A DNA stretch of 64,000 nt. It comes from an uncultured Planctomycetota bacterium. GTDB lineage: Bacteria > Planctomycetota > Planctomycetia > Isosphaerales > Isosphaeraceae. Of this stretch, positions 1-64,000 are shown one piece after another. The stretch covers positions 672,001-736,000 of the forward strand of contig CAVTTN010000002.1 in NCBI GenBank assembly GCA_963737655.1, read 5' to 3'. The position numbers and the translations under genes are program-made. Each line of letters opens with the position of its first letter. Within the stretch, counting starts at the first letter, position 1. Below the pieces are notes generated by a model that had not been told where the DNA came from, ran no database searches, and was given only the letters and a program-made list of their open reading frames with translations.

Positions 1-101
1 ATCAAGGCCCGCGGCTCCATCCGCTCCATTTCGGGGCGGCGACGGCGGTTCGGGGCCGACGGGCGGGGCCCTCGGCGAACTTCCTCGGATCTCGGACTCA
101 T
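1..101 (-). CDS. 5' end of a planctomycete secreted protein (LE.R.LL-type N-terminus), runs off the window
   Basis: Manual translation from ATG at 101: MSPRSEEVRRGPRPSAPNRRRRPEMERMEPRAL; Arg-rich stretch plus MEPRAL variant of the LEPRxLL motif; GAGG just upstream. Confidence 0.65.
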   Translation of the reverse strand, partial: MSPRSEEVRRGPRPSAPNRRRRPEMERMEPRAL

Positions 102-656
102 GATGCGTTCCTCGAGTAGTCGAGAGGGAGATCGGTCGGGATGAGCCTGGCGGCTGGGGATGCTCGGTCGGACCACGCCCGGAAAAACACCCAGACTGTT
201 CCAGTTTACCCGCTCCTCCGGAAAAATGGAGCGGGCGCGGGCACGGCCGACGTTCTTTCCCCGTCGATCGCCTCCCACGGCCTACAGATCGACCTCAAGA
301 CATACCGGATGAGGCCGCAGGCCCCTCCCCCTGTTGAAAAAAAGTCACGTTTTCCCCGCCGGAGGCCGCCCCGGGAGGAAATAGTCGGCCGGGAGGGCGG
401 GCAAACGCACTCATCATCTTGCAGCCACGCGATCAAAAGGGTACTCTAACCCTCAAATTAGGTCGGTCCCGTCGGCATCCGGATCGGTTTTCAGGGAGGC
501 CTTGCCTTCGGATCTGAGTTCGGAGCATACCCCGTCGGCCCTCGGGCCTGGTTCTCCTGGCGAACCTTTCGCCCGGAGCGATCGGAGAAGGGAGCTCTGG
601 GATCGTCCTTCTTCGTGCAGCCCATGCTTCGTCCCTCAAAAAGGAGTCGCCGTAAG

Positions 657-1496
657 ATGAGCAGCCGCGTCCGAAGATTCGCAACGCTCGTTGTCGTGGG
701 CCTTGGCCTCCTTGCCGGCTCGACCAGAGCCCACGCCGATTTCGTGATCGACGTCTACATCGATGGGCACCTCATCGACCAGATCACCAAGAACGGCGGC
801 CTGGACAGCCCGGCTTCGGCGAACACGATCAACACCAACGTGGATCTGTTGAACGCCGACATCGCCAACTACGGCGTCGGCCAGTATGCAGGTGTCTCGT
901 TCTCCAGCCTCTCGCTGGTGAGCAACTTCGCGACGGCCACCGGCAACGGCAGCGCATCGCTGAAGACCACCGGCGAGGTGGACTTCGACCCGACGATGAG
1001 CTCGTCCCCGGTGTCGGTCACGGTCGTTGGCTTCGCCAACAACTACCATGCCCCGTCCAGCTTCTACAAGCTCCTGAGCAGCTCGGGCAGCGGAACCTTC
1101 ACCGGCACCACCCCGACCGACTCCCACCAGTTCAACGCCATCTTCGACGCGACCAACTCGAGCGCGCCGCTGACCAACCCCCAGGACCCGTTCGTCGGGT
1201 ACACGGGGACGGCCCACACGATGGCCCCGCCGACGTTCTCCCCCTCGACGCCGCCCCCCGCGTCGTTCTCGGTCAACAATACGCCGTTGCTGGTCACCGG
1301 CAGCGGCAATTTCGCCCTGATCAACCAGACGACCCTGCACATCGGCTCGGACACGGGCGACCTCTCGTCCATCCAGTTCACCAACTCGACGATCGTCACC
1401 CATGCCGTGCCGGAGCCGGGTTCGCTGGCCCTGGTCTTCCTCGGCCTGCCCGTCGTGGCTCGCCGCGTCTTCCGTCGCCGTCAGGCCACCGTCTGA
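657..1496 (+). CDS. PEP-CTERM sorting-domain surface protein
   Basis: Signal peptide ending AHA-D; Ser/Thr-rich body; C-terminal VPEPGSLALVFLGL...RRRQ; AAGGAG RBS at 641-646. Confidence 0.9.
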   Translation: MSSRVRRFATLVVVGLGLLAGSTRAHADFVIDVYIDGHLIDQITKNGGLDSPASANTINTNVDLLNADIANYGVGQYAGVSFSSLSLVSNFATATGNGSASLKTTGEVDFDPTMSSSPVSVTVVGFANNYHAPSSFYKLLSSSGSGTFTGTTPTDSHQFNAIFDATNSSAPLTNPQDPFVGYTGTAHTMAPPTFSPSTPPPASFSVNNTPLLVTGSGNFALINQTTLHIGSDTGDLSSIQFTNSTIVTHAVPEPGSLALVFLGLPVVARRVFRRRQATV

Positions 1497-1546
1497 CCTT
1501 CGCCTCCCCGGCGCCTGCCCGTTCCTCTCCACGAGCTTGAATGAGA

Positions 1547-1582
1547 AACGTCCCCCGGCCGTTCTTACGGCCGGGGGACGTT
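1547..1582 (+). terminator. Perfect 16-bp hairpin between convergent genes
   Basis: AACGTCCCCCGGCCGT-TCTT-ACGGCCGGGGGACGTT, about 50 nt after the PEP-CTERM stop. Confidence 0.6.
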
Positions 1583-2027
1583 GTCATTTCCCTTCCCGTT
1601 TCCCTCCCGCTCCAGCAGATCACCCTCGGTTCACGGCCGGGTTCCCCCGAGGTCGGGCCGGCCTCGGCCTGCGGTCCCCACGGATCGCCGGGCCGAGGCC
1701 GGCCCGACCTGCGCGGTCAGAGACTGATCCGCTGGAGAGCGGTTCACGGCCGGGTTCCGCCCATGTCGGACAGCCCTCGGCGTGCCGACCTCCGTGAAGA
1801 GATCAGCCAGGCCCTGTTCGATGGAAAGCGGAGGTGCGCCCTCCGAGGTTGGACTGCGGCCATCCCCCACCGATACCGTCGGTCCGGGACGACCTGGCGG
1901 CGCGGGGCCACGCCTCGGGCCGAGCCTGGCCGGCCGAATAAACGCGGACGGCCGGCCCCTCCCCCTTCTCGGATGGAGGGGAGGACGGGCCGGCCGATCG
2001 TCGTTCGCGGTCGCTTCGAGGGGAGAC

Positions 2028-3398
2028 TCAGGACACGACGTAGAACCTCTTCGACGAAATCAGGTCGCTGGCCGTGAAGAACAGCATGTTCCCCACAGAG
2101 GCCAGCCCCTGAGGCACCGAGCCATCGGGCCCGGGGTACAGGTCCGCGACCAGCTGAGTTCCGGCCGTCGTCCCGTCGCTCTTCCACAACTCCTGCCCGT
2201 AGGCGTCGTCGGTGGCGGAGAAGTAGACCGTCGATCCCACGACCGTGAGCGAGCTGATGCTCGAGCCGCTGGACCCGGTTTCGACGTCGGCGACGAGCTG
2301 GGTCCCGGCCGCGGTGCCGTCGGTCTTCCAGAGCTCGCTGCCGTGGACGCCGTCGTTGGCCGTGAACAGCGTCAATGCGCCGAATCGGGTGAAATTCGTC
2401 GGCATCGAGCTGGCGGAGCCGGGGTTGATGTCGGCGAGCATGAAGGTGCCGGCCGTGGTGCCGTCGGTCCTCCAGAGTTCCGTGCCGTTGATGCCGTCAT
2501 TGGCCTGGAATACGACGCTCGAGCCGTTGACCGTGTAGTTGAAGGGGTTGGAGGACACCGAGCCGGCGCGGATGTCGTCGAGCAGGAACGTCCCCGCGGC
2601 CGAGCCGTCGCTGATCCAGACCTCGCGGCCGTCCACGCCGTCGTTGGCGGTGAAGATGACCTTCGACCCGAAGGCCGTCAGTCCGAGGGGGGTCGCGGAG
2701 GAGGAGCCGGCCCAGATGTCCTTGACCATGGTCGTGCCGGCGGCCGTGCCATCGGTCTTCCAGAGCTCGGTGCCGTGGACGCCGTCGTTGGCCGTGAAGA
2801 AGACGGTCGAGCCGACGACGGTGAAGTTCGCGGGGTTGGACGAGCCGGACCCCGGGGAGATCTGGCTGACCAAGACCGTGCCGGCGACCGTGCCGTCGCT
2901 CTTCCACAGCTCGTAGCCGGAGCCGGCGCTGAAGGCCGAGAAATACAGGGTGCCGTTGGCGTCGGTCAGGTTCGACGGGTAGCTGCTCGCGCTGCCGGCG
3001 GCGACCTCCTTGACCATGGCCGTGCCGGCGGTGGTCCCGTCGGTCTTCCACAGCTCGCTGCCGTGGCCGGCCGAGGTCGCCGTGAAGTAGAGGTAGGGCC
3101 CGGAAACGGTCAGGTTCGACGGCGTCGAGTTCGCCAGGCCGGGGTTGACGTCGGCGACCAGCGACGTGCCGAGGAGCGTGCCATCGCTCTTCCAGAGCTC
3201 GGTGCCGTGGACCGCGTCGCTGGCCGAGAAGAACGCCTGGCCCTTGAAGGCCACCGGGGTGCCGACGATCGTCCCGGGGAAATCGATCGGGGTGAGCGTC
3301 AAAAGCGCCCGCCCCTCCAGGCCCTCGACACGGGGCAGGGTCATCGAGCGGCGGGGTCTGGAAGCGAGCGAGCGTCGACGAGCAAGGAACTTGAACAT
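2028..3398 (-). CDS. ELWxxDGT-repeat (beta-propeller) secreted protein
   Basis: About 8 copies of ELW(K/R)(S/T)DGT; N-terminal LEGRALL planctomycete export motif. Confidence 0.9.
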   Translation of the reverse strand: MFKFLARRRSLASRPRRSMTLPRVEGLEGRALLTLTPIDFPGTIVGTPVAFKGQAFFSASDAVHGTELWKSDGTLLGTSLVADVNPGLANSTPSNLTVSGPYLYFTATSAGHGSELWKTDGTTAGTAMVKEVAAGSASSYPSNLTDANGTLYFSAFSAGSGYELWKSDGTVAGTVLVSQISPGSGSSNPANFTVVGSTVFFTANDGVHGTELWKTDGTAAGTTMVKDIWAGSSSATPLGLTAFGSKVIFTANDGVDGREVWISDGSAAGTFLLDDIRAGSVSSNPFNYTVNGSSVVFQANDGINGTELWRTDGTTAGTFMLADINPGSASSMPTNFTRFGALTLFTANDGVHGSELWKTDGTAAGTQLVADVETGSSGSSISSLTVVGSTVYFSATDDAYGQELWKSDGTTAGTQLVADLYPGPDGSVPQGLASVGNMLFFTASDLISSKRFYVVS

Positions 3399-4083
3399 GT
3401 GTCACCTCAACTGGGTGTAGAACCAGTGCGGCCACGCACACCGATCGGGGGTGACCCGGCCGAACGACGTCCCGGGACCCGATCGTGTTTTCCCGAAGCA
3501 ATCCTGACGAGGACTCTAGATCAATTTCCGGACGCGGTGGGAGCGGTGAGGGGGGGCATCACGGCCCCCAATCGACGAGCGGCGGCGAGAGAGAATTTGC
3601 CGGAGACCAGCCGAGCAAGGATGGCTATCTTATTCCGGCTGTGTTTTTCTACAACAGCGGCCCGTGGATGTGACACCCAAAACTTACGAAAGGGCGAAAT
3701 CCGCCCGAAACACCCGGAAATTCTCCGAAAATGTTGAAAAAAAGCGTCGTTATGGCAGTTTTGAATGAGTTTCTTGACCTTACCAACTGAACAAAATGAA
3801 CTTCATGAAAACAACAAAGAGAGCGAGGCTGCATGAAACCAATCAAGACAGCAAGGACACAAGAATTGAGTTTTCGCAAAACTGGCCCTAATAAGCCTTA
3901 ATAAACCCTTATTATCGCTTGTTTAATTTTACAGGTTTGCGGCATGATCTGCCTTCAGAGCGGGATGTTTTGATAGCTTATCCCTCGCCCGACGAGGGCG
4001 GGACGACGGTGTGATTCCTGGCTCCAACCGGCGCGGGAATCGTGGCATAATCACCCTGGCTCGGGGGGATCGGAGATCGATTC

Positions 4084-4709
4084 ATGAACAGTCGTCCGGG
4101 ACGGTGGGCCGACGCCGCCGACCATCTGAGGGCCGCCGATCCGCGCTGGGGCCCCTCCTGGACCGGGTCGGCCCCTGCTTGCTCCGGCCCCGGAAAGATC
4201 GCTTCGGAACGCTCGTCCGGGCGATCATCGGCCAGCAGATCTCCACGAGGGCCGCCGCGACGATCGACGCCCGGCTCCGGGCCCTCGGCGGCGATCCCCA
4301 CGATCCGGCGAAGCTCCTGGCCGTGGGCGAGGAAGGCCTTCGGGGCTGCGGGCTCTCCGGCGTGAAGGCCCGATACGTCCTGAACCTCTCCGAGGCGGTC
4401 CTGTCCGGCCAGGTTCCTCTGGCCCGGATCGGGACCCTTTCGGACGAGGCGATCAAGACGCGATTGACGACGATCAAGGGGGTGGGCGCCTGGACGGCCG
4501 AGATGTTCCTGATCTTCTCCCTGAACCGGCCGGACGTCCTCCCGGTGGCCGACCTGGGGGTCCGGGTCGGAATCCGTAACTTCTACGGCCTGGAGGAGAT
4601 GCCTTCGCCCCGGCTTTGCGTCGAGCTGGCCGAACCCTGGCGGCCTCACCGGAGCGTCGCCATGTGGTATCTGTGGAGGAGCCTGGACGCACCCAAGGCG
4701 CCGGGATGA
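4084..4709 (+). CDS. alkA: DNA-3-methyladenine glycosylase II (AlkA/HhH-GPD family), apparent frameshift near 4150
   Basis: MNSRPGRWADAADHLRAADPRWG in one frame joins LLDRVGPC...AIIGQQIS...IKGVGAWTAEMFLIF...DVLPVADLG in another; the shift lies in a GGGGCCCC run. Confidence 0.85.
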
Positions 4710-4737
4710 TCTCCCGTTCCATCGCGAGGAGGCCGCC

Positions 4738-6297
4738 GTGTTCGACGTCCTGATCCGAGGCGGCTGGCTGATCGACGGGGGAGGCGGGCCGCCGTTCCTG
4801 GCGAACGTCGCCCTGCTCGGGGCGGTGGTGGCCGACGTCGGCCGCCTGGATGGGGCGAGCGGTCGGATCGAGATCGACGCGTCCGGCCTGTTCGTCGCGC
4901 CGGGCTTCATCGATGCCCACGTCCACGGCGACTTGATGCTCCTGACCGACCCGGTCCACCGGCCCGCCCTGAAGCAGGGCGTCACCACCTACATCCTCGG
5001 CCAGGACGGCAGCGCCTTCGCCCCGGCGTCTCCGGCGACGATGGACTACATGAGGCGGTACACCTCCGGGTTCAACGGAAATCCCGAAGGGTCTGGCTAC
5101 GACTGGAGTTCCGTCGGCGAGTACCTGTCCCGGTTCGATCGTTCCACGTCGTTGAACGTGGCTTACCTGATCCCCAACGGCAACCTCCGGCTGGAAGTGA
5201 TGGGGCACGACCCCCGAGCGGCGACCGACGAGGAGCTCGCGGCGATGGTCCGCCTGGTCCGCCAGGGGATGGACGCCGGGGCGGTGGGGATTTCGTCGGG
5301 GCTGGACTATCTGCCGAGCCGCCACGCCGACGCCCGAGAGCTGGCCGCGCTCTGCCGGGCGATCGCGCCGGAGGACGGCGTTTACGTGACTCACATGAGG
5401 GGATACGGCCCGGACGCGCCGATCGGGATGCGCGAGGTCGTCGAGATCGCCGAAGCGTCCGGCGTGTCGGCCCATATTTCCCATTTGAACGGCCGGGCCG
5501 ACGTCCTCCTGCCCCTGATCGAGGCGGGTCGAGCCCGGGGCCTGGATCTCACCTTCGACACCTATCCCTACCTGGCCGGGAGCACGATCCTGGGGATGGT
5601 TTCCCTGCCGGCCTGGGTCCAGGAAGGTGGGATCGACGCGACTCTCGGCCGCCTGGCCGATCGAGCCGTCCGCGATCGGCTCGATCGCCAGTGGTTCTCC
5701 GGGCCCTTGCCCTACCCGATGGAGCATACGACCCTGGCGAGGATCGACGCTCCCCCGTGGAAGTCGTTCGAGGGGCTGACCGTGGCCGAGGCGGCCCGGC
5801 GGGCCGGAAGTCCTCTCGGCGCTTTTATTTGCGATCTGCTCGTCGCGAACGACCTGGCCGTCGGGATCGTCGGGTTCCGGCCTGGGGACCGGACCGAGGA
5901 GGACGTCCGGGCGATCCTCCGCCACCCGGCCCACATGGCCGGCTCGGACGGCATTTTTCGAGGGGCGTTCCCCCACCCCCGGGGCTGGGGGGCGTTCGCC
6001 CGGTTCCTGGGCCGCCATACTCGGGAGCTGGGCGATTACTCGTGGGGCGAGGCGGTCGCGCACCTGTCTTCCCACGCCGCCCGCCGGTTCCGCCTGACCG
6101 ATCGCGGGTTGGTCCGCCCCGGGTTCGCGGCCGACCTGGCCGTGTTTGACCCGGCCACGGTCCTCGATCGCTCGACCTACGCCGACGGCCGCCGGGAGGC
6201 CGAGGGGATGCGGCATGTGATCGTCAACGGGACGTTCGTTTTGAAGGATGGCGAGGCGACGGGGGCCTTGCCGGGCCGGGCGTTGCGTCGAGGGTGA
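4738..6297 (+). CDS. N-acyl-D-amino-acid deacylase (amidohydrolase family)
   Basis: PGFIDAHVH metal motif; QGVTT; GSDG; HPRGWGAF; ADLAVFD. Confidence 0.85.
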   Translation: MFDVLIRGGWLIDGGGGPPFLANVALLGAVVADVGRLDGASGRIEIDASGLFVAPGFIDAHVHGDLMLLTDPVHRPALKQGVTTYILGQDGSAFAPASPATMDYMRRYTSGFNGNPEGSGYDWSSVGEYLSRFDRSTSLNVAYLIPNGNLRLEVMGHDPRAATDEELAAMVRLVRQGMDAGAVGISSGLDYLPSRHADARELAALCRAIAPEDGVYVTHMRGYGPDAPIGMREVVEIAEASGVSAHISHLNGRADVLLPLIEAGRARGLDLTFDTYPYLAGSTILGMVSLPAWVQEGGIDATLGRLADRAVRDRLDRQWFSGPLPYPMEHTTLARIDAPPWKSFEGLTVAEAARRAGSPLGAFICDLLVANDLAVGIVGFRPGDRTEEDVRAILRHPAHMAGSDGIFRGAFPHPRGWGAFARFLGRHTRELGDYSWGEAVAHLSSHAARRFRLTDRGLVRPGFAADLAVFDPATVLDRSTYADGRREAEGMRHVIVNGTFVLKDGEATGALPGRALRRG

Positions 6298-6416
6298 CGT
6301 TTTGGGCGTTCAGGCGAGTCGGGGCGTCTCGATGATCTCCTCAGGGAGCGAGACGGCGGCCGGGGTGGGCCTGGCCGTCTCTCGGATCGCCCTGGATCGC
6401 GCCCGATGAGGCCCTT

Positions 6417-6902
6417 GTGATCATGAAACCGCCCGGCCCGAGCCTGCCCTTGCCGTCGGAAAGCCTCCCCGAATCGTTCGAGGCGTTCGCCTCGGCCGCC
6501 CGATCCGAACTGGCCCCGTCGGGCCCCCTGGAATCGGTCCTGGCCCGGAGGGTGATCCACGCCGCCTGGAGACTGGACCGAGGATCGACCGATGCCGTTC
6601 GGGCCGAGCGTGCCCTGGGCCGCGCCCTGGGCGGCCTGAAGACGCTTCGCGAACTTCGCGCGGCCTCGGGCGAGGAGGCCGCGCTTCCTCCGTCGTGGCG
6701 AGATCGCCTGATGACCGACCCGGACATTTCCTCGATTTCTCCGGTGGTCCGCGGCACCTGGATCACGGCGGCCGAGATCGTCCGGCTGGTGGTCCAGGGC
6801 TGGTCCTGGGGGGACATCCTCCGGGCCCACCCCGAACTCACCGAGGCCGACATCCGCGCCTGCCTCGCGTTCGACGTCGAGCGCGGGGACCTGGACGCGT
6901 AG
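6417..6902 (+). CDS. DUF433 domain-containing protein
   Basis: C-terminal PVVRGTWIT...IVRLV.QGWS..DIL.AHPELT.ADIRACL. Confidence 0.75.
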   Translation: MIMKPPGPSLPLPSESLPESFEAFASAARSELAPSGPLESVLARRVIHAAWRLDRGSTDAVRAERALGRALGGLKTLRELRAASGEEAALPPSWRDRLMTDPDISSISPVVRGTWITAAEIVRLVVQGWSWGDILRAHPELTEADIRACLAFDVERGDLDA

Positions 6903-6984
6903 GGTGCATGAAATGCACCATCTTCCTCCCTCCATTCGCCCGATCGGGGAGGATGGGGAGGAAGATGGTGCATTTCATGCACCC
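6899..6984. repeat. Inverted pair of GTAG-type REP-like palindromes
   Basis: GTAGGGTGCATGAAATGCACC (6899-6919) and its reverse complement GGTGCATTTCATGCACCC (6967-6984); same unit recurs at 30260-30409. Confidence 0.8.
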
Positions 6985-7019
6985 GAGGATCGCGCGAATG
7001 GTGGCATGGACCCCACTCG

Positions 7020-8201
7020 CTAATTGAGGATTTCCAGCTTCGGCATCTTCGGCGTCTTGATGTTGTGGATGCTGATCTGAGCCGCGAGCTGCTCGACCAC
7101 GCCGAGCAAATAGGCCCGGGACGGGGAGTCCGGGGCCAGGGCCTCGCGGATCTTGCCCTCGTCGCCCCGTTCGCGGAGGATCACGTTGAGGGGGACCTCG
7201 CCGAGGAACGGGACGCCCATCGCCTCGGCCTTCCTCCGCGCCCCGCCCCGGCCGAAGAGGTAGACGCGCTCGTCCTCGGGCGTGGGGAACAGGCCGCTGC
7301 GATCGACGAGATCCCGGGCCTCGGCGCCTCCTCGGGTCTTCAGGTACGCCGGGATGTCGAAGAAGCTCATATTCTCGACCATCCCGAGCAGGGGCACCTT
7401 CAACTGTCGGAACATGGCCACGGCGCGGACGGCGTCGAGCAGGGCGACTTCCTGGGGAGTGCAGACCACCACGGCGCCGGTCAGCGGGAGGCTCTGCGCG
7501 AGCGACAGGGGGACGTCTCCGGTCCCCGGCGGCAGGTCGATCACGAGGTAATCCAGGGTTCCCCACTCCACCTGGTGGAGGAACTGCTGGATGATCCCGT
7601 GGAGCATCGGGCCTCGCATGATCATGGCCTTCTCGGGCTCGACCAGCGAACCCATCGACATGACCTTCAGCCCCCCGGGGGCCTCGATCGGCTCGATCCG
7701 CTCCTTGCCCTGGGCACCTCGCATCATCGGTCGGCCGACGGCGCCGGTCAGGTGAGGGATCGAGGGGCCGTACACGTCGGCGTCCATCAGGCCGACCTTC
7801 GCCCCGTAAGTCTGCAATCCGTAAGCGATTGCGGCGGCCATGGTGGACTTGCCGACGCCTCCCTTGCCCGAACCCACGGCGATCACGTTCTTGACGCCGG
7901 GGATGTCCCCCTGCTCGATGATCCCCTTGCCCCGGACCTCGGCCGCCATCGTGATCGAGACCTTCAGGTCCTCGCCCAGTCGCGAGGCCAGGGCCTGGCG
8001 GACTTCCCTCTCGATCTGCGCCTTGAGCGGGCAGGCGGGGGTGGTCAGGTTGATCGTCAGGCTGACGTGACCGTCGGACGCCTTCACGTCCTTGACCATC
8101 CCGAGGTCCACGAGGTCTCGGCCGATCTCGGGATCTTTCACGCCCTTCAGCGCGTCGAGGACGTCTCTCTCGGAGAGGGAAGGGCTCTTCTTGCCGAACA
8201 T
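7020..8201 (-). CDS. mrp: Mrp/NBP35 (ApbC) Fe-S cluster carrier ATPase
   Basis: N-terminal DUF59-like domain (DPE..LTTPACP); GKGGVGKST; DADVYGPS; DLPPGTGD; ENMS. Confidence 0.93.
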   Translation of the reverse strand: MFGKKSPSLSERDVLDALKGVKDPEIGRDLVDLGMVKDVKASDGHVSLTINLTTPACPLKAQIEREVRQALASRLGEDLKVSITMAAEVRGKGIIEQGDIPGVKNVIAVGSGKGGVGKSTMAAAIAYGLQTYGAKVGLMDADVYGPSIPHLTGAVGRPMMRGAQGKERIEPIEAPGGLKVMSMGSLVEPEKAMIMRGPMLHGIIQQFLHQVEWGTLDYLVIDLPPGTGDVPLSLAQSLPLTGAVVVCTPQEVALLDAVRAVAMFRQLKVPLLGMVENMSFFDIPAYLKTRGGAEARDLVDRSGLFPTPEDERVYLFGRGGARRKAEAMGVPFLGEVPLNVILRERGDEGKIREALAPDSPSRAYLLGVVEQLAAQISIHNIKTPKMPKLEILN

Positions 8202-8235
8202 CGGGAGGGTACCTCGGTCGGTCGTGGGGTGCGGA

Positions 8236-8685
8236 TCAATCGAGAGGAGGGAACAGGCCGTCCCAGGGCTGGGCCTCGGGGACGCGGTCCGGGGCCCATC
8301 CGTCGCCTTCGGCCCGCCGGAGGGCCAGGGGGAGCCACCGGGCGAGGATCGCCTCGACTTCCGGAGGCGTCGCCGGGCCGGTCAGGACGTGGGTGGCGCC
8401 GAGCTCCCGGGCCAGGAGGGGCAGGTCGGAGGTCGCCGAGGGGTCCAGGGCCAGGAGCAGGGCGTTGGGCGACGCCGCCACGGCCCGGCCGATCGCCTCC
8501 AGGTTCGCGCGGAGCCGGACGGACAGGTCCAGCACCACCAGGGGACTCGCCGAGCGGCTCGCCGCCCCCTGGAGGTCCGCCGCGGACCGCGACTCGACCA
8601 GGACCACCGGCCACGACGCCACCCGGGGGCGGAGCTGACGGGCCCACCGACCGATTCTCTCGTGGACGATCAGGGGCAGGCGCAT
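8236..8685 (-). CDS. Hypothetical protein, receiver-domain-like alpha/beta fold
   Basis: MRLPLIVHERIGRWARQLR...LVVLDL...ARELGATHVL; co-oriented just upstream of mrp. Confidence 0.55.
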   Translation of the reverse strand: MRLPLIVHERIGRWARQLRPRVASWPVVLVESRSAADLQGAASRSASPLVVLDLSVRLRANLEAIGRAVAASPNALLLALDPSATSDLPLLARELGATHVLTGPATPPEVEAILARWLPLALRRAEGDGWAPDRVPEAQPWDGLFPPLD

Positions 8686-8991
8686 CGCGGCGGGGCCTCC
8701 CCGGGACTTCGGAGCCGGAAGCCGGTTCATTCTATCAGGGGCGTGCCCGGGTGGCGAGACGCCGAACGCCCAGGGCAGGCGAGACGGCGGATCCGGCCCG
8801 GGGCCGGGAACTGGCGAGGAAGTGTTCATGTCGAGGAGATTGACGCGCCCGCCCACCAAAGCTCCCGCCCTACCTTGCGGACGCCGCCACAATTTGCGGT
8901 GATAGCCTCGGCGATGGCGGGCCCGACGAAATCCGGCGATCGACCCTCGTCGATCCCTGGGACAGACCAATTTCCACAAGAGGATCGGGCG

Positions 8992-10094
8992 ATGTCTCGG
9001 CAAGTGTTCGTGGCCATGTGGCAGTTGCCCACCGGAGGAAATGAGCTTCGGGTCGATTTCGTGGCCGACAGCGACATGGAGACGAAGTGCGGACTGATCG
9101 ACACGATGCTCCAGCACGCCGAGATCGAGATCCGGCAACTCCCGGTCACGTCCAAAGGGAATGAGAAACCAATCACGATCTTCCTGGCACCCGAGTATTA
9201 CTTCAAGAAGGGCAACGCGAGAAACTGCTACAGCAGGAGCGATCGCGACGTCATGGTGAAGTCCATGCACAAGCTGGCGAAGAACCACGCGGACACGCTG
9301 ATCATCCCCGGTACGATCATGTGGTCGAAGTCGGCGATCGGGAAGGCTGACAAGGCGCGGAAACGCCTCGAAACGGCGGTACAATTCGGAGGCCTCTCCA
9401 AGGAGGACCGGGAAAAAGGGGACCAAAAACTCAAGAAGTCCGGCCTCTTCAACACGGCCTACCTGGCGAGGAACACGGCCTACATGTTCTACAACTCGAC
9501 AGCTTATAAGTATCACAAAATGGTCGATGCTTCCGAGGTGATCGACGCCGAGTCGGAGTCCACGATCTTCATCCCCGGCGATCGCCCCGGGATCTTCACG
9601 CTCCCGGACGGCGGGCCGAAGGTCGGCGTCCAGATCTGTGCCGACCACGACGTCATGCCTCTCTGGGAGATGGTTGACCTCCACATCGTGGTCTCGGCGT
9701 CGGTCACGAAAAAGGACAAGCATCTTAACATACGCGACGGCGGCTACTTCATCCATTGCGACACGAAGCCGATCCACAACGAAGTCTTCCAGGTCCATCA
9801 AAACAAGCCGCAGGCCAGGAACCAGGTCGGGTCGAAGCCCGTGGATCACAGGGACTTCTTCAGCCAGGAGTACAAGAATGTGGGGCACGGGATCGCGGCC
9901 CTGCGCGAGGGGCCCAGACCGATCAGGAAATCCTTCGATATCGGAAGCGTCTGGAGAAGGAAAAGGACGAGGAGGAGCGCGGGATCATCGCCAGGACCAT
10001 CGATGAAAAGCTGAGGAATCCCAGTGCCCCGTCCGATCAGGCCCTCGCCAAGAACGTCGGCAACCTGTACATTTATTCGCTGGAGCTCACCTAG
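8992..10094 (+). CDS. Carbon-nitrogen hydrolase (nitrilase superfamily)-like protein, apparent frameshift near 9910
   Basis: IFLAPEYYF (Glu), YHK (Lys) and VQICADH (Cys) triad motifs; C-terminus continues in the frame of ORF 9756-10094 after a G run. Confidence 0.65.
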
Positions 10095-10328
10095 AAGTCC
10101 GGCCCGGAGAAGCGGGCCTGCCCGAAGGGACATCGACCCGAAGGGACATCGCCGAGCCTCGATGCGCCGAAGGTCGAGAGCCGAGAGACTGAGGGCGGGT
10201 CGGGGGGAACACTCGGGCCGCCTTGAATCCCGACGGATCGCGGGGATAGAATCTCCTGTCCCTCCCGAGGATCGGGCCGGATGGTCCCGGGCTCCGGGTG
10301 GGGATCGTCGACGAGCGTTGAGGGTGCG

Positions 10329-11309
10329 ATGCCGCCTCGCGATTACTACGACGTCCTGGGAATCGCCCGGTCCGCCTCGGCCGATGAGGTCAAGAAGGCG
10401 TATCGCAAGCTCGCGCGGCAGCACCATCCGGACGTCAACCCGGGCGACAAGACGGCCGAGGCGAAGTTCAAGGAGGTCCAGAACGCCTACGACGTCCTGG
10501 GCGAGCCGGAGAAGCGGAAGCAGTACGACCAGGTCGGCCACGAGGCGTTCACGTCGTTCGGCGGCTCGGGCCCCCGGGCCGGGGCGTCGGAGTGGGCGGC
10601 CCAGGCGGGGCCGGGATACGAGAACGTCGATTTCTCGCAGTTCTTCGGCGGAGGCGGCGCGGCGGGCCCCGATCTGGGCGAGGGCGGCGGGATCTTCGAG
10701 GACCTCCTGGGCCGGATGAGGGGCGGAGGCGGCCGGGCAGGGCGTCCCCGGGGCCCTCGCCGCGGGCAGGACGTGGAGGCCGAGATCGCCATCCCGTTCG
10801 CCACGGCGGTCCTGGGCGGCGAGACCTCGATCGACCTGGCCCGCGAGGACGGCTCCCGCGAGAGCCTGGTCCTCAAGATCCCGCCGGGCACCGACACCGG
10901 CTCGAAGCTCCGGCTCCGAGGTCGCGGAGGCCCCGGCGAGAAGGGCGCGCCCTCGGGCGACCTGACCATCGAGGTCACGGTCGATCCCCACCCGTTCTTC
11001 CGCCGAGAAGGGAACAACCTGGCGCTGGACTTGCCGATCACCGTCGGCGAGGCGATCCTCGGAGGCAAGGTGGACGTGCCCACGCTCTCCGGGACGACCG
11101 TGAGCCTGGGCGTCCCCCCGGGGAGTTCCTGCGGCCAGAAGCTCCGGGTCCGAGGCCGGGGGGTCCCGGCCCACGGCGGCCAGCCCGACGGCGACCTGTT
11201 CGTCGCCCTGAAGATCGTGGTCCCGAAAACGATCGACGACGAGAGCCGCGAGTTGATCCGCCAGTTCAGCGAGCGCAACCCGTCCCGCCCCCGCGAGGGG
11301 CTCTGGTAG
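10329..11309 (+). CDS. DnaJ-class chaperone without zinc finger (CbpA-like)
   Basis: RDYYDVLG...HPD J-domain; G/F-rich linker; DnaJ C-terminal domain; no CxxCxGxG repeats. Confidence 0.9.
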   Translation: MPPRDYYDVLGIARSASADEVKKAYRKLARQHHPDVNPGDKTAEAKFKEVQNAYDVLGEPEKRKQYDQVGHEAFTSFGGSGPRAGASEWAAQAGPGYENVDFSQFFGGGGAAGPDLGEGGGIFEDLLGRMRGGGGRAGRPRGPRRGQDVEAEIAIPFATAVLGGETSIDLAREDGSRESLVLKIPPGTDTGSKLRLRGRGGPGEKGAPSGDLTIEVTVDPHPFFRREGNNLALDLPITVGEAILGGKVDVPTLSGTTVSLGVPPGSSCGQKLRVRGRGVPAHGGQPDGDLFVALKIVVPKTIDDESRELIRQFSERNPSRPREGLW

Positions 11310-11319
11310 AGACGGCCCC

Positions 11320-11616
11320 ATGACCATCCTCTCCCGAGAGCAGGTCGCCAGTCACCTGAGCGTGCCGACGTCCCTCCTGGTCCGCTACGAGGCCCGGGGA
11401 CTCGTCCGCGTGGCCCGGGACGAGAGGGGTATCGAGGGGTACGAACCGGCCGAGATCCGCCGGGTCTGGTCGGTGGTGAGCCTCCACCGGGACCTCGGCA
11501 TCAATTTGGCCGGGATCGAGGCCATCTTGAAGCTCCGGGCGCAGATCGACGACGTCCACGCCCGGCTCCAGGAGATCACCGACCGGCTCCGCGACGCCCT
11601 GGAGGCCGAGGCATGA
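11320..11616 (+). CDS. MerR-like chaperone modulator (CbpM/HspR-like)
   Basis: YEARGLV...RDLGINLAGIEAILKL; directly after the DnaJ-class gene. Confidence 0.8.
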   Translation: MTILSREQVASHLSVPTSLLVRYEARGLVRVARDERGIEGYEPAEIRRVWSVVSLHRDLGINLAGIEAILKLRAQIDDVHARLQEITDRLRDALEAEA

Positions 11617-11873
11617 ATGAGCCGCGCAAGGACGGCCAGCCGGGCGAGCCGGGCCTCCCTCCATCGGGCCACCCGGGCTCGGGCACCGAGGCCGGCCGGC
11701 GGAGGACGGCCAGGGCCATCGGGATGTTCGCCGGGGTCAGCCTCTCGGGCGTGACCCTGCTCGGGGGGCTGGCGATCTGGCACCTCTCGCGACGGGCCCG
11801 GCTGATCCGGGAGCGGGCCTCGCCCGTGAAGGACGCCCGATGGCCCGAGCTCCCGGACGTCGCGGACTCATGA
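11613..11873 (+). CDS. Small single-TM hypothetical protein
   Basis: ATGA overlaps with both neighbours; hydrophobic stretch AIGMFAGVSLSGVTLLGGLAIW. Confidence 0.6.
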   Translation: MNEPRKDGQPGEPGLPPSGHPGSGTEAGRRRTARAIGMFAGVSLSGVTLLGGLAIWHLSRRARLIRERASPVKDARWPELPDVADS

Positions 11874-12243
11874 CCGCCCAGACCTTCCGCCCTCACGAGC
11901 GAATCCGCGACCCGAAGGACTTCCGTCGGGCGTTCGACCGCAAGCGCTCGGCCTCCGACGACGCCCTGATCGTCTACGCCGTCGAGAACGGCCGCGCCCA
12001 CGCGAGGCTGGGGATCTCGATCTCGAAGAAGAAGGTCAAGACGGCCGTGGCCAGGAACCGGGTCAAGCGGCTCGTCCGCGAGGCGTTCCGCCTGGGCAAG
12101 TCGGAGATCCCGCCGGGGATTGACGTCGTCATCGTCCCGAGAGGACCGTCCCTGACCTTCGATCGCGCGGTCCTCGCCGTGCCCGGCCTCGCCCGGGCCG
12201 CCGCCCGAAGGCTCGACCGCCGCCCCGGGGCCCCCGGCCGTGA
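11870..12243 (+). CDS. rnpA: Ribonuclease P protein component (3' end probably frameshifted in a G/C run)
   Basis: RLGISISKKKVKTAVARNRVKRLVREAFR (RNR motif); likely stop TGA at 12241-12243 is one base out of frame. Confidence 0.88.
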
Positions 12244-12483
12244 TCGCCCGGGTCGTCGGGTCCCTCAGCCGGGCGGTGATTGCGGTCCTGGTGGCGTTCA
12301 TCCGGCTCTACCAGGTCACGCTCAGCCCCTTGCTCGGGCCGATGTGCAGGTTCGAGCCCCTCGTGCAGTCACTACACGGTCGAGGCGCTCCGCAAGTACG
12401 GGGTGATCCGCGGCCTCTGGAAAGGGGCCGGGCGGATCTGCCGATGCAACCCGTGGAACCCCGGCGGATTCGACCCGCCGTGA
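12240..12483 (+). CDS. yidD: Membrane protein insertion efficiency factor, apparent frameshift near 12360
   Basis: [18 protein letters not shown] joined to [13 protein letters not shown]...[16 protein letters not shown]. Confidence 0.88.
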
Positions 12484-12547
12484 TCGCGAGGACGGGAGTG
12501 TCATCCCCGGCGCGCGGAATGCGGTCCAATCCGTCGAGGAACCCGCG

Positions 12548-13279
12548 ATGAGCAACCCCATCACCCGCCTGGTCGAGTGGCTCGGCGGCCACGAGCTGGT
12601 CGTCCTCCTCGGCTCGCTCGTGGTCGTGGCGGGGACGTGGGGCTTCTTCCGGCTCGCCTCGGAGGTCCGCGAGGGGGAGACGCGATCGCTCGACGCCCGC
12701 TTGATCCGCGGCCTCCGCACCGCCGAGGACCCGTCGGTCCCGATCGGCCCCCCGTGGATGGAGGAGGTGGGCCGGGACGTCACGGCCCTGGGATCGGTGA
12801 CCGTGATCGTGATCGTCGGGCTGATCGTGGTCGGCTATCTCGGGCTGGCGGGGAAATATGCGTCGATGGCCTTCGTGTTCACGGCCACGGCGGGAGGGTT
12901 CGCGCTCGCCTCCCTGCTCAAGGGATACTATCGCCGCCCGAGGCCGGAGGTCGTCCCCCACCTGATGAGGGTGTATAATTCCAGCTTCCCGAGCGGCCAT
13001 TCGATGATGGCGGCCGTCGTCTACCTGACGCTCGGGGCCCTCCTGGCCCGGATGACCCGGCGGAGGCGGCTGAGGTTCTATTGCCTGGCCGTCGCCGGCC
13101 TGCTGACGACGATGGTGGGGGTCAGCCGGGTCTTCATGGGCGTCCATTACCCGTCGGACGTCCTGGCCGGGTGGACCGCCGGGCTGGTCTGGGCGACCCT
13201 GTGCTGGCTGGTCGGCCGGCGGCTCCAGAGGCGAGGTCAGATCGAGCCGCCGGGCGACCCGGGAGACGTTCCTTCATGA
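12548..13279 (+). CDS. PAP2-family membrane phosphatase
   Basis: K..Y.RPRP; SFPSGHS; SRVFMGVHYPSDVLAG; several TM segments. Confidence 0.9.
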   Translation: MSNPITRLVEWLGGHELVVLLGSLVVVAGTWGFFRLASEVREGETRSLDARLIRGLRTAEDPSVPIGPPWMEEVGRDVTALGSVTVIVIVGLIVVGYLGLAGKYASMAFVFTATAGGFALASLLKGYYRRPRPEVVPHLMRVYNSSFPSGHSMMAAVVYLTLGALLARMTRRRRLRFYCLAVAGLLTTMVGVSRVFMGVHYPSDVLAGWTAGLVWATLCWLVGRRLQRRGQIEPPGDPGDVPS

Positions 13280-14714
13280 GCGATTCGAGCGATGATCGCG
13301 GCTATCGGTCGTATCGAGGTCTGCCGACCCTCGCCGGCCTCGCCTCCCTGGAAGAGGCCGCGCGCCCGGGCCTGGGGATCGAGGCCGGCGTGGCCCGCCT
13401 GAAGCGATTCCATCACGCCTTCGTCCGGCTCCACGGCACGTTCACCGCCAGGATCACGGCCGAGCCGATCTATGAGCTCAAGACCGGCTTCTCGCACCAC
13501 GCCTACCTCTGCGCCGAGCATGCCGCGAGCCTCCGGACCCGGGTCGGCGAGATGCGCGAGCCCCCCTGGGGCTGGAGGCCGTCCCCCACGAGGGATTGAA
13601 GTCGTTCTTCGACGAGATCCTCGCGGCGCCGACGACGGCCGAGCTCCTCGTCGGGCTGTACGAGAAAGCCCTGCCCGCGCTCGACGACGCCCTCGCCCGG
13701 TTCCTCGCCCAGACGAACCCTCTGGCCGACGCCCCGAGCGTCCGCGTGGCCCGGTTCGCCCGGCTGGAGCTGGCCGACATGATCGAGTTCGGCCGGAAAT
13801 CGATCGCCTGCCTCGTCGATGACGGGTCCCGCGAGGCGATGGCCTCGTGGCTCGCCCTGCTCGACGCCTGCCTCGCCTCGGCCGGCGGCCTGGACGGGGC
13901 CGACGAGCCGTCCGGCTCGCCCATTTCGCCGCGATACTCGGCGACCCCTTACGTCTACGACCCCGTGCCGAGGCGGGACGAGAGGTTCCGCGACCTGTTC
14001 AACCAGGGAGTCAACGCCGAGGCGTTCCTGTACGACCCGAAGTATCCGGACCGGGCCAAGGTCCTCATGATGCTCTTCAAGAGGCTCCGGGAGATCGACG
14101 TCCCGGAGATGATGGCGAGCATCATCGCCCAGACCGAGGGGAAGCCCTGGGGCTACTCTCGCGACATGACCCGCCAGCTCTGGGACGAGGCCCGCCACGC
14201 CATGATGGGCGAGGTCGGCTTCGTGGCCAACGGCGTCGACTGGACCCGGGCCCGGATCACTCACAACTGGTCGCTCCGGCTCAACACCGAATGCTCGCCG
14301 ATCGAGCGCCACGCGGTCCTGTACTTCATCGAGCAGGGCCTCATGAACAAGACGGGCAAGCGGTTCGAGTGGGAGACCGGAGTGCGCTCGGGCGACCCCC
14401 TGGCGGCGACGATCCAGGATTACGACTGGGCCGACGAGGTCCTCCACGCGGCGATCGGCCGGGAGTGGTACGTCCCCCAGTTCGCCCACTGGAAAGAGGC
14501 GCTCGAGTTCGGCGATCGGTGCTGGTCCAAGATCCTGAGCAACTGGGTGGCGGTGAAGGAGCAGGGCCTCACCGATCACGCCAACTGGTGGCCCGAGGTC
14601 TATCGCCAGGCCTGCCGGCGCTGGGGAGTCGAGCCGGACCCCGAGGTCCTTGCCTACGATGAGACGTACGAGGCGAGACGGGCCGACCTGAAGGTCGTGG
14701 CCGCCAGCGGCTGA
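13276..14714 (+). CDS. Ferritin-like (diiron) domain protein, apparent frameshift near 13565
   Basis: Two frames join at a C6 run ([18 protein letters not shown]); WDEARH and ADEVLH ExxH motifs. Confidence 0.65.
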
Positions 14715-14733
14715 GCCGAGACGGAGACGAGCC

Positions 14734-15132
14734 ATGTCCGAGAAGATCGCGAAGACGGACGCCGAGTGGCGCGAGACGCTCTCCCCCGAGCAATATCGCG
14801 TCCTCCGCGAGAAGGGGACCGAACGCGCCTTCACCGGCGTCTACTGGGACGAGACGGGCGAAGGCGTCTACCGATGCGCCGGCTGCGGCCAGGAGCTTTT
14901 CGACTCGGGGACGAAGTTCGACTCCGGCTGCGGCTGGCCGAGCTTCACCGCCCCGAAGGCCGACGACGCGATCGACGAGCACCCGGACCACACCTTCGGG
15001 ATGGTCCGAACCGAGGTCACCTGCCGCCGATGCGGAGGGCACCTCGGCCACGTCTTCCCCGACGGCCCCCGGCCCACCGGCCTCCGCTACTGCATCAACT
15101 CGGCGTCGATCGACCTGGAGAAGAAGGCCTGA
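14734..15132 (+). CDS. msrB: Peptide-methionine (R)-S-oxide reductase
   Basis: [37 protein letters not shown]. Confidence 0.97.
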
Positions 15133-15151
15133 ACCCAGGGGAATATCCGGT

Positions 15152-15189
15152 CGGGTGGCATGCTTACGTCTTCGTAAGCATGCCACCCG
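15152..15189. terminator. 17-bp perfect hairpin between convergent genes (terminator or REP-like)
   Basis: CGGGTGGCATGCTTACG-TCTT-CGTAAGCATGCCACCCG. Confidence 0.6.
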
Positions 15190-15208
15190 GCCGATTCATC
15201 CCGGGCCT

Positions 15209-16156
15209 TCAACCGGGTCCCAGGCCCGTCACGGCTTTCATCTTCGCCAATCCGGTCCGGGCGACGGCCTCGGGGTCTTGCTTCCAGTATTCTCGGTGGA
15301 AAAGCTCCAGCGAAAGATAGCCGCGGAAGCCGATCTTGCGGAGAATTCCGAGGATTTTGGGATAAGGCGCCACGCCATCGCCCGGATACACGCGCTGGGC
15401 GTCGGTGATCTCGCTTCGCGGCGGATTCTCGGGATAATCGTTGGCGTGGATCACGAACATGGCGTCGGGGCCGAGCAGGTGGAGCCCTTCGAGGACGCTC
15501 CCGCCCTTGTAGAAGTGGTAGACGTCTCCCAGGACGCACGCCGACGGATGGTCGCTCTCCATCGCCACGAACACGGCGTCCGAAAGCTTGCCGAGGGTCT
15601 TGGAGAACCCCCAGACCTCGACCTGCGGCACGACCTTCTCGGCGTCTCCGATTTCGAGCAACGCACGATACCGCTCGGCGATCCGGCGGAGGTCCAGGTC
15701 GGCGCGATCGGTGGCCCCGGTGGGGGGTGCGGCGATCCGCGTCCCGCCGATCTTGCGGACCTTCTCCATGTCCTTCCGGGCCTGCTCCAGGGCCTTCGCC
15801 CTCTTGGACGGATCGTCCACGACCCAATCGAAAAAGCCGATCGCCGAGGGGATCGCCAGGCCGAGGTCCTGGGCCTTCTTGCCGAGGTCGTCGAGCGAGC
15901 CTCCCCCGGCGACGTGCTCATCCAGCTCGCGAATCCACGGCTCGACGGCCGAATACCCGGCCCTGGCGGCGATTTCCAGGACCTTCGCGATCGGCAGCTT
16001 CTGCCCGGAGATCGTGCTGGTATTCAGGCAGAACTGGATCGCGTCGGGCCCAGGAGGAGGGCTGGCCTCGGCCTTGACGGCTTCTCCGAGGAAGGCGCCG
16101 GCGGCCAGGGCGGCGGGTCCGGTGGCGATCAGGTTTCGGCGGGAGATTCGGGACAT
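15209..16156 (-). CDS. Sugar phosphate isomerase/epimerase (xylose isomerase-like TIM barrel), Tat-exported
   Basis: SRRNLI twin-arginine signal; DVYHFYKG; HANDYP; RVYPGDG; SLELF. Confidence 0.85.
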   Translation of the reverse strand: MSRISRRNLIATGPAALAAGAFLGEAVKAEASPPPGPDAIQFCLNTSTISGQKLPIAKVLEIAARAGYSAVEPWIRELDEHVAGGGSLDDLGKKAQDLGLAIPSAIGFFDWVVDDPSKRAKALEQARKDMEKVRKIGGTRIAAPPTGATDRADLDLRRIAERYRALLEIGDAEKVVPQVEVWGFSKTLGKLSDAVFVAMESDHPSACVLGDVYHFYKGGSVLEGLHLLGPDAMFVIHANDYPENPPRSEITDAQRVYPGDGVAPYPKILGILRKIGFRGYLSLELFHREYWKQDPEAVARTGLAKMKAVTGLGPG

Positions 16157-16365
16157 CGCGGACGGGCCTCGGTGCGTCGATGACGTCGAAGGCCGCATCG
16201 TACCCGACGATCCCCGGGATTTCGAGTCGCCAGGCCCTCCGAAATGGCCGTGGCGCCGACCCGGGAAACCTCGGTGGAAACTCCGACCGCCGGAGGCTAG
16301 AATCAAGAATCATTCTCGATTCCCGGCCCCAGTCCGGCCGGGATCGCTCCGCCCGATCGCAAAGG

Positions 16366-16872
16366 ATGCCGGCCGTGGCCGAACCGTCCTCGCTCCGACC
16401 GATCCCGTCGGCGGCCCCTCCCGAGGAGAAGTTCCGGGAGTTCCTGGAGATCCGGGGCGAGAAGCTGACCGAGCCTCGCCGGATCTTGATCCGCCACATC
16501 TTCGATTCCCACAAGCACTTCGACGCCGACGAACTCGTGGCCGACCTCCTCGCCGCCGGCCGGAAGGTCAGCCGGGCGACGGTCTATCGGACGCTTCGGC
16601 TGCTGGTCGAGGCCGGGCTCCTCCGCGAGCTCCGCCTGACCAACCGCACCGCCTACGAGCACGACCACGGCTACCCCTCGCACGACCATTTGCACTGCAC
16701 CGAGTGCAACGCGATCATCGAGTTCAGCAACGAGGAGGTCCGCCGGCTCCGGGAATCGGTCAGCCGGGACCACGGATTCCGGGCGATGGGGCACCGGTTC
16801 ATCGTCTCGGGGGTCTGCGCCGCATGCAGCCGGGCCAGGAGCTCGCCGAGGCGCCGGCTGGACCTGATCTGA
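16366..16872 (+). CDS. Fur-family transcriptional regulator
   Basis: HFDADEL; SRATVYRTL; HDHLHCTEC; C-terminal CAAC. Confidence 0.92.
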   Translation: MPAVAEPSSLRPIPSAAPPEEKFREFLEIRGEKLTEPRRILIRHIFDSHKHFDADELVADLLAAGRKVSRATVYRTLRLLVEAGLLRELRLTNRTAYEHDHGYPSHDHLHCTECNAIIEFSNEEVRRLRESVSRDHGFRAMGHRFIVSGVCAACSRARSSPRRRLDLI

Positions 16873-16874
16873 TC

Positions 16875-16972
16875 GCCGAGCGGCCAAGCTCAGCGGACCC
16901 ACACTGCCGAGTAAACCACGTAGCGATGCACGCGCCGCGGCGGTGCGGGGTCCGCTCCAGCAAAGGTTAGCC
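16875..16972 (-). mobile_element. attC-like integron cassette recombination site (degenerate R')
   Basis: Minus strand, 3 nt after the stop of 16976-17452: GGCTAAC (R'')...GCTGGAGCGGACCC...GGGTCCGCTGAGC...GCTCGGC (R', GTT changed to GCT). Confidence 0.65.
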
Positions 16973-16975
16973 CAC

Positions 16976-17452
16976 CTATTCCAGCACCTTGAGGGCAACC
17001 CGCGAGCAATCCGGGAGGCCCCGCAACTGGTCGTGGATCGAGCCGCATGCGCCCAGATAATCGGGGATCGTCAGAATTCGGCAATTCTTGACGCTGTATC
17101 GGCCGCCCAGGACGGGGGGCACCTTGAAACCGTAGCATTGGCCGGCTTGCAACACCATGCCCGACGCCACCAGTTCGTCGACGAGCGGGATGGCTAGCCA
17201 CAGCGATGCGTTGTCCTCCTCGTCGATTAGCCGGCCGAAGTGCTCGCGGTCATCCGCGAGCTTCTTTAACGATCCGGCCCCGACGTCCAGCATGTGGACC
17301 GCGCCATCGGGCGTGACGATGAATAGGTCGCAAAGGCGGTTGACCAGCCAGAGCGTGAACTCTCGCGGGATCAGCCAGGACCAGACAGGGAGGGCCGCCG
17401 GCCAGTCAACGCCGGCGTGGTCGATCAGGTAGTCGTGGATCGAGGTGGCCAC
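16976..17452 (-). CDS. DUF1851/Tdi1-like polymorphic-toxin immunity protein
   Basis: DLFIV..DG.VH.LDVG.G.L and GQCYGFKVPPVLGG.Y...N motifs as recalled for this family; codon usage looks less GC-biased than neighbours. Confidence 0.7.
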   Translation of the reverse strand: MATSIHDYLIDHAGVDWPAALPVWSWLIPREFTLWLVNRLCDLFIVTPDGAVHMLDVGAGSLKKLADDREHFGRLIDEEDNASLWLAIPLVDELVASGMVLQAGQCYGFKVPPVLGGRYSVKNCRILTIPDYLGACGSIHDQLRGLPDCSRVALKVLE

Positions 17453-17506
17453 CAGGTCTCCGCCGCTGTTCTGAAAATGGGCTCAATCGGCTCGCCCAAT
17501 CGCCGA

Positions 17507-17578
17507 CTATTTGACCACTTTCATGGTTTCAGGGTGCCGCTCGCAGCATGACGACCAATCCTTGAATCGATCGGTCAT
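17507..17578 (-). pseudogene. Possible truncated DUF433-like N-terminal remnant
   Basis: MTDRFKDWSSCCERHPETM...; GGAG RBS and ATGA overlap with the upstream toxin stop; ends after 23 codons. Confidence 0.35.
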
Positions 17579-17944
17579 CGCGACTCCTCCGGATCGGGAC
17601 TGGGCCGGCTGGGTTGGCCGATCTCGACGAGGGCTTCGCCATGTTCGAGGAGCCGGATCGCGTCGAAGAGCACCCCGGACAGGATCTCCCGAAGCCGCGC
17701 GTTGGAGGTATTTCCGCAAGTGAGCCAGAGAACCCCGGGAGGCGCCCAGGCGTTGCAGCAACTCGACGAAGTCGCTGTCCTTCGTCATGACCACGGCCCC
17801 GGCTACTCGGGCCGAGTGAAAAATGTCCGGGTCGAGGGCGTCACGCAGTCCGATGTCGCGGACCGCCCGACATTCGATCCCGAAGGTCGCTTCAATCCAA
17901 GGGGCGATGGAAGGCGAAAGCTGGGCGTCCAGCCAGAGGATCAT
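17575..17944 (-). CDS. DUF5615 PIN-like toxin (VapC45-like), apparent frameshift near 17740
   Basis: MILWLDAQLSP...GLRDA.D..IF...VVMTKDSDF, then VLWLTCGNTSN in the shifted frame. Confidence 0.8.
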
Positions 17945-18165
17945 GCGACGAGGATCGGGTGACTGACCCGACGGCTCGCGAACCGGAGGCACGCGCGAAC
18001 GTCCTCCGGTTCCAGGTCGGGTAGCTCCTCCACGACTTGCTCGGTGGTGAGGCCATTGGCGAGCAAGTCGAGGACGTCGCTGACGCGAATCCGCATCCCT
18101 CGGATGCAGGGCTTCCCGCCGCATTGTTGCGGATCGATGGAAATTCGGTCGTCGATGTCGCGCAT
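17941..18165 (-). CDS. DUF433 antitoxin
   Basis: RISIDPQQCGGKPCIRGMRIRVSDVLDLLA.G...LPDLE.EDVRACL; overlaps the toxin start. Confidence 0.9.
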   Translation of the reverse strand: MRDIDDRISIDPQQCGGKPCIRGMRIRVSDVLDLLANGLTTEQVVEELPDLEPEDVRACLRFASRRVSHPILVA

Positions 18166-18211
18166 GTTTCGCGGGCCCCGAGACGGATTTCGTCGGTACG
18201 AGTCCTTCATT

Positions 18212-19657
18212 TTACCGGGGCCACACTTTCATCGCGATCGGGAACAGGGCCACCGCCGCGATCGCCAGGAAGGCGAGCCAGGTCAGGAGGTCGGAAAGCT
18301 TCGACGGGCCGACCTTCGGGTCGATGTCGCGATAGCGGAAATACAGGGTCGCCCCGGCGATCAGCGGGAGCATCAACCCCTGGGCCACCCCGCCGACGGT
18401 GATCAGGAACAGGGGCTCGCGGAACGCCAGGAACAGGGCGAGCGAGAACAGCGGGTAGATCACGCAGAAGACCTTGACCGTCCTCTCGCGATCGGCCGGA
18501 GTGGGCTGAGGGACGAACCCCGCCAGCTTGAGGAAATCGGCGGTCAGGCGGCTGTTGGCGGCCGTGGCCACGTACAGCGTCTTGAACAAGACGGCGCACG
18601 CCCCGGCCAGGAAGAACGGCCTGGCCCAGCGTCCCAAAGCGGCTTCGTACATATGAGAAAGAATACTGATCATCCCCGGCCCGTTCAATTGCTTCTCCGT
18701 GATCGCGCCGGCCCTCCACTGCGCGTTCAGGACGGCCGCGCCCATGAAATAGAATGCCACCGTGGCCAGGGTGAAGACGACCATGCTGAACCACGCATCG
18801 ACCTGCATCACGCGCAACCACCCCCGGGCCCGGCGATACCAGCCCTCGGAGTCGTCCTTCGGCCCGACCGACCTCGCGTATCCCTTCTCGATGCACCAGT
18901 ACGGATAGGCGAACAATTCGCTCGCGCCGACCCCGGTGATCCCGAACGCCGAGAACGCCAGCGCGAGCGATTCCTTCGAGTCCGGCAGGCGGAACTTCAG
19001 GCCCGAGGCGATGTCGCCCCACCGGATCGGCAAGCGCAACGCGCCGAGGACCGTGACCGCCGTGACCAGCGCCACGAGGACCGTGGTGATCCTCTCCAGC
19101 CTCTTGTAGCCGCCGGTCAGCAGCAGGGCGATGGCCGCGAAGCACGTGACGGCCGCCCAGAACGGCTCGCTCGCGGTGATCCCCGAGGCGGTCGTGGAGT
19201 CTCCGTGGATCGCCATGATCGCCGCCTGGCCCACCAGCCCTTCCATCGACGCGAGCTGGCCGTTGGTGGCGAGCATCATGAACAGCCAGAGCCAGCAGAG
19301 CCATGACGTCCCGAGCCGGGGGCCGGGCAGGGTGTCCAGCGCCGCGAGGGTCGTCTTGCCCTTCGTGACGGCGTGCCGGCCCATCTCGACCTGGACGAAC
19401 ACCTTGATCACGCAGCTCAGGAGGATCAGCCAGAGGAGGACGAACCCTTGCTGGGCCCCCAGGGCCGTCGTGTTGACCAGCTCGCCCGTGCCGACGATCG
19501 ACGCCGCCAGGATCAGCCCGGGGCCGATCTGCCCGAGCGTCTTGAGGAGCGAGGTCGGCGGATCCTGGATGTGGTGATGCGTGAGCGCGTAGATGTCCAG
19601 GTGGGCCGAGCCCTCCTGGTCGGACACCACGAGCGGTTCATCGACGGGTTCGTTCAT
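18212..19657 (-). CDS. Nramp-like / APC-superfamily membrane transporter
   Basis: IGPGLILAASIVGTGEL; about 11 hydrophobic segments. Confidence 0.8.
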   Translation of the reverse strand: MNEPVDEPLVVSDQEGSAHLDIYALTHHHIQDPPTSLLKTLGQIGPGLILAASIVGTGELVNTTALGAQQGFVLLWLILLSCVIKVFVQVEMGRHAVTKGKTTLAALDTLPGPRLGTSWLCWLWLFMMLATNGQLASMEGLVGQAAIMAIHGDSTTASGITASEPFWAAVTCFAAIALLLTGGYKRLERITTVLVALVTAVTVLGALRLPIRWGDIASGLKFRLPDSKESLALAFSAFGITGVGASELFAYPYWCIEKGYARSVGPKDDSEGWYRRARGWLRVMQVDAWFSMVVFTLATVAFYFMGAAVLNAQWRAGAITEKQLNGPGMISILSHMYEAALGRWARPFFLAGACAVLFKTLYVATAANSRLTADFLKLAGFVPQPTPADRERTVKVFCVIYPLFSLALFLAFREPLFLITVGGVAQGLMLPLIAGATLYFRYRDIDPKVGPSKLSDLLTWLAFLAIAAVALFPIAMKVWPR

Positions 19658-19771
19658 GGTCGGCGGGCCGATCGCGGAGGGGAGGGAGAGTCCGCGGCCC
19701 ATGTTAGGGGGCGTTTCGGCCGAATGCCAGGACGTAGCGGCCGGCATTCCGCGCCCCACATTCGGTGCCGT

Positions 19772-20980
19772 TCATGAGAGGGGTTTTTGCTTCCCACTGC
19801 CCACCGCCCACTGCCCACTGCCCACTCGAAAATTGGTGTGCGGCCCTCTCATCCAGGCCGGTCCGGTCACGACCTCGGCGAGGTAGCCGAGCAATCGCTC
19901 GCGGAAGACGGGCCGGGCGTAGCACTCGGCCCGGCGACGCGCATGATTCGGGTCGTGGGGACCTCCGGCGGCCTCCCAGGCGACGATCGCCGCGAGCAGC
20001 CCTTCGGCCGACGGGTCGTCATAAAGGACTCCCACGGGCCCCTCGACCGTCTCGGCCGCCCCGCCTCGGTTCAGGGCGATCACCGGGCAGCCGCAGGCCA
20101 TCGCCTCGGCCGGGACGATCCCGAAATCCTCCTCGCCCGGGAACAGCAGGGCCTTGCTCCGGCGGTAATGGTCGCGGATCACCTCGTCCGGCTGCCAGCC
20201 CAGGAACGTCACGCCCGGCCCGGCCAGGGATTCGAGCCGGGCCCGGTCCGGACCCTGGCCGATCACCACCAGACGACGCCCCGACCGCGAACACGCCCGG
20301 ATCGCCAGGTCGATCCTCTTGTACGGGACCAGGGCCGACACGCAGAGGTACGGGCCGTCTCGGGCGACTCGTTCCGGGGTGTAGAAGTCCGTATCGACGG
20401 GCGGCTCGATCACCCGGCTCTCGCGATGATAGCACCGGCTGATCCGGTCGCGGATCGTCCCGGAGATCGCCACGAAATGGGAGACCCGCGAGGCGGAGGC
20501 GCGGTCCCAGGTCCTCAGGCGGTCGAGGACCAGCCCGGCGGCGAGCCTCTTCATCGGGGGGGCGGAGGCGAGATAGGCGTCCCGGCCGTCCCAGGCGTAC
20601 CGCATCGGCGTGAAGCAGTAGCAGACGTGGGGGACGCCCTCGGGCACCCTCACGGCCTTCGCCACGCAATGGCTGAGGCTGACGACCAGGTCCACCTCGC
20701 CGAGCTTCCACGACCGGGCCGCCAGGGGCATGACCGGCAGGAACTTCCGGTAATGGCGGGCGATCCCCGGGACTCGCTGGAGGGGCGACGTCGCCACGTC
20801 CATCGCGCCGATGATCGGCCCGACCGAGCCGGCCTGGTGGATCAAGGTATGAACGGTGGCCCGGGGGAAGCTCTCGCAGAGGACTTCCAGGCACTTCTCG
20901 CCGCCTCGGAGGCCGGTCAGCCAGTCGTGGACCAGCGCCACGCGGAGGCCGAGGAGAGGCGGGGGCAGGGCGGCATCCAT
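19772..20980 (-). CDS. Glycosyltransferase family 4
   Basis: VALVHDWLTGLRGGEKCL; EEDFGIVPAEAMACGCPVI. Confidence 0.92.
   Translation of the reverse strand: MDAALPPPLLGLRVALVHDWLTGLRGGEKCLEVLCESFPRATVHTLIHQAGSVGPIIGAMDVATSPLQRVPGIARHYRKFLPVMPLAARSWKLGEVDLVVSLSHCVAKAVRVPEGVPHVCYCFTPMRYAWDGRDAYLASAPPMKRLAAGLVLDRLRTWDRASASRVSHFVAISGTIRDRISRCYHRESRVIEPPVDTDFYTPERVARDGPYLCVSALVPYKRIDLAIRACSRSGRRLVVIGQGPDRARLESLAGPGVTFLGWQPDEVIRDHYRRSKALLFPGEEDFGIVPAEAMACGCPVIALNRGGAAETVEGPVGVLYDDPSAEGLLAAIVAWEAAGGPHDPNHARRRAECYARPVFRERLLGYLAEVVTGPAWMRGPHTNFRVGSGQWAVGSGKQKPLS
19793..19826. repeat. Heptamer tandem repeat (CCCACTG) x~5
   Basis: CCCACTG CCCACCG CCCACTG CCCACTG CCCACT, at the 3' end of the glycosyltransferase ORF. 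Confidence 0.8.
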
Positions 20981-21152
20981 GCGGGGCCCTTCAGTCATCG
21001 CGAACGGCGACCGGAGGCGGGCCATCCCTGACCCGTCCCTCCGTCGCGGAGACGCTACCCGAATCGGCCGAACCGGGCAAGGCCGGGTGGCCTCAGCCGA
21101 CGAGGACGGGCGGTCCGCGCTCCTCGGACCGCCCGCCCGTCCGCCCTGGGCA

Positions 21153-22469
21153 TTACTGGATGACCTGGTCCTGAGACAGCGGGGTCTGCTTGTAGCACGG
21201 GCCGGTTTGCAGGTTGATGCAGGGGAGCTGGCTGCCGGCCGGGGTGATGATCTTGGCGTAGATGTCGCCGGACATCGTCTCGGAGATGAACCGGGCCGAG
21301 CCGTCGCAGAAGACGACGTTCACGCCGCCGGGGTGACGGCTGGAGGCATAGGGCGAGGACCCCTCGACGCTGGCCACCAGGCTGGAGTTGATGTTCTCCT
21401 GGGTGCCGGCCTGGTTGGCCAGCATCCAGGACGGGCCATCGACGATCGTGTTGCCGTTGAGGGTCGTCGGGATCAGCCCGGTGTCGGTGGCGCACATGCC
21501 GGTGCCGCCGTGGCAGACGTTGTCCGAGGCCACGAACATCATGAAGTTCGGGTGCGGCGAGGCCCAGTTGAAATTGGCCGCCGAGTTGTACGCCTGGGAC
21601 AGCCCGGCGCCCACGCCGTCATTGGCCGAGTAGCCGGCCAGGATGTTCTCCGAGAGCAGCAACGTGGTGCTGGCGCCATCGACGATCGAGCTGGACGTCG
21701 TGCGGATGTCCCACGGCGTATTGCCGATGCTCGTGCCCAGGAACATCACGCCGGTCTTCTTGGCGACCTGCGAGCCCCAGTTCAGGGACGGCCCGGCGCT
21801 GACCGAGGCGCTGCCGCCGACGAAGCCGATCGGGTTCTGCCCCGCGGCGGTCCCGCTGTTGTTCGTGTAGGTGTAGCCGTGCCACCGGCTGAACCCGCCG
21901 TTGACGACGTAGGAGAGGTTCCCCTGGCCCTGGACGATCGTGTCGTCTTCGGGGCAGGTGAGGATCTTGATGAACGTGTTGCCCAGGCCGTAGTTGTTGG
22001 TCAGGGCGGTGCTGGCCGTGGTGTCGAAGAACGGCAGGTTGCGATTGTAGCCGTTGTAGATGTCGTTGGCGTCGATGTAGGGCAGGACGTCCACGACCCA
22101 GCTATACAGGGGGCCGTAAAGCGGCGTGGTGCTGCCGGAGGTCGCCCCGGTCGTCCCGAAGCTGCCGTTGAAGCAGTTGTTGATGACCGACTGCGTCGGG
22201 TCCGGCGGGTTGGCGGTCAGGGCGGCGGGGTTCTCGTGGAACGTCCCGGCGTTGGGGAAGCTATTGCGGGCGTTGAGGAACTGGATCAGCCCCAGGCCCA
22301 CCTGGCGCATGTTGCTGGCGCATTCCATCTTCCGGGCCGTCCGCCTCGCGGAGATGACCGCCGGCAGGATCAGACCCATCAGGATGCCGATGATCGCGAT
22401 GACCACCAGCAGCTCAATCAGCGTGAAGCCCTTGGGCGCATGGCCCCGGAGACGGCGTCGAGCGATCAT
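21153..22469 (-). CDS. DUF1559 prepilin-type protein with H-X9-DG motif
   Basis: [14 protein letters not shown]...LPAV..AR..AR...C..N..Q; C-terminal [13 protein letters not shown]. Confidence 0.93.
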
Positions 22470-22589
22470 CGGCAGGTCCTTTCTCGGCAGAGCGGGGGTT
22501 CCTTCATCGTACCTTGCGATAGCACGCATTGACAAGACGGTCGCCCCGCGAGGCCCGCGAGAGCGGGCCCGAGACGAGGTCGACCCGGA

Positions 22590-25500
22590 TCATTCGATCC
22601 GTCGGCGGAAGACGACGAGGTCGCGGAAGTCGTCGGGCTCGTACGGGTTGAAGCCCGTCGCCCTCGTGCGATCGATCAGGAAGTAGGAGCGGTAGCGGAC
22701 GTTCTTGCCGATGTCGGCGTCGAGCTCCCGGCCGAGGCGATCGACGGCCAGGCTCATCCCGTTGATGTCGGTCTGGGCGGCGAGCTGCGGGTTGCCGGCC
22801 TGGACGACCTCGAAGAACCCGACGGTCAGCCAGACGGCGTACTGGTGGGTGCGGACCGTCGAGAGGTTCATGACCTTGGAGAGGATCTCGGTCCTCCAGT
22901 AGGGATGGGCCCGACGGTCGGTGCTGGCGGCGCCGAGGCCGAGGGTCGGGTCGAACAGGTCGGCGTTGGTGTTGTTGAGGAAGATGTGGTTGCCGGCCGA
23001 GACGTTGCCGCCGAGCTCGCCGGCCGGGCTGTGGAACGACGGGTTGGGGTTCGGGCCGTCGTTGTCGGGGATCTCGAAGAGCATCCGGGGCGGGATCGCC
23101 GGGGTGCCGGCGGAGGTGAACTGATAGATGCTCTGATCGAGGTTCCCCGACTGGATCTGGGCCGCGCCGAGCCGGGCGGGCCTCATCACGGTGTCGCTGA
23201 TCGAGCCGGGGGCGGCGGCCACCCCCAGCCTCCTCGGCTGGCCCTGGGCGAGCGAGCGGAACGGCTTGCTCGGCATCGTGAACGGATAGTTCGGGTTGCT
23301 GGGGTCGCCCCACAGGTACATCGACGCGGCATACGGCGAGAGCACCAGTCCCGAGCCGCCGTCTCGGAGCTTCAGGAAGTCGGCGAACGCCGATTTCATC
23401 GCGCTGACGGTGTAGGTCGAGGTCGTGCCGTCGGAGTTGGTGACGGTGTAGGTCTGCGGGAACCCCCGGCCGAAGGCGTAGGTGTTCACGTCGGAGACCG
23501 GCACGGTGTACGACGGCATCCCGTTGGGATACAGGGCCGTGGCCATCCTCGGGATGCCCGCGATCCCGACCGGATTGGAGTTCGAGGCCGTCGGCGCCGG
23601 CAGGTTGTACAGCGAGACGGTCGTGGCGTTGAACGCCTGGGAGGAGCTGAGCCGGGGGTCGTCCACCAGGCCGTAGAAGACCTCCTCGTCGATGATCAGG
23701 TTGAGGTTGATGAGCCCCGGCCGGATGTCCTTCCTCGCCCAGTCGGCGTTCTGGCCGGCGGCGACCGGCCCGATGTAGCCGAGCGACGGCGTGGGGACCT
23801 CGACGTACTCCAGGAGCTGATACCACGAGGACTTCGAGCCCGAGGAGTAATGGAACGCGTCGGCCAGGTAGGGGAAGACGCACGGGTCGGGCAGGTTGCG
23901 GATGCCCACCTTGTTGTTGGCGTAGGTCACCGCGTCGGGCGGCTGGCTGGCCATGGCCGGCGGAGGCGTGTAATAGGGGGTCGTCCCGCCGGCCGTCGGG
24001 GTCGGCAGGTCGCCGGTCGGGCTGGTCGCGGGGGCCGGGTTGGGCTGCTCGGCGAAGAGCTTCGTGAACAGGCCCGGCGGGCACGCCGGGACCAGCAGGA
24101 GCTCGGCCGGGCTCATGAAGTCGCGGTCATTGAACGAGAAGTGGTCCCAGTTGTCCGGGTTCGGGTTGGTCCCGGCCTTGCCGAGGTTGTGATAGACCTC
24201 GTAGGTCGGCGCATTGTTGCTCGTGTCGTTCTTGTTGGAGTTGTTGTTGACGTTGTTCAGGTCCGGCGCCCCGTTCTTCGTCCCGTTGAACTTGGGCACG
24301 AGCGTCGAGTTGCTCGTGTTGATCGTCGGGACGGTCTGCTCGGTGTAGCCGTAGGGGCGGGACGGGCTCCAGGTGTCGGCGTAGGGGACGTAGTGGGCGC
24401 CCCGATACGGCTGGAGCCGGCGGACCGAGTAGAGGGGCAGCGTCCCTTGCTGAACCAGGGACGTGTTGTTCTTGTCGCTGACGTCCGCCTTGTCGTTGTT
24501 GGTGATGAACGGGAAGCGGAACGAGTCGACGACCACGCGATCGGCGGTCCCCATGCTCGCGGAGTTGGGGTTGGCCGGGCGGACGAGGTGGAGCCAGTAA
24601 TAGTCCGCCTTGCCCGAGGTGGACGGCACCGGCGTCGTGGGGATCTGGTTGACGAGGACGTCGGCCAGGGGGGTGGTGGCGACCGTCGGCGGCCCGGTCT
24701 CGGTGTTGGCGTAGGGCAGGGTGTTGGCCAGGACGAGCGTCTCGAAGTTGTTCCGGGAATCGCCGTTGCGCTGGGCCTTGATCCAGTCGGACGTGGGCAG
24801 GGACGTCGGCGTGGCGGCCGGCCCGAGCCCTCCTCCGGAGATCGGCACGAAGAAGCCGCTGATCGTGGCCGGGTCGAGCTGGCCGGTCACGATGTTCGGC
24901 CTCTCGACTCGCGCGGTGGTGGTGTCGGTCGGCTGGGGGAGCGTCGTGGTGCCGGAGGGCAGCAGGGGGTTGTCCTGGGTGATGATGAATCCCCAGCCGT
25001 TGAGGTCCAGGTCGCAGGCCGTCCCGGGCCCGGGCGGCATCGCGCCGACGCCCGGGTTGGGATAGTCCTGCGTGAGCGTGTTGACCAGCTCGACGAACAT
25101 CCGCTTCTGGGCCACGGCGTTGTTGTTCGTGTCGCGGACCGTGTACTGGTAGGCCAGGACCTCGGTGATCGAGATCGGGTTGTACTCCATCCCCCACTGG
25201 ACCAGATTGCCGCTGCCGGAGGCGGCCTTGGTCACGCCGGCCGGGCGGGTGATCACGGTCGTGGAGCCGGAGCCCGAGCCGCCGATCCCGGGGCTGGTGT
25301 TGGCCACGCTGCTGGTCTGCGGGGCGCTGGCCGCCAGGTCGTAGTTGACGAACTTGGTCATCGTGGCGTCCGGGTCGCGGAAATCGACCACGTTGACGGC
25401 GAACTGGCCGAGGGCCGCGAGCTGGGTGGCCGTCGCGTTGTCGCCCGGGCTGCCGGTGAGCGTCGTCGGCGGGTAGAGCACCAGCTTCATCAGCTCGTAC

Positions 25501-28109
25501 AGCTCGCGGACGTACTTCAGCCGGACCGGCTCGTTCGAGGAATTCGACACCGGCAGGGGCAGGTTCAGGTTGAACTTCTTGTTGCCGTGGGTCAGGGACG
25601 CCTGATAGGCCGTGTCCGGGAAGCCGGAGCTGGCCTGCGGGTACGGGGCCCCGCCGACGACCTGGGGAAGGCCGTAGAACGTCGTCCCGGCCATGTTCGG
25701 CGCGGAGAACGTGTTCAGCTCCCACGAGTCCGTGGAGAAGAACCGCCGGTGCATCAGGGCGTTGTGGTCATTGACCAGGACGTCGGGCAGGAGCGAGCTC
25801 AGGCGGCTGGACAGCGAGGCGCCGTCCTCGTCCTGGGCCCGGCTCAGCCATTCCTGGTCGGCCACTCCGAACGGCGAGTCGTAGGTGGTCTTCTCGTAGA
25901 GGTTGAGCTGGGCCGCCTCGTCCAGGGCGAGGCTGTTGTTGGGGTACATCCCGTTGGTGACGGTCCCCGTGCCCGGGTCGGTCGAGTTGATCGCCCCGTC
26001 GAAGGTCGGCAGCGAGGTCAGCCCGTCGCCGACGTCGAACGGCATCCTCGCGAAGAACTCGCCGGGGTGGGTGCCGGTCTTCACCGACGGGTTGCGGAAC
26101 GCCTCATAGCCGTGGAGCTTGTTGACGGCGTTGGTCCAGAGCCTCGTCTTGCTCGGCAGGTCGCCGGGGGAGTTGGGGAGGCCCGGCGGGCGATAATACA
26201 TGAAGAAGCCGACCCGGCCGAGGTCGTCGAACCCGTTGCCGAAGTCGGTCGTGCCGCCCAGGGGCAGGCCGTGGCCGAACTCCAGGACCCGGCCGTTGCC
26301 GGTCGGGTCGATCGGCGTGACGAACCGGCGGATGCGCTCCACGGGCAGGAGCGTCCGGCCGGCGGCGTCGTAATAGTCGGAGAGCTCCGGGTACAGGGCG
26401 TTGCCGTTGGCGTCGGTCCCGTTGGGGTAGAAGTCGTAGCCGGTGTAATCGCTGTCGAACTCATCGACCTTCGTGTAGTTGACCTGGGTGTTGTTCGCGT
26501 TCGGCTTGAAGTACGACGACCGCCCGGCCCTGGGGAACGTGTTGCCCGCGGTGGCCCGGATCACGTCCGCCTCGCCGAATCGGCCGTCGATCGGCGGCTG
26601 GACGGTGGCGTTGCCCTGGAGCATGATCTGGAGGTACGGCGTGCCGTTGCCCGGCCCGCTGCCGGTGCTGGGGATCATCGCGTAGGTCGGGTTGACCTCG
26701 TTGGGCGAGTAGCCCAGGTGCGAGACGTGGCTGGCGTTGATCGCCCCGTTGCCGTCCCGGCCGTGGATGTTCCCCGCCGTGTTCATCGGCAGGCGGCCGT
26801 TGAGCCCGAGCACGGTGAAGGCGAACAGGGGCTTGTACTGCCGGCCGTTGGCGTCTCGCTGGGGCGGATAGCCCAGGTCGAGCCACACGGCGTCGGTGAT
26901 CCCGTCGCCGTCGTTGTCCACGTCGTACTTGATCTGGCCGGTCGTGGCGTCGGGCAGGAGGTCCGGGAACGAGTCGCCGGACATCGGGTGGTCGATCTTC
27001 CGGGGGCGGAGGAACTTGGCCCGGGCCTGGGTCGTCAGCAGCTTCCAGTCGTTGCTGCCGATCGTGTTCGGGTTGGTGGGGTCGTAGACGATGTTCCCGG
27101 GCCGGTGGAACGACGGCAGGACGACCTGGCCGTCGGCGCTCTGGAGGGCGAGGAACCAGTTCTCGTTGTCCGGGGCGTCGTAGTCCTCGTCCAGGGCCTG
27201 ATACGGCAGGGCGTTGGGGTCGTTCAGGCCCGAGGGGTTGGTGAACGTCAGGTTCATGCTGGCGTCGAAGCCGGCGGTCTGCTGGTTGTACAGGAAGTTC
27301 GGGTAGACCGGCTGGGTGGCGTTGAACGTGGTGCTGGGGACGTACGCGTTGGGCGAGAGGTCGCCGGCGCCCGAGCCGTTGAAGGCGCGGAGGTATCGGC
27401 CGTCGATCGTGAAGACCAGGGCCACGGACGTCCCGCTCGGCGGGTTCAGCCCGTTCGGGGCGGCGCTGGCCGGCGAGAGCAGGCCGAAGGTGCGGTTGTC
27501 GGACTGGGAGAGGCCCAGGACGTGGGTCGATCCCGTGTTGTCGTCCGAGACGATCTCGAAGGTCTGCGGGATCGCGTCGGGCCTCTGGATCTGCTGGATC
27601 GGATAGTAGGTGTTGGCGTCCACCAGCCATTGTTCGAGGCGGAGGATGCAGCCGACGAAGTTCGTGTTGTAGAACTGCGGCAGGACGGCGATCTGCGGGT
27701 AATTGTTCGCCGGGACGTTGGTGCTGATCAGCAGGACGTTGTTCTGCGTGGGCGCCGTCATCCCCGTGACCATCGGCGGCTGGCCGACCGGATAGGGCAA
27801 GAACTTGATATACACATTTCTCGGCGCGTCCCCCCCGTACATGTCGCGCTTCAGGCTATGGCCGCGGATCGCGGAGGCGGCGTTGTTCGTGTCGTTGATG
27901 AGCTGGGACAGGGCCCAATCCAGGTACTGCTCGGGGTCGGGATTGCTCATGCCCTGCTCGAAGTAGCGGGCCCCGACCTGCGCCTGGCCGCTGAACGTGG
28001 CGAAGGTCACGCCGATCAGCGCGAGCAGGCCGAGCATCCCCAGGATCAGGATGAGGACCACGCCCCGGCGGGGGCCGGGCGAGCCTCGCGGCACTCTCTG
28101 GGCGAACAT
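22590..28109 (-). CDS. Very large PilX/GspK-like minor (pseudo)pilin, 1839 aa
   Basis: RRG-VVLILILGMLGLLALIG class III signal lacking Glu5; DVDNDGDG motif; INLN and C-terminal TVRT..Y.VW..VGFF; last large gene of the pilin operon. Confidence 0.75.
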   Translation of the reverse strand: MFAQRVPRGSPGPRRGVVLILILGMLGLLALIGVTFATFSGQAQVGARYFEQGMSNPDPEQYLDWALSQLINDTNNAASAIRGHSLKRDMYGGDAPRNVYIKFLPYPVGQPPMVTGMTAPTQNNVLLISTNVPANNYPQIAVLPQFYNTNFVGCILRLEQWLVDANTYYPIQQIQRPDAIPQTFEIVSDDNTGSTHVLGLSQSDNRTFGLLSPASAAPNGLNPPSGTSVALVFTIDGRYLRAFNGSGAGDLSPNAYVPSTTFNATQPVYPNFLYNQQTAGFDASMNLTFTNPSGLNDPNALPYQALDEDYDAPDNENWFLALQSADGQVVLPSFHRPGNIVYDPTNPNTIGSNDWKLLTTQARAKFLRPRKIDHPMSGDSFPDLLPDATTGQIKYDVDNDGDGITDAVWLDLGYPPQRDANGRQYKPLFAFTVLGLNGRLPMNTAGNIHGRDGNGAINASHVSHLGYSPNEVNPTYAMIPSTGSGPGNGTPYLQIMLQGNATVQPPIDGRFGEADVIRATAGNTFPRAGRSSYFKPNANNTQVNYTKVDEFDSDYTGYDFYPNGTDANGNALYPELSDYYDAAGRTLLPVERIRRFVTPIDPTGNGRVLEFGHGLPLGGTTDFGNGFDDLGRVGFFMYYRPPGLPNSPGDLPSKTRLWTNAVNKLHGYEAFRNPSVKTGTHPGEFFARMPFDVGDGLTSLPTFDGAINSTDPGTGTVTNGMYPNNSLALDEAAQLNLYEKTTYDSPFGVADQEWLSRAQDEDGASLSSRLSSLLPDVLVNDHNALMHRRFFSTDSWELNTFSAPNMAGTTFYGLPQVVGGAPYPQASSGFPDTAYQASLTHGNKKFNLNLPLPVSNSSNEPVRLKYVRELYELMKLVLYPPTTLTGSPGDNATATQLAALGQFAVNVVDFRDPDATMTKFVNYDLAASAPQTSSVANTSPGIGGSGSGSTTVITRPAGVTKAASGSGNLVQWGMEYNPISITEVLAYQYTVRDTNNNAVAQKRMFVELVNTLTQDYPNPGVGAMPPGPGTACDLDLNGWGFIITQDNPLLPSGTTTLPQPTDTTTARVERPNIVTGQLDPATISGFFVPISGGGLGPAATPTSLPTSDWIKAQRNGDSRNNFETLVLANTLPYANTETGPPTVATTPLADVLVNQIPTTPVPSTSGKADYYWLHLVRPANPNSASMGTADRVVVDSFRFPFITNNDKADVSDKNNTSLVQQGTLPLYSVRRLQPYRGAHYVPYADTWSPSRPYGYTEQTVPTINTSNSTLVPKFNGTKNGAPDLNNVNNNSNKNDTSNNAPTYEVYHNLGKAGTNPNPDNWDHFSFNDRDFMSPAELLLVPACPPGLFTKLFAEQPNPAPATSPTGDLPTPTAGGTTPYYTPPPAMASQPPDAVTYANNKVGIRNLPDPCVFPYLADAFHYSSGSKSSWYQLLEYVEVPTPSLGYIGPVAAGQNADWARKDIRPGLINLNLIIDEEVFYGLVDDPRLSSSQAFNATTVSLYNLPAPTASNSNPVGIAGIPRMATALYPNGMPSYTVPVSDVNTYAFGRGFPQTYTVTNSDGTTSTYTVSAMKSAFADFLKLRDGGSGLVLSPYAASMYLWGDPSNPNYPFTMPSKPFRSLAQGQPRRLGVAAAPGSISDTVMRPARLGAAQIQSGNLDQSIYQFTSAGTPAIPPRMLFEIPDNDGPNPNPSFHSPAGELGGNVSAGNHIFLNNTNADLFDPTLGLGAASTDRRAHPYWRTEILSKVMNLSTVRTHQYAVWLTVGFFEVVQAGNPQLAAQTDINGMSLAVDRLGRELDADIGKNVRYRSYFLIDRTRATGFNPYEPDDFRDLVVFRRRIE

Positions 28110-28181
28110 GGGGCGGGGTCCTCCTTCTCATGATCGGGGCGGGCCGGGCTGCGGCGAGCGGGCCCGGGCGCCCCGCGTAAC

Positions 28182-30248
28182 TCAAAGCTTGTCGGAGAAG
28201 TCCTGGGAGATGGTCAACGTCTTCACGTACTTGCTCTTCGGGTCCGTCAGGCGGATCTGGATGCGAAGGCCTCGCAGGGGGACCGGGTACGGCGCCGGGT
28301 ACGACGGCACCACCGGCCTCTGCGGGTTGCCGTTGGCGTCCAGCGCGAGCGGCCCGCGGGACGTCGGGTTGATGGGGATCGCCGGGGCGTTGGTGTAGCT
28401 GGTGGACCAGGTGTCCCAGGTCCGCCTCATCCGGATCACGCCGGCGGTGTTATCGCCCAGGCTCCAGAGCGGGTACTGCGGGTCATAGCGATAATCGTTC
28501 GGAAGGGGCGGGATGCGCCCCTCGTGGCCCATCGAGTAGAGCTGCTCCGAGTTCGTGCTGGTGAGCGAGAGGGACGCGCCCCCGGTGCCGAAGTCCACCG
28601 CCGCGTAGCCGAGGTCGTAGTACCCCGGCACCAGGGCGGAGAGGTTGCCGTTGATGTAGCCCACGGGGCTCGGGTCATAGGCCTTGATGTTGAAGCTGCG
28701 GACGTCCGAGGCGATCAGGTCATCCTCGTAGACCGTGGCCCCGCCGAGGTCGAACCACGAGCCGGCGGCCGGGGTGCCGTCGGTGAAGGGCTGGTCGTCG
28801 GGGAACTGGGTCGGCAGCCAGAACGGCCCGCCGGAGCGGTAGGAAAGGCCGATGAACTGGGTCCCGGCCGTGTCGCTGGAGCTGAAGATGTCCCCCGCCG
28901 AGTTGCCCGAGCTGCTCACCGCCTGGTCGTACAGGGAGCCCGACGGGTCATTCAGCCTCTTGATCGGGTCCATCCAGCGGGGGTTCATCGTCTCCCGCCA
29001 GGTGGGGAAGCCCCACCAGGTGCTCGGGGCGGAGGGGGCCGGCAGGCTGTCGCCGGTCCCGGCCGGCAGGGGGTTGTGGTTCGGCGGATTGGGGTTCGCG
29101 CCGGGGTCCAGCGTGTGGACCGAGCCGATCGTGCTCGTCGCCCAGTCCGTGGGCGAGTACGGGTTGGGGAACAGGAACGGGAAGGCGGTCCGGTCGTAGG
29201 ACAGGGGCCGGAGGTTGGTCGCTCCGGCGTTGACGAAGTCGTCGTTGAGCAGCCCCGCGTTGGCCGAGTTCGCGTACATCGTCGGCCAGTAGTCGGGCAC
29301 GCCGTCCGGGGGATAGCTGGCGCTGACGGTCAGGTCGTCGGAGAGGCCGTCGGGGACGTAGACCGTGTTGCCCGGCGCGGAGGCGTTGCTCACGAAGTCG
29401 TCGGCGAACCGGGGGCTGGCATAGCGGTTCTGGCGGTCGGTGAGGTCGCCCATGCCGTTGGGGACCGGCATGTAGGAGAAGAACGAGACGTTCGCCGGCA
29501 AGGTATTGGCGGGGTATTCGCTCGGGCGGGCCGAGATGTCGTTGATCCCCTGCCAGCTGACGAACGGGGTCAGCACCCCGCCGACGGTCACCTGGGCATA
29601 CGCGGGGAACAGGGCGGCCGGCGTGAACAGGTCCACGGCGAACCCGAACCGGCTCGGGCCGTTCCGCGAGGTGGCCCCGGCGATGTTCGGGTCGCTCGGG
29701 AAGTTCCCGAGGCCGAGCTTGCCGGCCAGGTCGGGCCGGATCAGCCGGACCCTCCGATAGAGCTTCGTCCCCCGGAGGAAATAGATGATCTCCGCGTACT
29801 GGCTGGTGATCGTGATCGGCTCGATCGTGGCCGAGCGCAGCCCGGCGTAGCCCGGATCGACCGGCGGGACGAGCTTCTGGACCCACAACCGGCCGGTGAA
29901 CGGCTGGCCGTCGGGCGCCTTGGCGGTGAACCGGAGGGTGTCGTCGGAGTCCTCGTCCTGGGCGTCGGGCAGGGCGTTCTCGGCGTATTCGAAGTAGCCG
30001 CGGCCCTCGATCGGGTCCATCGGCGGGGTCATCCGGCAGGTGATCCCGTTGAGGTCCTGGCGGATCATCTGGTCGAGGCGGCGGAGGTCCTGATCGAGGG
30101 CCGCGTACGCCTTCTGAGTGATCACCGCGCCGGTCGCGTTGCGGAACACGGCCACGATGATCAGCATCATGATCAGCAGGAGCGCCACGGTGACGAGCAT
30201 CTCCAAAAGCGTCACGCCGCGTCGTCTGGCTCGCAAGGTCGGATGCAT
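28182..30248 (-). CDS. Large prepilin-type protein (PilW/GspJ-like)
   Basis: RRRG-VTLLEMLV; C-terminal LRGLRIQIRL. Confidence 0.85.
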   Translation of the reverse strand: MHPTLRARRRGVTLLEMLVTVALLLIMMLIIVAVFRNATGAVITQKAYAALDQDLRRLDQMIRQDLNGITCRMTPPMDPIEGRGYFEYAENALPDAQDEDSDDTLRFTAKAPDGQPFTGRLWVQKLVPPVDPGYAGLRSATIEPITITSQYAEIIYFLRGTKLYRRVRLIRPDLAGKLGLGNFPSDPNIAGATSRNGPSRFGFAVDLFTPAALFPAYAQVTVGGVLTPFVSWQGINDISARPSEYPANTLPANVSFFSYMPVPNGMGDLTDRQNRYASPRFADDFVSNASAPGNTVYVPDGLSDDLTVSASYPPDGVPDYWPTMYANSANAGLLNDDFVNAGATNLRPLSYDRTAFPFLFPNPYSPTDWATSTIGSVHTLDPGANPNPPNHNPLPAGTGDSLPAPSAPSTWWGFPTWRETMNPRWMDPIKRLNDPSGSLYDQAVSSSGNSAGDIFSSSDTAGTQFIGLSYRSGGPFWLPTQFPDDQPFTDGTPAAGSWFDLGGATVYEDDLIASDVRSFNIKAYDPSPVGYINGNLSALVPGYYDLGYAAVDFGTGGASLSLTSTNSEQLYSMGHEGRIPPLPNDYRYDPQYPLWSLGDNTAGVIRMRRTWDTWSTSYTNAPAIPINPTSRGPLALDANGNPQRPVVPSYPAPYPVPLRGLRIQIRLTDPKSKYVKTLTISQDFSDKL

Positions 30249-30259
30249 CGGGCGTCCCC

Positions 30260-30409
30260 GTAGGGTGCAGGAACTGCACCGTCGTGTAGGGTGCATGAAA
30301 TGCACCGGTCCTTCCTCGAACTCGAACCGCCCATTCCATGCCACTCGACCGAACCCGGAAGGACGGCGGGCTTCGCCCGCGCCTTGTCGGTGCACTTCCT
30401 GCACCCTAC
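30260..30409. repeat. Cluster of three GTAG REP-like palindromes
   Basis: GTAGGGTGCAGGAACTGCACC 30260-30280; GTAGGGTGCATGAAATGCACC 30286-30306; inverted copy 30389-30409. Confidence 0.8.
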
Positions 30410-31761
30410 CGGGTGAAGAACACCTTCGGCACGACGTTCACGACATACGGCGAGATCAGCGCCGCGTTGACCTGGAGCGACGAGCCGCCCCCGGCCGCGT
30501 TGTTCAGCGACTGGATGGGCGTCTTGGCGCGGACCGGCGTGGCGATCTGCACGACCAGCTCGCGATAGTTCGCCAGCTCGTGATCGCTGGTCGGCTGGCC
30601 CTTCTTCACGACCCGATACCAGTAGCACCTCTGCGCCGGGTAGTACTTCGCCTGCTGGCTGGCCGTGCCCACCCCCGGGTAGAACCTCGAGAACTCGGTG
30701 CCGTTGAACCGCTCGTAGGTGACGTCGGCGATCCAGCCGCCCACGCGGACGACCGGGTCCGGCTGGCTCTTGTGCCAGCGGAGGAGCACCGTGGTCTCGT
30801 TCGTGCTGTAGAAGCCCGAGTCGTTCGGGATCGAGCCGTAGGCGAAGATCGCCTCGACCACCGTCTCCCCGGCGGCCAGGGTGACCGAGCCTCCCTGGCC
30901 CGAGAGCGGATTGGCCGGATACGTGTCGAAGGCGAACGGGCGGTTGTGGAAGATCACCATGTCGCCGTCGAAGACCGTGCCGTTGAGGACGTCGGTCTGC
31001 CTCCCCGTCCACATCCAGGTGTAGGCATAATCGAAGAGGGTGGAGCCGGTGCTCAGGTCGTTGACGACCGGGCTGCCCCGGCCCTGGAGGACGCTCGGCG
31101 TGCCGTCGGTCTGCATCACGGCGTCGTCGTTCGAGGCGAAGACCACGGCGGGATCGACCGAGATCAGGCCGGTGGCGATCTGGTCCTGCAACGGGAAGTT
31201 CGTCAGGCGGCGGAGGCCGTGGCCGCTGGGCGTCCCGCCGTCGGGGTCCGACCTCAAGAGGCCGATCCCCGAGGCGAACCGGACGTCGCCGAAGTTCCTC
31301 GGCGTGAACGGGGTCGAGGCGCCGGAGCCCCCGGTGGCCAGGTAGTTCTGATACCACCACATCGGGTCGTAGCAGACCGGGACGCCGGCCCCGCCGGTCA
31401 GCCCGGTGTAGTTCGAGTTCCGGCCGAGCCGGTCGATTCCCGAGCTGATAATCGTGGACGGCGACCCGGTGTCATATTCGCCCGAGGCCGGGTCCTGGGT
31501 GAACGGGTCGTAGCCGAAGTAACCGTTGGCCGTGAAGCTCGGCTTGAACAGGAGGTTGCGCGACGCCATCTCGTCGGCGGCGCTCTCGAACAAAAGGCTC
31601 GACCGCGAGGACCGATTGGCCTGGCGGAGCCTCTCCAGCCCGAGAGGGAACAGGGTGGCCAGCGAGAGCATGCCGACCCCCATGATCAGGATCGAGATCA
31701 GGATCTCGGTCAGGGTGATCCCCCGGCGGCCGGGGCCGAGTTGGACCGGTCGCGTGGTCAT
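30406..31761 (-). CDS. Prepilin-type protein (PilV/GspI-like)
   Basis: RRG-ITLTEILISILIMGVGMLSL. Confidence 0.85.
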   Translation of the reverse strand: MTTRPVQLGPGRRGITLTEILISILIMGVGMLSLATLFPLGLERLRQANRSSRSSLLFESAADEMASRNLLFKPSFTANGYFGYDPFTQDPASGEYDTGSPSTIISSGIDRLGRNSNYTGLTGGAGVPVCYDPMWWYQNYLATGGSGASTPFTPRNFGDVRFASGIGLLRSDPDGGTPSGHGLRRLTNFPLQDQIATGLISVDPAVVFASNDDAVMQTDGTPSVLQGRGSPVVNDLSTGSTLFDYAYTWMWTGRQTDVLNGTVFDGDMVIFHNRPFAFDTYPANPLSGQGGSVTLAAGETVVEAIFAYGSIPNDSGFYSTNETTVLLRWHKSQPDPVVRVGGWIADVTYERFNGTEFSRFYPGVGTASQQAKYYPAQRCYWYRVVKKGQPTSDHELANYRELVVQIATPVRAKTPIQSLNNAAGGGSSLQVNAALISPYVVNVVPKVFFTR

Positions 31762-33377
31762 GGCAGGTCGTCCCTCTTGCCGCGCTCGGCGGCCTCGTAG
31801 GGGTATTCGATGTTATCGACGTACATCGTCTCGACCAGGGTGCTGGTGATCGCCCCGGTCCGGGTGTTCAACGACAGCAGGCGCCGCTCGCCCCTCAGGA
31901 CCGGATAGCTCGCCGGGTACGTCAGCGAGCCGCCCCCGGCCGGGTCCGAACCCGACCCCTTGAGCATCGGCAGCTGGAACGCGTAGCCCTGGGGGACGCT
32001 CGGCGAGTACACGTCCTCGCGATCGGTGATCCAGAAGTGATAGAACGGCAGATTGATCGGCGGGCCGGCGTTGGTGCTGGCCGAGAGCTGCGCGACCTGG
32101 CCGTTGGGCGAGATCATCACGTCCACCGAATGCGAGTAGATGTCGTACGGCAGCTTCGACCGCTCGGAGGTCTGCGGGGCGTTGACGTTCAGGGTGGTCA
32201 GGTCGATCACCGTCCCGGCCGGGAGGTCCAGGGCCCGGGCCCCCTCGCTCGGAACCGGCCTCCGGGCCACGGTGTAGCCGAGCTGGACGATGCCTTGCCT
32301 GGTCGTGATGAACTTCTCCTGCTCGAACTCCCCGGAGATGTTCGAGCCGATGGTGACCATCCCTCCTCCGCCGTCGGGCAGGCCGAACGGGTTGCCCGGG
32401 TAGACGTACCGGGGCATCCCCCCGGGGCCGTTGTCGTGGAGGTAGAGCTCCTTCTGGTCGTCGATGAACCCATCGTTGTCGTCGTCGATCCCGTTGAACC
32501 CGGGGTCGATGATGCCGTCGCCGTCGTTGTCGATCCCGTCGAACCCCTCGTCGATGAAGCCGTCGCCGTCGTCGTCGACCCCATTCATGAGGAACAGGAA
32601 CTCGAAGGAGACCTGGTAGGGGTCGGGCGTCACGACGTAGCCGTTGCCGAAGGAGATCATCCGCTCGGGGTTCGCCGCCGGGCTGCCCGGGGTGGAGACC
32701 GACGACCCGGGCGTGACGGCCACGCCCGGGTTGACGATCGGCCCGGCGATCGTGTAGGGGCGGCCGGAGTCGCTCAGGCGGAGCTTGTCCCCCTGGCGGA
32801 GGTTGAAGAACCAGGCCGTCGGCGGGTTCGGCAGGTAGACCGTCGTCGTGCCCATGCCGGTGGGGATCACCACGGTCGTGGTCTTGACCTGGCGGAGGAC
32901 CAGGTACGGATAATTCGCCGGGTGGGTCTCGGTCTGGTTGTATTGCGGCAGGCTGATCGGCGGCCGATAGTCCTGGGGGGGCGGGGGCGAGCCCGTCCCG
33001 GGATAGGCGATCCAGTTGGCCGGGATGTCGAAATACTGCGCGATCACGCCGTCGCTGTATTCCGGGCCGGGCTCGATCTCGATCAGGCGGCTGCAGGTGG
33101 CGGCCCCCGGCTGGGTCGGATCGACCGGGTCGATCAGCAGGCGGATGCCGTGCGGCTGGTTGGTCCTCACGGCGTTGTCTCGCGACCTCGACAGCGACGC
33201 CTGGAGGAGCCGAGACGCCTCGCTGACCCTCCGGGAGTGGTACGCCGGCAGGATCGCCGCGAGCGTCGTCGCGGCCAGGAGCACCACGATCAACATCACG
33301 ACGAGCAGCTCGACGAGCGTGAACCCGGCGCGGGCCGGGGCGGGACGGGAGGCCGTCCGTCGGGTCCTCGGGCTCAT
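31758..33377 (-). CDS. Prepilin-type protein (FimT/GspH-like) with DxDxDG repeats
   Basis: MSPRTRR...AG-FTLVELLVV; three GxDxDxDGxID repeats. Confidence 0.85.
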   Translation of the reverse strand: MSPRTRRTASRPAPARAGFTLVELLVVMLIVVLLAATTLAAILPAYHSRRVSEASRLLQASLSRSRDNAVRTNQPHGIRLLIDPVDPTQPGAATCSRLIEIEPGPEYSDGVIAQYFDIPANWIAYPGTGSPPPPQDYRPPISLPQYNQTETHPANYPYLVLRQVKTTTVVIPTGMGTTTVYLPNPPTAWFFNLRQGDKLRLSDSGRPYTIAGPIVNPGVAVTPGSSVSTPGSPAANPERMISFGNGYVVTPDPYQVSFEFLFLMNGVDDDGDGFIDEGFDGIDNDGDGIIDPGFNGIDDDNDGFIDDQKELYLHDNGPGGMPRYVYPGNPFGLPDGGGGMVTIGSNISGEFEQEKFITTRQGIVQLGYTVARRPVPSEGARALDLPAGTVIDLTTLNVNAPQTSERSKLPYDIYSHSVDVMISPNGQVAQLSASTNAGPPINLPFYHFWITDREDVYSPSVPQGYAFQLPMLKGSGSDPAGGGSLTYPASYPVLRGERRLLSLNTRTGAITSTLVETMYVDNIEYPYEAAERGKRDDLP

Positions 33378-34994
33378 TGGATCACTCCGGGTCGGGCGTT
33401 GGTGTTCTGGTTGTCGATGTCGTCGTCGCCGGGCGAGGTGTGGTTGCTCACCGTCGGGTCGGCCGCGAGGTCCGGGTCCCACAGCGCGGCCCGCCCCTCG
33501 GAGGGCATCGCCGAGGTGCTCGGGAAGAACACGTTGGGCTGGCCCGCCAGGATCGCCGCCGAGGTCTGCTCGGCCGTCTGGCCGGCGATCGTCGGGTCGG
33601 TCAGCAGGAAGTAGCCCGGAATCCGGTCGGGCCCCGACGAGGTGATCAGGAACTTGCAGAAGAAGGCCCGCTCGGCGTAGAACGCGCTCGCGGTCGGGTT
33701 GCTCGATCGCTCCCACAACTGCCCCTGGACGGGCGACGGGGCCGTCGGGTCGGACAGCGTGACGGCGTAGAAGTCCTCGGAGAGCCCGGTGAAGTACGAC
33801 TGGACCGACTGGGCCTTCGCCGACATCGCCGGGGCGTTCGACGGGTCGCCCCACCAGGACAGCGAGGTCAACTGCCGATTCGGGTCCAGCGAGTTGGTCT
33901 GCCTGGTCTCGCTCATCCCGGAGTAGAAGTCCACGCCCTGCTGCAAGGGGGAGGAGTGATAGATCGGCCATCGGAAGAACTGGAGCGGCTCGCCCCAGCC
34001 GTCCACGAACTCGGGGACGCCGTCGTTATCGGTGTCCTTGACCTCGTTGCCCGTGAAGTCCTCCCGGCTGAAGGTGCTCCCCAGCGGCCCCTTGCCGTTG
34101 ACGAGCAGGGCGTAGAGCATCTCCGAGCGCGCGGTCTTGTGCCGGTGGTTCTGGAGGAAGGTGTTGATGTTGGCCACGGCCTGGGGGTTCTGACCCTGGC
34201 TGCCGGAGGCCCCGCTCGGGTTGGCCGTGCCCTCGGCGTAGTCGTCCACGAAGCCGTTGTTGTCGTTGTCCACGCCGTCGTAGCCCAGGGGGGTGTAGCC
34301 GATCAGCTGGAACAGGCTGGCGGCGGCGTTGTAGCTGGCCCCCCGGATGCCCGTGCCCACCCCGCCGATCCCCGCACCGGGGCCGACGTTGTTGTTGCCG
34401 TCGCCGTCGGGGTCGAGGTCCACGGGCGAGTACGGCGGCTGGTGGTTGGCCGGCGTGTAGCCCGGCCCCACGGAGTTGCCCAGGGGCAGGACGTAGCTCG
34501 CCGGAGACCCGGAGAAATCGCCGAGGTTGGACGTGATCGGCGGCCCGGGGTAGGGCAATCCGCAGAAGTCCAGGGGATAGAACCCCTGGGGAGAACCCCC
34601 GGGGCTGAAGTTCGGGTCGATGAAGAAGACGTCGGGCAACTCGGCCTTGATCTGGTCGAGCCGGGCGATCACCTGGGCCCTCTGGTCGCTCTGGAGGCCC
34701 CAGGGCAGGTAAGTCGACCCCGCCGGGAACCCGTTCGGGTTGATCGACGCGAGGAACCGGTGGGACCCGTTGGGCACGACCTGGAGCGACAGGATTGACT
34801 CCAGGCGGTCCTCGACGGCCACGTTCAGCTTGGTGATCAACGACTGGGTCGCCCGGGTCCGGGCCTGCTCCAGCCCCTGGAACGACACCATCAGGACGAA
34901 CGCGATCAGGATGCCGATGATCGCGATCACGATCGAGAGTTCGATCAAGGTGAACCCGGAGGGGCTCAACTCGGCGGTTCGGGGTCGTCCTCAT
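33374..34994 (-). CDS. Prepilin-type protein (start region probably frameshifted)
   Basis: SG-FTLIELSIVIAII; D.D.DG.PE..DGWG.P motif; ATG at 34994 is out of frame by one base with the body. Confidence 0.8.
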
Positions 34995-35089
34995 GGCGTC
35001 GCGTCCCTCTTCGGGGCGGGGTCGGGTGGAACGGGTCGGGTCCGGGGCGATCGATCGATCGATCGACAAACCAGCTCGGCGGGCGGCCG

Positions 35090-36331
35090 TCAATCCAGTC
35101 GAGACTGGCTGAAGCTGGTGATGTTGTCGCTCTCCCGGCTCCGCAGGCCCTGGGGCACGGCGAAGAGGGTGCCGAACGTCGTGAAGTAGTCGGGCAGGGG
35201 CGTCTGCGACCCGGCCTGGTACTGCCCTCCGGCGCCGAAGTAGCGGTCGCCCCCGGCGGAGATGATCTGGAAGCTCGACGCGTTGATGTACGACGCCGGC
35301 TGGTTCGGGTCGAACGCGCTGGCGCCGCTGACCGGGGTGGGCAGGCTGGACGTGTACGGGTTGGGCGCCGGCGAATACGTGGTGGCGTTCGGCGTGCTGG
35401 CCGGGACCAGCGGCGAGCCGATCCGGAAGTACGTGCCGACGGTGTTCCCCGAGTCGTCGAGCTCGGCCCCGTTGCAGTCGTTCGGGTCGTAGCCCACGCC
35501 GGGGTAGGCGGCGAAGTAGGCGTAGAACCGGGAGTCGGCCCCGGTTCCCTGGGTGTCGATGTAGCCCGGGATGCCGTCGCCGTCGTCGTCGAGCAGCCGG
35601 TTGGGCTGGAACTCGTACAGCGGGTTGGTCCGGTTGGTCGAGGCGATGGCATTGGTGAAGACGAACTGCGGGTGCCGCCCGAAGCCCGACATCCCGTAGC
35701 TGATCGAGCCGTCGGCGTTGGCCGTCGGGCTCGGGATGCCGCCGAGGAAGAACACCAGGCACTCATATCCTTCCAGAAGGATGAAGCCCGGATCCTGGTT
35801 GGCGTTGCCGTTGTAGTCCGGCCAGTAGGTCGTCGTCCCGTTGACGACCACGGGCCCGAGGAACCCCCTCGGGAAGTACCGCCTCAGGGCCCGGAGCGAG
35901 CGATTGGCCAGCTCGCCGAACGAGATGTCCGGCGTCCCGAAGTTCGTCGCCGGGAGGGAGCCGGTGGTCCCCCCGCCGAGATACCAGCTGCTCACCCCGG
36001 AGAGGCTCGTGGAGAAGTCGCCGGAGACCGGGATGTTCACCCCTCCGTTGCTGATCGTCACGCTGGACTGGGCGCTGTAGTTGCCCGTCTCGCTCAGGAC
36101 CACGCGGCTGGGCGGGTACTCGCCATAGGTGTTCTTGAACGAGGCCAGGCCCGAGGCGAGCGTCTGGATGTCGGCGCTGATCCTCGCCTCGTTCGCCTTG
36201 CGGATCGCGCCGACGATCACCGGCAGGAGCAGGGCGACGAGGATGCCGATGATCACGATCACGACCATCAGCTCCACCAGGGTGAAGCCGGGCCGGCGGC
36301 GGCGGGGGATTCTCCGTCTCGAGAGCTGCAT
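35090..36331 (-). CDS. Prepilin-type protein (GspG/major pilin-like, extended)
   Basis: RRRPG-FTLVELMVVIVIIGIL; YGEYPP; FQIISAG.D..FG; C-terminal DNITSF. Confidence 0.88.
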   Translation of the reverse strand: MQLSRRRIPRRRRPGFTLVELMVVIVIIGILVALLLPVIVGAIRKANEARISADIQTLASGLASFKNTYGEYPPSRVVLSETGNYSAQSSVTISNGGVNIPVSGDFSTSLSGVSSWYLGGGTTGSLPATNFGTPDISFGELANRSLRALRRYFPRGFLGPVVVNGTTTYWPDYNGNANQDPGFILLEGYECLVFFLGGIPSPTANADGSISYGMSGFGRHPQFVFTNAIASTNRTNPLYEFQPNRLLDDDGDGIPGYIDTQGTGADSRFYAYFAAYPGVGYDPNDCNGAELDDSGNTVGTYFRIGSPLVPASTPNATTYSPAPNPYTSSLPTPVSGASAFDPNQPASYINASSFQIISAGGDRYFGAGGQYQAGSQTPLPDYFTTFGTLFAVPQGLRSRESDNITSFSQSRLD

Positions 36332-36490
36332 CGGCCGGGCCTCCTGAGCGAGCGGGTCGATCGGTCGGATACGCATTCGGGGAACTTGACTTCAGGGCGC
36401 ACCGGGGGCGGGGGCCGACATCGGCGGCCCTCACGCCCGGACGAGACGAGAGGATCGTTCACGCGAACATTTTCGCGATCGGGCCCGCGA

Positions 36491-37753
36491 TCAGCCCGAA
36501 AGCTTGCTGATGAGCTGGATCAAGGGCAGGAACAGGGCGATGACGATGAACCCGATGATCCCGCCGAGGACGACGATCATGATCGGCTCCAGCAGGCTCA
36601 CGAGCGAGTCCACCAGCACCTCCACCTCTTCCTCGTAGTTGTCGGCGATCTTGTTGAGCATGGTGTCCAAATCGCCGGTTTCCTCGCCGACGTCGATCAT
36701 GTTCACGACGATGTCATCGACGATCCGCGACTCCCGGAGCGGCTGGGCGATCGTCTCGCCCTCGCGGATGCTCTCGTAGATCCTCTGGAACGCCCTCTCG
36801 AACACCGCGTTGCCGGCGGTGTCCTTGACGATGTTCAGCGACTCCAGGATCGGCACGCCCGACTGCACGAGCGTCCCCAGGGTCCTCATCGTCCGGGCCA
36901 CGGTGGACTTCTCGACGATCGTCCCCATGACCGGGATGAACAGCATCAATTTATCTAAAATATACGCGCCCGTCTTGTTCCGATACATGAGCTTGATGAA
37001 GACCCAGATCAGGAACGGGATCAGGATCACCAGCCAGAACTTCTGGACGACGACGTGGCTGGCCTTGATCAGGAAGATGGTCATCCCCGGCAGGTCCACG
37101 CCGAAGTCGGCGAAGATGGCCTCGAACTTGGGGATGATGAAGTAGAGGATGAAGCCGACGATCACCACGGCGACGAGGATCACGACGATCGGGTAGACCA
37201 TCGCGCCCTTGACGCGTCGCTTGAGGGTCTGGGCCTTCTCCTTGAAGTCGGCGAGCCTCTGGAGGATGGCCTCCAGGGCGCCGCCGGCCTCGCCGGCCTT
37301 GATCATGTTGCAGTAGAGCTTGTCGAACGCCTTGGGGTGCTTGGCGAAGGCTTCGGACAGGGTGGAGCCGCTCTCGATGTCCTCGACGACGTCCGCCAGC
37401 GAGTTCTTCAGGACGCCCGGCTTGCACTGGCCCTCGAGGATCTTGAGGCTCCGCAGCAGGGGCAGGCCGGCGTCCTGCAAGGTCGAGAGCTGGCGGGTGA
37501 ACAGGCACAATTGCTTGTTCGAGATCTTGCCGATCGTGAACGCCTTCTTCTTCTTCCGGCCGCCGGCCCCCTTCTTCGCCTGGGCGGGCCCCTTCTTCCC
37601 CTTGCCCGACTTGGCCGTCCGTTCGGCGATCTTCGTGACGAAGAACCCCTTCTGACGGATCAGTTGCTGGGCCTCCTCCTGGGTGGAGGCGTCGATGGTG
37701 TCCTTCACTTCCTTGCCGGTGTGGTCCATCGCCTCGAACTGAAACGTCGGCAT
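36491..37753 (-). CDS. pilC: Type IV pilus / T2SS inner-membrane platform protein (PilC/GspF)
   Basis: FTRQLSTLQDAGLP; AGEAGG; GEETGDLD.ML; LLEP; three TM segments. Confidence 0.93.
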   Translation of the reverse strand: MPTFQFEAMDHTGKEVKDTIDASTQEEAQQLIRQKGFFVTKIAERTAKSGKGKKGPAQAKKGAGGRKKKKAFTIGKISNKQLCLFTRQLSTLQDAGLPLLRSLKILEGQCKPGVLKNSLADVVEDIESGSTLSEAFAKHPKAFDKLYCNMIKAGEAGGALEAILQRLADFKEKAQTLKRRVKGAMVYPIVVILVAVVIVGFILYFIIPKFEAIFADFGVDLPGMTIFLIKASHVVVQKFWLVILIPFLIWVFIKLMYRNKTGAYILDKLMLFIPVMGTIVEKSTVARTMRTLGTLVQSGVPILESLNIVKDTAGNAVFERAFQRIYESIREGETIAQPLRESRIVDDIVVNMIDVGEETGDLDTMLNKIADNYEEEVEVLVDSLVSLLEPIMIVVLGGIIGFIVIALFLPLIQLISKLSG

Positions 37754-37773
37754 CGGCTCGCTCCTTCGGAGCT

Positions 37774-37933
37774 TTCAGTGGTCAGTTGTCAGTTGTCAGT
37801 GGGGGAGTTGTCGGTTGTTCGTCGTCAGGAGGTCGCGCCCACATCGACGGGCCTTGGGTCTTGCCGGTCGCCCGGGGCCGAGAGCGTCGCCAGCCGTCAG
37901 CGTCTGACTGACAACTGAAAACTGACCACTGAA
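37774..37933. repeat. 27-bp inverted repeat built from heptamers
   Basis: TTCAGTGGTCAGTTGTCAGTTGTCAGT (37774-37800) versus ACTGACAACTGAAAACTGACCACTGAA (37907-37933), 1 mismatch. Confidence 0.8.
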
Positions 37934-37936
37934 CAC

Positions 37937-39658
37937 TCAAGCATCATCCAGCATGGTCTCGCGGACGATCTCCTCGATCGAGGTCAGGCCCGAGTGGATG
38001 CCCTCGAGGCCGGACTCGCGGAGGGTCTTCATCCCGAACTTGCGGCAGGACTCGCGGAACTCGTCGAGCGAGGCCTCGGCGACGACCATCTCGCGGAGCT
38101 TGTCGTTCATCACGATCAGCTCGAAGATGCCCATCCGGCCCTTGTAGCCGGTGTTGTTGCACTTCTCGCAGCCCCGGCCGTAGAAGAATTTCTTCTGCTG
38201 GGCCTGCTCGTGGGTCATCCCCAGCTCCATCGCGACCTCGGCGCTGGGGGTGAACTCCGTCTTGCAGTTCTGGCAGATCTTCCTCACGAGCCTCTGGGCG
38301 AGCACCGCCTCGACCGTGGCCGTGATCAGGAACGTGGGCACGCCCATGTCGCGGAGCCGGGTGACGGCGCTGGGGGCGTCGTTGGTGTGGAGGGTGGTGA
38401 AGACGATGTGGCCGGTCAGGCTCGCCTGGATCGCGATCTCGGCCGTCTCCAGGTCGCGGGTCTCGCCCACGAGGATCTTGTCCGGGTCCTGCCTCAGGAT
38501 GGCGCGAAGGCAGCTGGCGAACGTGACGCCGATCTCGGGATTGACCGGGATCTGGATCAGCCCCTCGATCTCGTACTCGACGGGCTCCTCGGTCGTGATG
38601 ATCTTCTCGGAGATCTCGTTCAGGAGGTTCAAGGTGGCGTAGAGGGTCGTCGTCTTGCCCGAGGAGGTCGGCCCGGTCACCAGGATCACGCCGTTGGGCT
38701 TGTAGATGACCTCCTTCCACCGCGAGAGGATGTCCTCGGGCATGCCGATCTTGTTCAGGTCGAGGTTCACGACCGTCCGGTCGAGGATCCGCAGGACCAC
38801 GCTCTCGCCGAACAGGGTGGGCAGCGTCGAGACCCGGATGTCCACCGTGTTGCCGCCGATGTTGAGCTGGATCCGGCCGTCCTGCGGCAATCGCCTCTCG
38901 GCGATGTCCAGGTTCGACATGACCTTGATCCGGCTGGAGATCGCCGGGGCGAGGTGCCGGGGGGGCGGGACGAGCTCGTAGAGCACGCCGTCCACCCGAT
39001 ACCGCATCTTGTACTCCTCCTCGAACGGCTCGAAGTGGATGTCCGAGGCCTTGTCCTTGATCGCCAGCAGGAGCACCATGTTCAGGAGCTTGCGGACCGG
39101 CGCGGCCTCGGCCATCTCCTCGATCGCTTCGAGGTCGATCGTGTTCTCGTTGCGGTGGGCGAACGCGGCGAGGCCCTTGTCCTTGACGATCTCCTCGACG
39201 ACGCTCTGGATCGACTCCTGCTTGCCCGCGTAGAGCTGCTCGATCTTCGCCAGGACGTCGCGCTCCGGCGCGATCACCCCCTTGACCTCCACGCCCAGGA
39301 ACGAGCGGAGGCTGTCCAGCGTGGCCGGGTTCTGGGGCTCGGCCATCGCCACCGTCACGCTCTTGTCCTTCTTCGCCACCGCCAGGGGGACCACCTTGAA
39401 CGCCTGGGCCATCGTCTCGTTGACCAGCTCGATCACCTCGGCCGGGATCGCCATGTCGGCGAGCTTCACCACCTTCATCCCCAGCTGGTCGCCGAGCGCC
39501 TTCATCACCTGGTCGTCGTTCACCAGCCCCAGGCGCACCGCCACCTTGCCGATCAGCTCGGTCCCGCCGGTGTTCTTCTGCTCCTCGATGACCTTCCAGA
39601 GGTCATCCTCGGACAGATAGCCCATCTCCACCAGGATCGTTCCGAGCCGACGCGCCAT
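37937..39658 (-). CDS. pilB: Pilus assembly ATPase (PilB/GspE), copy 2
   Basis: ASDIHFEP; RLPQDGR; GPTSSGKTTT; LRQDPD; TGH..FTTLHTND; CxxC...CxxC. Confidence 0.93.
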   Translation of the reverse strand: MARRLGTILVEMGYLSEDDLWKVIEEQKNTGGTELIGKVAVRLGLVNDDQVMKALGDQLGMKVVKLADMAIPAEVIELVNETMAQAFKVVPLAVAKKDKSVTVAMAEPQNPATLDSLRSFLGVEVKGVIAPERDVLAKIEQLYAGKQESIQSVVEEIVKDKGLAAFAHRNENTIDLEAIEEMAEAAPVRKLLNMVLLLAIKDKASDIHFEPFEEEYKMRYRVDGVLYELVPPPRHLAPAISSRIKVMSNLDIAERRLPQDGRIQLNIGGNTVDIRVSTLPTLFGESVVLRILDRTVVNLDLNKIGMPEDILSRWKEVIYKPNGVILVTGPTSSGKTTTLYATLNLLNEISEKIITTEEPVEYEIEGLIQIPVNPEIGVTFASCLRAILRQDPDKILVGETRDLETAEIAIQASLTGHIVFTTLHTNDAPSAVTRLRDMGVPTFLITATVEAVLAQRLVRKICQNCKTEFTPSAEVAMELGMTHEQAQQKKFFYGRGCEKCNNTGYKGRMGIFELIVMNDKLREMVVAEASLDEFRESCRKFGMKTLRESGLEGIHSGLTSIEEIVRETMLDDA

Positions 39659-39793
39659 GATCGCGACCCTTGGTCTGGCCGGGAGAGGGGAAGGGACCGT
39701 CCCGGGAGAATGATCAGATGAGTTCAGGCCAAAACGTGAACAGCCCGCCCCCGGAGCCTACGCGGGCGATCGGCCCGCGTGACGCCCTTGGGG

Positions 39794-40903
39794 TCAATCC
39801 TCCTCCTCGGCCTCGTCGTCGTCCTCGAAGATCCCCTTCTTGGCCAGCTCGATCCGCTCCTTCAGCTCGGCGACCTTGCGGGCCTTGTAGAGGACCTCGT
39901 CCTCCTCCACCAGACCCTGCCTCCAGAGGTTGAAGAGCGAGTCGTCCAGGAGGATCATCCCGTGCTTCCGCCCGGTCTGGATCGAGCTGTCGATCCGGTA
40001 CGTCTTGTTCTCGCGGATCAGGTTGGAGATGGCCGGGGTGACGACGAGCATCTCGTACGCGGCCACCAGCCCCTTGGGCTTCCTCGGCAGCAGCGCCTGG
40101 GCCAGGATGCCGATGATCGCCACCGAGAGCTGGGTGCGGATCTGGTCCTGCTGCTCCTTGGGGAACACGTCGATGATCCGGTTGACCGTCCCCTCGGCCG
40201 AGTTCGTGTGGAGGGTGCCGAAGACGATGTGCCCGGTCTCGGCCGCGGTGATCGCCGCCGAGATCGTCGCCAGGTCCCGCATCTCGCCCACGAGGATGAT
40301 GTCCGGGTCCATCCGCAGGGCCCGCTTGATCGCCTCGGGGAAGTCCGGCACGTCGATCCCGATCTCCCGCTGGTTCACCAGGGACTTCTGGTGCTTGTGG
40401 TAATACTCGATCGGGTCCTCGATGGTGATGATGTGGCGGTCCATGTTGTTGTTGATCCAGTTGATCATGGACGCCAGGCTCGTCGTCTTGCCCGAACCCG
40501 TCGGCCCGGTCACGAGGATGAGCCCCCGGGGCCGCGTGATCAACTGCTCGATGACCGCCGGCAGCCCCAGCTGCTCGAACGTCAGGAATTCGTTGGGAAT
40601 CCTCCGAAGGACCAGCCCGATGTTGCCTCGTTGCTTGAACACCGCCACGCGGAACCGCGCCATGTCCCCGAAGGCGAACCCGAAGTCGGTCCCGCCGACC
40701 TCCTGGAGCTCCTGCTGACAGCGCTCGGGCGTGATGCTCTTCATCAGCGCCGAGGTATCCGCCGGCTCCAGGATCTTGGTCGCCAGGGGCCTCATGTGGC
40801 CGTGGAGCCGCAAGGTCGGCTGCGCGCCCACCGTCAGGTGGAGGTCGCTGGCCTTCTGGGTGACCGTCGTCTGCAACAGCTTGTCGATGAGGAGCGTGCC
40901 CAT
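39794..40903 (-). CDS. pilT: Pilus retraction ATPase
   Basis: ASDLHL; GPTGSGKTT; EDPIEY; ALRMDPD; AAETGH; AISNLIRE (AIRNLIRE-like). Confidence 0.93.
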   Translation of the reverse strand: MGTLLIDKLLQTTVTQKASDLHLTVGAQPTLRLHGHMRPLATKILEPADTSALMKSITPERCQQELQEVGGTDFGFAFGDMARFRVAVFKQRGNIGLVLRRIPNEFLTFEQLGLPAVIEQLITRPRGLILVTGPTGSGKTTSLASMINWINNNMDRHIITIEDPIEYYHKHQKSLVNQREIGIDVPDFPEAIKRALRMDPDIILVGEMRDLATISAAITAAETGHIVFGTLHTNSAEGTVNRIIDVFPKEQQDQIRTQLSVAIIGILAQALLPRKPKGLVAAYEMLVVTPAISNLIRENKTYRIDSSIQTGRKHGMILLDDSLFNLWRQGLVEEDEVLYKARKVAELKERIELAKKGIFEDDDEAEEED

Positions 40904-41237
40904 GAAACTCCCTGTCCCCCGCGAAGGACCCTCGACACGGGAGCCGTCCGGGCCCCATCGTCCGAGGACTTGACTTTGTCTCGCAATCCAGATGTCCGGC
41001 CGAACGCAGCGGGGGAGATTTGAGTTACGACGAGAGGACGAGCGTCCCTGTCGCACTCGCATTATTCGGGCGGACTCTCCGAAGACAAGCGCCTTCTCGC
41101 CCGAACCTGCGCCCCCTCGGGACGTTTCACGCGGGCCGAGGGTCCCCACGGAGGCCCGCGACCCCCCGAGTTCGACCCAAAGACGCACGGGCCGAGGGGC
41201 GCCGGGAAGCCCCTCGGCCCGCGGTTGGGTCGCCGAC

Positions 41238-42962
41238 TCAGCCCACCCCGGCCAGAGACTCGTGGTGGGTGATCCGCAAGACCTCGTCGATGGTGGTCAA
41301 ACCCTTCATCGCCTTGATCATGCCGTCCTCGAAGAGAGTGCGCATCCCCTGTTTCCGGGCCGCTTTGCGGATCACCTGGGTCGGCTCCCCCTTGAACGTC
41401 ATCTCGCGGATCGTGTTGGTCATCGACATCAGCTCGTAGATGCCCATCCGTCCACGATAGCCCGACTTGCTGCAATAGGTGCAGCCCTTGCCCTTCATGA
41501 AATTCGCCTTCTTGGCCAGCTCCGGGCGAAGGCCCAAACTCTGGAGGATGTGGCCCGGCGGCTCATACCGGACGCGGCACTTCGGGCAGACCTTCCTCAC
41601 CAGACGCTGGGCCATGATCCCCATGACGGACGAGGCCACCAGGAACGGCTGGACCCCGATATCGACCAGTCTCGTAACAGCACTGGGCGCATCGTTCGTG
41701 TGCAGCGTACTGAAAACCAGGTGTCCGGTCAGGGAGGCCTGGATCGCCGTATTCGCGGTCTCCTCGTCGCGAATCTCGCCCACCAGGAGGATGTTGGGAT
41801 TCTGCCGGAGCATGGCACGGATGATGCGTGCAAACGTCATCCCAATCTTGGCTCGAACCTCGCACTGATTGATGCCGGGCAGGTAGTACTCGACCGGGTC
41901 CTCGGCGGTGATGATCTTGACGTCCGGCCGGTTCAGCTCGTTCAGGGCGGCGTACAGGGTGGTGGTCTTGCCCGACCCGGTCGGCCCGGTCACGAGCAAG
42001 ATGCCGTTGGGCCTCTTGATGAGCTGCGAGAACCTCTTCCAGTCCTCGTCGCCGAAGCCCAGGTCGCGGAGGCCGACCTTGATGTTCTCGCGATCGAGGA
42101 TCCGCATGACGACCGACTGTCCATGCACGGTTGGGATGATGGAGACTCGCAGGTCGATGTCCTTGCCGGCGACGTGGACCTTGATCCGGCCGTCCTGGGG
42201 TCGGCGCTTCTCGGCGATGTCGATCGAGCCCATGATCTTGAGCCGGGAGACCATCGAGCCGAGGAGGCGGCGGGGGGGCGAGTCGCGTTCCATGCAGACG
42301 CCGTCGATCCGATAGCGGATGCGGACGCGGTCGGCGAACGGCTCGATGTGGATGTCCGAGGCCCTCATCGCCACGGCTTCCTGGATGATCAGCTGGACGA
42401 GCCGGATGACCGGGGCGTCCCCCTCGTCGACGCCCCCCGCGCCGCTCCGGCTGCTGCCCCCGCCTTCGTCGGAGAAGTCGATGGCCGTGTCGGTGAATTC
42501 CTGGAGCATCGAGTCGACGGACTCGGTCTCCTGGGAGCTCGACCCGTAATAGCGGTTGATCGCCTCGACGATCGCTTCCTTGGGGGCCAGGGCCATGGTG
42601 ATCTCGCGGTTCAGGACGAACCGGAGCTTCTCGATGGTCTCGAAGTTCAGCGGGTCATGCATGATGACCTTGATCACGCCGTTGTCCTGGGACATCGGCA
42701 TGACGATGTTCTCGCGGGCGAGCGATTCGGGGATCAGCTCGACGACGCCCGAGGGGATCTCGACCTCGCTGAGGTCGACGTAATCCATGTTATGCTGCTC
42801 GGCCTTCGCCTTCATGATCTGGTCGGGATCGGCGTAGGTGAGCTTGACCAGGGCATCCTCGACGTTGACGCCCTTGATGCCCTGGGCCTCCTTCAACTGG
42901 TCGGGGCCGATGACCCCGCGACGGATGAGGATGTCGGTCCACTCGCGGCTCTGCTTGGCCAT
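41238..42962 (-). CDS. pilB: Pilus assembly ATPase (PilB/GspE), copy 1
   Basis: ASDIHIEP; PQDGR; GPTGSGKTTT; LVGEIRD; STLHTNDA; CPKC...CTYC. Confidence 0.93.
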   Translation of the reverse strand: MAKQSREWTDILIRRGVIGPDQLKEAQGIKGVNVEDALVKLTYADPDQIMKAKAEQHNMDYVDLSEVEIPSGVVELIPESLARENIVMPMSQDNGVIKVIMHDPLNFETIEKLRFVLNREITMALAPKEAIVEAINRYYGSSSQETESVDSMLQEFTDTAIDFSDEGGGSSRSGAGGVDEGDAPVIRLVQLIIQEAVAMRASDIHIEPFADRVRIRYRIDGVCMERDSPPRRLLGSMVSRLKIMGSIDIAEKRRPQDGRIKVHVAGKDIDLRVSIIPTVHGQSVVMRILDRENIKVGLRDLGFGDEDWKRFSQLIKRPNGILLVTGPTGSGKTTTLYAALNELNRPDVKIITAEDPVEYYLPGINQCEVRAKIGMTFARIIRAMLRQNPNILLVGEIRDEETANTAIQASLTGHLVFSTLHTNDAPSAVTRLVDIGVQPFLVASSVMGIMAQRLVRKVCPKCRVRYEPPGHILQSLGLRPELAKKANFMKGKGCTYCSKSGYRGRMGIYELMSMTNTIREMTFKGEPTQVIRKAARKQGMRTLFEDGMIKAMKGLTTIDEVLRITHHESLAGVG

Positions 42963-43225
42963 GGCCGGGGCTCCAACGAGACGAAGCGGTCAGGAGCGGG
43001 GTCCATCCGGGTCGATCTCCGGGGGCAACGGCGAACGAGACCAGCCCCGAGAGGCCGGATCGCGGGCCGAGGTCGCCCTCGGGGGATGGTGGCAGAGGGA
43101 GGGCGCGGCCGCCTTGGGAGCGGTCAGGGGCCTCGGAATCGATCCTCGACGAACCGAACCGAACTTTGCCCGACGGGGCCGCGACCGAGCAAGGCGAGAT
43201 GAAGAGATGACCCGGACGATGTCAT

Positions 43226-43996
43226 CTAGGCTAGCACAGCCGGATCGTCCGAACAAGCATCCAATTGCCCCGGTCGAGGCGTTCCGGGCGTTCGGGCGTC
43301 GCCGGTCCTCGTCCCGTCGACGAGGGCGGACCGACGGGCCAGCCGCCCGAGCCAGGCGGTCACCGCGGCCGTCGCCGCGACCCCCACGCCCAGCAGGGCC
43401 CACTCGCCGGCCGTCCTCGACCGCCCGCCCGAGGCGGCCTCCAGCCCCGCGAGGCCGGCATCGCCCAGGCTCACATACAGCAGCGTCCCCGGCAGCATCG
43501 CGACGGCGGTCGCCGCCACGCTCGGCCCGAACCGGACGGACGTCAGCCCCAGGGCGTAGTTCAGCACGTTGAACGGGACCACCGGCGACAACCGCAACAG
43601 GGCCACGACCTTCCAGCCACCTCGATCGACGGCCGAATCCAGGGCCGCCAGCCGGGGCCGTCGCGCGAGCCATCGCGACACCGGCCCCCTCCCGCCAGAC
43701 CGGGCGATCAGGAACGCCAGCGTCGCGCCGACATTCGAGGCGATCACCACGACCAGGAAGCCCGTCCCGACCCCGAAGATCGCCCCGGCCGCCAGGGTCA
43801 GGGGAGACGCCGGGACCATCGCCACCACCGAGCCGACATAGGCGACCCCGAAGGCCAGAGGCCCCCACGGCCCCAGCCCCCGGACCCGATCCGCCATCGT
43901 CGTGAAGCCCGGCCCCCATCGAGTCGCCGCCCAGACGGCCATCCCGATCAGGGCCACGATCGCCGCCCGACGGGCCAGGTGCCGACCTCGGACCAT
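43226..43996 (-). CDS. TVP38/TMEM64 (VTT/DedA-like) membrane protein
   Basis: LTLAAGAIFG; GATLAFLIAR; LLRLSPVVPFNVLNYALGLT. Confidence 0.85.
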   Translation of the reverse strand: MVRGRHLARRAAIVALIGMAVWAATRWGPGFTTMADRVRGLGPWGPLAFGVAYVGSVVAMVPASPLTLAAGAIFGVGTGFLVVVIASNVGATLAFLIARSGGRGPVSRWLARRPRLAALDSAVDRGGWKVVALLRLSPVVPFNVLNYALGLTSVRFGPSVAATAVAMLPGTLLYVSLGDAGLAGLEAASGGRSRTAGEWALLGVGVAATAAVTAWLGRLARRSALVDGTRTGDARTPGTPRPGQLDACSDDPAVLA

Positions 43997-44182
43997 CCTC
44001 GGCCCTCCTCCAGGAATGATCGGCAGGGCGGAACCGGCCCGGAAAGGTCGGCCGCCCGCATCGGTCCCGCGACGAAAGGGGCGGTCCTCCCGATTGGACC
44101 ACGGACGACCGGGGCTTGCCATCCCCCGTCGCCAGCCGTCGCCCTTGCATCGCCCCCGCCGCCGATGGGAGAATCGCTCGTC

Positions 44183-46576
44183 ATGAACGCCTCGTTCGCC
44201 GCTTTCATGCTGGCGGTCGTCGTCCCTCCGGGGTTCGTGGTCGATCGCCGGGCCGAGGGACTCACGGGCGCCACGGCGATGGCGATCTCGCCCGATGGCC
44301 GCCTGTTCGTCTGCGAGCAAACCGGCGCGCTCCGGCTGGTGAAGGACGGCCGCCTCCTGGCCGAGCCGTTCGTCCGCCTTCGCGTCGATTCTCGCTGGGA
44401 GCGCGGGCTGATCGGCGTGGCGATCGACCCGGAATTCCCCCGCGAGCCGTTCGTCTACGTGAACTACGTCGCCGACGCCCCGTTCCCCCACCATCGGATC
44501 TCTCGGTTCACGGCCTCGGGCGACCGGGCCGATCCCGAATCGGAAAAAGTCTTGTTCGAGGGGGGCGACCAGGAGAAGCTCGGCGGCTCGGTCCCCTCCG
44601 GGCACCAGGGAGGCGCGATCCACTTCGGCCGGGACGGCAAGCTCTACGTCGCCCTGGGGGAGCAGACCGCCGGCTCGCCCTCTCAGGACCTCCATTCGCT
44701 CCTGGGCAAGCTGTTGAGGATCGACCGCGACGGCTCGATCCCGGCCGATAACCCGTTCTTCGATCGAACCGAGGGCAAGTACCGGGCGATCTGGTGCCTC
44801 GGGCTGAGGAACCCGTTCGGCTTCGCCGTCGATCCCCTCTCCGGCCGGATCTTCCTGAACGACGTGGGGGGCAACTTCGAGGAGATCAACGAGGCCGGGC
44901 CCGGCCGCAACTTCGGCTGGCCGACCGTCGAGCACGGCCCGACGAAGGATTCCCGGTTCGTCGGCCCGATCCACTGGTATCCGACCAGCTCGATCACCGG
45001 AGGGGCCTTCGCCCCGCGAAGCGGCCCGCTCCCGGCCGAGTGGCGGGGCCGGTATTTCTTCCTCGACTTCATGAAGGGCTGGCTCAGGACGCTCGACCCC
45101 GACCGCCCCGGAGACGTCCGCGAATTCGCCTCCGGGCTCGCCCGGCCGACCGACCTGGCCTTCGCCCCGGACGGTTCGCTGTATGTCTTGCAACGCGATG
45201 CCTGGGTGATCGACAAGGATTTCCGACCAGGGACCGGCTCGGTCCTCCGCGTCCGGTTCGAGCCGGGCCCTGGAACCCTTCCGGAGAGGCCGAAGGATGT
45301 CACCATCGGCCCGGTCCCGCCGTTCCCCACGTTCCTGCCGCCCCCGGGCCGCTTCACCGGGCCGATCCGGGTGAGGATCACCGCGAAATCGCCCGTTCGG
45401 TTCACCCTCGACGGCTCGGAGCCCTCCATCGAGTCGCCGATCGCGACCGGGCCAATCCCTCTGGATCGCTCGGCGACCCTGAAAATCCGCCCATTCCGCG
45501 ATGGCCAGCCGATCGGCCCCGCCCTGACAGCCGAATATCGCATCGGGGGCCGAACCGCGTTCGGGCTCGCCGATCGACCGGAGGCCCCGAGGCTCCCGCT
45601 CTCGCTCGACCCGAACTCCTGGCCGAAACGGCTCTCCGAGGTCGGGGCGTTCGCCGACCTCGCCGCGATGACCCCCGCCCCGGGCTTCGTGCCCTTCGCC
45701 GTGAACAGCCCGTTGTGGTCCGACGGCGCGGCGAAGCGGCGATGGATCGCGTTGCCCGGTGGTGCCACGATCGAATTCCGCCCGACCGGCGAATGGCGGT
45801 TCCCTCGCGGGACCGTCTTCGTGAAGCACTTCGAGATGCCCCGAGAAGGCGCCCCTCCGCGACGCCTGGAAACCCGGATCACCGTGGCCGACGGCTCCGG
45901 CCTCGGCGCCGCGGCCACCTATCGCTGGGGAGAGGACGGCCGGGACGCCGACCTCCTCGCCGACGGGCGAGACGAGGCCATCGCCACCTCTTCCGACGCC
46001 TCACGTCGTCAAACCTGGTCCTATCCCTCGCGTGATGATTGTTTGAAGTGCCACACCAGGGCCGCCGGCTTCGTCCTCGGCCCCAGCGCCCGTCAGCTCA
46101 ACGGGCCGTTTCGTTATCCGACGACCGGCATCGAGGACCATCAAATCCGCTCCTGGAGCGCCCAGGGGATGTTTAGTCGGGCGGTCCCGGACGAGGAAAT
46201 CCCGAAGTTAGCGAGGCTCTCGCCGATCTCGGACGAATCGGCGACGGTCGAGCACCGCATTCGGTCGTATCTCGATTCCAATTGCGCCAACTGCCACCGC
46301 CCCGGCGCGAACATCCCGGCGGCCTTCGATGCCCGATGGGACTGCCCCGAAGCCGACCGCAAGATCCTCGACGCCCGGACCGTCAGCGACGGCCTGGGGA
46401 TCGCCAATCCCAGGGTCGTGGCCCCGGGAGACGTCTCCCGGTCGATGATCCATCAAAGGATCATCCAGACCGAGAGGTACAAGATGCCGCCGGTCGGCAG
46501 GAACGTCGTCGATCGCGGAGCGGCCGACCTCCTGGCCGGGTGGATCGCCGGTCTCGGCGGCTCGAAGTCGAAGTAG
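44183..46576 (+). CDS. PQQ-dependent sugar dehydrogenase-like propeller fused to an FN3-like domain and a two-CxxCH cytochrome c domain
   Basis: ERGLIG; HQGGAIHFG.DG.LY; GLRNPF; RFTLDGSEP; PLWSDGA.K.RW; CLKCH; CANCH; MPP. Confidence 0.8.
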   Translation: MNASFAAFMLAVVVPPGFVVDRRAEGLTGATAMAISPDGRLFVCEQTGALRLVKDGRLLAEPFVRLRVDSRWERGLIGVAIDPEFPREPFVYVNYVADAPFPHHRISRFTASGDRADPESEKVLFEGGDQEKLGGSVPSGHQGGAIHFGRDGKLYVALGEQTAGSPSQDLHSLLGKLLRIDRDGSIPADNPFFDRTEGKYRAIWCLGLRNPFGFAVDPLSGRIFLNDVGGNFEEINEAGPGRNFGWPTVEHGPTKDSRFVGPIHWYPTSSITGGAFAPRSGPLPAEWRGRYFFLDFMKGWLRTLDPDRPGDVREFASGLARPTDLAFAPDGSLYVLQRDAWVIDKDFRPGTGSVLRVRFEPGPGTLPERPKDVTIGPVPPFPTFLPPPGRFTGPIRVRITAKSPVRFTLDGSEPSIESPIATGPIPLDRSATLKIRPFRDGQPIGPALTAEYRIGGRTAFGLADRPEAPRLPLSLDPNSWPKRLSEVGAFADLAAMTPAPGFVPFAVNSPLWSDGAAKRRWIALPGGATIEFRPTGEWRFPRGTVFVKHFEMPREGAPPRRLETRITVADGSGLGAAATYRWGEDGRDADLLADGRDEAIATSSDASRRQTWSYPSRDDCLKCHTRAAGFVLGPSARQLNGPFRYPTTGIEDHQIRSWSAQGMFSRAVPDEEIPKLARLSPISDESATVEHRIRSYLDSNCANCHRPGANIPAAFDARWDCPEADRKILDARTVSDGLGIANPRVVAPGDVSRSMIHQRIIQTERYKMPPVGRNVVDRGAADLLAGWIAGLGGSKSK

Positions 46577-46603
46577 GCGTCGGGGCGATGCGGCCCTCCG
46601 GGT

Positions 46604-47194
46604 TCAACGTTCCGCGCCCCGGCCCTCGGTGGGCTCGGATTCGCGCTTCGGCTGGACGTTCACCGTCATCGCCTTCCCGAGCAATCGGGGCAGGTGTTCC
46701 ACCGCCGTCTTGAGGTCCGCCTGGTCGTCATCGAGGTAGAAGGTCGTGGGCTCCCGGCCGCGAAGGGTCAGCGACCAGGAGGCGGAATGGGGCGCATCAT
46801 AAGTGCCCGACGGCGGGTCGAGCCGGGACTTGGCCACCTCGCCCGACCCGACCCGGAGGTTCGTCGGATGGTTGCCCACCGCCTTCGCCGGCCCCTTCGC
46901 GTCGAGCCGGCGCACCGCGGCCCGTTTGGTCAACCAGCCGAGCCCGCCGAGCAGGAGTATGATCGGGATGATCAGAAGCAGGGCAAAGCAACCGTCCGGG
47001 CCCTGCAAGCCCAGGTCCAGCCGGCCTCCGCGAACCAGCCCGAAGACCCAGCGGACCCGGATCAGGTAAAGGGCGTCCGGGCCGACATACACGCGATACA
47101 GGGGCCAGCCCACCTCACCCTTCACCCGGGCGTTGAAGGCGGGCCACTCCCCGAGGGCCCGGATTCGCTCGGTCCCCTCGTCTGGTTCCCCCAT
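46604..47194 (-). CDS. Hypothetical membrane protein directly downstream of the RT
   Basis: ATG 22 nt after the RT stop, GGAG upstream; strong TM CFALLLIIPIILLLGGLGWL. Confidence 0.65.
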   Translation of the reverse strand: MGEPDEGTERIRALGEWPAFNARVKGEVGWPLYRVYVGPDALYLIRVRWVFGLVRGGRLDLGLQGPDGCFALLLIIPIILLLGGLGWLTKRAAVRRLDAKGPAKAVGNHPTNLRVGSGEVAKSRLDPPSGTYDAPHSASWSLTLRGREPTTFYLDDDQADLKTAVEHLPRLLGKAMTVNVQPKRESEPTEGRGAER

Positions 47195-47216
47195 GTCTCG
47201 ATTCGCTCCGCCCGCC

Positions 47217-48557
47217 CTACCCGGACTGTTCCGGGTCCCGGTCCCTCCAGTCGATGCGACCGAACATCTCATGCAACTTTCGGCCCCGATCGGGATGAAG
47301 CGAGGCGACATGGGCGATCCGGCCCAGCAGATGCGCCCGGAAATCGTCGTGAGGCCGTCGATTCTGCCCGAGAGGGCCGTGCCTCACGCAGTTGTGAAGG
47401 ATCGCCTTCAACGTGTCGTAGTCGCCACGAACCACATTGGGCCGCTCGTTGAGCACCACGCCCGCGACCCGCTGGCGGACGCCCCGTCTCATGATCCGCG
47501 TCTTGCGCGTGTGGACCTCGAACCCCTCTTCCAGCGCGATGGCGCCGACCTGGATGGAGAATCGGCCGACGGATCGCTCGAAATCCCGATCGCCGGAGAA
47601 GGCCAGGTCGTCGGCATAGCGGGTGTAACGGGCCCCCGAGGACTCGGCCAGGGCGGAGAGGCGGACGTCCAGGCGATGGGCGGCCAGGTTGGCCAGGGCC
47701 GGGGAGGTTGGCGCCCCCTGGGGCAGGTGGGGATGCTCATGGAGACGGCGAAACCGCCAGGAATCGGCCGTCCGGGGAGGGGCCGCGGGATCGTTCCAGA
47801 CCGAGCCCGGCACGCGGTTGGTGGCCAGCCCCGAGAGCAAACGGGCCACCGGCTCGGGATAGCCGGCGGTCAGGAACAGGGCCGTCACCCGGGCCGAGGA
47901 GATCGTCGGAAAGAAGTCCTTCAGGTCCATCTTCAGCACCACGCGACGCCCCACGTGCGGATCGACGAAGGTGCGAATCGATCGACCCGGTCGAAAGCCG
48001 TGGACCGAGTCGTGAGGGGGGATCATCGCCACGATCTCGCGGAGGGCCCGCCTCTGGACCAGCTTCAGGCGAGGCCGGGGGGCTTCGACCAGGCGAAAGG
48101 CCCCCGATCGCTTGGCGACCCAGCGATACGAGTAGCGCCTCGGGGCACCCGCCGGAGACCTCCGCTCAAGCCCCCGGGGATCGGCCAGCCATTCCAGCTC
48201 GCGGAGGCCGATTTGGAGCTGATCGGCCAGGGCCGAGGGGGTCGTCAACGGCGGGACCGGCCAGGAGGACGGCAAGCCCGGGGCGGGCCACATCACGGCC
48301 GGCGGATCGAGCGGCCGAGGCCCCGTCCGCAAGTCGGGCAATCCGGCGCAACCGCGACAAAACCCCCGATCCCGCAGAAAGAAATCGACCAGCCGCCCCG
48401 AGGTCGGGCGAGTCGGAGTCGCAAATTCCACCAGGACCCGCCGGAGGAGCGAAGCCATCCACCGAGGCCGCCGACCCAGGGCCGATCGCGCCCTCTCCGC
48501 AAGGTCTTCCTTCCGCCAGGGGCCCAGGACCAGGGCCTCGGCCAGGCGACGAGCCAC
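47217..48557 (-). CDS. Retron-type RNA-directed DNA polymerase
   Basis: KRSG..R.VEAP...LK.VQR; HGF..GRS; DLKDFFPTI; LPQGAPTSPALAN; YTRYADDLAFS; QRVAGVVLN (VTG-like region Y). Confidence 0.93.
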   Translation of the reverse strand: MARRLAEALVLGPWRKEDLAERARSALGRRPRWMASLLRRVLVEFATPTRPTSGRLVDFFLRDRGFCRGCAGLPDLRTGPRPLDPPAVMWPAPGLPSSWPVPPLTTPSALADQLQIGLRELEWLADPRGLERRSPAGAPRRYSYRWVAKRSGAFRLVEAPRPRLKLVQRRALREIVAMIPPHDSVHGFRPGRSIRTFVDPHVGRRVVLKMDLKDFFPTISSARVTALFLTAGYPEPVARLLSGLATNRVPGSVWNDPAAPPRTADSWRFRRLHEHPHLPQGAPTSPALANLAAHRLDVRLSALAESSGARYTRYADDLAFSGDRDFERSVGRFSIQVGAIALEEGFEVHTRKTRIMRRGVRQRVAGVVLNERPNVVRGDYDTLKAILHNCVRHGPLGQNRRPHDDFRAHLLGRIAHVASLHPDRGRKLHEMFGRIDWRDRDPEQSG

Positions 48558-48581
48558 GCGGCGGGTTCGCGAAGGATAAGA

Positions 48582-48751
48582 CAGCGGCGGCGCTCCAACC
48601 CGTCTCGTCCGGCGTGAGCAGTTCTACGTGAAGCGTAGTCCCGCTCACGCCTCGCCTGGGACCAAATCAAACGCTCCCCCGGGGTAACCCCGGAGAGGTG
48701 GGAAGCCATCGCGAGACGGCCGAACCACCCGCTTGGAAAACGCCGCCGCTG
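48582..48751 (-). ncRNA. Putative retron msr-msd RNA
   Basis: Terminal inverted repeats CAGCGGCGGCG (48582-48592 and 48741-48751) extended by TCCAA/TTGGA; AAGC candidate branch G at 48732; two msr-like stem-loops (48697-48729, 48674-48697); msd-like hairpin 48607-48662. Confidence 0.75.
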
Positions 48752-48759
48752 ATCCGCTG

Positions 48760-48788
48760 AACATAAGGGCGACCTCGACGGATGTCAA
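48760..48788 (-). promoter_or_regulatory. Sigma70-type promoter for the retron transcript
   Basis: TTGACA (48788-48783), 17-nt spacer, TATGTT (48765-48760); predicted start near 48753, just before the first inverted repeat. Confidence 0.75.
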
Positions 48789-48967
48789 GGTCTTTCGATC
48801 CTTCCCGAACGACCGCAAAAGGGAGCAACACGGGGAAAGGGAACGTGCCGGAAAGCAGCAATTGCATGCAATGCTTCGCTCCGTCCCCCTTGCGCGCCCT
48901 ATACTTCCCCTATCGCCGCCTGCTCGTGGTCACGCATTGACCACGTCACGAGGAGGCCAAAGGTCTT

Positions 48968-50857
48968 CTACGGAGCCTTCCTGACCTGTTTTGTGATCCG
49001 ATGCGCGGTCGCCTTCTTGGCAACAGTTGCGGAGTTGGCCATCGGCAGCACGGGGTGACGGTTGAACTGGAACCGCCCCTGGAAGTCGCCCCCGGGTTGG
49101 GCGTTGCCGGTCGGGAACTTGCCCGTGAATTCGCCGTCGAGCGCCTTGCCCGCGAGGTCGACGATGCCTCCGGAATGGACCACGATCACGTATCGCCCGT
49201 GGCGCAGAGGGCGACCGCCGTTGATCGTCAGCGCCACGGTCCGCGACGTGCCGTCCAATCCCGAGACGCTCACGCCCGTGATCGCGACGGGCTTGTGACC
49301 GAACGATGAGAACGGGCCAAGCACCGCGTAATTCGCCACGGTGGTCAGCGACGCCAGGTCCAGGCCGTTCGGGGCGGAGAACGTGAGGAGCACTTGCCCC
49401 CTGGCGTATTGGACGGTCGCCGCCGTGATCTGGGGCCCGTCGCTACTGACCGGGGTACTGCCCGACGAACCACTTCCGGACGAATCGCTGCCGGACGATC
49501 CGCCGCCGGACGATCCGCCGCCGGACGAACCGCCGCCGGACGAACCGCCGCCGGACGAACCGCCGCCGGACGATCCGCCGCCGGACGATCCGCTGTCGGA
49601 CGATCCCGTGCCGGTGAGGAGGATTCCAACCTCGGCCGGGTTGGTTGTGACGGTCATCAGGTCGGCGAGGCCGTCGCCGTTGAGGTCGCCGGCCGCCAGG
49701 TCGCTCGCGCCATTGAACCCGACGCTGGGGACCGGGATGGGGGCGCTTGTGACGAAATGGCCATCGCCGCTCCCTGGCGCGACGCGGACCTCGTTCAGCG
49801 GATACGTCGGGACCGCCAGATCGATCTTGCCGTCGCCGTTGAAGTCGCCTGCCACCAGCGTGCCCGACGCGGCCCCGAACCCGACGAAGGCGTTGGGAAT
49901 TGCGGCGAACGTGCCGTCGCCGATGCCGCCCAGGACGATCACGCTCCCATCGTCCTGGTTCACGGCCGCCAGGTCGAGCTTGCCGTCGCCGTTGAAATCC
50001 GCCCGGACCAGGCTCGAGGATGCGAAGCCGATCGGGGTCGTCCCGCCCAGGCGGAACGTGCCGTCGCCGTTGCCCAGAAAGGTTTGTTCCGAGGTCGAGT
50101 TGAGCGTGACCCCCGCCAGGTCGAGCTTGCCATCGCCGTTGAAGTCACCGGCCACCAGTCCGGGCGCCACGGCGGTCGAGAGGCCGAGGTCCCCGGCCGA
50201 CCCCGCCGCGTGGAGCGTCCCGTCCCGCTCGCCCAGGAAAGCCAGGACCGGACCGGTCACCGGGCCGATGGGCGGAGGGGAACCGGGTTGGGCGAAGGGC
50301 GGCGGTGGGCCGGACATGAGCTTGGCCCCGTACGCCACGGCGAGGTCCGAGACCCCGTCGCCGTTGAAGTCGCCCGCCACGAGGCGCGTGGGGACGGGGT
50401 AGCTCGGGTCGATCACCCCGAAGCCCGGGGCCGTCGCCCCCAGCTGGAACGTGCCGTCGCCGTTGCCCAGGAACTCGATCACGATCGCGTTGTTGCTCGC
50501 GTCGACCCCCGTCGAGGCCACGTCGAGCTTGCCGTCGCCGTTGAAGTCCCCCACGGCGAGATTCCCGCTCAGGGCGGGCGTGGCCGTGTCAAAGGAGCCG
50601 ATGAACCCGCCCTTGCCGTCCCCCAGCAGGGTCGTGATCACCCCTCCCTGGGCTGATCCGTTGTATTGCGGCGTTTCCGTCACAACGTCGAGCTTGCCGT
50701 CGCCGTTGAAGTCGCCCGTCGCGACCGAATTCGCGCCGGTGGCCACCGGGTAGACCACCGCCGGGCGGAACGCAACCGTCAGGAGCAGACGGGCTTCGAG
50801 CCCGTCGAGGACCGGGCGAACGCTCTGCGGAAGTCGGTTTCGAGGCTTCAGGTTCAT
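48968..50857 (-). CDS. Secreted FG-GAP/VCBS-repeat protein with Gly/Ser linker
   Basis: LEARLLL export motif; seven (G/A)D(F/L)NGDG..D repeats; (SSGGG)n linker; C-terminal DL.G..LDGE...GG.F domain. Confidence 0.9.
   Translation of the reverse strand: MNLKPRNRLPQSVRPVLDGLEARLLLTVAFRPAVVYPVATGANSVATGDFNGDGKLDVVTETPQYNGSAQGGVITTLLGDGKGGFIGSFDTATPALSGNLAVGDFNGDGKLDVASTGVDASNNAIVIEFLGNGDGTFQLGATAPGFGVIDPSYPVPTRLVAGDFNGDGVSDLAVAYGAKLMSGPPPPFAQPGSPPPIGPVTGPVLAFLGERDGTLHAAGSAGDLGLSTAVAPGLVAGDFNGDGKLDLAGVTLNSTSEQTFLGNGDGTFRLGGTTPIGFASSSLVRADFNGDGKLDLAAVNQDDGSVIVLGGIGDGTFAAIPNAFVGFGAASGTLVAGDFNGDGKIDLAVPTYPLNEVRVAPGSGDGHFVTSAPIPVPSVGFNGASDLAAGDLNGDGLADLMTVTTNPAEVGILLTGTGSSDSGSSGGGSSGGGSSGGGSSGGGSSGGGSSGGGSSGSDSSGSGSSGSTPVSSDGPQITAATVQYARGQVLLTFSAPNGLDLASLTTVANYAVLGPFSSFGHKPVAITGVSVSGLDGTSRTVALTINGGRPLRHGRYVIVVHSGGIVDLAGKALDGEFTGKFPTGNAQPGGDFQGRFQFNRHPVLPMANSATVAKKATAHRITKQVRKAP
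49490..49605. repeat. 15-bp coding tandem repeat (SSGGG linker)
   Basis: CCGCCGCCGGACGA(T/A) repeated about 6-7 times. Confidence 0.85.
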
Positions 50858-51010
50858 CAGTACACCCGGTGAAGGAGAGGCGACACGTCACAAAGTCGCC
50901 AATACCCCCAGTATAACACAGACGTGATCGTTATACCACCAAAGCGGGACGCATTGCATGAGCCGCAGGCCCCTTCGGAAGTCCACCGCCCCATCCGATC
51001 GGACGCCGCT

Positions 51011-51934
51011 CTAAGGCGAAGCCACCAAATCCCGACCGCGGCTATACTGCCTCGGAGAGCAGCCCATGACCCTCTTGAACGCCGTGCTGAAGGCGCTCTC
51101 GGATTCGTAGCCGAGCGACCGCGAGATCACCGAAATCGAGTCGCCGGAGTGCTTCAGCCGGTCCCCGGCCAGGAGGATCCTCCAGCGAATCAGGTAGTCG
51201 ATGGGCGTCGAGCCGACGGTCTCCTTGAATCGCTCGGCGAAGGCCGACCTCGACATCCCGACCTTCCCCGCCAGCTCTTGAAGGGTCCAGGGATGGGCGG
51301 GCTCCTCGTGGATCGCGTGGATGGCCACGCTCATCTGCGGGTCCGCCAGGGCGAAGAGCCAACCGACGCTCCCGCTCAGCCCCTCCGCCAGATGCGCACG
51401 CAGGGCCTGGACGAACAGCATGTGGGCCAGGTGCTGGATGACCAGGAAGCCGCCCGGTTGCGGCTCGCGAAGCTCCTGCATCATCCGCTCGATGGACCAG
51501 CGGAGCGCCCGCCTGTCCGCCTCCTTCTTGATGTGGACGATCGGCGGGAGCATGCCCAGGAGGATCCGGGCGTGGTTCTTCTCGAAGTCGAAATACCCCC
51601 CGACGCCGGAGACATCGCCTCCGCCGTTCCAGACGGAGATGCTCCCGTTCAGGGGCTTCTTGTACACCGAGCGGAAGTCGGTCGGCGGCAGGGCGACGTC
51701 GCTCGTCAGCCGGAACGGCCGCCCCAGGGGGAGGAGGAAGCAATCGCCCGACCCGAGGTGCACCGCCTCGGCGACGCCCTCCACGACCAGCCAGCACTGG
51801 CCGGAGACGATCGCATAGCACTTGATCCCGTCGTGCTCGGGGAACTGGAGCGACCAGTCCCCGCCCACGTCGAAGCCGCCGCACATCGAATTCTGCGGCT
51901 TCAGCAGCGAAAGCACGCCCGAGAGCGGGTCCAT
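51011..51934 (-). CDS. AraC-family regulator with cupin domain
   Basis: MDPLSGVL; WTLQELA...MSRSAFA.RF; LGYESESAFS.AFKR. Confidence 0.93.
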   Translation of the reverse strand: MDPLSGVLSLLKPQNSMCGGFDVGGDWSLQFPEHDGIKCYAIVSGQCWLVVEGVAEAVHLGSGDCFLLPLGRPFRLTSDVALPPTDFRSVYKKPLNGSISVWNGGGDVSGVGGYFDFEKNHARILLGMLPPIVHIKKEADRRALRWSIERMMQELREPQPGGFLVIQHLAHMLFVQALRAHLAEGLSGSVGWLFALADPQMSVAIHAIHEEPAHPWTLQELAGKVGMSRSAFAERFKETVGSTPIDYLIRWRILLAGDRLKHSGDSISVISRSLGYESESAFSTAFKRVMGCSPRQYSRGRDLVASP

Positions 51935-52049
51935 CGGACCTCCTGGACGATCTCGAAGAAAGATTGGACTGTAAAGCATAGATCGTCGCGAGCCAAAAGC
52001 CTACCCTTTCGATCGTGGGACCGAAAGTCACATTCCGGGAGGCTTCCTG

Positions 52050-52955
52050 ATGCGTGTTTTCGTCACCGGCGCGACGGGCTTCATCGGCACCGAGGTCGTC
52101 CGCGATCTGATCGAGGCGGGTCATTCGGTGCTCGGCCTCTCCCGTTCGGACAAGGGCGCCGCGGCCCTCTCGGCCGCCGGGGCCGAGGTGCACCGGGGCG
52201 ACCTCGAGGACCTGGCCAGCCTGAGGAGCGGCGCGTCGGCCTCGGACGGGGTGATCCACCTCGGCTTCATCCACGACTTCTCCAGCGTCTCGCGGTTCCA
52301 GGAGGTCTGCGAGGCGGACCGGCGGGCCATCGGGGCGATGGGCGACGCCCTGGCCGGCTCCGACCGCCCCTTCGTCATCACGTCCGGCACCGGGATGGGG
52401 ACCAGGGCGCCGGGCCAGCTCGCGACCGAGGACCACTTCGACCCCCATCACCCGAACCCCCGAGCGGGCTCGGAGATCGCGGCGGAGGCGGTCGCCTCGC
52501 GAGGGGTTCGCGTGACGGTGGTGCGGCTGCCGCAGGTGCACAACACGGAGAAGCAGGGCCTGGTCACGCCCGTGATCGCGGTCGCCCGCGAGAAGGGCGT
52601 CGCGGCGTACGTCGGCGACGGGCTCAACCGCTGGCCCGCGGTCCACTTGCTCGACGCCGCGCCCGTCTATCGGCTGGCGCTGGAGAAGGGGCCGAACCGG
52701 GCGAGGTATCACGCGGTCGCCGAGGAGGGCGTGACGGCCCGGTCGATCGCCGAGGCCATCGGGCGGGGCCTGAAGCTCCCGGTCGAGTCCCTGTCGCCCG
52801 AGCAGGCCGCCGGCCACTTCGGCTGGCTCGGGATGTTCGTCGGTTGGGACATGCCGGCGTCGAGCACCCTGACGCAAGAGAGGCTGGGATGGCACCCGAC
52901 GCAGAAGGCCGGGATGATCGAAGACCTCGACCACATGGACTGGTCAGCGGCCTGA
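52050..52955 (+). CDS. NAD-dependent epimerase/dehydratase (atypical SDR)
   Basis: VFVTGATGFIG; divergent from the AraC regulator. Confidence 0.9.
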   Translation: MRVFVTGATGFIGTEVVRDLIEAGHSVLGLSRSDKGAAALSAAGAEVHRGDLEDLASLRSGASASDGVIHLGFIHDFSSVSRFQEVCEADRRAIGAMGDALAGSDRPFVITSGTGMGTRAPGQLATEDHFDPHHPNPRAGSEIAAEAVASRGVRVTVVRLPQVHNTEKQGLVTPVIAVAREKGVAAYVGDGLNRWPAVHLLDAAPVYRLALEKGPNRARYHAVAEEGVTARSIAEAIGRGLKLPVESLSPEQAAGHFGWLGMFVGWDMPASSTLTQERLGWHPTQKAGMIEDLDHMDWSAA

Positions 52956-53010
52956 GGAAAAAGGTTCCTGACCTGCCCTGCAGCAACCCCCGTTAGAAGT
53001 AGGGAAGCGA

Positions 53011-53114
53011 GTAGGTCCGACTTCAGTCGGGCCTACGAAATGTCTCGTTTTGTAGGCCCGACCGAAGTCGGGTACGCGATTCGAGGCGCGAATCCCGTTC
53101 GAAGTCGGGCCGAC
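53011..53114. repeat. Second GTAG REP-like family
   Basis: GTAGGTCCGACTTCAGTCGGGCCTAC 53011-53036; GTAGGCCCGACCGAAGTCGGG 53052-53072; partial copy 53101-53114. Confidence 0.65.
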
Positions 53115-53187
53115 TCGAGCGACCCCTTCGATCGGGGTCTTCTAAAAAGCATCCCTGACCCCATCTCTGCCGGTCGGTTCGTAGTCG

Positions 53188-54996
53188 CTATTTCTCGCCG
53201 GGGAACTCGACCAGGGTCTGCCTCATGGCCTCGGGCGGCCTGGTCGCGAAGACCCGGCCGCCGAGGTTGTTGAGGATGTGGGCGATCTCGCTGCCGGGCC
53301 GGCCGTCCAGCCAGATCGTCGTCAGGTGGTGGAACTCCACTCCGGGGACGTTGGGCGCCTCGATGGCGGCGTGGGCCTTCACGGGCGCGTCTCGGAAAAA
53401 GCAATAGACACCCACGCCCCAGGCCTCGTGGCGGGTCACGCCGTCGGCGACCTTGTACGAGGCGAAGCCCTCGGTCTTGCCGCTCATCCAGGACTTCTGG
53501 TCGGGCACGTCGTACGGCATCTCCGACTGGTACATGTACACGCGGCCGCCGTTGCCGTTCCAGAGCGTCTGGTATTCCTCGTGGTGCTCGTTGAACAGGC
53601 CGTAGATGGTCACGTCGTCGCCGTCCACCACCAGGCCATTCTTCGTCGGGTTGGTGGTCCACCCGGCGCCGGCGCCGTGGTCCGCCCGCCAGATCCAGAT
53701 CTGGTCCGCCACGACGTGGTGGCTGTTGATCCGAACGCCCACGTCGTTCTTGCCCGCCGCGGGGCCGCCGGTGCGCACCGTCAGGTCATAGAGGAAGGTG
53801 GGATTGGCCGAATGATCGGCCTGGCTGCCCGGGGGGCCGACCTCCAGGAGCGTCGGCGACTTCACCGGGCCGGCGTCGAGGATCAGGCCGGCGACCTTCA
53901 CGCCGTCCACGTCGGCCACCGAGAGGATCGGAAGGCCCTTCGTCGGGATCAGCGAGGGCACGCCGAGGCCGAGGAGGATGGTATCGGCCCGGGTCACGCG
54001 GAGGGTGTCGTCGAGTGAATACACGCCGGGCGTGAACAGGATGTGCTTGCCCCCGGCCATCGCGGCGTTCAACCTCTCGGCCGTCGCCTCGCCCGGACGG
54101 GCGATGTGGAAGCGATCGATGGGGATCGACTCGCCGGGCGTGGGGCCGTCGAGCCAGCTCACGCCCCGGGCATTGGTCTTGAGGGCCGGGACGAACACGC
54201 GGTACTCGCCGGAGCCGTCCAGGAAGAGGTACGGCTTTTCCCGGATCACGGGCGTCCGGTCCACCACGGTGTAGGGCGGGTTCGGGAAGGTGCCGTCGGG
54301 GGTGTTCTCGCAGCCGACGAACACCATGTTCCAGACGGCGTTGCTCCACCCCGACCACTTGCTGTTGCGCGAGAGCCACTGCTGCTGAGAGGCGGGGACG
54401 ACCTTGCCATCGACGACCGAATCGGCCAGGAACCCGCCGCTGGCATAGCCCACGTTCCCCTTCGGGCCCCAGTCGAACAATTGGAGCTCGCCCCGGACGT
54501 GGAGCCTCCGCAAGGGGGCGGCCTGGGAGATCGCGATCCGGGTGATCCCCTTGTTGGTCTTGTAGGGCACGTCGGACGACGGGGTGACGGCGAAGTTCTC
54601 CAGGGTCCGCCAGAAGTTGTTCAGGGCGTTGCCGTCCGGGTCCCACTTGGCATTGACGGTCACCGAGCCGTCGATATGGACGTCGTCGGGGTTCCGACCC
54701 AGGCCGGCCACATGGGTGTAGAAGCCAACATTGAAGTTGACGTCATACTTGCCCGGCTTGAAGAGCAGGGCATAACGTTCGGGGCCGAACTGGTTCTTCT
54801 CCATCTTCGCGAAGACGTCATTCGCGGTTTTCTCAACCTCGGCGGCCGGCATCCGAGGGTCGAAGACGTATACGTTCGGGCCGAAGACGGTGGAATTGGC
54901 CTGAGGAGGATCGCCAAGAGCCACAGCGGGGATCGCCGAGCCCAGGACGGCAACGGCGGGCCAGACCAGGAGAATCGAACGCGCTAGCCAGACCAT
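53188..54996 (-). CDS. Secreted bacterial GH55-like exo-beta-1,3-glucanase
   Basis: Signal peptide; FGPNV.VFDP, RYALLFKPG.Y, NFWR..EN, SQAAPLRR, SQQQW, W.WRADHG, EH..EY and YQSE.PY motifs as recalled for bacterial GH55. Confidence 0.75.
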   Translation of the reverse strand: MVWLARSILLVWPAVAVLGSAIPAVALGDPPQANSTVFGPNVYVFDPRMPAAEVEKTANDVFAKMEKNQFGPERYALLFKPGKYDVNFNVGFYTHVAGLGRNPDDVHIDGSVTVNAKWDPDGNALNNFWRTLENFAVTPSSDVPYKTNKGITRIAISQAAPLRRLHVRGELQLFDWGPKGNVGYASGGFLADSVVDGKVVPASQQQWLSRNSKWSGWSNAVWNMVFVGCENTPDGTFPNPPYTVVDRTPVIREKPYLFLDGSGEYRVFVPALKTNARGVSWLDGPTPGESIPIDRFHIARPGEATAERLNAAMAGGKHILFTPGVYSLDDTLRVTRADTILLGLGVPSLIPTKGLPILSVADVDGVKVAGLILDAGPVKSPTLLEVGPPGSQADHSANPTFLYDLTVRTGGPAAGKNDVGVRINSHHVVADQIWIWRADHGAGAGWTTNPTKNGLVVDGDDVTIYGLFNEHHEEYQTLWNGNGGRVYMYQSEMPYDVPDQKSWMSGKTEGFASYKVADGVTRHEAWGVGVYCFFRDAPVKAHAAIEAPNVPGVEFHHLTTIWLDGRPGSEIAHILNNLGGRVFATRPPEAMRQTLVEFPGEK

Positions 54997-55260
54997 GTTG
55001 TACCCTCGACGAAGGCTCGACGCGGTTTCCCGGGATCCCCGGCGCAGGAACTCCTCTCCGAGAAGGCCCGAACGCGGGACCGCCAGTATAGGGGCCGGGA
55101 GGCCGCCGGGCCATCCCGGGGAAGGAACGGCGACCCCGGACAACCTCCATTGTCCTACTCTTCTTCGAGGGCCCGCGACGGCAATCCATCAGGTCGGATC
55201 GCTCCCGGGGAGCGAACGAGGCCGCTCCGATCGGATCTCGCGACGACGCGGGTTTTGACG

Positions 55261-55425
55261 CTACGCAGATCGGAGGGACAGCAGGTTTTCGAGCGGGACC
55301 TCCTCGTCCTCATCGTTTGCCGGGATGGATTTGACCATGACTATCCCGGGCTGGCGGCCGTCCACCAGGACCTTCCCGGAGGCCTGGACGAGCCTGCGGG
55401 CGTTCCCGAGGACCGACGAGGGCTT
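55261..55425 (-). pseudogene. Headless coding fragment abutting an inverted-repeat element
   Basis: PSSVLGNARRLVQASGKVLVDGRQPGIVMVKSIPANDEDEEVPLENLLSLRSA* with host-like codons; no start codon at its 5' end. Confidence 0.4.
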
Positions 55426-55622
55426 AAGGGGACGTTCCTATTTATCGGCGCGGTCTAATTGGGATTAGGAGGGAGTGCCCTCGTCTAGTAAATTGCCCAG
55501 AATGCCCAATCTACGACAAGAAATAAGAATGTCCCCTTTGCCCTCCGCGTGCTCAAGGGGCGATAAACCGTTCAGTATCGGGGACTTAACGCTAACTTCG
55601 CGGCATTCTAGAACGTCCCCTT
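55426..55622. repeat. MITE/REP-like inverted-repeat element
   Basis: AAGGGGACGTTCCTATTT (55426-55443) versus AAATAAGAATGTCCCCTT (55521-55538); extra AGAACGTCCCCTT at 55610-55622; related copy at 58241-58260. Confidence 0.65.
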
Positions 55623-55680
55623 CTCCCCTTCGAGTGAGGACACGAGGGCGGCCCCTCGTCCCGTTTCTGGGCCCCCTCGA

Positions 55681-56580
55681 TCATTTCATCTTGAGTGGCG
55701 GTGCCACCGGGAGCGGGGCCTTCGAGAACAGCTTGCTCAGGTTCGCCACGCTGGGCTTCGCGCCCTTCTTGAGGAGATCCTCGATCTCGTCCTCGGCCAT
55801 CGCGACGGGTGCCGCGGTCGAGAACTTGTACCTGACATCCTCGGCGAAATATTCGATGTTGTCCGCGTTGTACCAGGCACGCGAGGGACGATTGCTCGCG
55901 AGGTCGAGGCAGTCCGGGGTGCCATAACAGCTAGGACTCGAATTGTCGTGTGTGGAGTGGTCCTCGGTTCCGCATAGATTGTGCGAGAGTTCGTGAACCA
56001 AGGCCCCGCCGACGGTATCCGAGCCTCGGAGATTCATGGTGGATCGCCCATCGAGCCTCTTCTCGAAGAAGAGCTTGCACAACCCGATGCGACGGTCGTT
56101 GGCGTTCGGAAATGACTCGGCGTAGCCCTCGACGTCTCTGGCTATCAGGCGTATACGGGCCGGATTTGGGTAGTCGTTTAGCTCGCCGATCAGGGCGTCG
56201 CTTCCCCGATAGTAGACGGAGATTTCCTGGACGATGTGGCTCTGGATGGCCCCGAGGACGGCTCGCGCTCCTTTCCACCAGTCGGTGACCCGATTCCTTG
56301 GCCCGAACCAGCGGGTCATGAAATCCACGCCTTCGTCGTCGCCGTTGATGATGGCCCCGTTCGCCGCCATGTAGGCCGAGATGATCATGGCCCTCGCTTC
56401 GGCGATGGCGATCTCGACATCGTGATAGAGCAATGAATGGAGCAGATTCCGCGGGCCGCGGTTCGGCCAGTGGATGCCCGCGTAGTTGATCTGGCCGTAG
56501 GCCGCGACCGGGACGACGTGGCCAAATGCCGCCAGGGTCGCCGTGAGCTTGGCGCTGTCCTGTAGCACAGTAGTGGGCAT
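55681..56580 (-). CDS. M35/aspzincin-like zinc metallopeptidase
   Basis: LVHELSH...GTEDH followed by YG...C..LA and NADN.EYF (HExxH+D aspzincin pattern). Confidence 0.75.
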   Translation of the reverse strand: MPTTVLQDSAKLTATLAAFGHVVPVAAYGQINYAGIHWPNRGPRNLLHSLLYHDVEIAIAEARAMIISAYMAANGAIINGDDEGVDFMTRWFGPRNRVTDWWKGARAVLGAIQSHIVQEISVYYRGSDALIGELNDYPNPARIRLIARDVEGYAESFPNANDRRIGLCKLFFEKRLDGRSTMNLRGSDTVGGALVHELSHNLCGTEDHSTHDNSSPSCYGTPDCLDLASNRPSRAWYNADNIEYFAEDVRYKFSTAAPVAMAEDEIEDLLKKGAKPSVANLSKLFSKAPLPVAPPLKMK

Positions 56581-56632
56581 GGATCGTACTCCACGTGTGT
56601 CGGAAGTGAAGGGAGGAGGTTCTCGGCCACCT

Positions 56633-58140
56633 TCATTGGTGGGCGTGGACTTCGGCCCGGAGGGGCAGGAGGAGGGGCTCGGCCGATCAGGTCGCGGGCC
56701 GTGTCGTGCAACTCCCGGAGGTCGCAATTTAGGTCCTCCGCCGTGGTCGCGATGGCCCATCCGAGGGGCCGGTCGGAGCGGTGGCGGGCGAGCAGGGCGA
56801 GGGCGAGGGGGCCCAGCGGCCCGCCCGCGATCAGGCCGCCGGGCCGCGACCAGGCCGTCTTCTCGGGCCGCCAGCCCTCCGGCGTGGGGGCCCGGGTCTC
56901 CAGGAGCCGGAGGTCCGGATTGACGCGCAGACGGGTCGCGAGCAGAGCCTCCTCGCCGTCGCAGCCGTCGAGGAAGTCGCGGAGGCCGAAGCCCAGGAGG
57001 ATCTCGGCTCCCGACCCGTCCGGGCTCGGACGGCCCTCGTCGACGCGAAACCAGTTCGTCCCGGCCGCGCGCCTTCGAAGGGTGATCAGCCCGAAGCCGA
57101 TCCTCTGGATGTTGCTGGCCCTGTAGAAGTCCATCCACCGGGTGAAGCGATACGCGAAGCGGTCGGGGTCGCTCACGCCGGCGTCCTCCAGCCACATGGC
57201 CGCATAGGCGTCGAGCTCGATGTGGTGGGCCCCCAGGACCCAGACGTCGCACTCGGAGTCGGCGAACCAGCCCTCGAGGCGGTCGCGCCAGCCCTGGGCG
57301 GGGCCCTCCGCCCAGTTGCACAGGAACTGCGCGAAGCCGCCCTCGTTCAGCCGCGAGGGCGCCTCGCGCGATCCGCTCGCAGAAGCCGTCGGCCTCGAAC
57401 CCCCCGTCCCGAAAGATCACATCACGCTCGGGAGAGATGACGAACGGCGGGTTGGAGATCACCAGGTCGAACCTTTGATCGGCGACCGGCGCGAATCGGT
57501 CTCCTTCGAGGATCTCGATCGGCGCCGAGGGGTTCAGTTGCGCGTTGAACCTCGCGACGTTCAGGGCCCGGGGGCCGCGGTCGGTCGCGACGACCCGGCG
57601 GCTGTGGGACCTGGCCCTGATGGCCTGAAAACCGCAGCCGGTGCCCAGGTCGAGCGTCGACGAGGAGGCGAACCGGGCGGTCAGGTCGTGCAGCCACATC
57701 GTGGTCTGGCTCAGACCGATCACGAAATCCGCCGCCACCTCGCCGCCATCCCAGGACGCGTCATGGGCGATCGTGATCCCCCGGTAAGTCGCCAGGGCCA
57801 GGCGGCCCCGGACCCGCGACCCGTCCCGGCTCACCAGGCCCACCCGCGCCCAATCCTCTAACGAGGTCGGGGCCATGGCCGCCCTCGCCCGATCCGCCTC
57901 GACCGAGGCCCCGAGGAGGAAGAGCTCGATGAAGATCCCCAGCGGATCGTCTCCGGCGACCCGAGATCGCAGGCGGGCCAGGGCGCCGGCGCCGGCGGAG
58001 AGGGCCCGGGGATACGGACATCCCAGGAAATAGCCGATCCGTGTCTCCTCGAAGCCGGCGCAGTCGAGGGCCTCGCGAATACCCACCACCAGATCCGGGC
58101 AGTCCAGCCGCAGCGGAGTGGGGCCGAGGAGTCGGGCCAT
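56633..58140 (-). CDS. Class I SAM methyltransferase (HemK/MTS-like), apparent frameshifts near 57365 and 56675
   Basis: LDLGTGCGFQA; FDLVISNPPFVISP; continues as ...RLNEGGFAQFLCNW... in another frame. Confidence 0.8.
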
Positions 58141-58544
58141 GAGCCGGCCTCCGAGGGGAGCGAAGCGGGCACGGCGGGGAGAAAGTAGGTGGAGCGGCGA
58201 TGGCCCTCACCCGCCGCGGCCGTCCGACCTGGCAAAGAGAAAAAGGGACCTTCCTATTTTCGCCGGGCCTCCCGGCAAGATAGGGTCCTCCCCCTCGGCG
58301 ACGGGATGCAACGCCGCACCAAGACTAATACCCCGCGAGCGAGGAAAACCTACCCGGCTCCGACGGATTTCTCGCGTCGGCCGGCCCGTCCATTCGCTTG
58401 CGATCGCGCGGCGCGCCCATTAAGATGCAGGGCAGTCAGGAACTTGCAACGCCTTCATTGCCGAATTGTGTGGTTCCGACCGATCGCTCCCCGGACAAGG
58501 CCGGGCGATCCGAGGGCGAGGGCGGCCCGAGGAGGGGATGAGTC

Positions 58545-59147
58545 GTGCTCCGTCTCCACGTCGAGGCGACCAGCGCCAGCCTCCTCGTCCGCCTCCGGGA
58601 ACGGCCGGCGGACGAACGGGCCTGGGCGGAGTTCGTGGCCCGCTACGGGCCTCCGATCCGGGAATACTGCCGGGCCGCCTCGCTCCAGGCGGCTGATGCC
58701 GAGGACGTGACCCAGTCCGTCCTGACCAAGCTCGTCGCCCGCCTGAGGACCTTCCGGTACGACCCGCAGAGGAGCTTCCGCGCCTGGCTCTTCGCGGTCG
58801 CCCGGAGCGTCCTGTGCGACTACCTCGCCGAGCAGAAGGCCCTGCGGGGCAGCGGCGATAGCGCGGTGCTCCGCCTCCTGGACCTGGTCGAGGCCCGCGA
58901 GGACCTGGCCCGTCGCCTCCGGGAGACGTTCGACCACGAGGTCCTGGCCGAGGCCCTGCGGAGGGTCCGCCTGAGGACGCCGGCCCGGCAGTGGGAGGCC
59001 TTCCGGCTGGCCGGCCTGGAAGGGAAACCGGGCGTGGAGGTCTCGGCGCGGCTGGACATGCCCGTGGCCACGGTCTTCACGGCCAAGAGCAAGGTGAGGA
59101 AGGCCGTCCGCGACGAGGTCCGGCGGCTGGGAGGCGACCTGGAGTAG
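58545..59147 (+). CDS. ECF sigma factor (planctomycete kinase-associated type)
   Basis: TSASLLVRLR; AWAEFVARY; DAEDVTQ; SFRAWL; region 4 HTH. Confidence 0.9.
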   Translation: MLRLHVEATSASLLVRLRERPADERAWAEFVARYGPPIREYCRAASLQAADAEDVTQSVLTKLVARLRTFRYDPQRSFRAWLFAVARSVLCDYLAEQKALRGSGDSAVLRLLDLVEAREDLARRLRETFDHEVLAEALRRVRLRTPARQWEAFRLAGLEGKPGVEVSARLDMPVATVFTAKSKVRKAVRDEVRRLGGDLE

Positions 59148-59156
59148 GGACCGGCC

Positions 59157-61308
59157 ATGAGCCTTTGCCCCCCCGAAGACCGGCTCCTGTCCCTCGTCGA
59201 GGGCACCCTGCCCGAGGCGGAATGGCCGGGCCTGGCGGGGCACGTCCAGGGCTGCCCGGGATGCCAGAGGGCCCTGGAGGTGCTGACCGACGCCCCGAGC
59301 CTCCTGGGGAAGAGGCCGACCGAGACGCCCCTCCTCTCCTGGCCGGTCCCGCCCGGCCCCGACGATCCCCCCTCCGATCCGGGAGACGACGACGAGTTCG
59401 ACGACGCCGACCCGGCCTCCCGGTTCCCCTTCCTGGGGCCGCCGACCCGGGCCGGGGCCCTGGGCCGGCTCGGCCACTTCGAGGTCCTCGAATTCCTGGG
59501 CCGGGGCGGGTTCGGGATCGTCTTCCGGGCGTTCGACGACGCCCTCCACCGGGACGTCGCCCTGAAGGTCCTCGCCCCGGAGCTGGCGGCCTCGCCCTCG
59601 GCCCGCCGGAGGTTCCTCCGCGAGGCCCGGTCGGCCGCCTCGGTCCGTCACGAGAACGTGGTGCAGGTCCACGCCGTCGAGGAGAGGCCGGTCCCGTTCC
59701 TCGTGATGGAGTACGTCCGGGGCGAGACCCTGGCGCGGAGGATCTCCCGCGACGGCCCCCTGGGCGCCCCGGACGTGGCCCGGCTCGGGCGGCAGATCGC
59801 CCGGGCCCTGGCGGCGGCCCACGCCAGCGGCCTGGTCCATCGCGACGTCAAGCCCGCCAACATCCTGATCGAAGAGGGGCCCGACGGCGCGCCCGGCTGA
59901 CGGACTTCGGCCTGTCGAGGACGGCCGACGACCCCGGCTCCTCGCGGAGCGGCCTGCTCGCCGGGACCCCCGCCTTCATGGCCCCCGAGCAGGCCCGGGG
60001 CGAGCCGGTCGATCGCCGGTCCGACCTCTTCAGCCTGGGCGGCGTCCTGTATGCCATGGCCACGGGCCGGCCCCCGTTCCCGGCCGCCGGCGTCCTGGCG
60101 GTCTTGAAGAAGATCGCCGAGGAGGCCCCGAGGCCGATCCGGGAGGCCAACCCCGAGGCGCCCCGGTGGCTCGTCCTCCTGGTCGGCCGGCTCCTGGAGA
60201 AGGCGCCGGACGACCGGTTCCCGGGGGCGGACGAGGTCGCCGACCTCCTGGAACAGGCCGAGGCCGGTCGTCGCCCCGCGATCCCTCGCCCGAAGCGGCC
60301 GGGCCGATGGACGCGGAGGGCCGCGATGGCCGCCCTGGCGACGGCCGCCACCTGGGCGCCTCCTCCCGGCTCCGGCCCGCCCGATCGCCCGACCGGGGGC
60401 CGATCCTGCCTCATGAGGGCGTCATCAACGGGATCGACTTCCAACCGGGCGGGGCGATCCTGGCCACCTTCGTGGACCGGCGACGCTCGGTCCGGCTCTG
60501 GGACCTCTCGACCCGGCAGGTCCGGGCCACCCTCGACGGGCCGACCGAGGTCCGCGACGTCCGGTTCAGCCCCGACGGCGCCACCCTGGCGATCGCCGGC
60601 GCCGACGGGACGGCCCGGCTCTGGGACGTCGCCTCCGGCCGGGCGTTCCGCACCTTCCGGGGCCACTCGCTGTGGCTCCGCTGCGTCCGCTTCAGCCCGG
60701 GGGGCGACCGGCTCGTGACCGCGTCCCAGGACCGGACCGTCCGGATCTGGGACGTGGCCCGGGAGGAGGCCATCCGGGTGTTGGAGGGGCACACCGCCGA
60801 GGTCCCTTACGCCGAGTTCAGCCCGGACGGCTCGCGAGTGGTGTCGGCCGGCTGCGACGGCTCGATCCGCGTCTGGGACGCCTCGACCGGGGAGCCGGTC
60901 GCCGCCGTCTCGCCCCCCTTCGGGACCCTTTATATTTCCGACTCTCGCTTCACTTCCGACTCCCGGCGGATCGTCGCCACCGCGCGCGACGACCCGCGCC
61001 TCGGCCTCTGGAGGCCGGGCCCCGATTCCCCCGTCACCTTCCTCAGGCTCCCCATCGGGGACGTGCAATGCGTGGCCCCCGGCCCCGGCCCCGGCCTCGC
61101 GGCCTGCTGCGGGGCCCACGCCCTCCCGGACCGATTCGCCGCGGGCCTCTTCCGGCTCGAGACCGGGGAGCAGGTCGCCTCCTACGCCCACCCCGGGACC
61201 GTCCACGAGGTCGCCTTCAGCGACGACGGGCGAATCCTCGCCACGGCCGGCGAGGACCGGACCGTCCGCCTCTGGGACCCGCGAACCGGCTCGGCCCTTT
61301 CCTCCTGA
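59157..61308 (+). CDS. Ser/Thr protein kinase with N-terminal zf-HC2-like motif and C-terminal WD40 repeats (two apparent frameshifts)
   Basis: H..GC.GC; GRGGFG; VALK; HRDVKPANIL, then LTDFG...GTPAFMAPEQ, then WD repeats (RLWD, GH...). Confidence 0.88.
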
Positions 61309-61394
61309 CCCGCCCGACTGCCATCGATTTGGAGACGACCGCCCGGTTCAGGTCAACGACGGTCCGGATTGCCTCCGGCCCACGGGCGTGGCTC

Positions 61395-61985
61395 TCACCC
61401 CTCGGGCGTGTCGAGCAGGTGTTGCAGGCGGGCGCCCAGCTCGGGCGGGAACCGGGCCGGCCAGGTGGCGTCGATCAAGCCGACCTCGAGGAAGTCGCGG
61501 AGGTGCGTCCGGTCCTTGTCGCGGTAGGATGTCAGCTTCATCAGGACGAGCGATTCCAGGGGCACGACCCGGTAGCCGCCCGGGGCCTCGGTGACCTCCA
61601 GGTCGGGGGACGGGGCGAGGGCGTCGGGTCGGACCTTCTCTCCGGCGAAGAGGATGTGGACGGCGTCCCGGGCCTTCGCCCCGGGGCCATCCAAAAACAT
61701 GTCGATGCTCTTGACGTGGCGGTAGACGAAGCCGGCCCCGGACAGGGCGGCCTTGGCGGCCTCCAGGTCGGGGCGGCGGAGGAGGATATCGACGTCCTGA
61801 GTGGACCGGACCGCCGCGCGATCGACCGTCGCGACCCAGGCCCCCACCGCGTTGCCGCCGATCACAGCATAGGGGATGCCGTGGGACTCCAGGGCCGTCG
61901 CGGCGCGGCGCAGACGATCTCGGACCGCTTCCACGGCATCCACCATCCTGTCGAGGATCTCGTCCCCGATGACGAGGTCTTGCAT
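61395..61985 (-). CDS. Nucleotidyltransferase-fold protein
   Basis: IPYAVIGGNAV...RSTQDVDIL...MKL...RDKD..HL. Confidence 0.75.
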   Translation of the reverse strand: MQDLVIGDEILDRMVDAVEAVRDRLRRAATALESHGIPYAVIGGNAVGAWVATVDRAAVRSTQDVDILLRRPDLEAAKAALSGAGFVYRHVKSIDMFLDGPGAKARDAVHILFAGEKVRPDALAPSPDLEVTEAPGGYRVVPLESLVLMKLTSYRDKDRTHLRDFLEVGLIDATWPARFPPELGARLQHLLDTPEG

Positions 61986-62056
61986 GGGAATGCCTCCGCC
62001 CAGGAGGGAGAGGGGTGCCCCGCACGGTCCGTGTTCCGGGGCACGCATGGAAGTGT

Positions 62057-62095
62057 GCGGCCCGGGGCGCTTCGCGGCGAAGCGCCCGGGGCCGC
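62057..62095 (-). terminator. GC-rich hairpin immediately after ppdK
   Basis: GCGGCCCGGGGCGCTTCGC-G-GCGAAGCGCCCGGGGCCGC. Confidence 0.5.
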
Positions 62096-62101
62096 GATCG
62101 A

Positions 62102-64000
62102 TCACTTGTCGCGTGACGTCTTCTCGCCGCCGGCGAGGGCGGCCTGGGCGGCGGCGAGACGGGCGATGGGGACGCGGAACGGGGAGCAGGAGACGTAGTC
62201 CATCCCCACCTTGTGGCAGAAGGCCACGCTGTCCGGGTCTCCTCCGTGCTCCCCGCAGATCCCCACCTTCAGGTGCTCGCCGGTCTTCTCCTTGCGGGAC
62301 TTCCGGCCCTTCTGGATGCCCATCTCCACGAGCTGTCCCACGCCGCTCGCGTCGAGCGTCTGGAACGGGTCCACCGGGAGGATCTTGGCCTCGATGTACG
62401 AGCCCATGAACGAGGTGATGTCGTCCCGGGAGAAGCCGAAGGTCATCTGCGTGAGGTCGTTGGTGCCGAAGGAGAAGAACTCCGCCTCCTCGGCGATCCG
62501 GTCGGCCGTGAGCGCGGCGCGAGGGACCTCGATCATCGTGCCGACGAGGTATTCGACCTTCGTCCCGGCCTTCTGCATGACCTCCTCGGCCACGCTGACC
62601 GCCCTCTTCCTCAGGAAGGCGAGCTCCTCGACCGTCCCCACCAGCGGGATCATGATCTCGGGGAGGACGTCGATGCCTTGCTTCTTCACGTCGATGGCCG
62701 CCTCGATGATCGCTCGGACCTGCATGTCGCCGATCTCCGGGAACTTGATCGCCAGGCGGCAGCCGCGGAGGCCCAGCATCGGGTTGGCCTCGTGGAGCGA
62801 ATCGACCCGCTCCTTGACCTTCTTCACCGGGATGCCCAGCTGCTCGGCGACCTCGGTCTGCCCCTTCTCGTCGTGGGGGAGGAACTCGTGCAAGGGCGGG
62901 TCGAGGAGGCGGATCGTGACCGGGAGGCCGGCCATCGCCTGGAAGATGCCGACGAAATCGGCCTTCTGGTACGGCTCGAGGGCGGCGAGCGCCGTCTTCC
63001 GGCCCGCCTCGTCGTCGGCGAGGATCATCTTGCGCATGTCGATGATCCGCTGCCCCTCGAAGAACATGTGCTCGGTCCGGCAGAGGCCGATGCCCTCGGC
63101 GCCGAACTCGCGGGCCTTCTGCGCGTCCTTCGGGGCGTCGGCGTTGGTGCGGACCTTCAGGGTGCGGACCTTGTCGGCCCAGCCCATCAGGGTGGCGAAG
63201 TCGCCGGACATGGTGGCCTCGACCGTCGGCACCTGGCCGATCATGACGTCGCCGGTGGTGCCGTTGATCGTCAGGTAGTCGCCGACCTTCACCGTGTGGC
63301 CGGCGATGGTGATCTGCCCGGCCTTCTCGTCGATCTGGATCGCGGCGCAGCCGACGACGCACGGCTTGCCCCAGCCTCGGGCGACGACGGCCGCATGGCT
63401 CGCCTTGCCGCCGGTGGCCGTGAGGATGCCCTTGGCCAGGTGCATCCCGGCGACGTCCTCCGGGCTGGTCTCCTTGCGGACGAGCATGATCGGCTGGCCG
63501 GGGTGGGCCTCGGCGTGGGCCACGGCGGCCTCGGCCGACAGCACGACCTTGCCGCTGGCCGCGCCGGGGCTGGCCGCGATCCCCTGGGCCACCGGCGTCA
63601 CCTTGGCCTTGGGGTCGAGCTGGGGCAGGAGGAGGTGGTTCAGCGCGTCGGGATTGACCCGCTTGATGGCCGTCTTCTCGTCGATCAGCCCTTCCTTGAC
63701 CATCTCCACGGCGATGGCGACGGCCGAGGTCCCGGTCCTCTTGCCGGTCCGGGTCTGGAGCATGTACAGGGTGCCTTCCTGCACCGTGAACTCGATGTCC
63801 TGCATCTCCTTGTAGTGGGATTCCAGCTTCTCGCGGATCCCCATGAGCTGCTTGTAGACCACCGGCATGTCCTGGTCGAGCCGGGCGATCGGCTCGGGCG
63901 TGCGGATGCCGGCGACGACGTCCTCGCCCTGGGCGTTGATCAGGTAATCGCCGTAGAACACGTTCTCGCCGGTGTTCGGGTCGCGGGTGAACGCCACGCC
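62102..64000 (-). CDS. ppdK: Pyruvate, phosphate dikinase (5' truncated by window edge)
   Basis: [17 protein letters not shown] phospho-His motif; [28 protein letters not shown]. Confidence 0.97.

Follow-up and report, generated by a model that had tools for sequence, protein, structure and literature searches.

We have found that the minus-strand locus at positions 46604 to 48788 of a 64,000-nt planctomycete sequence (the whole stretch analysed, hereafter the window) is very probably a stand-alone clade-11 retron cassette, an msr/msd RNA with its reverse transcriptase (RT), beside a bystander gene. The retron kind itself is catalogued. Two features did not come up in the literature searched: a putative RT start inside the priming stem of the RNA and an uncharacterised, clade-specific N-terminal domain on the RT. 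An initial annotation had proposed a retron with a new membrane effector; that proposal does not hold, and a false lead is thereby removed.

Promoter, RNA, RT and downstream open reading frame all lie on the minus strand, as verified on the sequence. The sigma-70-type promoter (48760..48788) is present as first described, with TTGACA at 48788-48783, a 17-nt spacer and TATGTT at 48765-48760, and it is the sole promoter-like site in the 4.3 kb between 45500 and 49800, where 0.2 would be expected from shuffles. Transcription of the retron is predicted to start near 48753. Among clade loci, 36 of 98 had a promoter with at least 8 of 12 matches at a distance of 15-75 nt upstream of the branching G, versus 0 of 98 control windows. 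No island was seen in the GC content around the locus.

Immediately downstream lies the structured region closed by inverted repeats, for which the earlier estimate of about 170 nt proved accurate: it spans 170 nt (48751-48582) and is closed by an 11-nt perfect repeat pairing 48751-48741 with 48592-48582. For the 200-nt strand, the fold energy is -108.9 kcal/mol (z -4.7), a value equalled by 0 of 200 shuffles. Read on the minus strand, the RNA begins with the 5' arm of the a1/a2 priming stem (48733..48751), a helix in which 13 of 15 pairs display two-sided changes. The arm is directly followed by the predicted branching guanosine, G48732, whose 2'-OH would serve as primer, a role assigned from retron biology. 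Then come msr hairpin 1 (48697..48730), which varies in sequence and length among homologues, and msr hairpin 2 (48677..48695), the sequence-conserved signature of the clade, which is 100% paired in the alignment. The msd template (48600..48672) carries a hairpin at 48611-48651 with a 4x4 internal loop, and is followed by the G opposite the branching G (48599), directly before the 3' arm of the stem (48582..48598). Both guanosines are invariant in 18 aligned RNAs. The predicted RT-DNA, at about 48600-48670 and with the plus-strand sequence, would form a hairpin (DNA fold z -3.4); its length would be about 65-70 nt, given the predicted ends.

This architecture is shared across the clade. The conserved hairpin motif was found upstream of 116 of the 118 clade RTs with enough flank, the window locus included, mostly 130-165 nt before the RT gene. 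It was missed at two loci: L080, and L072, in which the motif lies 1.4 kb off after displacement by an insertion sequence. The motif occurred at 0 of 70 other retron loci, a set made up of 72 low-scoring rows minus two partial clade members. In the consensus of the 18 aligned RNAs there are four helices with 94.9% of cells paired. Two-sided change was observed in 24 of 36 pairs; both values were reached by 0 of 500 shuffles, and slid controls pair at 38-48%. A search of the RNA against Rfam returned no relevant family. Conservation of the ncRNA among RT homologues had been named beforehand as a check, and both the recurrence of the motif and the covariation bear it out.

The RT gene (47217..48584) encodes 455 aa when read from CTG and 446 aa when read from GTG 48557. 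As annotated at the outset, it is a YADD enzyme: the frame 48557-47217 carries YADD at residues 314-317 and matches Pfam RVT_1. The motifs are HDSVH in region X, KMD, YADD and VAG in region Y, and D211 and YADD 314-317 are invariant among homologues. Region X thus reads HDSVH (consensus HxAAH) as opposed to NAxxH, and region Y reads VAG as opposed to VTG, with the key H and G retained. Over the whole protein, the best PADLOC profiles were RT_other (508 bits) and RT_outgroup (480 bits), then RT_XIII (307 bits); the best 25 of 59 profiles were all retron RTs, and RT_IV was not among these 25. The retron models of NCBIfam scored 161-175 bits, compared with 51 for group II intron and 32 for DRT2, all of them under the cut-offs. 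An AlphaFold model of the RT (pLDDT 91) had retron RTs as its 17 best fold matches, with DGR, group II intron and DRT enzymes ranking behind them. In a scan of 58 RTs, the same two PADLOC models came first in 17 of 17 tested close homologues. The closest named RT loci point to a planctomycete as host.

A FastTree phylogeny was computed on 74 RTs: 35 drawn from the 124 close RTs and 39 from a further 99. The 35 close RTs formed one branch with support 99, beside but apart from type XIII, and the RT_IV-type loci (L065 and L067) were distant from the window RT. A placement with group II introns, DGRs or DRTs, named beforehand as grounds for refutation, was not obtained, and the RT sits with the outgroup retrons; the clade label rests on the PADLOC profiles, the tree having been built without published clade-11 reference sequences. 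In the portion of the SPIRE survey available to us (PMC13712802), clade11-A and clade11-B are paired with the RNA models OutgroupA and OutgroupB, and on this pairing the PADLOC 'outgroup' corresponds to clade 11 of Mestre et al. The same portion already counts Planctomycetota among the members of clade 11. Mestre et al. (2020, PMC7736814) describe the members of clade 11 as (msr-msd)-RT cassettes that stand alone, have no known function and may have been domesticated. A census table (bioRxiv 2024.01.25.577267 / PMC10849725, available in part) holds 18 clade-11 entries, 17 from Actinobacteria and 0 from planctomycetes; 9 of the 18 have an RT-DNA vector, and intermediate RT-DNA output is implied for clades such as 11. 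The claim of an intact retron is accordingly upheld, by the profile, tree and fold of the RT and by the conserved, covarying msr/msd RNA. That of an undescribed system is not supported, since the RT belongs to a published, effector-less clade. The locus bears on what such effector-less retrons do.

The open frame of the RT extends upstream into the RNA; there, a Shine-Dalgarno-like GGAG (48596-48593) is followed 8 nt on by an in-frame CTG (48584-48582), both within the 3' arm of the a1/a2 stem. Judged from this sequence pattern, CTG 48584, which lies inside the stem and 27 nt before GTG 48557, is the more likely start of the RT, with GTG 48557 a usable fallback at the window locus. Start codons were counted in 110 non-redundant loci of 128; loci in which the motif, the flank or an N-terminal match was missing were dropped. 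Of the 35 loci that have no in-frame ATG, 29 show an in-frame CTG, TTG or GTG at a distance of 12-20 nt past the opposing G, versus 9 of the 75 that have an ATG, a count in which a few automatic opposing-G assignments are doubtful and in which, because the loci are kin, independence and p-values are overstated. As this triplet also belongs to the stem, the reading frame was tested separately: 25 of 27 such NTG triplets in ATG-less loci were in frame, versus 9 of 20 in ATG-bearing loci, although arm insertions shift the register. GGAG, an in-stem triplet and no ATG coincide in 20 of 32 loci of the host family. Where an ATG is present, its position peaks at +26/+27, just beyond the arm.

In the folded transcript, the ribosome-binding site (RBS) and start have a mean unpaired probability of 0.01 (opening cost 19 kcal/mol), compared with 0.43 when the 5' arm is removed. 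With the Shine-Dalgarno sequence and CTG both in the 3' arm, folding of the RNA should block translation of the RT, and we lean towards interpreting the priming stem as a translational lock on the enzyme. A literature search for an RT start or RBS in the priming stem found none, within a scope that left out most subscription papers and the older msDNA literature, and the accessible parts of published clade-11 accounts make no mention of an in-stem Shine-Dalgarno/CTG start or of the N-terminal domain. The nearest precedent found, by analogy, is the hybrid RNA of type VI retrons, in which, according to the available part of that report, hairpins bury the RBS of a toxin and msDNA frees it (bioRxiv 10.1101/2025.10.22.683967). 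The likeness to type VI Vpa2 is one of working principle only, namely a structure that buries RBS and start codon. In Vpa2, as far as the available text describes it, the lock applies to a small toxin, placed in hairpins of its own and accompanied by an HTH helper, whereas here the RT itself would be locked, by the a1/a2 priming stem and with no helper. With a start within the stem, current annotations of these RTs are probably too short, a point of importance for cloning toward genome editing.

The first residues of the RT, counted from GTG 48557, make up a clade-specific N-terminal domain of about 75 aa (48333..48557, minus strand). Residues 1-75 are predicted to form five helices (pLDDT about 91), with R22, R32-W33, R40 and R50-P51 conserved and a net charge of +8, the mean being about +6 in 103 members. 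A profile of the domain matched 937 representatives. Among the best 150 of these 937 matches, the domain occurs on these RTs only: 100 end no more than 25 residues after the final match to the RT profile, and the remaining 50 have tails resembling frameshifted or unrelated sequence, in which no recurrent second domain was seen. Pfam gave no family common to more than 1 of the 103 members, and Foldseek returned nothing under E 1.7. The best rows of a wide fold search had Z scores of 4-5, and several of them are of saposin-like or circular-bacteriocin type: NKR-5-3B (Z 5.2, rmsd 2.8, 56 aligned), Na-SLP-1 (Z 4.9) and saposin D (Z 4.3). By the note of the search tool itself, a Z of about 5 is within background when the query is a small bundle of helices, and the modelled domain has no clear fold match. 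The best match among solved sequences was a designed repeat protein (E 0.0013), and the best Atlas value was 0.77. These searches on a predicted structure establish neither a new nor a known fold. Nucleic-acid binding is a likelier role for the domain than that of a built-in membrane effector. A literature search combining retron and saposin yielded nothing relevant. A link between the domain and the sequence of the msd hairpin was also weighed but not kept, since the sister lineage described below has part of the motif without the domain.

The gene downstream starts with an ATG 22 nt past the RT stop and encodes a 196-aa protein of an unnamed planctomycete family (46604..47194, minus strand). 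As the initial annotation stated, it is a membrane protein by prediction, with one hydrophobic helix (46987-46931), a 19-mer at residues 70-88 with a Kyte-Doolittle value of 2.6. The gene has its own GGAG, and no terminator-like site was found in the interval between it and the RT, making read-through from the retron promoter likely. It is thus probably read from the retron promoter, yet it is not a conserved partner. A profile of its family matched 0 of 127 other clade loci, a set that includes three of the same genus and in which 106 loci have a downstream flank of 600 nt or more, and 0 of 30 sister-lineage loci, and the family was not found anywhere in genome G001, which is 96% complete. 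The proposed check on downstream-gene synteny therefore came out negative, the family being kept beside none of the 127 other clade RTs.

The family has an existence of its own. The protein collection held two relatives, at 69% (P0002) and 41%, and the family was detected in 13 of 120 other host-family genomes, with 29 candidates scored per genome. Fifteen of its loci had no RT and no ncRNA; three read in detail are flanked by what we take to be housekeeping-type genes. Seven of the 13 carriers have the RT, always on another contig, versus 34 of the 107 other genomes (p 0.13), and the family is present in 7 of 41 RT genomes. A role as trans partner of the RT was rejected on this co-occurrence. 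A strong helix is confined to the window protein (2.6) and P0002 (2.4), other members having values of at most 1.4, with one at 2.1. An unrelated same-strand gene lies within 60 nt of the RT at 24 of 101 clade loci, and these genes are nearly all mutually unrelated; tight same-strand spacing is common in the clade, so the 22-nt gap is background. The protein had no match in Pfam, NCBIfam, PADLOC or solved structures. The ESM Atlas gave unnamed clusters at 0.91-0.93 and, as a lead, bacterial PH-like families at 0.82. A metagenome scan for loci of the protein found none. The suggested effector role is contradicted by the absence of the gene from the 127 other clade loci, the 15 family loci lacking an RT and the commonness of such spacing, and the 196-aa membrane gene looks like a bystander, a chance neighbour of the retron.

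The RT is present in 42 of 121 host-family genomes, one copy each, and its neighbours vary even among three genomes of the same genus. The largest recurrent neighbour cluster covers 11 of 128 loci, and clade members numbered 0 among 50 viral-contig loci. A PADLOC scan of neighbours covered 16 of the 29 loci with long flanks; at 1e-10, 7 of 140 neighbour proteins matched, all through partial or generic domains. A partial HEAT match 4 kb away was seen in 1 of the 16 loci, and neither SWIM nor HEAT/ARM proteins were recurrent neighbours of clade RTs. No defence-island signal was seen in these loci, and the context does not indicate an anti-phage function of the retron. The accessible part of Millman et al. 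(bioRxiv 2020.06.21.156273) likewise describes two RT clades that are rarely near defence genes. An empty-site check in the same genus found the flanking gene matched by distant paralogues only (35-44%).

A sister lineage has the same signature hairpin and a different N-terminus. It occurs in another family of the same class, where 87 of 121 genomes carry it, as a single copy in 72 of 97 good ones, and its site is largely fixed, often between the same genes. At 19 of 32 of its loci the RT is followed by a conserved membrane gene, which was rejected as an effector candidate; that gene is present in 101 of 121 genomes, many of them without the RT. At 11 of the 32 loci, mutL is a near neighbour. 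Why a near-core lineage of this kind is retained in a planctomycete family is a question that its distribution raises. Taken with the context, the distribution speaks more for a domesticated cassette than for a defence island, and the cassette is probably domesticated; the changing neighbours in the host family fit mobility or rearrangement as well as domestication.

From this anatomy, a mode of action can be proposed. One promoter would drive a transcript whose 5' part folds into the msr/msd RNA and which continues into the RT gene. The RT would prime on the 2'-OH of G48732 and copy about 65-70 nt of the msd into a branched hairpin DNA. A transcript folded as template would be untranslatable, such that template folding and RT translation would be mutually exclusive on any one transcript. 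RT bound to the folded RNA would hold the stem shut, and the enzyme would stay scarce, a form of regulation suggested by the sequence pattern. The basic N-terminal domain would most likely grip the RNA or DNA product, which would function without a dedicated neighbour gene. The distribution makes it plausible, if tentatively so, that RT and msDNA form a particle that has been domesticated, is present at low level and has the role of a DNA decoy or sensor towards host DNA-processing proteins whose genes lie elsewhere.

Several other explanations were weighed against the domesticated particle. Most characterised retrons restrain a toxic effector through RT-msDNA, with the effector linked; an effector encoded elsewhere in the genome and restrained in trans is left open for orphan retrons in the available text of Mestre et al. 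(PMC7736814) and would fit the patchy presence in the host family (42/121). We consider such a defence retron rather unlikely, as no candidate emerged: the downstream family is present in only 7 of 41 RT genomes (p 0.13), and the membrane neighbour of the sister lineage is family-core and present also without the RT. Alternatively, the retron may be a self-contained abortive-infection system: the five-helix N-terminal domain would be an effector that damages membranes, with the stem-locked CTG keeping it scarce until a disturbance of the RNA or msDNA by infection releases it. Restriction of the domain to these RTs (among the best 150 of 937 matches), its average net charge of about +6, the recurrence of saposin-like and circular-bacteriocin types among the top wide-search folds, the RBS locked in a stem and the precedent of type VI retrons for RNA-locked toxin translation are consistent with this idea, which would also account for the lack of a partner gene in the clade. 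It is nonetheless unlikely: the Z of about 5 is within background, Foldseek gave nothing under E 1.7, position-specific arginines better suit nucleic-acid binding, the sister lineage has a different N-terminus, and no defence-island signal was seen. That these are single-gene systems in which the stem locks the RT and a cationic, specifically saposin-like N-terminal domain is the effector freed by infection or stress seems quite unlikely.

The RT-RNA pair could also be a functionless or selfish relic, kept cheaply by self-silenced translation after losing a type XIII-like effector. Its sister position to type XIII, the lack of a partner gene and the occurrence of copies with a split frame or an inserted element (L072) would agree with decay, but strong compensatory conservation of the RNA across phyla, intact catalytic motifs and the presence of one copy each in 72 of the sister family's 97 good genomes make a relic very unlikely. 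It is highly improbable that the 196-aa protein acts as effector in an Ec48-like anti-phage retron of three parts, for example after recent local recruitment. The 22-nt gap, the gene's own GGAG, the interval free of terminator-like sites and the real hydrophobic helix that the window copy and P0002 (69%) have and most relatives lack would suit recruitment; against it stand the absence of the gene from 127 other clade loci and from G001, the 15 homologue loci with neither RT nor ncRNA, the single helix instead of two, an RT of clade 11 that lies far from type IV on the tree, and the unrelated same-strand gene within 60 nt of the RT at 24 of 101 clade loci.

Type IV Ec48 (Retron-Eco6) has the same order of RNA, RT and then a membrane-protein gene, but combines a clade-3 RT with a conserved two-helix effector, whereas here a clade-11 RT precedes a non-conserved, one-helix neighbour. 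The stand-alone clade-11 cassettes resemble the window retron in their best profiles over the whole protein, in consisting of RNA and RT only with no recurrent accessory gene, and in their non-defence context; they differ in that published or tested members are mostly from Actinobacteria, and the window member is planctomycete. Type XIII (Mx162, Mx65 and Sa163; clade 10) is the nearest other lineage on the tree and has a similar RT length, an N-terminal extension and a reported vertical inheritance, which we count as a likeness to the window retron. It differs in that RT_XIII scores 170-200 bits lower, the N-terminus and RNA are different, and no SWIM or HEAT/ARM partner is present here. A separate type XIII RT is located elsewhere in the same genome (L098).

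A sister lineage of the window's retron RT is found in a second planctomycete family (f4, the family of genome G037; loci L263-L292, L078, L080 and L081), where it occurs in 87 of 121 genomes, in most of them as a single copy. The signature hairpin of the window retron, the second hairpin of the msr, is also present in the sister-lineage loci; the sister lineage differs from the window retron in the N-terminus of its RT and in a longer msd stem. The sister-lineage retron looks to be near-core and vertically inherited in its family. Its flanks contain an unnamed multi-helix membrane gene in 19 of 32 loci, a gene whose motifs suggest a site-2-protease-like protein in 16/32, and, no more than 1.5 kb away, a gene presumed on the same basis to be mutL in 11/32. 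The membrane gene that follows the RT at L263 (2875-3705, plus strand) encodes a protein with no match in Pfam. Genes of this type occur in 101 of the 121 genomes of the family, including genomes that lack the RT, and no match was found in the window's genome. The product is a family-core protein without a name.

Several loci of the window RT's own clade appear disrupted. In L072 (genome G024), an insertion sequence (199-1480) with a 398-aa ORF, which we assume to be TnpB-like, lies two codons past the in-stem CTG, the likely RT start, and splits the RNA from the RT; L196, from the same genus, is intact. Frameshifts split the RT genes of L079, L082, L017, L210 and L176, all adjoining intact RNAs, and reflect either assembly error or decay.

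Beyond the window, the same genome encodes a second retron RT (L098; G000:C2:6187509-6188468), assigned by profile to type XIII (528 bits) and located after large repeat-protein genes. Its reading frame extends far beyond the usual RT end, perhaps through an assembly frameshift. Retron-like RTs from large viral contigs (L213, L215-L232 and L235-L238) fit every PADLOC type poorly (best 167-250 bits), and five such RTs form a separate branch (support 99).

Just upstream of the window retron's promoter lies a minus-strand gene (48968-50857) for an FG-GAP-repeat protein with an Ig-like end and, in addition, a low-complexity linker of the GGSSG type; no link between this gene and the retron was seen at other retron loci. 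Relatives of the one-helix membrane protein encoded downstream of the window RT occur at L307 (G143) as three tandem paralogues, without an RT.

Follow-up and report, generated by a model that had tools for sequence, protein, structure and literature searches.

The retron locus and its template RNA

The window is the whole 64,000-nucleotide stretch analysed, taken from contig CAVTTN010000002.1 of an uncultured planctomycete of the family Isosphaeraceae. On its minus strand, a promoter, an msr-msd template RNA and a retron reverse transcriptase (RT) gene follow one another directly. The features are listed in the order of transcription, with the evidence for each in parentheses.

48783..48788, minus: -35 box TTGACA of the retron promoter (promoter search)
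48789-48774, minus: degenerate operator of 5.4 bits overlapping the -35 box (matrix score)
48760..48765, minus: -10 box TATGTT, with a predicted transcription start at about 48753 (promoter search)
48749..48764, minus: candidate LexA (SOS) operator ATGTTC-AGCG-GATCAG over the -10 box and start site (matrix score)
48733..48751, minus: 5' arm of the a1/a2 duplex, comprising CAGCGGCGGCG (48751-48741), TTT and TCCAA (48737-48733) (sequence, fold, covariation)
48732, minus: predicted branching G for 2'-OH priming, unpaired, opposite G48599 (fold and retron biochemistry)
48697..48729, minus: msr stem-loop 1, variable in sequence but conserved in presence (fold, 48-locus comparison)
48677..48695, minus: msr stem-loop 2, CTCCGGGG-TTA-CCCCGGGG, 8 bp, with G4, a 3-nt loop and C4 (covariation)
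48664..48671, minus: AT-rich linker TTTGATTT, likely the RT termination region (sequence and Khan et al.)
48611..48651, minus: msd hairpin with a 9-bp lower stem, an internal loop and a 5-bp upper stem, CTACG/CGTAG (covariation, DNA fold)
48599..48610, minus: segment from the facing G up to the msd hairpin (sequence)
48582..48598, minus: 3' arm of the a1/a2 duplex; GGAG (48596-48593) and CTG (48584-48582), the probable start codon of the RT, lie within it (frame comparison, fold)
47217..48584, minus: clade-11 retron RT, 455 aa counted from the CTG; its N-terminal domain (about 80 aa) is basic and has five helices (profile matches, structure models, tree)

All of the elements that an earlier sequence-only reading had assigned to an msr-msd RNA were present on the minus strand from 48751 to 48582. 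The RNA folded with an MFE of -105 kcal/mol (z -5.54), and equal stability was reached in 0 of 200 shuffles. The a1/a2 terminal inverted repeat, which in retrons exceeds 8 bp, was 16-17 bp long in the window and at least 10 bp in 48/48 loci, and the window RNA contained the one to three msr hairpins and long msd stem-loop by which retrons are recognised. The unpaired probability was 0.97 for G48732 and 0.96 for the facing G48599. Stem-loop 2 was found as described, but its stem of 8 bp is longer than the CCGGGG/CCCCGG first noted; it may be the hairpin recognised by the RT. The description of the RNA as unannotated held for Rfam, where no family matched at E ≤ 1, though the family itself almost certainly corresponds to the Outgroup A/B model already published for clade 11.

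The RNA was compared in an alignment (A1) of 48 loci, made up of the window, 39 family loci and 8 others. L032 (a duplicate of L123), L041 and L042 (upstream RNA absent in the locus) and L039 were left out; the RNA is present in L039 at 47 bits. By our own count, using matches of at least 47% identity, the RT occurs in about 47 of 120 family genomes, and for 7 of the 47, plus G051, the flanks lay outside the locus set. The RNA was found at all 39 family loci fetched with flanks, separated from the RT by an insertion sequence (IS) in one.

The covariation expected of such an RNA was found in its homologues, with two-sided change in 18 of 28 consensus pairs, a count reached by 0 of 500 shuffles (mean 8.2), while controls with a slid alignment gave 5-8. 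Kinship inflates these counts, but the slid controls retain the same kinship. The RNAalifold consensus of the 48 loci retained the inner arms, stem-loop 2 and both msd stems, with 98.2% of cells paired, and folds with z below -3 were obtained for 45 of the 48 loci. Covariation was present in the inner a1/a2 arm. Stem-loop 2 was the most conserved element (99.7% of cells paired, two-sided change in 3/8 pairs), and stem-loop 1 fell outside the consensus structure, yet at least 6 bp were formed there in 47/48 sequences. Both stems of the msd hairpin covaried (10 of 13 consensus pairs changed on both sides), but the outer GTCC/GGAC stem proposed for it paired in only 21, 1, 27 and 29 of the 48 rows at its four positions.

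The AGC branch site was conserved as AG, but the C that follows was present in just 36/48 loci. The priming G was unpaired in 42 of 48 MFE folds. The constancy of the branch G and of the G facing it is in part built in, since the patterns used to anchor 43 of the 48 rows of A1 demand AG at the branch and leave little freedom at the facing position; loci found without such patterns (five nhmmer rows, L141-L144 and L146-L149) also have AG there and a G opposite. Stem-loop 2 and the facing G were 75-80 nt apart in 48/48 loci.

A covariance model of the RNA gave matches in 5 of 150 genomes of the phylum, and for four of these the RT lay in the fetched locus. At one phylum relative (L141:377-1692) the RNA is present and the RT match starts 84 nt downstream; because it starts at query residue 95, the N-terminal domain of that RT appears to be missing. 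The same model placed the RNA in front of the Burkholderia RTs, at about 58 bits, and of the Dietzia and (weakly) Tsukamurella RTs; the Mycobacteriales scores were 36 and 19 bits. These scores lean towards OutgroupA over OutgroupB, short of an assignment. Among 56 more distant RT loci there was no match at E < 0.01. Viral contigs contained one exact match to stem-loop 2, with no RT adjoining.

Assignment of the RNA to a retron was borne out, as a retron RT lies directly downstream and the RNA both covaries and travels with that RT. Synthesis of a branched msDNA by this element is very likely. The template start had been placed at about 48599, and both G48600 and G48599 fit as the first copied base: presumably it is G48600 if the facing G is skipped, as in the geometry of Ec86, and otherwise G48599. 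According to Khan et al. (bioRxiv 10.1101/2024.01.25.577267; PMC10849725), copying most often begins at a G and typically ends before an AT-rich stretch; these rules, applied to this RNA, predict an msDNA of 65-78 nt. With the role of the priming G taken from retron biochemistry (PMC6868368, PMC7736814), G48732 as the branch G of an msDNA of that length is the best reading of the sequence. The predicted length and 5' end were tightly conserved among the loci; clade 11 falls by implication under 'intermediate production' in Khan et al. (PMC10849725).

The reverse transcriptase, its start codon and its neighbours

The RT scored 508 bits with PADLOC model RT_other, 480 with RT_outgroup and 307 with RT_XIII, and no retron model in NCBIfam reached its cut-off. 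Its AlphaFold model (pLDDT 93) was structurally closest to retron RTs, with Ec86 RT at E 8.5e-21. YADD is at residues 314-317 and is shared by 112 of 113 homologues, and LPQG by 113/113. The most conserved residues of the NAxxH and VTG motifs are the region X histidine and the region Y glycine (PMC7736814); among the 113 homologues H201 was invariant and G366 was present in at least 90%, within motifs that read F[VA]xxH and [VAL]AG in place of NAxxH/VTG. The AG variant is common to four RTs of the plasmid collection, and FAAPH to two Burkholderia RTs. A quick tree built from 62 RTs, with 8 split rows excluded, placed the window RT in a clade with the Tsukamurella, Dietzia and Burkholderia RTs (SH-aLRT 100) that stands apart from type XIII. 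Named homologues at 59-62% identity were from Isosphaeraceae; RTs are on deposit for two cultured relatives, Aquisphaera insulae (WP_250846813.1) and Tundrisphaera sp. TA3 (WP_435021650.1).

The RT belongs to the stand-alone clade-11 ('outgroup') retrons, whose members share its tree clade and best HMM match and are likewise two-part cassettes with no accessory gene (PMC7736814; PADLOC RT_outgroup). The Burkholderia, Dietzia and Tsukamurella clade-11 loci have the same RNA plan and the same [LV]AG variant in region Y. As a retron, then, the element is not new: it adds one member to a lineage already catalogued, also in Planctomycetota. A 2026 survey (PMC13712802) equates clade 11 with the OutgroupA/B RNA models (clade11-A/-B), counts 6 clade11-A and 11 clade11-B members in Planctomycetales (Table S3) and ranks the clade as low priority; in the accessible part of the census of Khan et al. 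(PMC10849725), Planctomycetota are absent among the 18 clade-11 retrons.

The nearest RT relatives are those of type XIII (clade 10; Mx162, Mx65, Sa163, Ne144), at about 41-45% identity over residues 100-435. They differ in having ARM and SWIM partners and canonical NAxxH/ITG motifs and in lacking this N-terminal domain, and their loci gave no match to the RNA model. Retron-Eco5 (Ec107), from an orphan branch of clade 2, is also effector-less, with expression reported to be starvation-responsive (PMC6868368), but it has an RT of a different clade (170 vs 480 bits), which is also shorter, and a different RNA.

The N-terminal domain was modelled with a pLDDT of 88.7 (atlas score 0.79) and is basic (median net charge +7). 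It had no Foldseek match at E ≤ 0.001, and a search for toxin-like folds found none, the best VIA-align Z of 5.4 being within the noise of helical domains. Among the best 150 of 751 matches to a profile of the domain, 96 run on into an RT, 46 end within 45 aa and the remaining 8 have unmatched tails that look frameshift-like by eye; no stand-alone copy was present among these 150, just these RTs or fragments. The model and its matches point to neither a new fold nor a function. The gene call on record for the RT is 358 aa and is without this domain. Several RT copies in the family are split, many of them in low-completeness assemblies, where the splits are probably sequencing indels.

Judged from the sequence, the RT probably starts at CTG 48584, so that both GGAG and the start codon lie within the 3' arm, which would correct the RT start for this gene. 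Of 44 cases with an NTG located 13-22 nt past the facing G, 34 had it in the RT frame, even though that frame shifts against the arm from locus to locus. The codon, CTG in 22 loci, interchanges with TTG, GTG and ATG, and in about ten loci it is the sole in-frame start before the conserved domain. An in-arm start was found in 27/32 loci with a GGAG arm versus 2/15 with other arms. One locus (L106) was excluded from the start-codon count owing to its IS, a TnpB-like element (family judged from sequence; L106:6555-7815) inserted right after the in-arm CTG. With the new GGGGAG and in-frame GTG that the right end of that IS brings in, RT synthesis may continue there, uncoupled from the arm.

In the folded window transcript, GGAG and CTG were at most 5% unpaired. 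Opening the ribosome footprint cost 22.9 kcal/mol with the 5' arm and 18.1 without it (a share of about 5 for the 5' arm); as opening still costs 18.1 kcal/mol without that arm, the occlusion does not come from the 5' arm alone. We lean towards a competition between translation and priming on one transcript. The annotated starts of the Burkholderia and Actinobacteria clade-11 copies are ATG codons just past the arm, whereas in the window the ribosome-binding site and start would be inside it. In the type VI retron Vpa2 (bioRxiv 10.1101/2025.10.22.683967) a ribosome-binding site and start are likewise sequestered in the retron RNA, but the hidden start is that of a small toxin and is released by msDNA, while here it would be that of the RT itself, in the priming duplex. 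Khan et al. (PMC10849725) remark in general that ribosome-binding sites can occur within retron RNAs. No report of an in-arm RT start was found in the literature searched, whose coverage is poor for subscription journals, including older retron papers.

An all-versus-all comparison of 5334 ORFs from the 48 loci found no recurring neighbour; the largest non-RT clusters occurred in 12/48 loci, at variable positions, and the window's own neighbours recurred in 0 of 47 other loci. When compared with Pfam, the 73 nearest genes were housekeeping or typical planctomycete genes. PADLOC models matched 8 of 136 neighbours, through generic kinase, methyltransferase, protease and HEAT-repeat domains. HEAT/ARM and SWIM genes, which define type XIII, were absent near the window RT, and the 136 neighbours included one HEAT-ARM domain match and no SWIM. 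The element thus has no associated protein cluster, as is characteristic of clade 11.

Several neighbouring genes were noted individually. A 196-aa membrane-like ORF (47194-46604), on the same strand and 22 nt past the RT stop, has a hydrophobic segment and no Pfam family; it was rejected as an effector, having no match in the 47 other loci. Its homologues occur in 6/120 family genomes, three of which also hold the RT (G007, G040, G070), on other contigs. An FG-GAP repeat protein with a Gly-Ser linker (48968-50857) lies upstream of the promoter and has no match in the 47 other loci. Two genes at 39794-42962 resemble type IV pilus / type II secretion ATPases, which from their translations we take to be PilT-like and PilB-like. 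In a single case (L125:6219-7187), a gene for the exonuclease VII large subunit is divergent from the retron copy.

Elsewhere in the window genome there is a type XIII retron system with HEAT-ARM, SWIM and RT genes (G000:C2:6179341-6191328; L139:341-12328). Its RT frame extends to 1381 aa with a tail that has no match in 24 related loci, probably a sequencing frameshift. At another locus (L124, G086:C241), one contig carries a type XIII-like RT at 2.7 kb from a clade-11 RT. Use of type XIII effectors in trans was considered and rejected as a requirement, because five genomes that contain the clade-11 retron alone (92-99% complete) had no SWIM_XIII match.

The promoter and a candidate LexA operator

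The sequence TTGACA-17-TATGTT (48788-48760) was the only promoter-like site in 46300-49100, against 0.1 in shuffles, and a TTGACA-like box was found upstream of 43/48 loci versus 12/95 control windows. Beyond what the sequence-only reading had proposed, this promoter appears to hold a candidate operator, which together with the probable RT start codon in the 3' arm is what the present analysis adds.

The recA promoters of the family carry a 6-4-6 palindrome, with a 4-nt spacer, in 23 of 29 seed sites. The family consensus, GTGTAC-N4-GTACAC (from L152-L211 and L257-L306), lies upstream of recA, lexA, uvrA and the main dnaE, and this gene set suggests that the palindrome is the site bound by the family's LexA. 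This gives a candidate LexA motif for this planctomycete family. An operator upstream of the main dnaE is unusual. Among held-out dnaE promoters, 9/25 scored at least 10 bits versus 4/245 controls, and the lexA of a lexA-dnaE2 cassette had a 12.9-bit site. No uvrA promoter reached 10 bits, and a site was found in 0/25 ssb promoters. The degenerate sites of the lexA and uvrA promoters, GAC-N4-GTAYA, are shaped like those of the retrons. A four-gene matrix was then built from the recA, lexA, uvrA and dnaE promoters of the family, with retron sites excluded from training. In the window genome, where lexA is single-copy, this matrix gave 10.3 bits for recA, 9.7 for lexA and 12.9 for dnaE.

With a matrix derived mostly from recA the window operator scored 13.8 bits, which puts it in the top 13 of 7.63 million positions; the four-gene matrix gave it 10.9 bits (rank 141), on a par with the genome's own recA and lexA sites. 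Most other top-scoring sites in this genome precede unrelated genes, so the matrix is not specific by itself. One 13.3-bit site lies between priA and a cytidylyltransferase-like gene.

With the retron-free matrix, 23 of 40 family retron promoters scored at least 6 bits, compared to 15 of 270 control promoters; at 10 bits or more the difference (2/40 versus 4/270) was not significant, and the p-values are overstated because the loci are related. Most sites in the family are weak (7.8-9.9 bits), and 17/40 loci had no site of at least 6 bits, including both loci from the same genus (L100 and L103). A strong half-site followed TTGAC in 20/40 retron loci, with a spacer of 4 in 20 cases and another spacer once. 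The corresponding backgrounds were 47/8298 for genomic, 1/271 for promoter-like and 0/232 for intergenic occurrences of TTGAC. The operator overlaps promoter elements, namely the -35 box in 20 relatives and the -10 box and start in the window. Sites of the -35 type are spread over several distinct RT sub-lineages; in the window and in L116/L120 the site has shifted to the -10 box and start.

Outside the family, 1 of 8 loci scored, and four Burkholderia/Actinobacteria promoters compared with two SOS boxes gave one loose match; an SOS switch is therefore not clade-wide. No operator was found directly upstream of 25 type XIII RT genes, a weak control as these genes are inside operons. At one family locus (L102:7561-15743) the retron lies directly upstream of a cassette with a second lexA and a dnaE2-type polymerase; the cassette has its own operator and the retron promoter there is without a site.

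LexA/SOS control of the retron promoter is probable on these comparisons. The family's candidate motif may resemble a LexA motif reported from Verrucomicrobia. Neither a link between retrons and LexA nor a paper defining a planctomycete LexA box was found in the literature searched, which covers few subscription journals. The accessible text of the clade-11 survey (PMC13712802) has 0 occurrences of a LexA, SOS or promoter link.

Proposed mechanism and alternative explanations

With a probability of roughly 60%, we read the locus as an intact two-part clade-11 retron whose promoter is probably under host LexA/SOS control, working as follows. A single sigma-70 transcript from about 48753 would comprise the msr-msd RNA and the RT gene. 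LexA bound over the -10 box and start would hold expression low until DNA damage or phage-derived ssDNA activates RecA. Each transcript would be either translated or folded into primer-template, as the ribosome-binding site and weak CTG would lie within the 3' arm, and the RT would thereby be kept scarce. When the arms pair, the RT would bind stem-loop 2 and prime from the 2'-OH of G48732. Copying would begin at G48600 (or G48599), pass through the msd hairpin and stop at about 48664-48677; the resulting branched msDNA would be 65-78 nt long, its hairpin of fixed length and its 5' end single-stranded and conserved. As there is no toxin gene, the RT-msDNA particle would most likely act in trans, binding or decoying a DNA-handling protein during the damage response, and the basic N-terminal domain could be a docking or effector module. 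The decoy role is doubtful. A version in which the upper stem of the msd decoys LexA was dropped because similar stems occur in the Burkholderia and Actinobacteria loci.

The operator evidence would serve equally if the operator were real but armed an anti-phage or anti-prophage function once phage DNA triggers RecA, with no part in repair. We regard this as possible though not favoured. A sensor would be expected to conserve its msDNA length and 5' end as tightly as was observed, and the sister clade 10 (type XIII) has accessory genes (PMC7736814). The neighbours of the clade-11 copies, however, are not defence islands, the N-terminal domain yielded no toxin-like fold, and one copy precedes the lexA-dnaE2 mutagenesis cassette.

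A constitutive anti-phage retron, with an effector encoded elsewhere or supplied by the RT N-terminal domain, would make the palindrome a by-product of the -35/-10 sequences or the site of another regulator. We consider it rather unlikely, as the half-site is bound to one spacer and is absent after control -35 boxes, no neighbour recurs and the few PADLOC matches are to generic domains. The 17 of 40 loci without an operator are in its favour, and characterised retrons are defence toxin-antitoxin systems (PMC7736814, PMC11951105). A type XIII retron with its ARM and SWIM genes is also present in many family genomes, among them the window genome, but the five genomes with the clade-11 retron alone do not have SWIM_XIII. 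That the element is a functionless or selfish relic left after effector loss is very unlikely: its spread is patchy, one copy is interrupted by the TnpB-type IS and several are split (many of them probably by sequencing indels), but the catalytic motifs, promoter, msd length, compensatory pairs and start codon are conserved across RTs that are only 44-68% identical.

The most likely reading of the element is a particle of RT and msDNA that is induced by damage, kept at low copy number and active in trans. We suggest tentatively that in Isosphaeraceae an effector-less retron may have been domesticated into the SOS regulon, where cleavage of LexA would turn on its branched hairpin DNA, the particle serving damage repair, tolerance or mutagenesis and not a toxin-antitoxin system. 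Mestre et al. (2020, PMC7736814) left it open whether orphan retrons have unknown effectors in trans or another function. The candidate operator is a clue that these effector-less retrons are switched on by DNA damage, and it names a condition under which expression and a phenotype may be sought in cultured, non-pathogenic relatives. If true, an SOS-domesticated retron would be a non-defence, host-regulated role for retrons and would answer what orphan retrons do.
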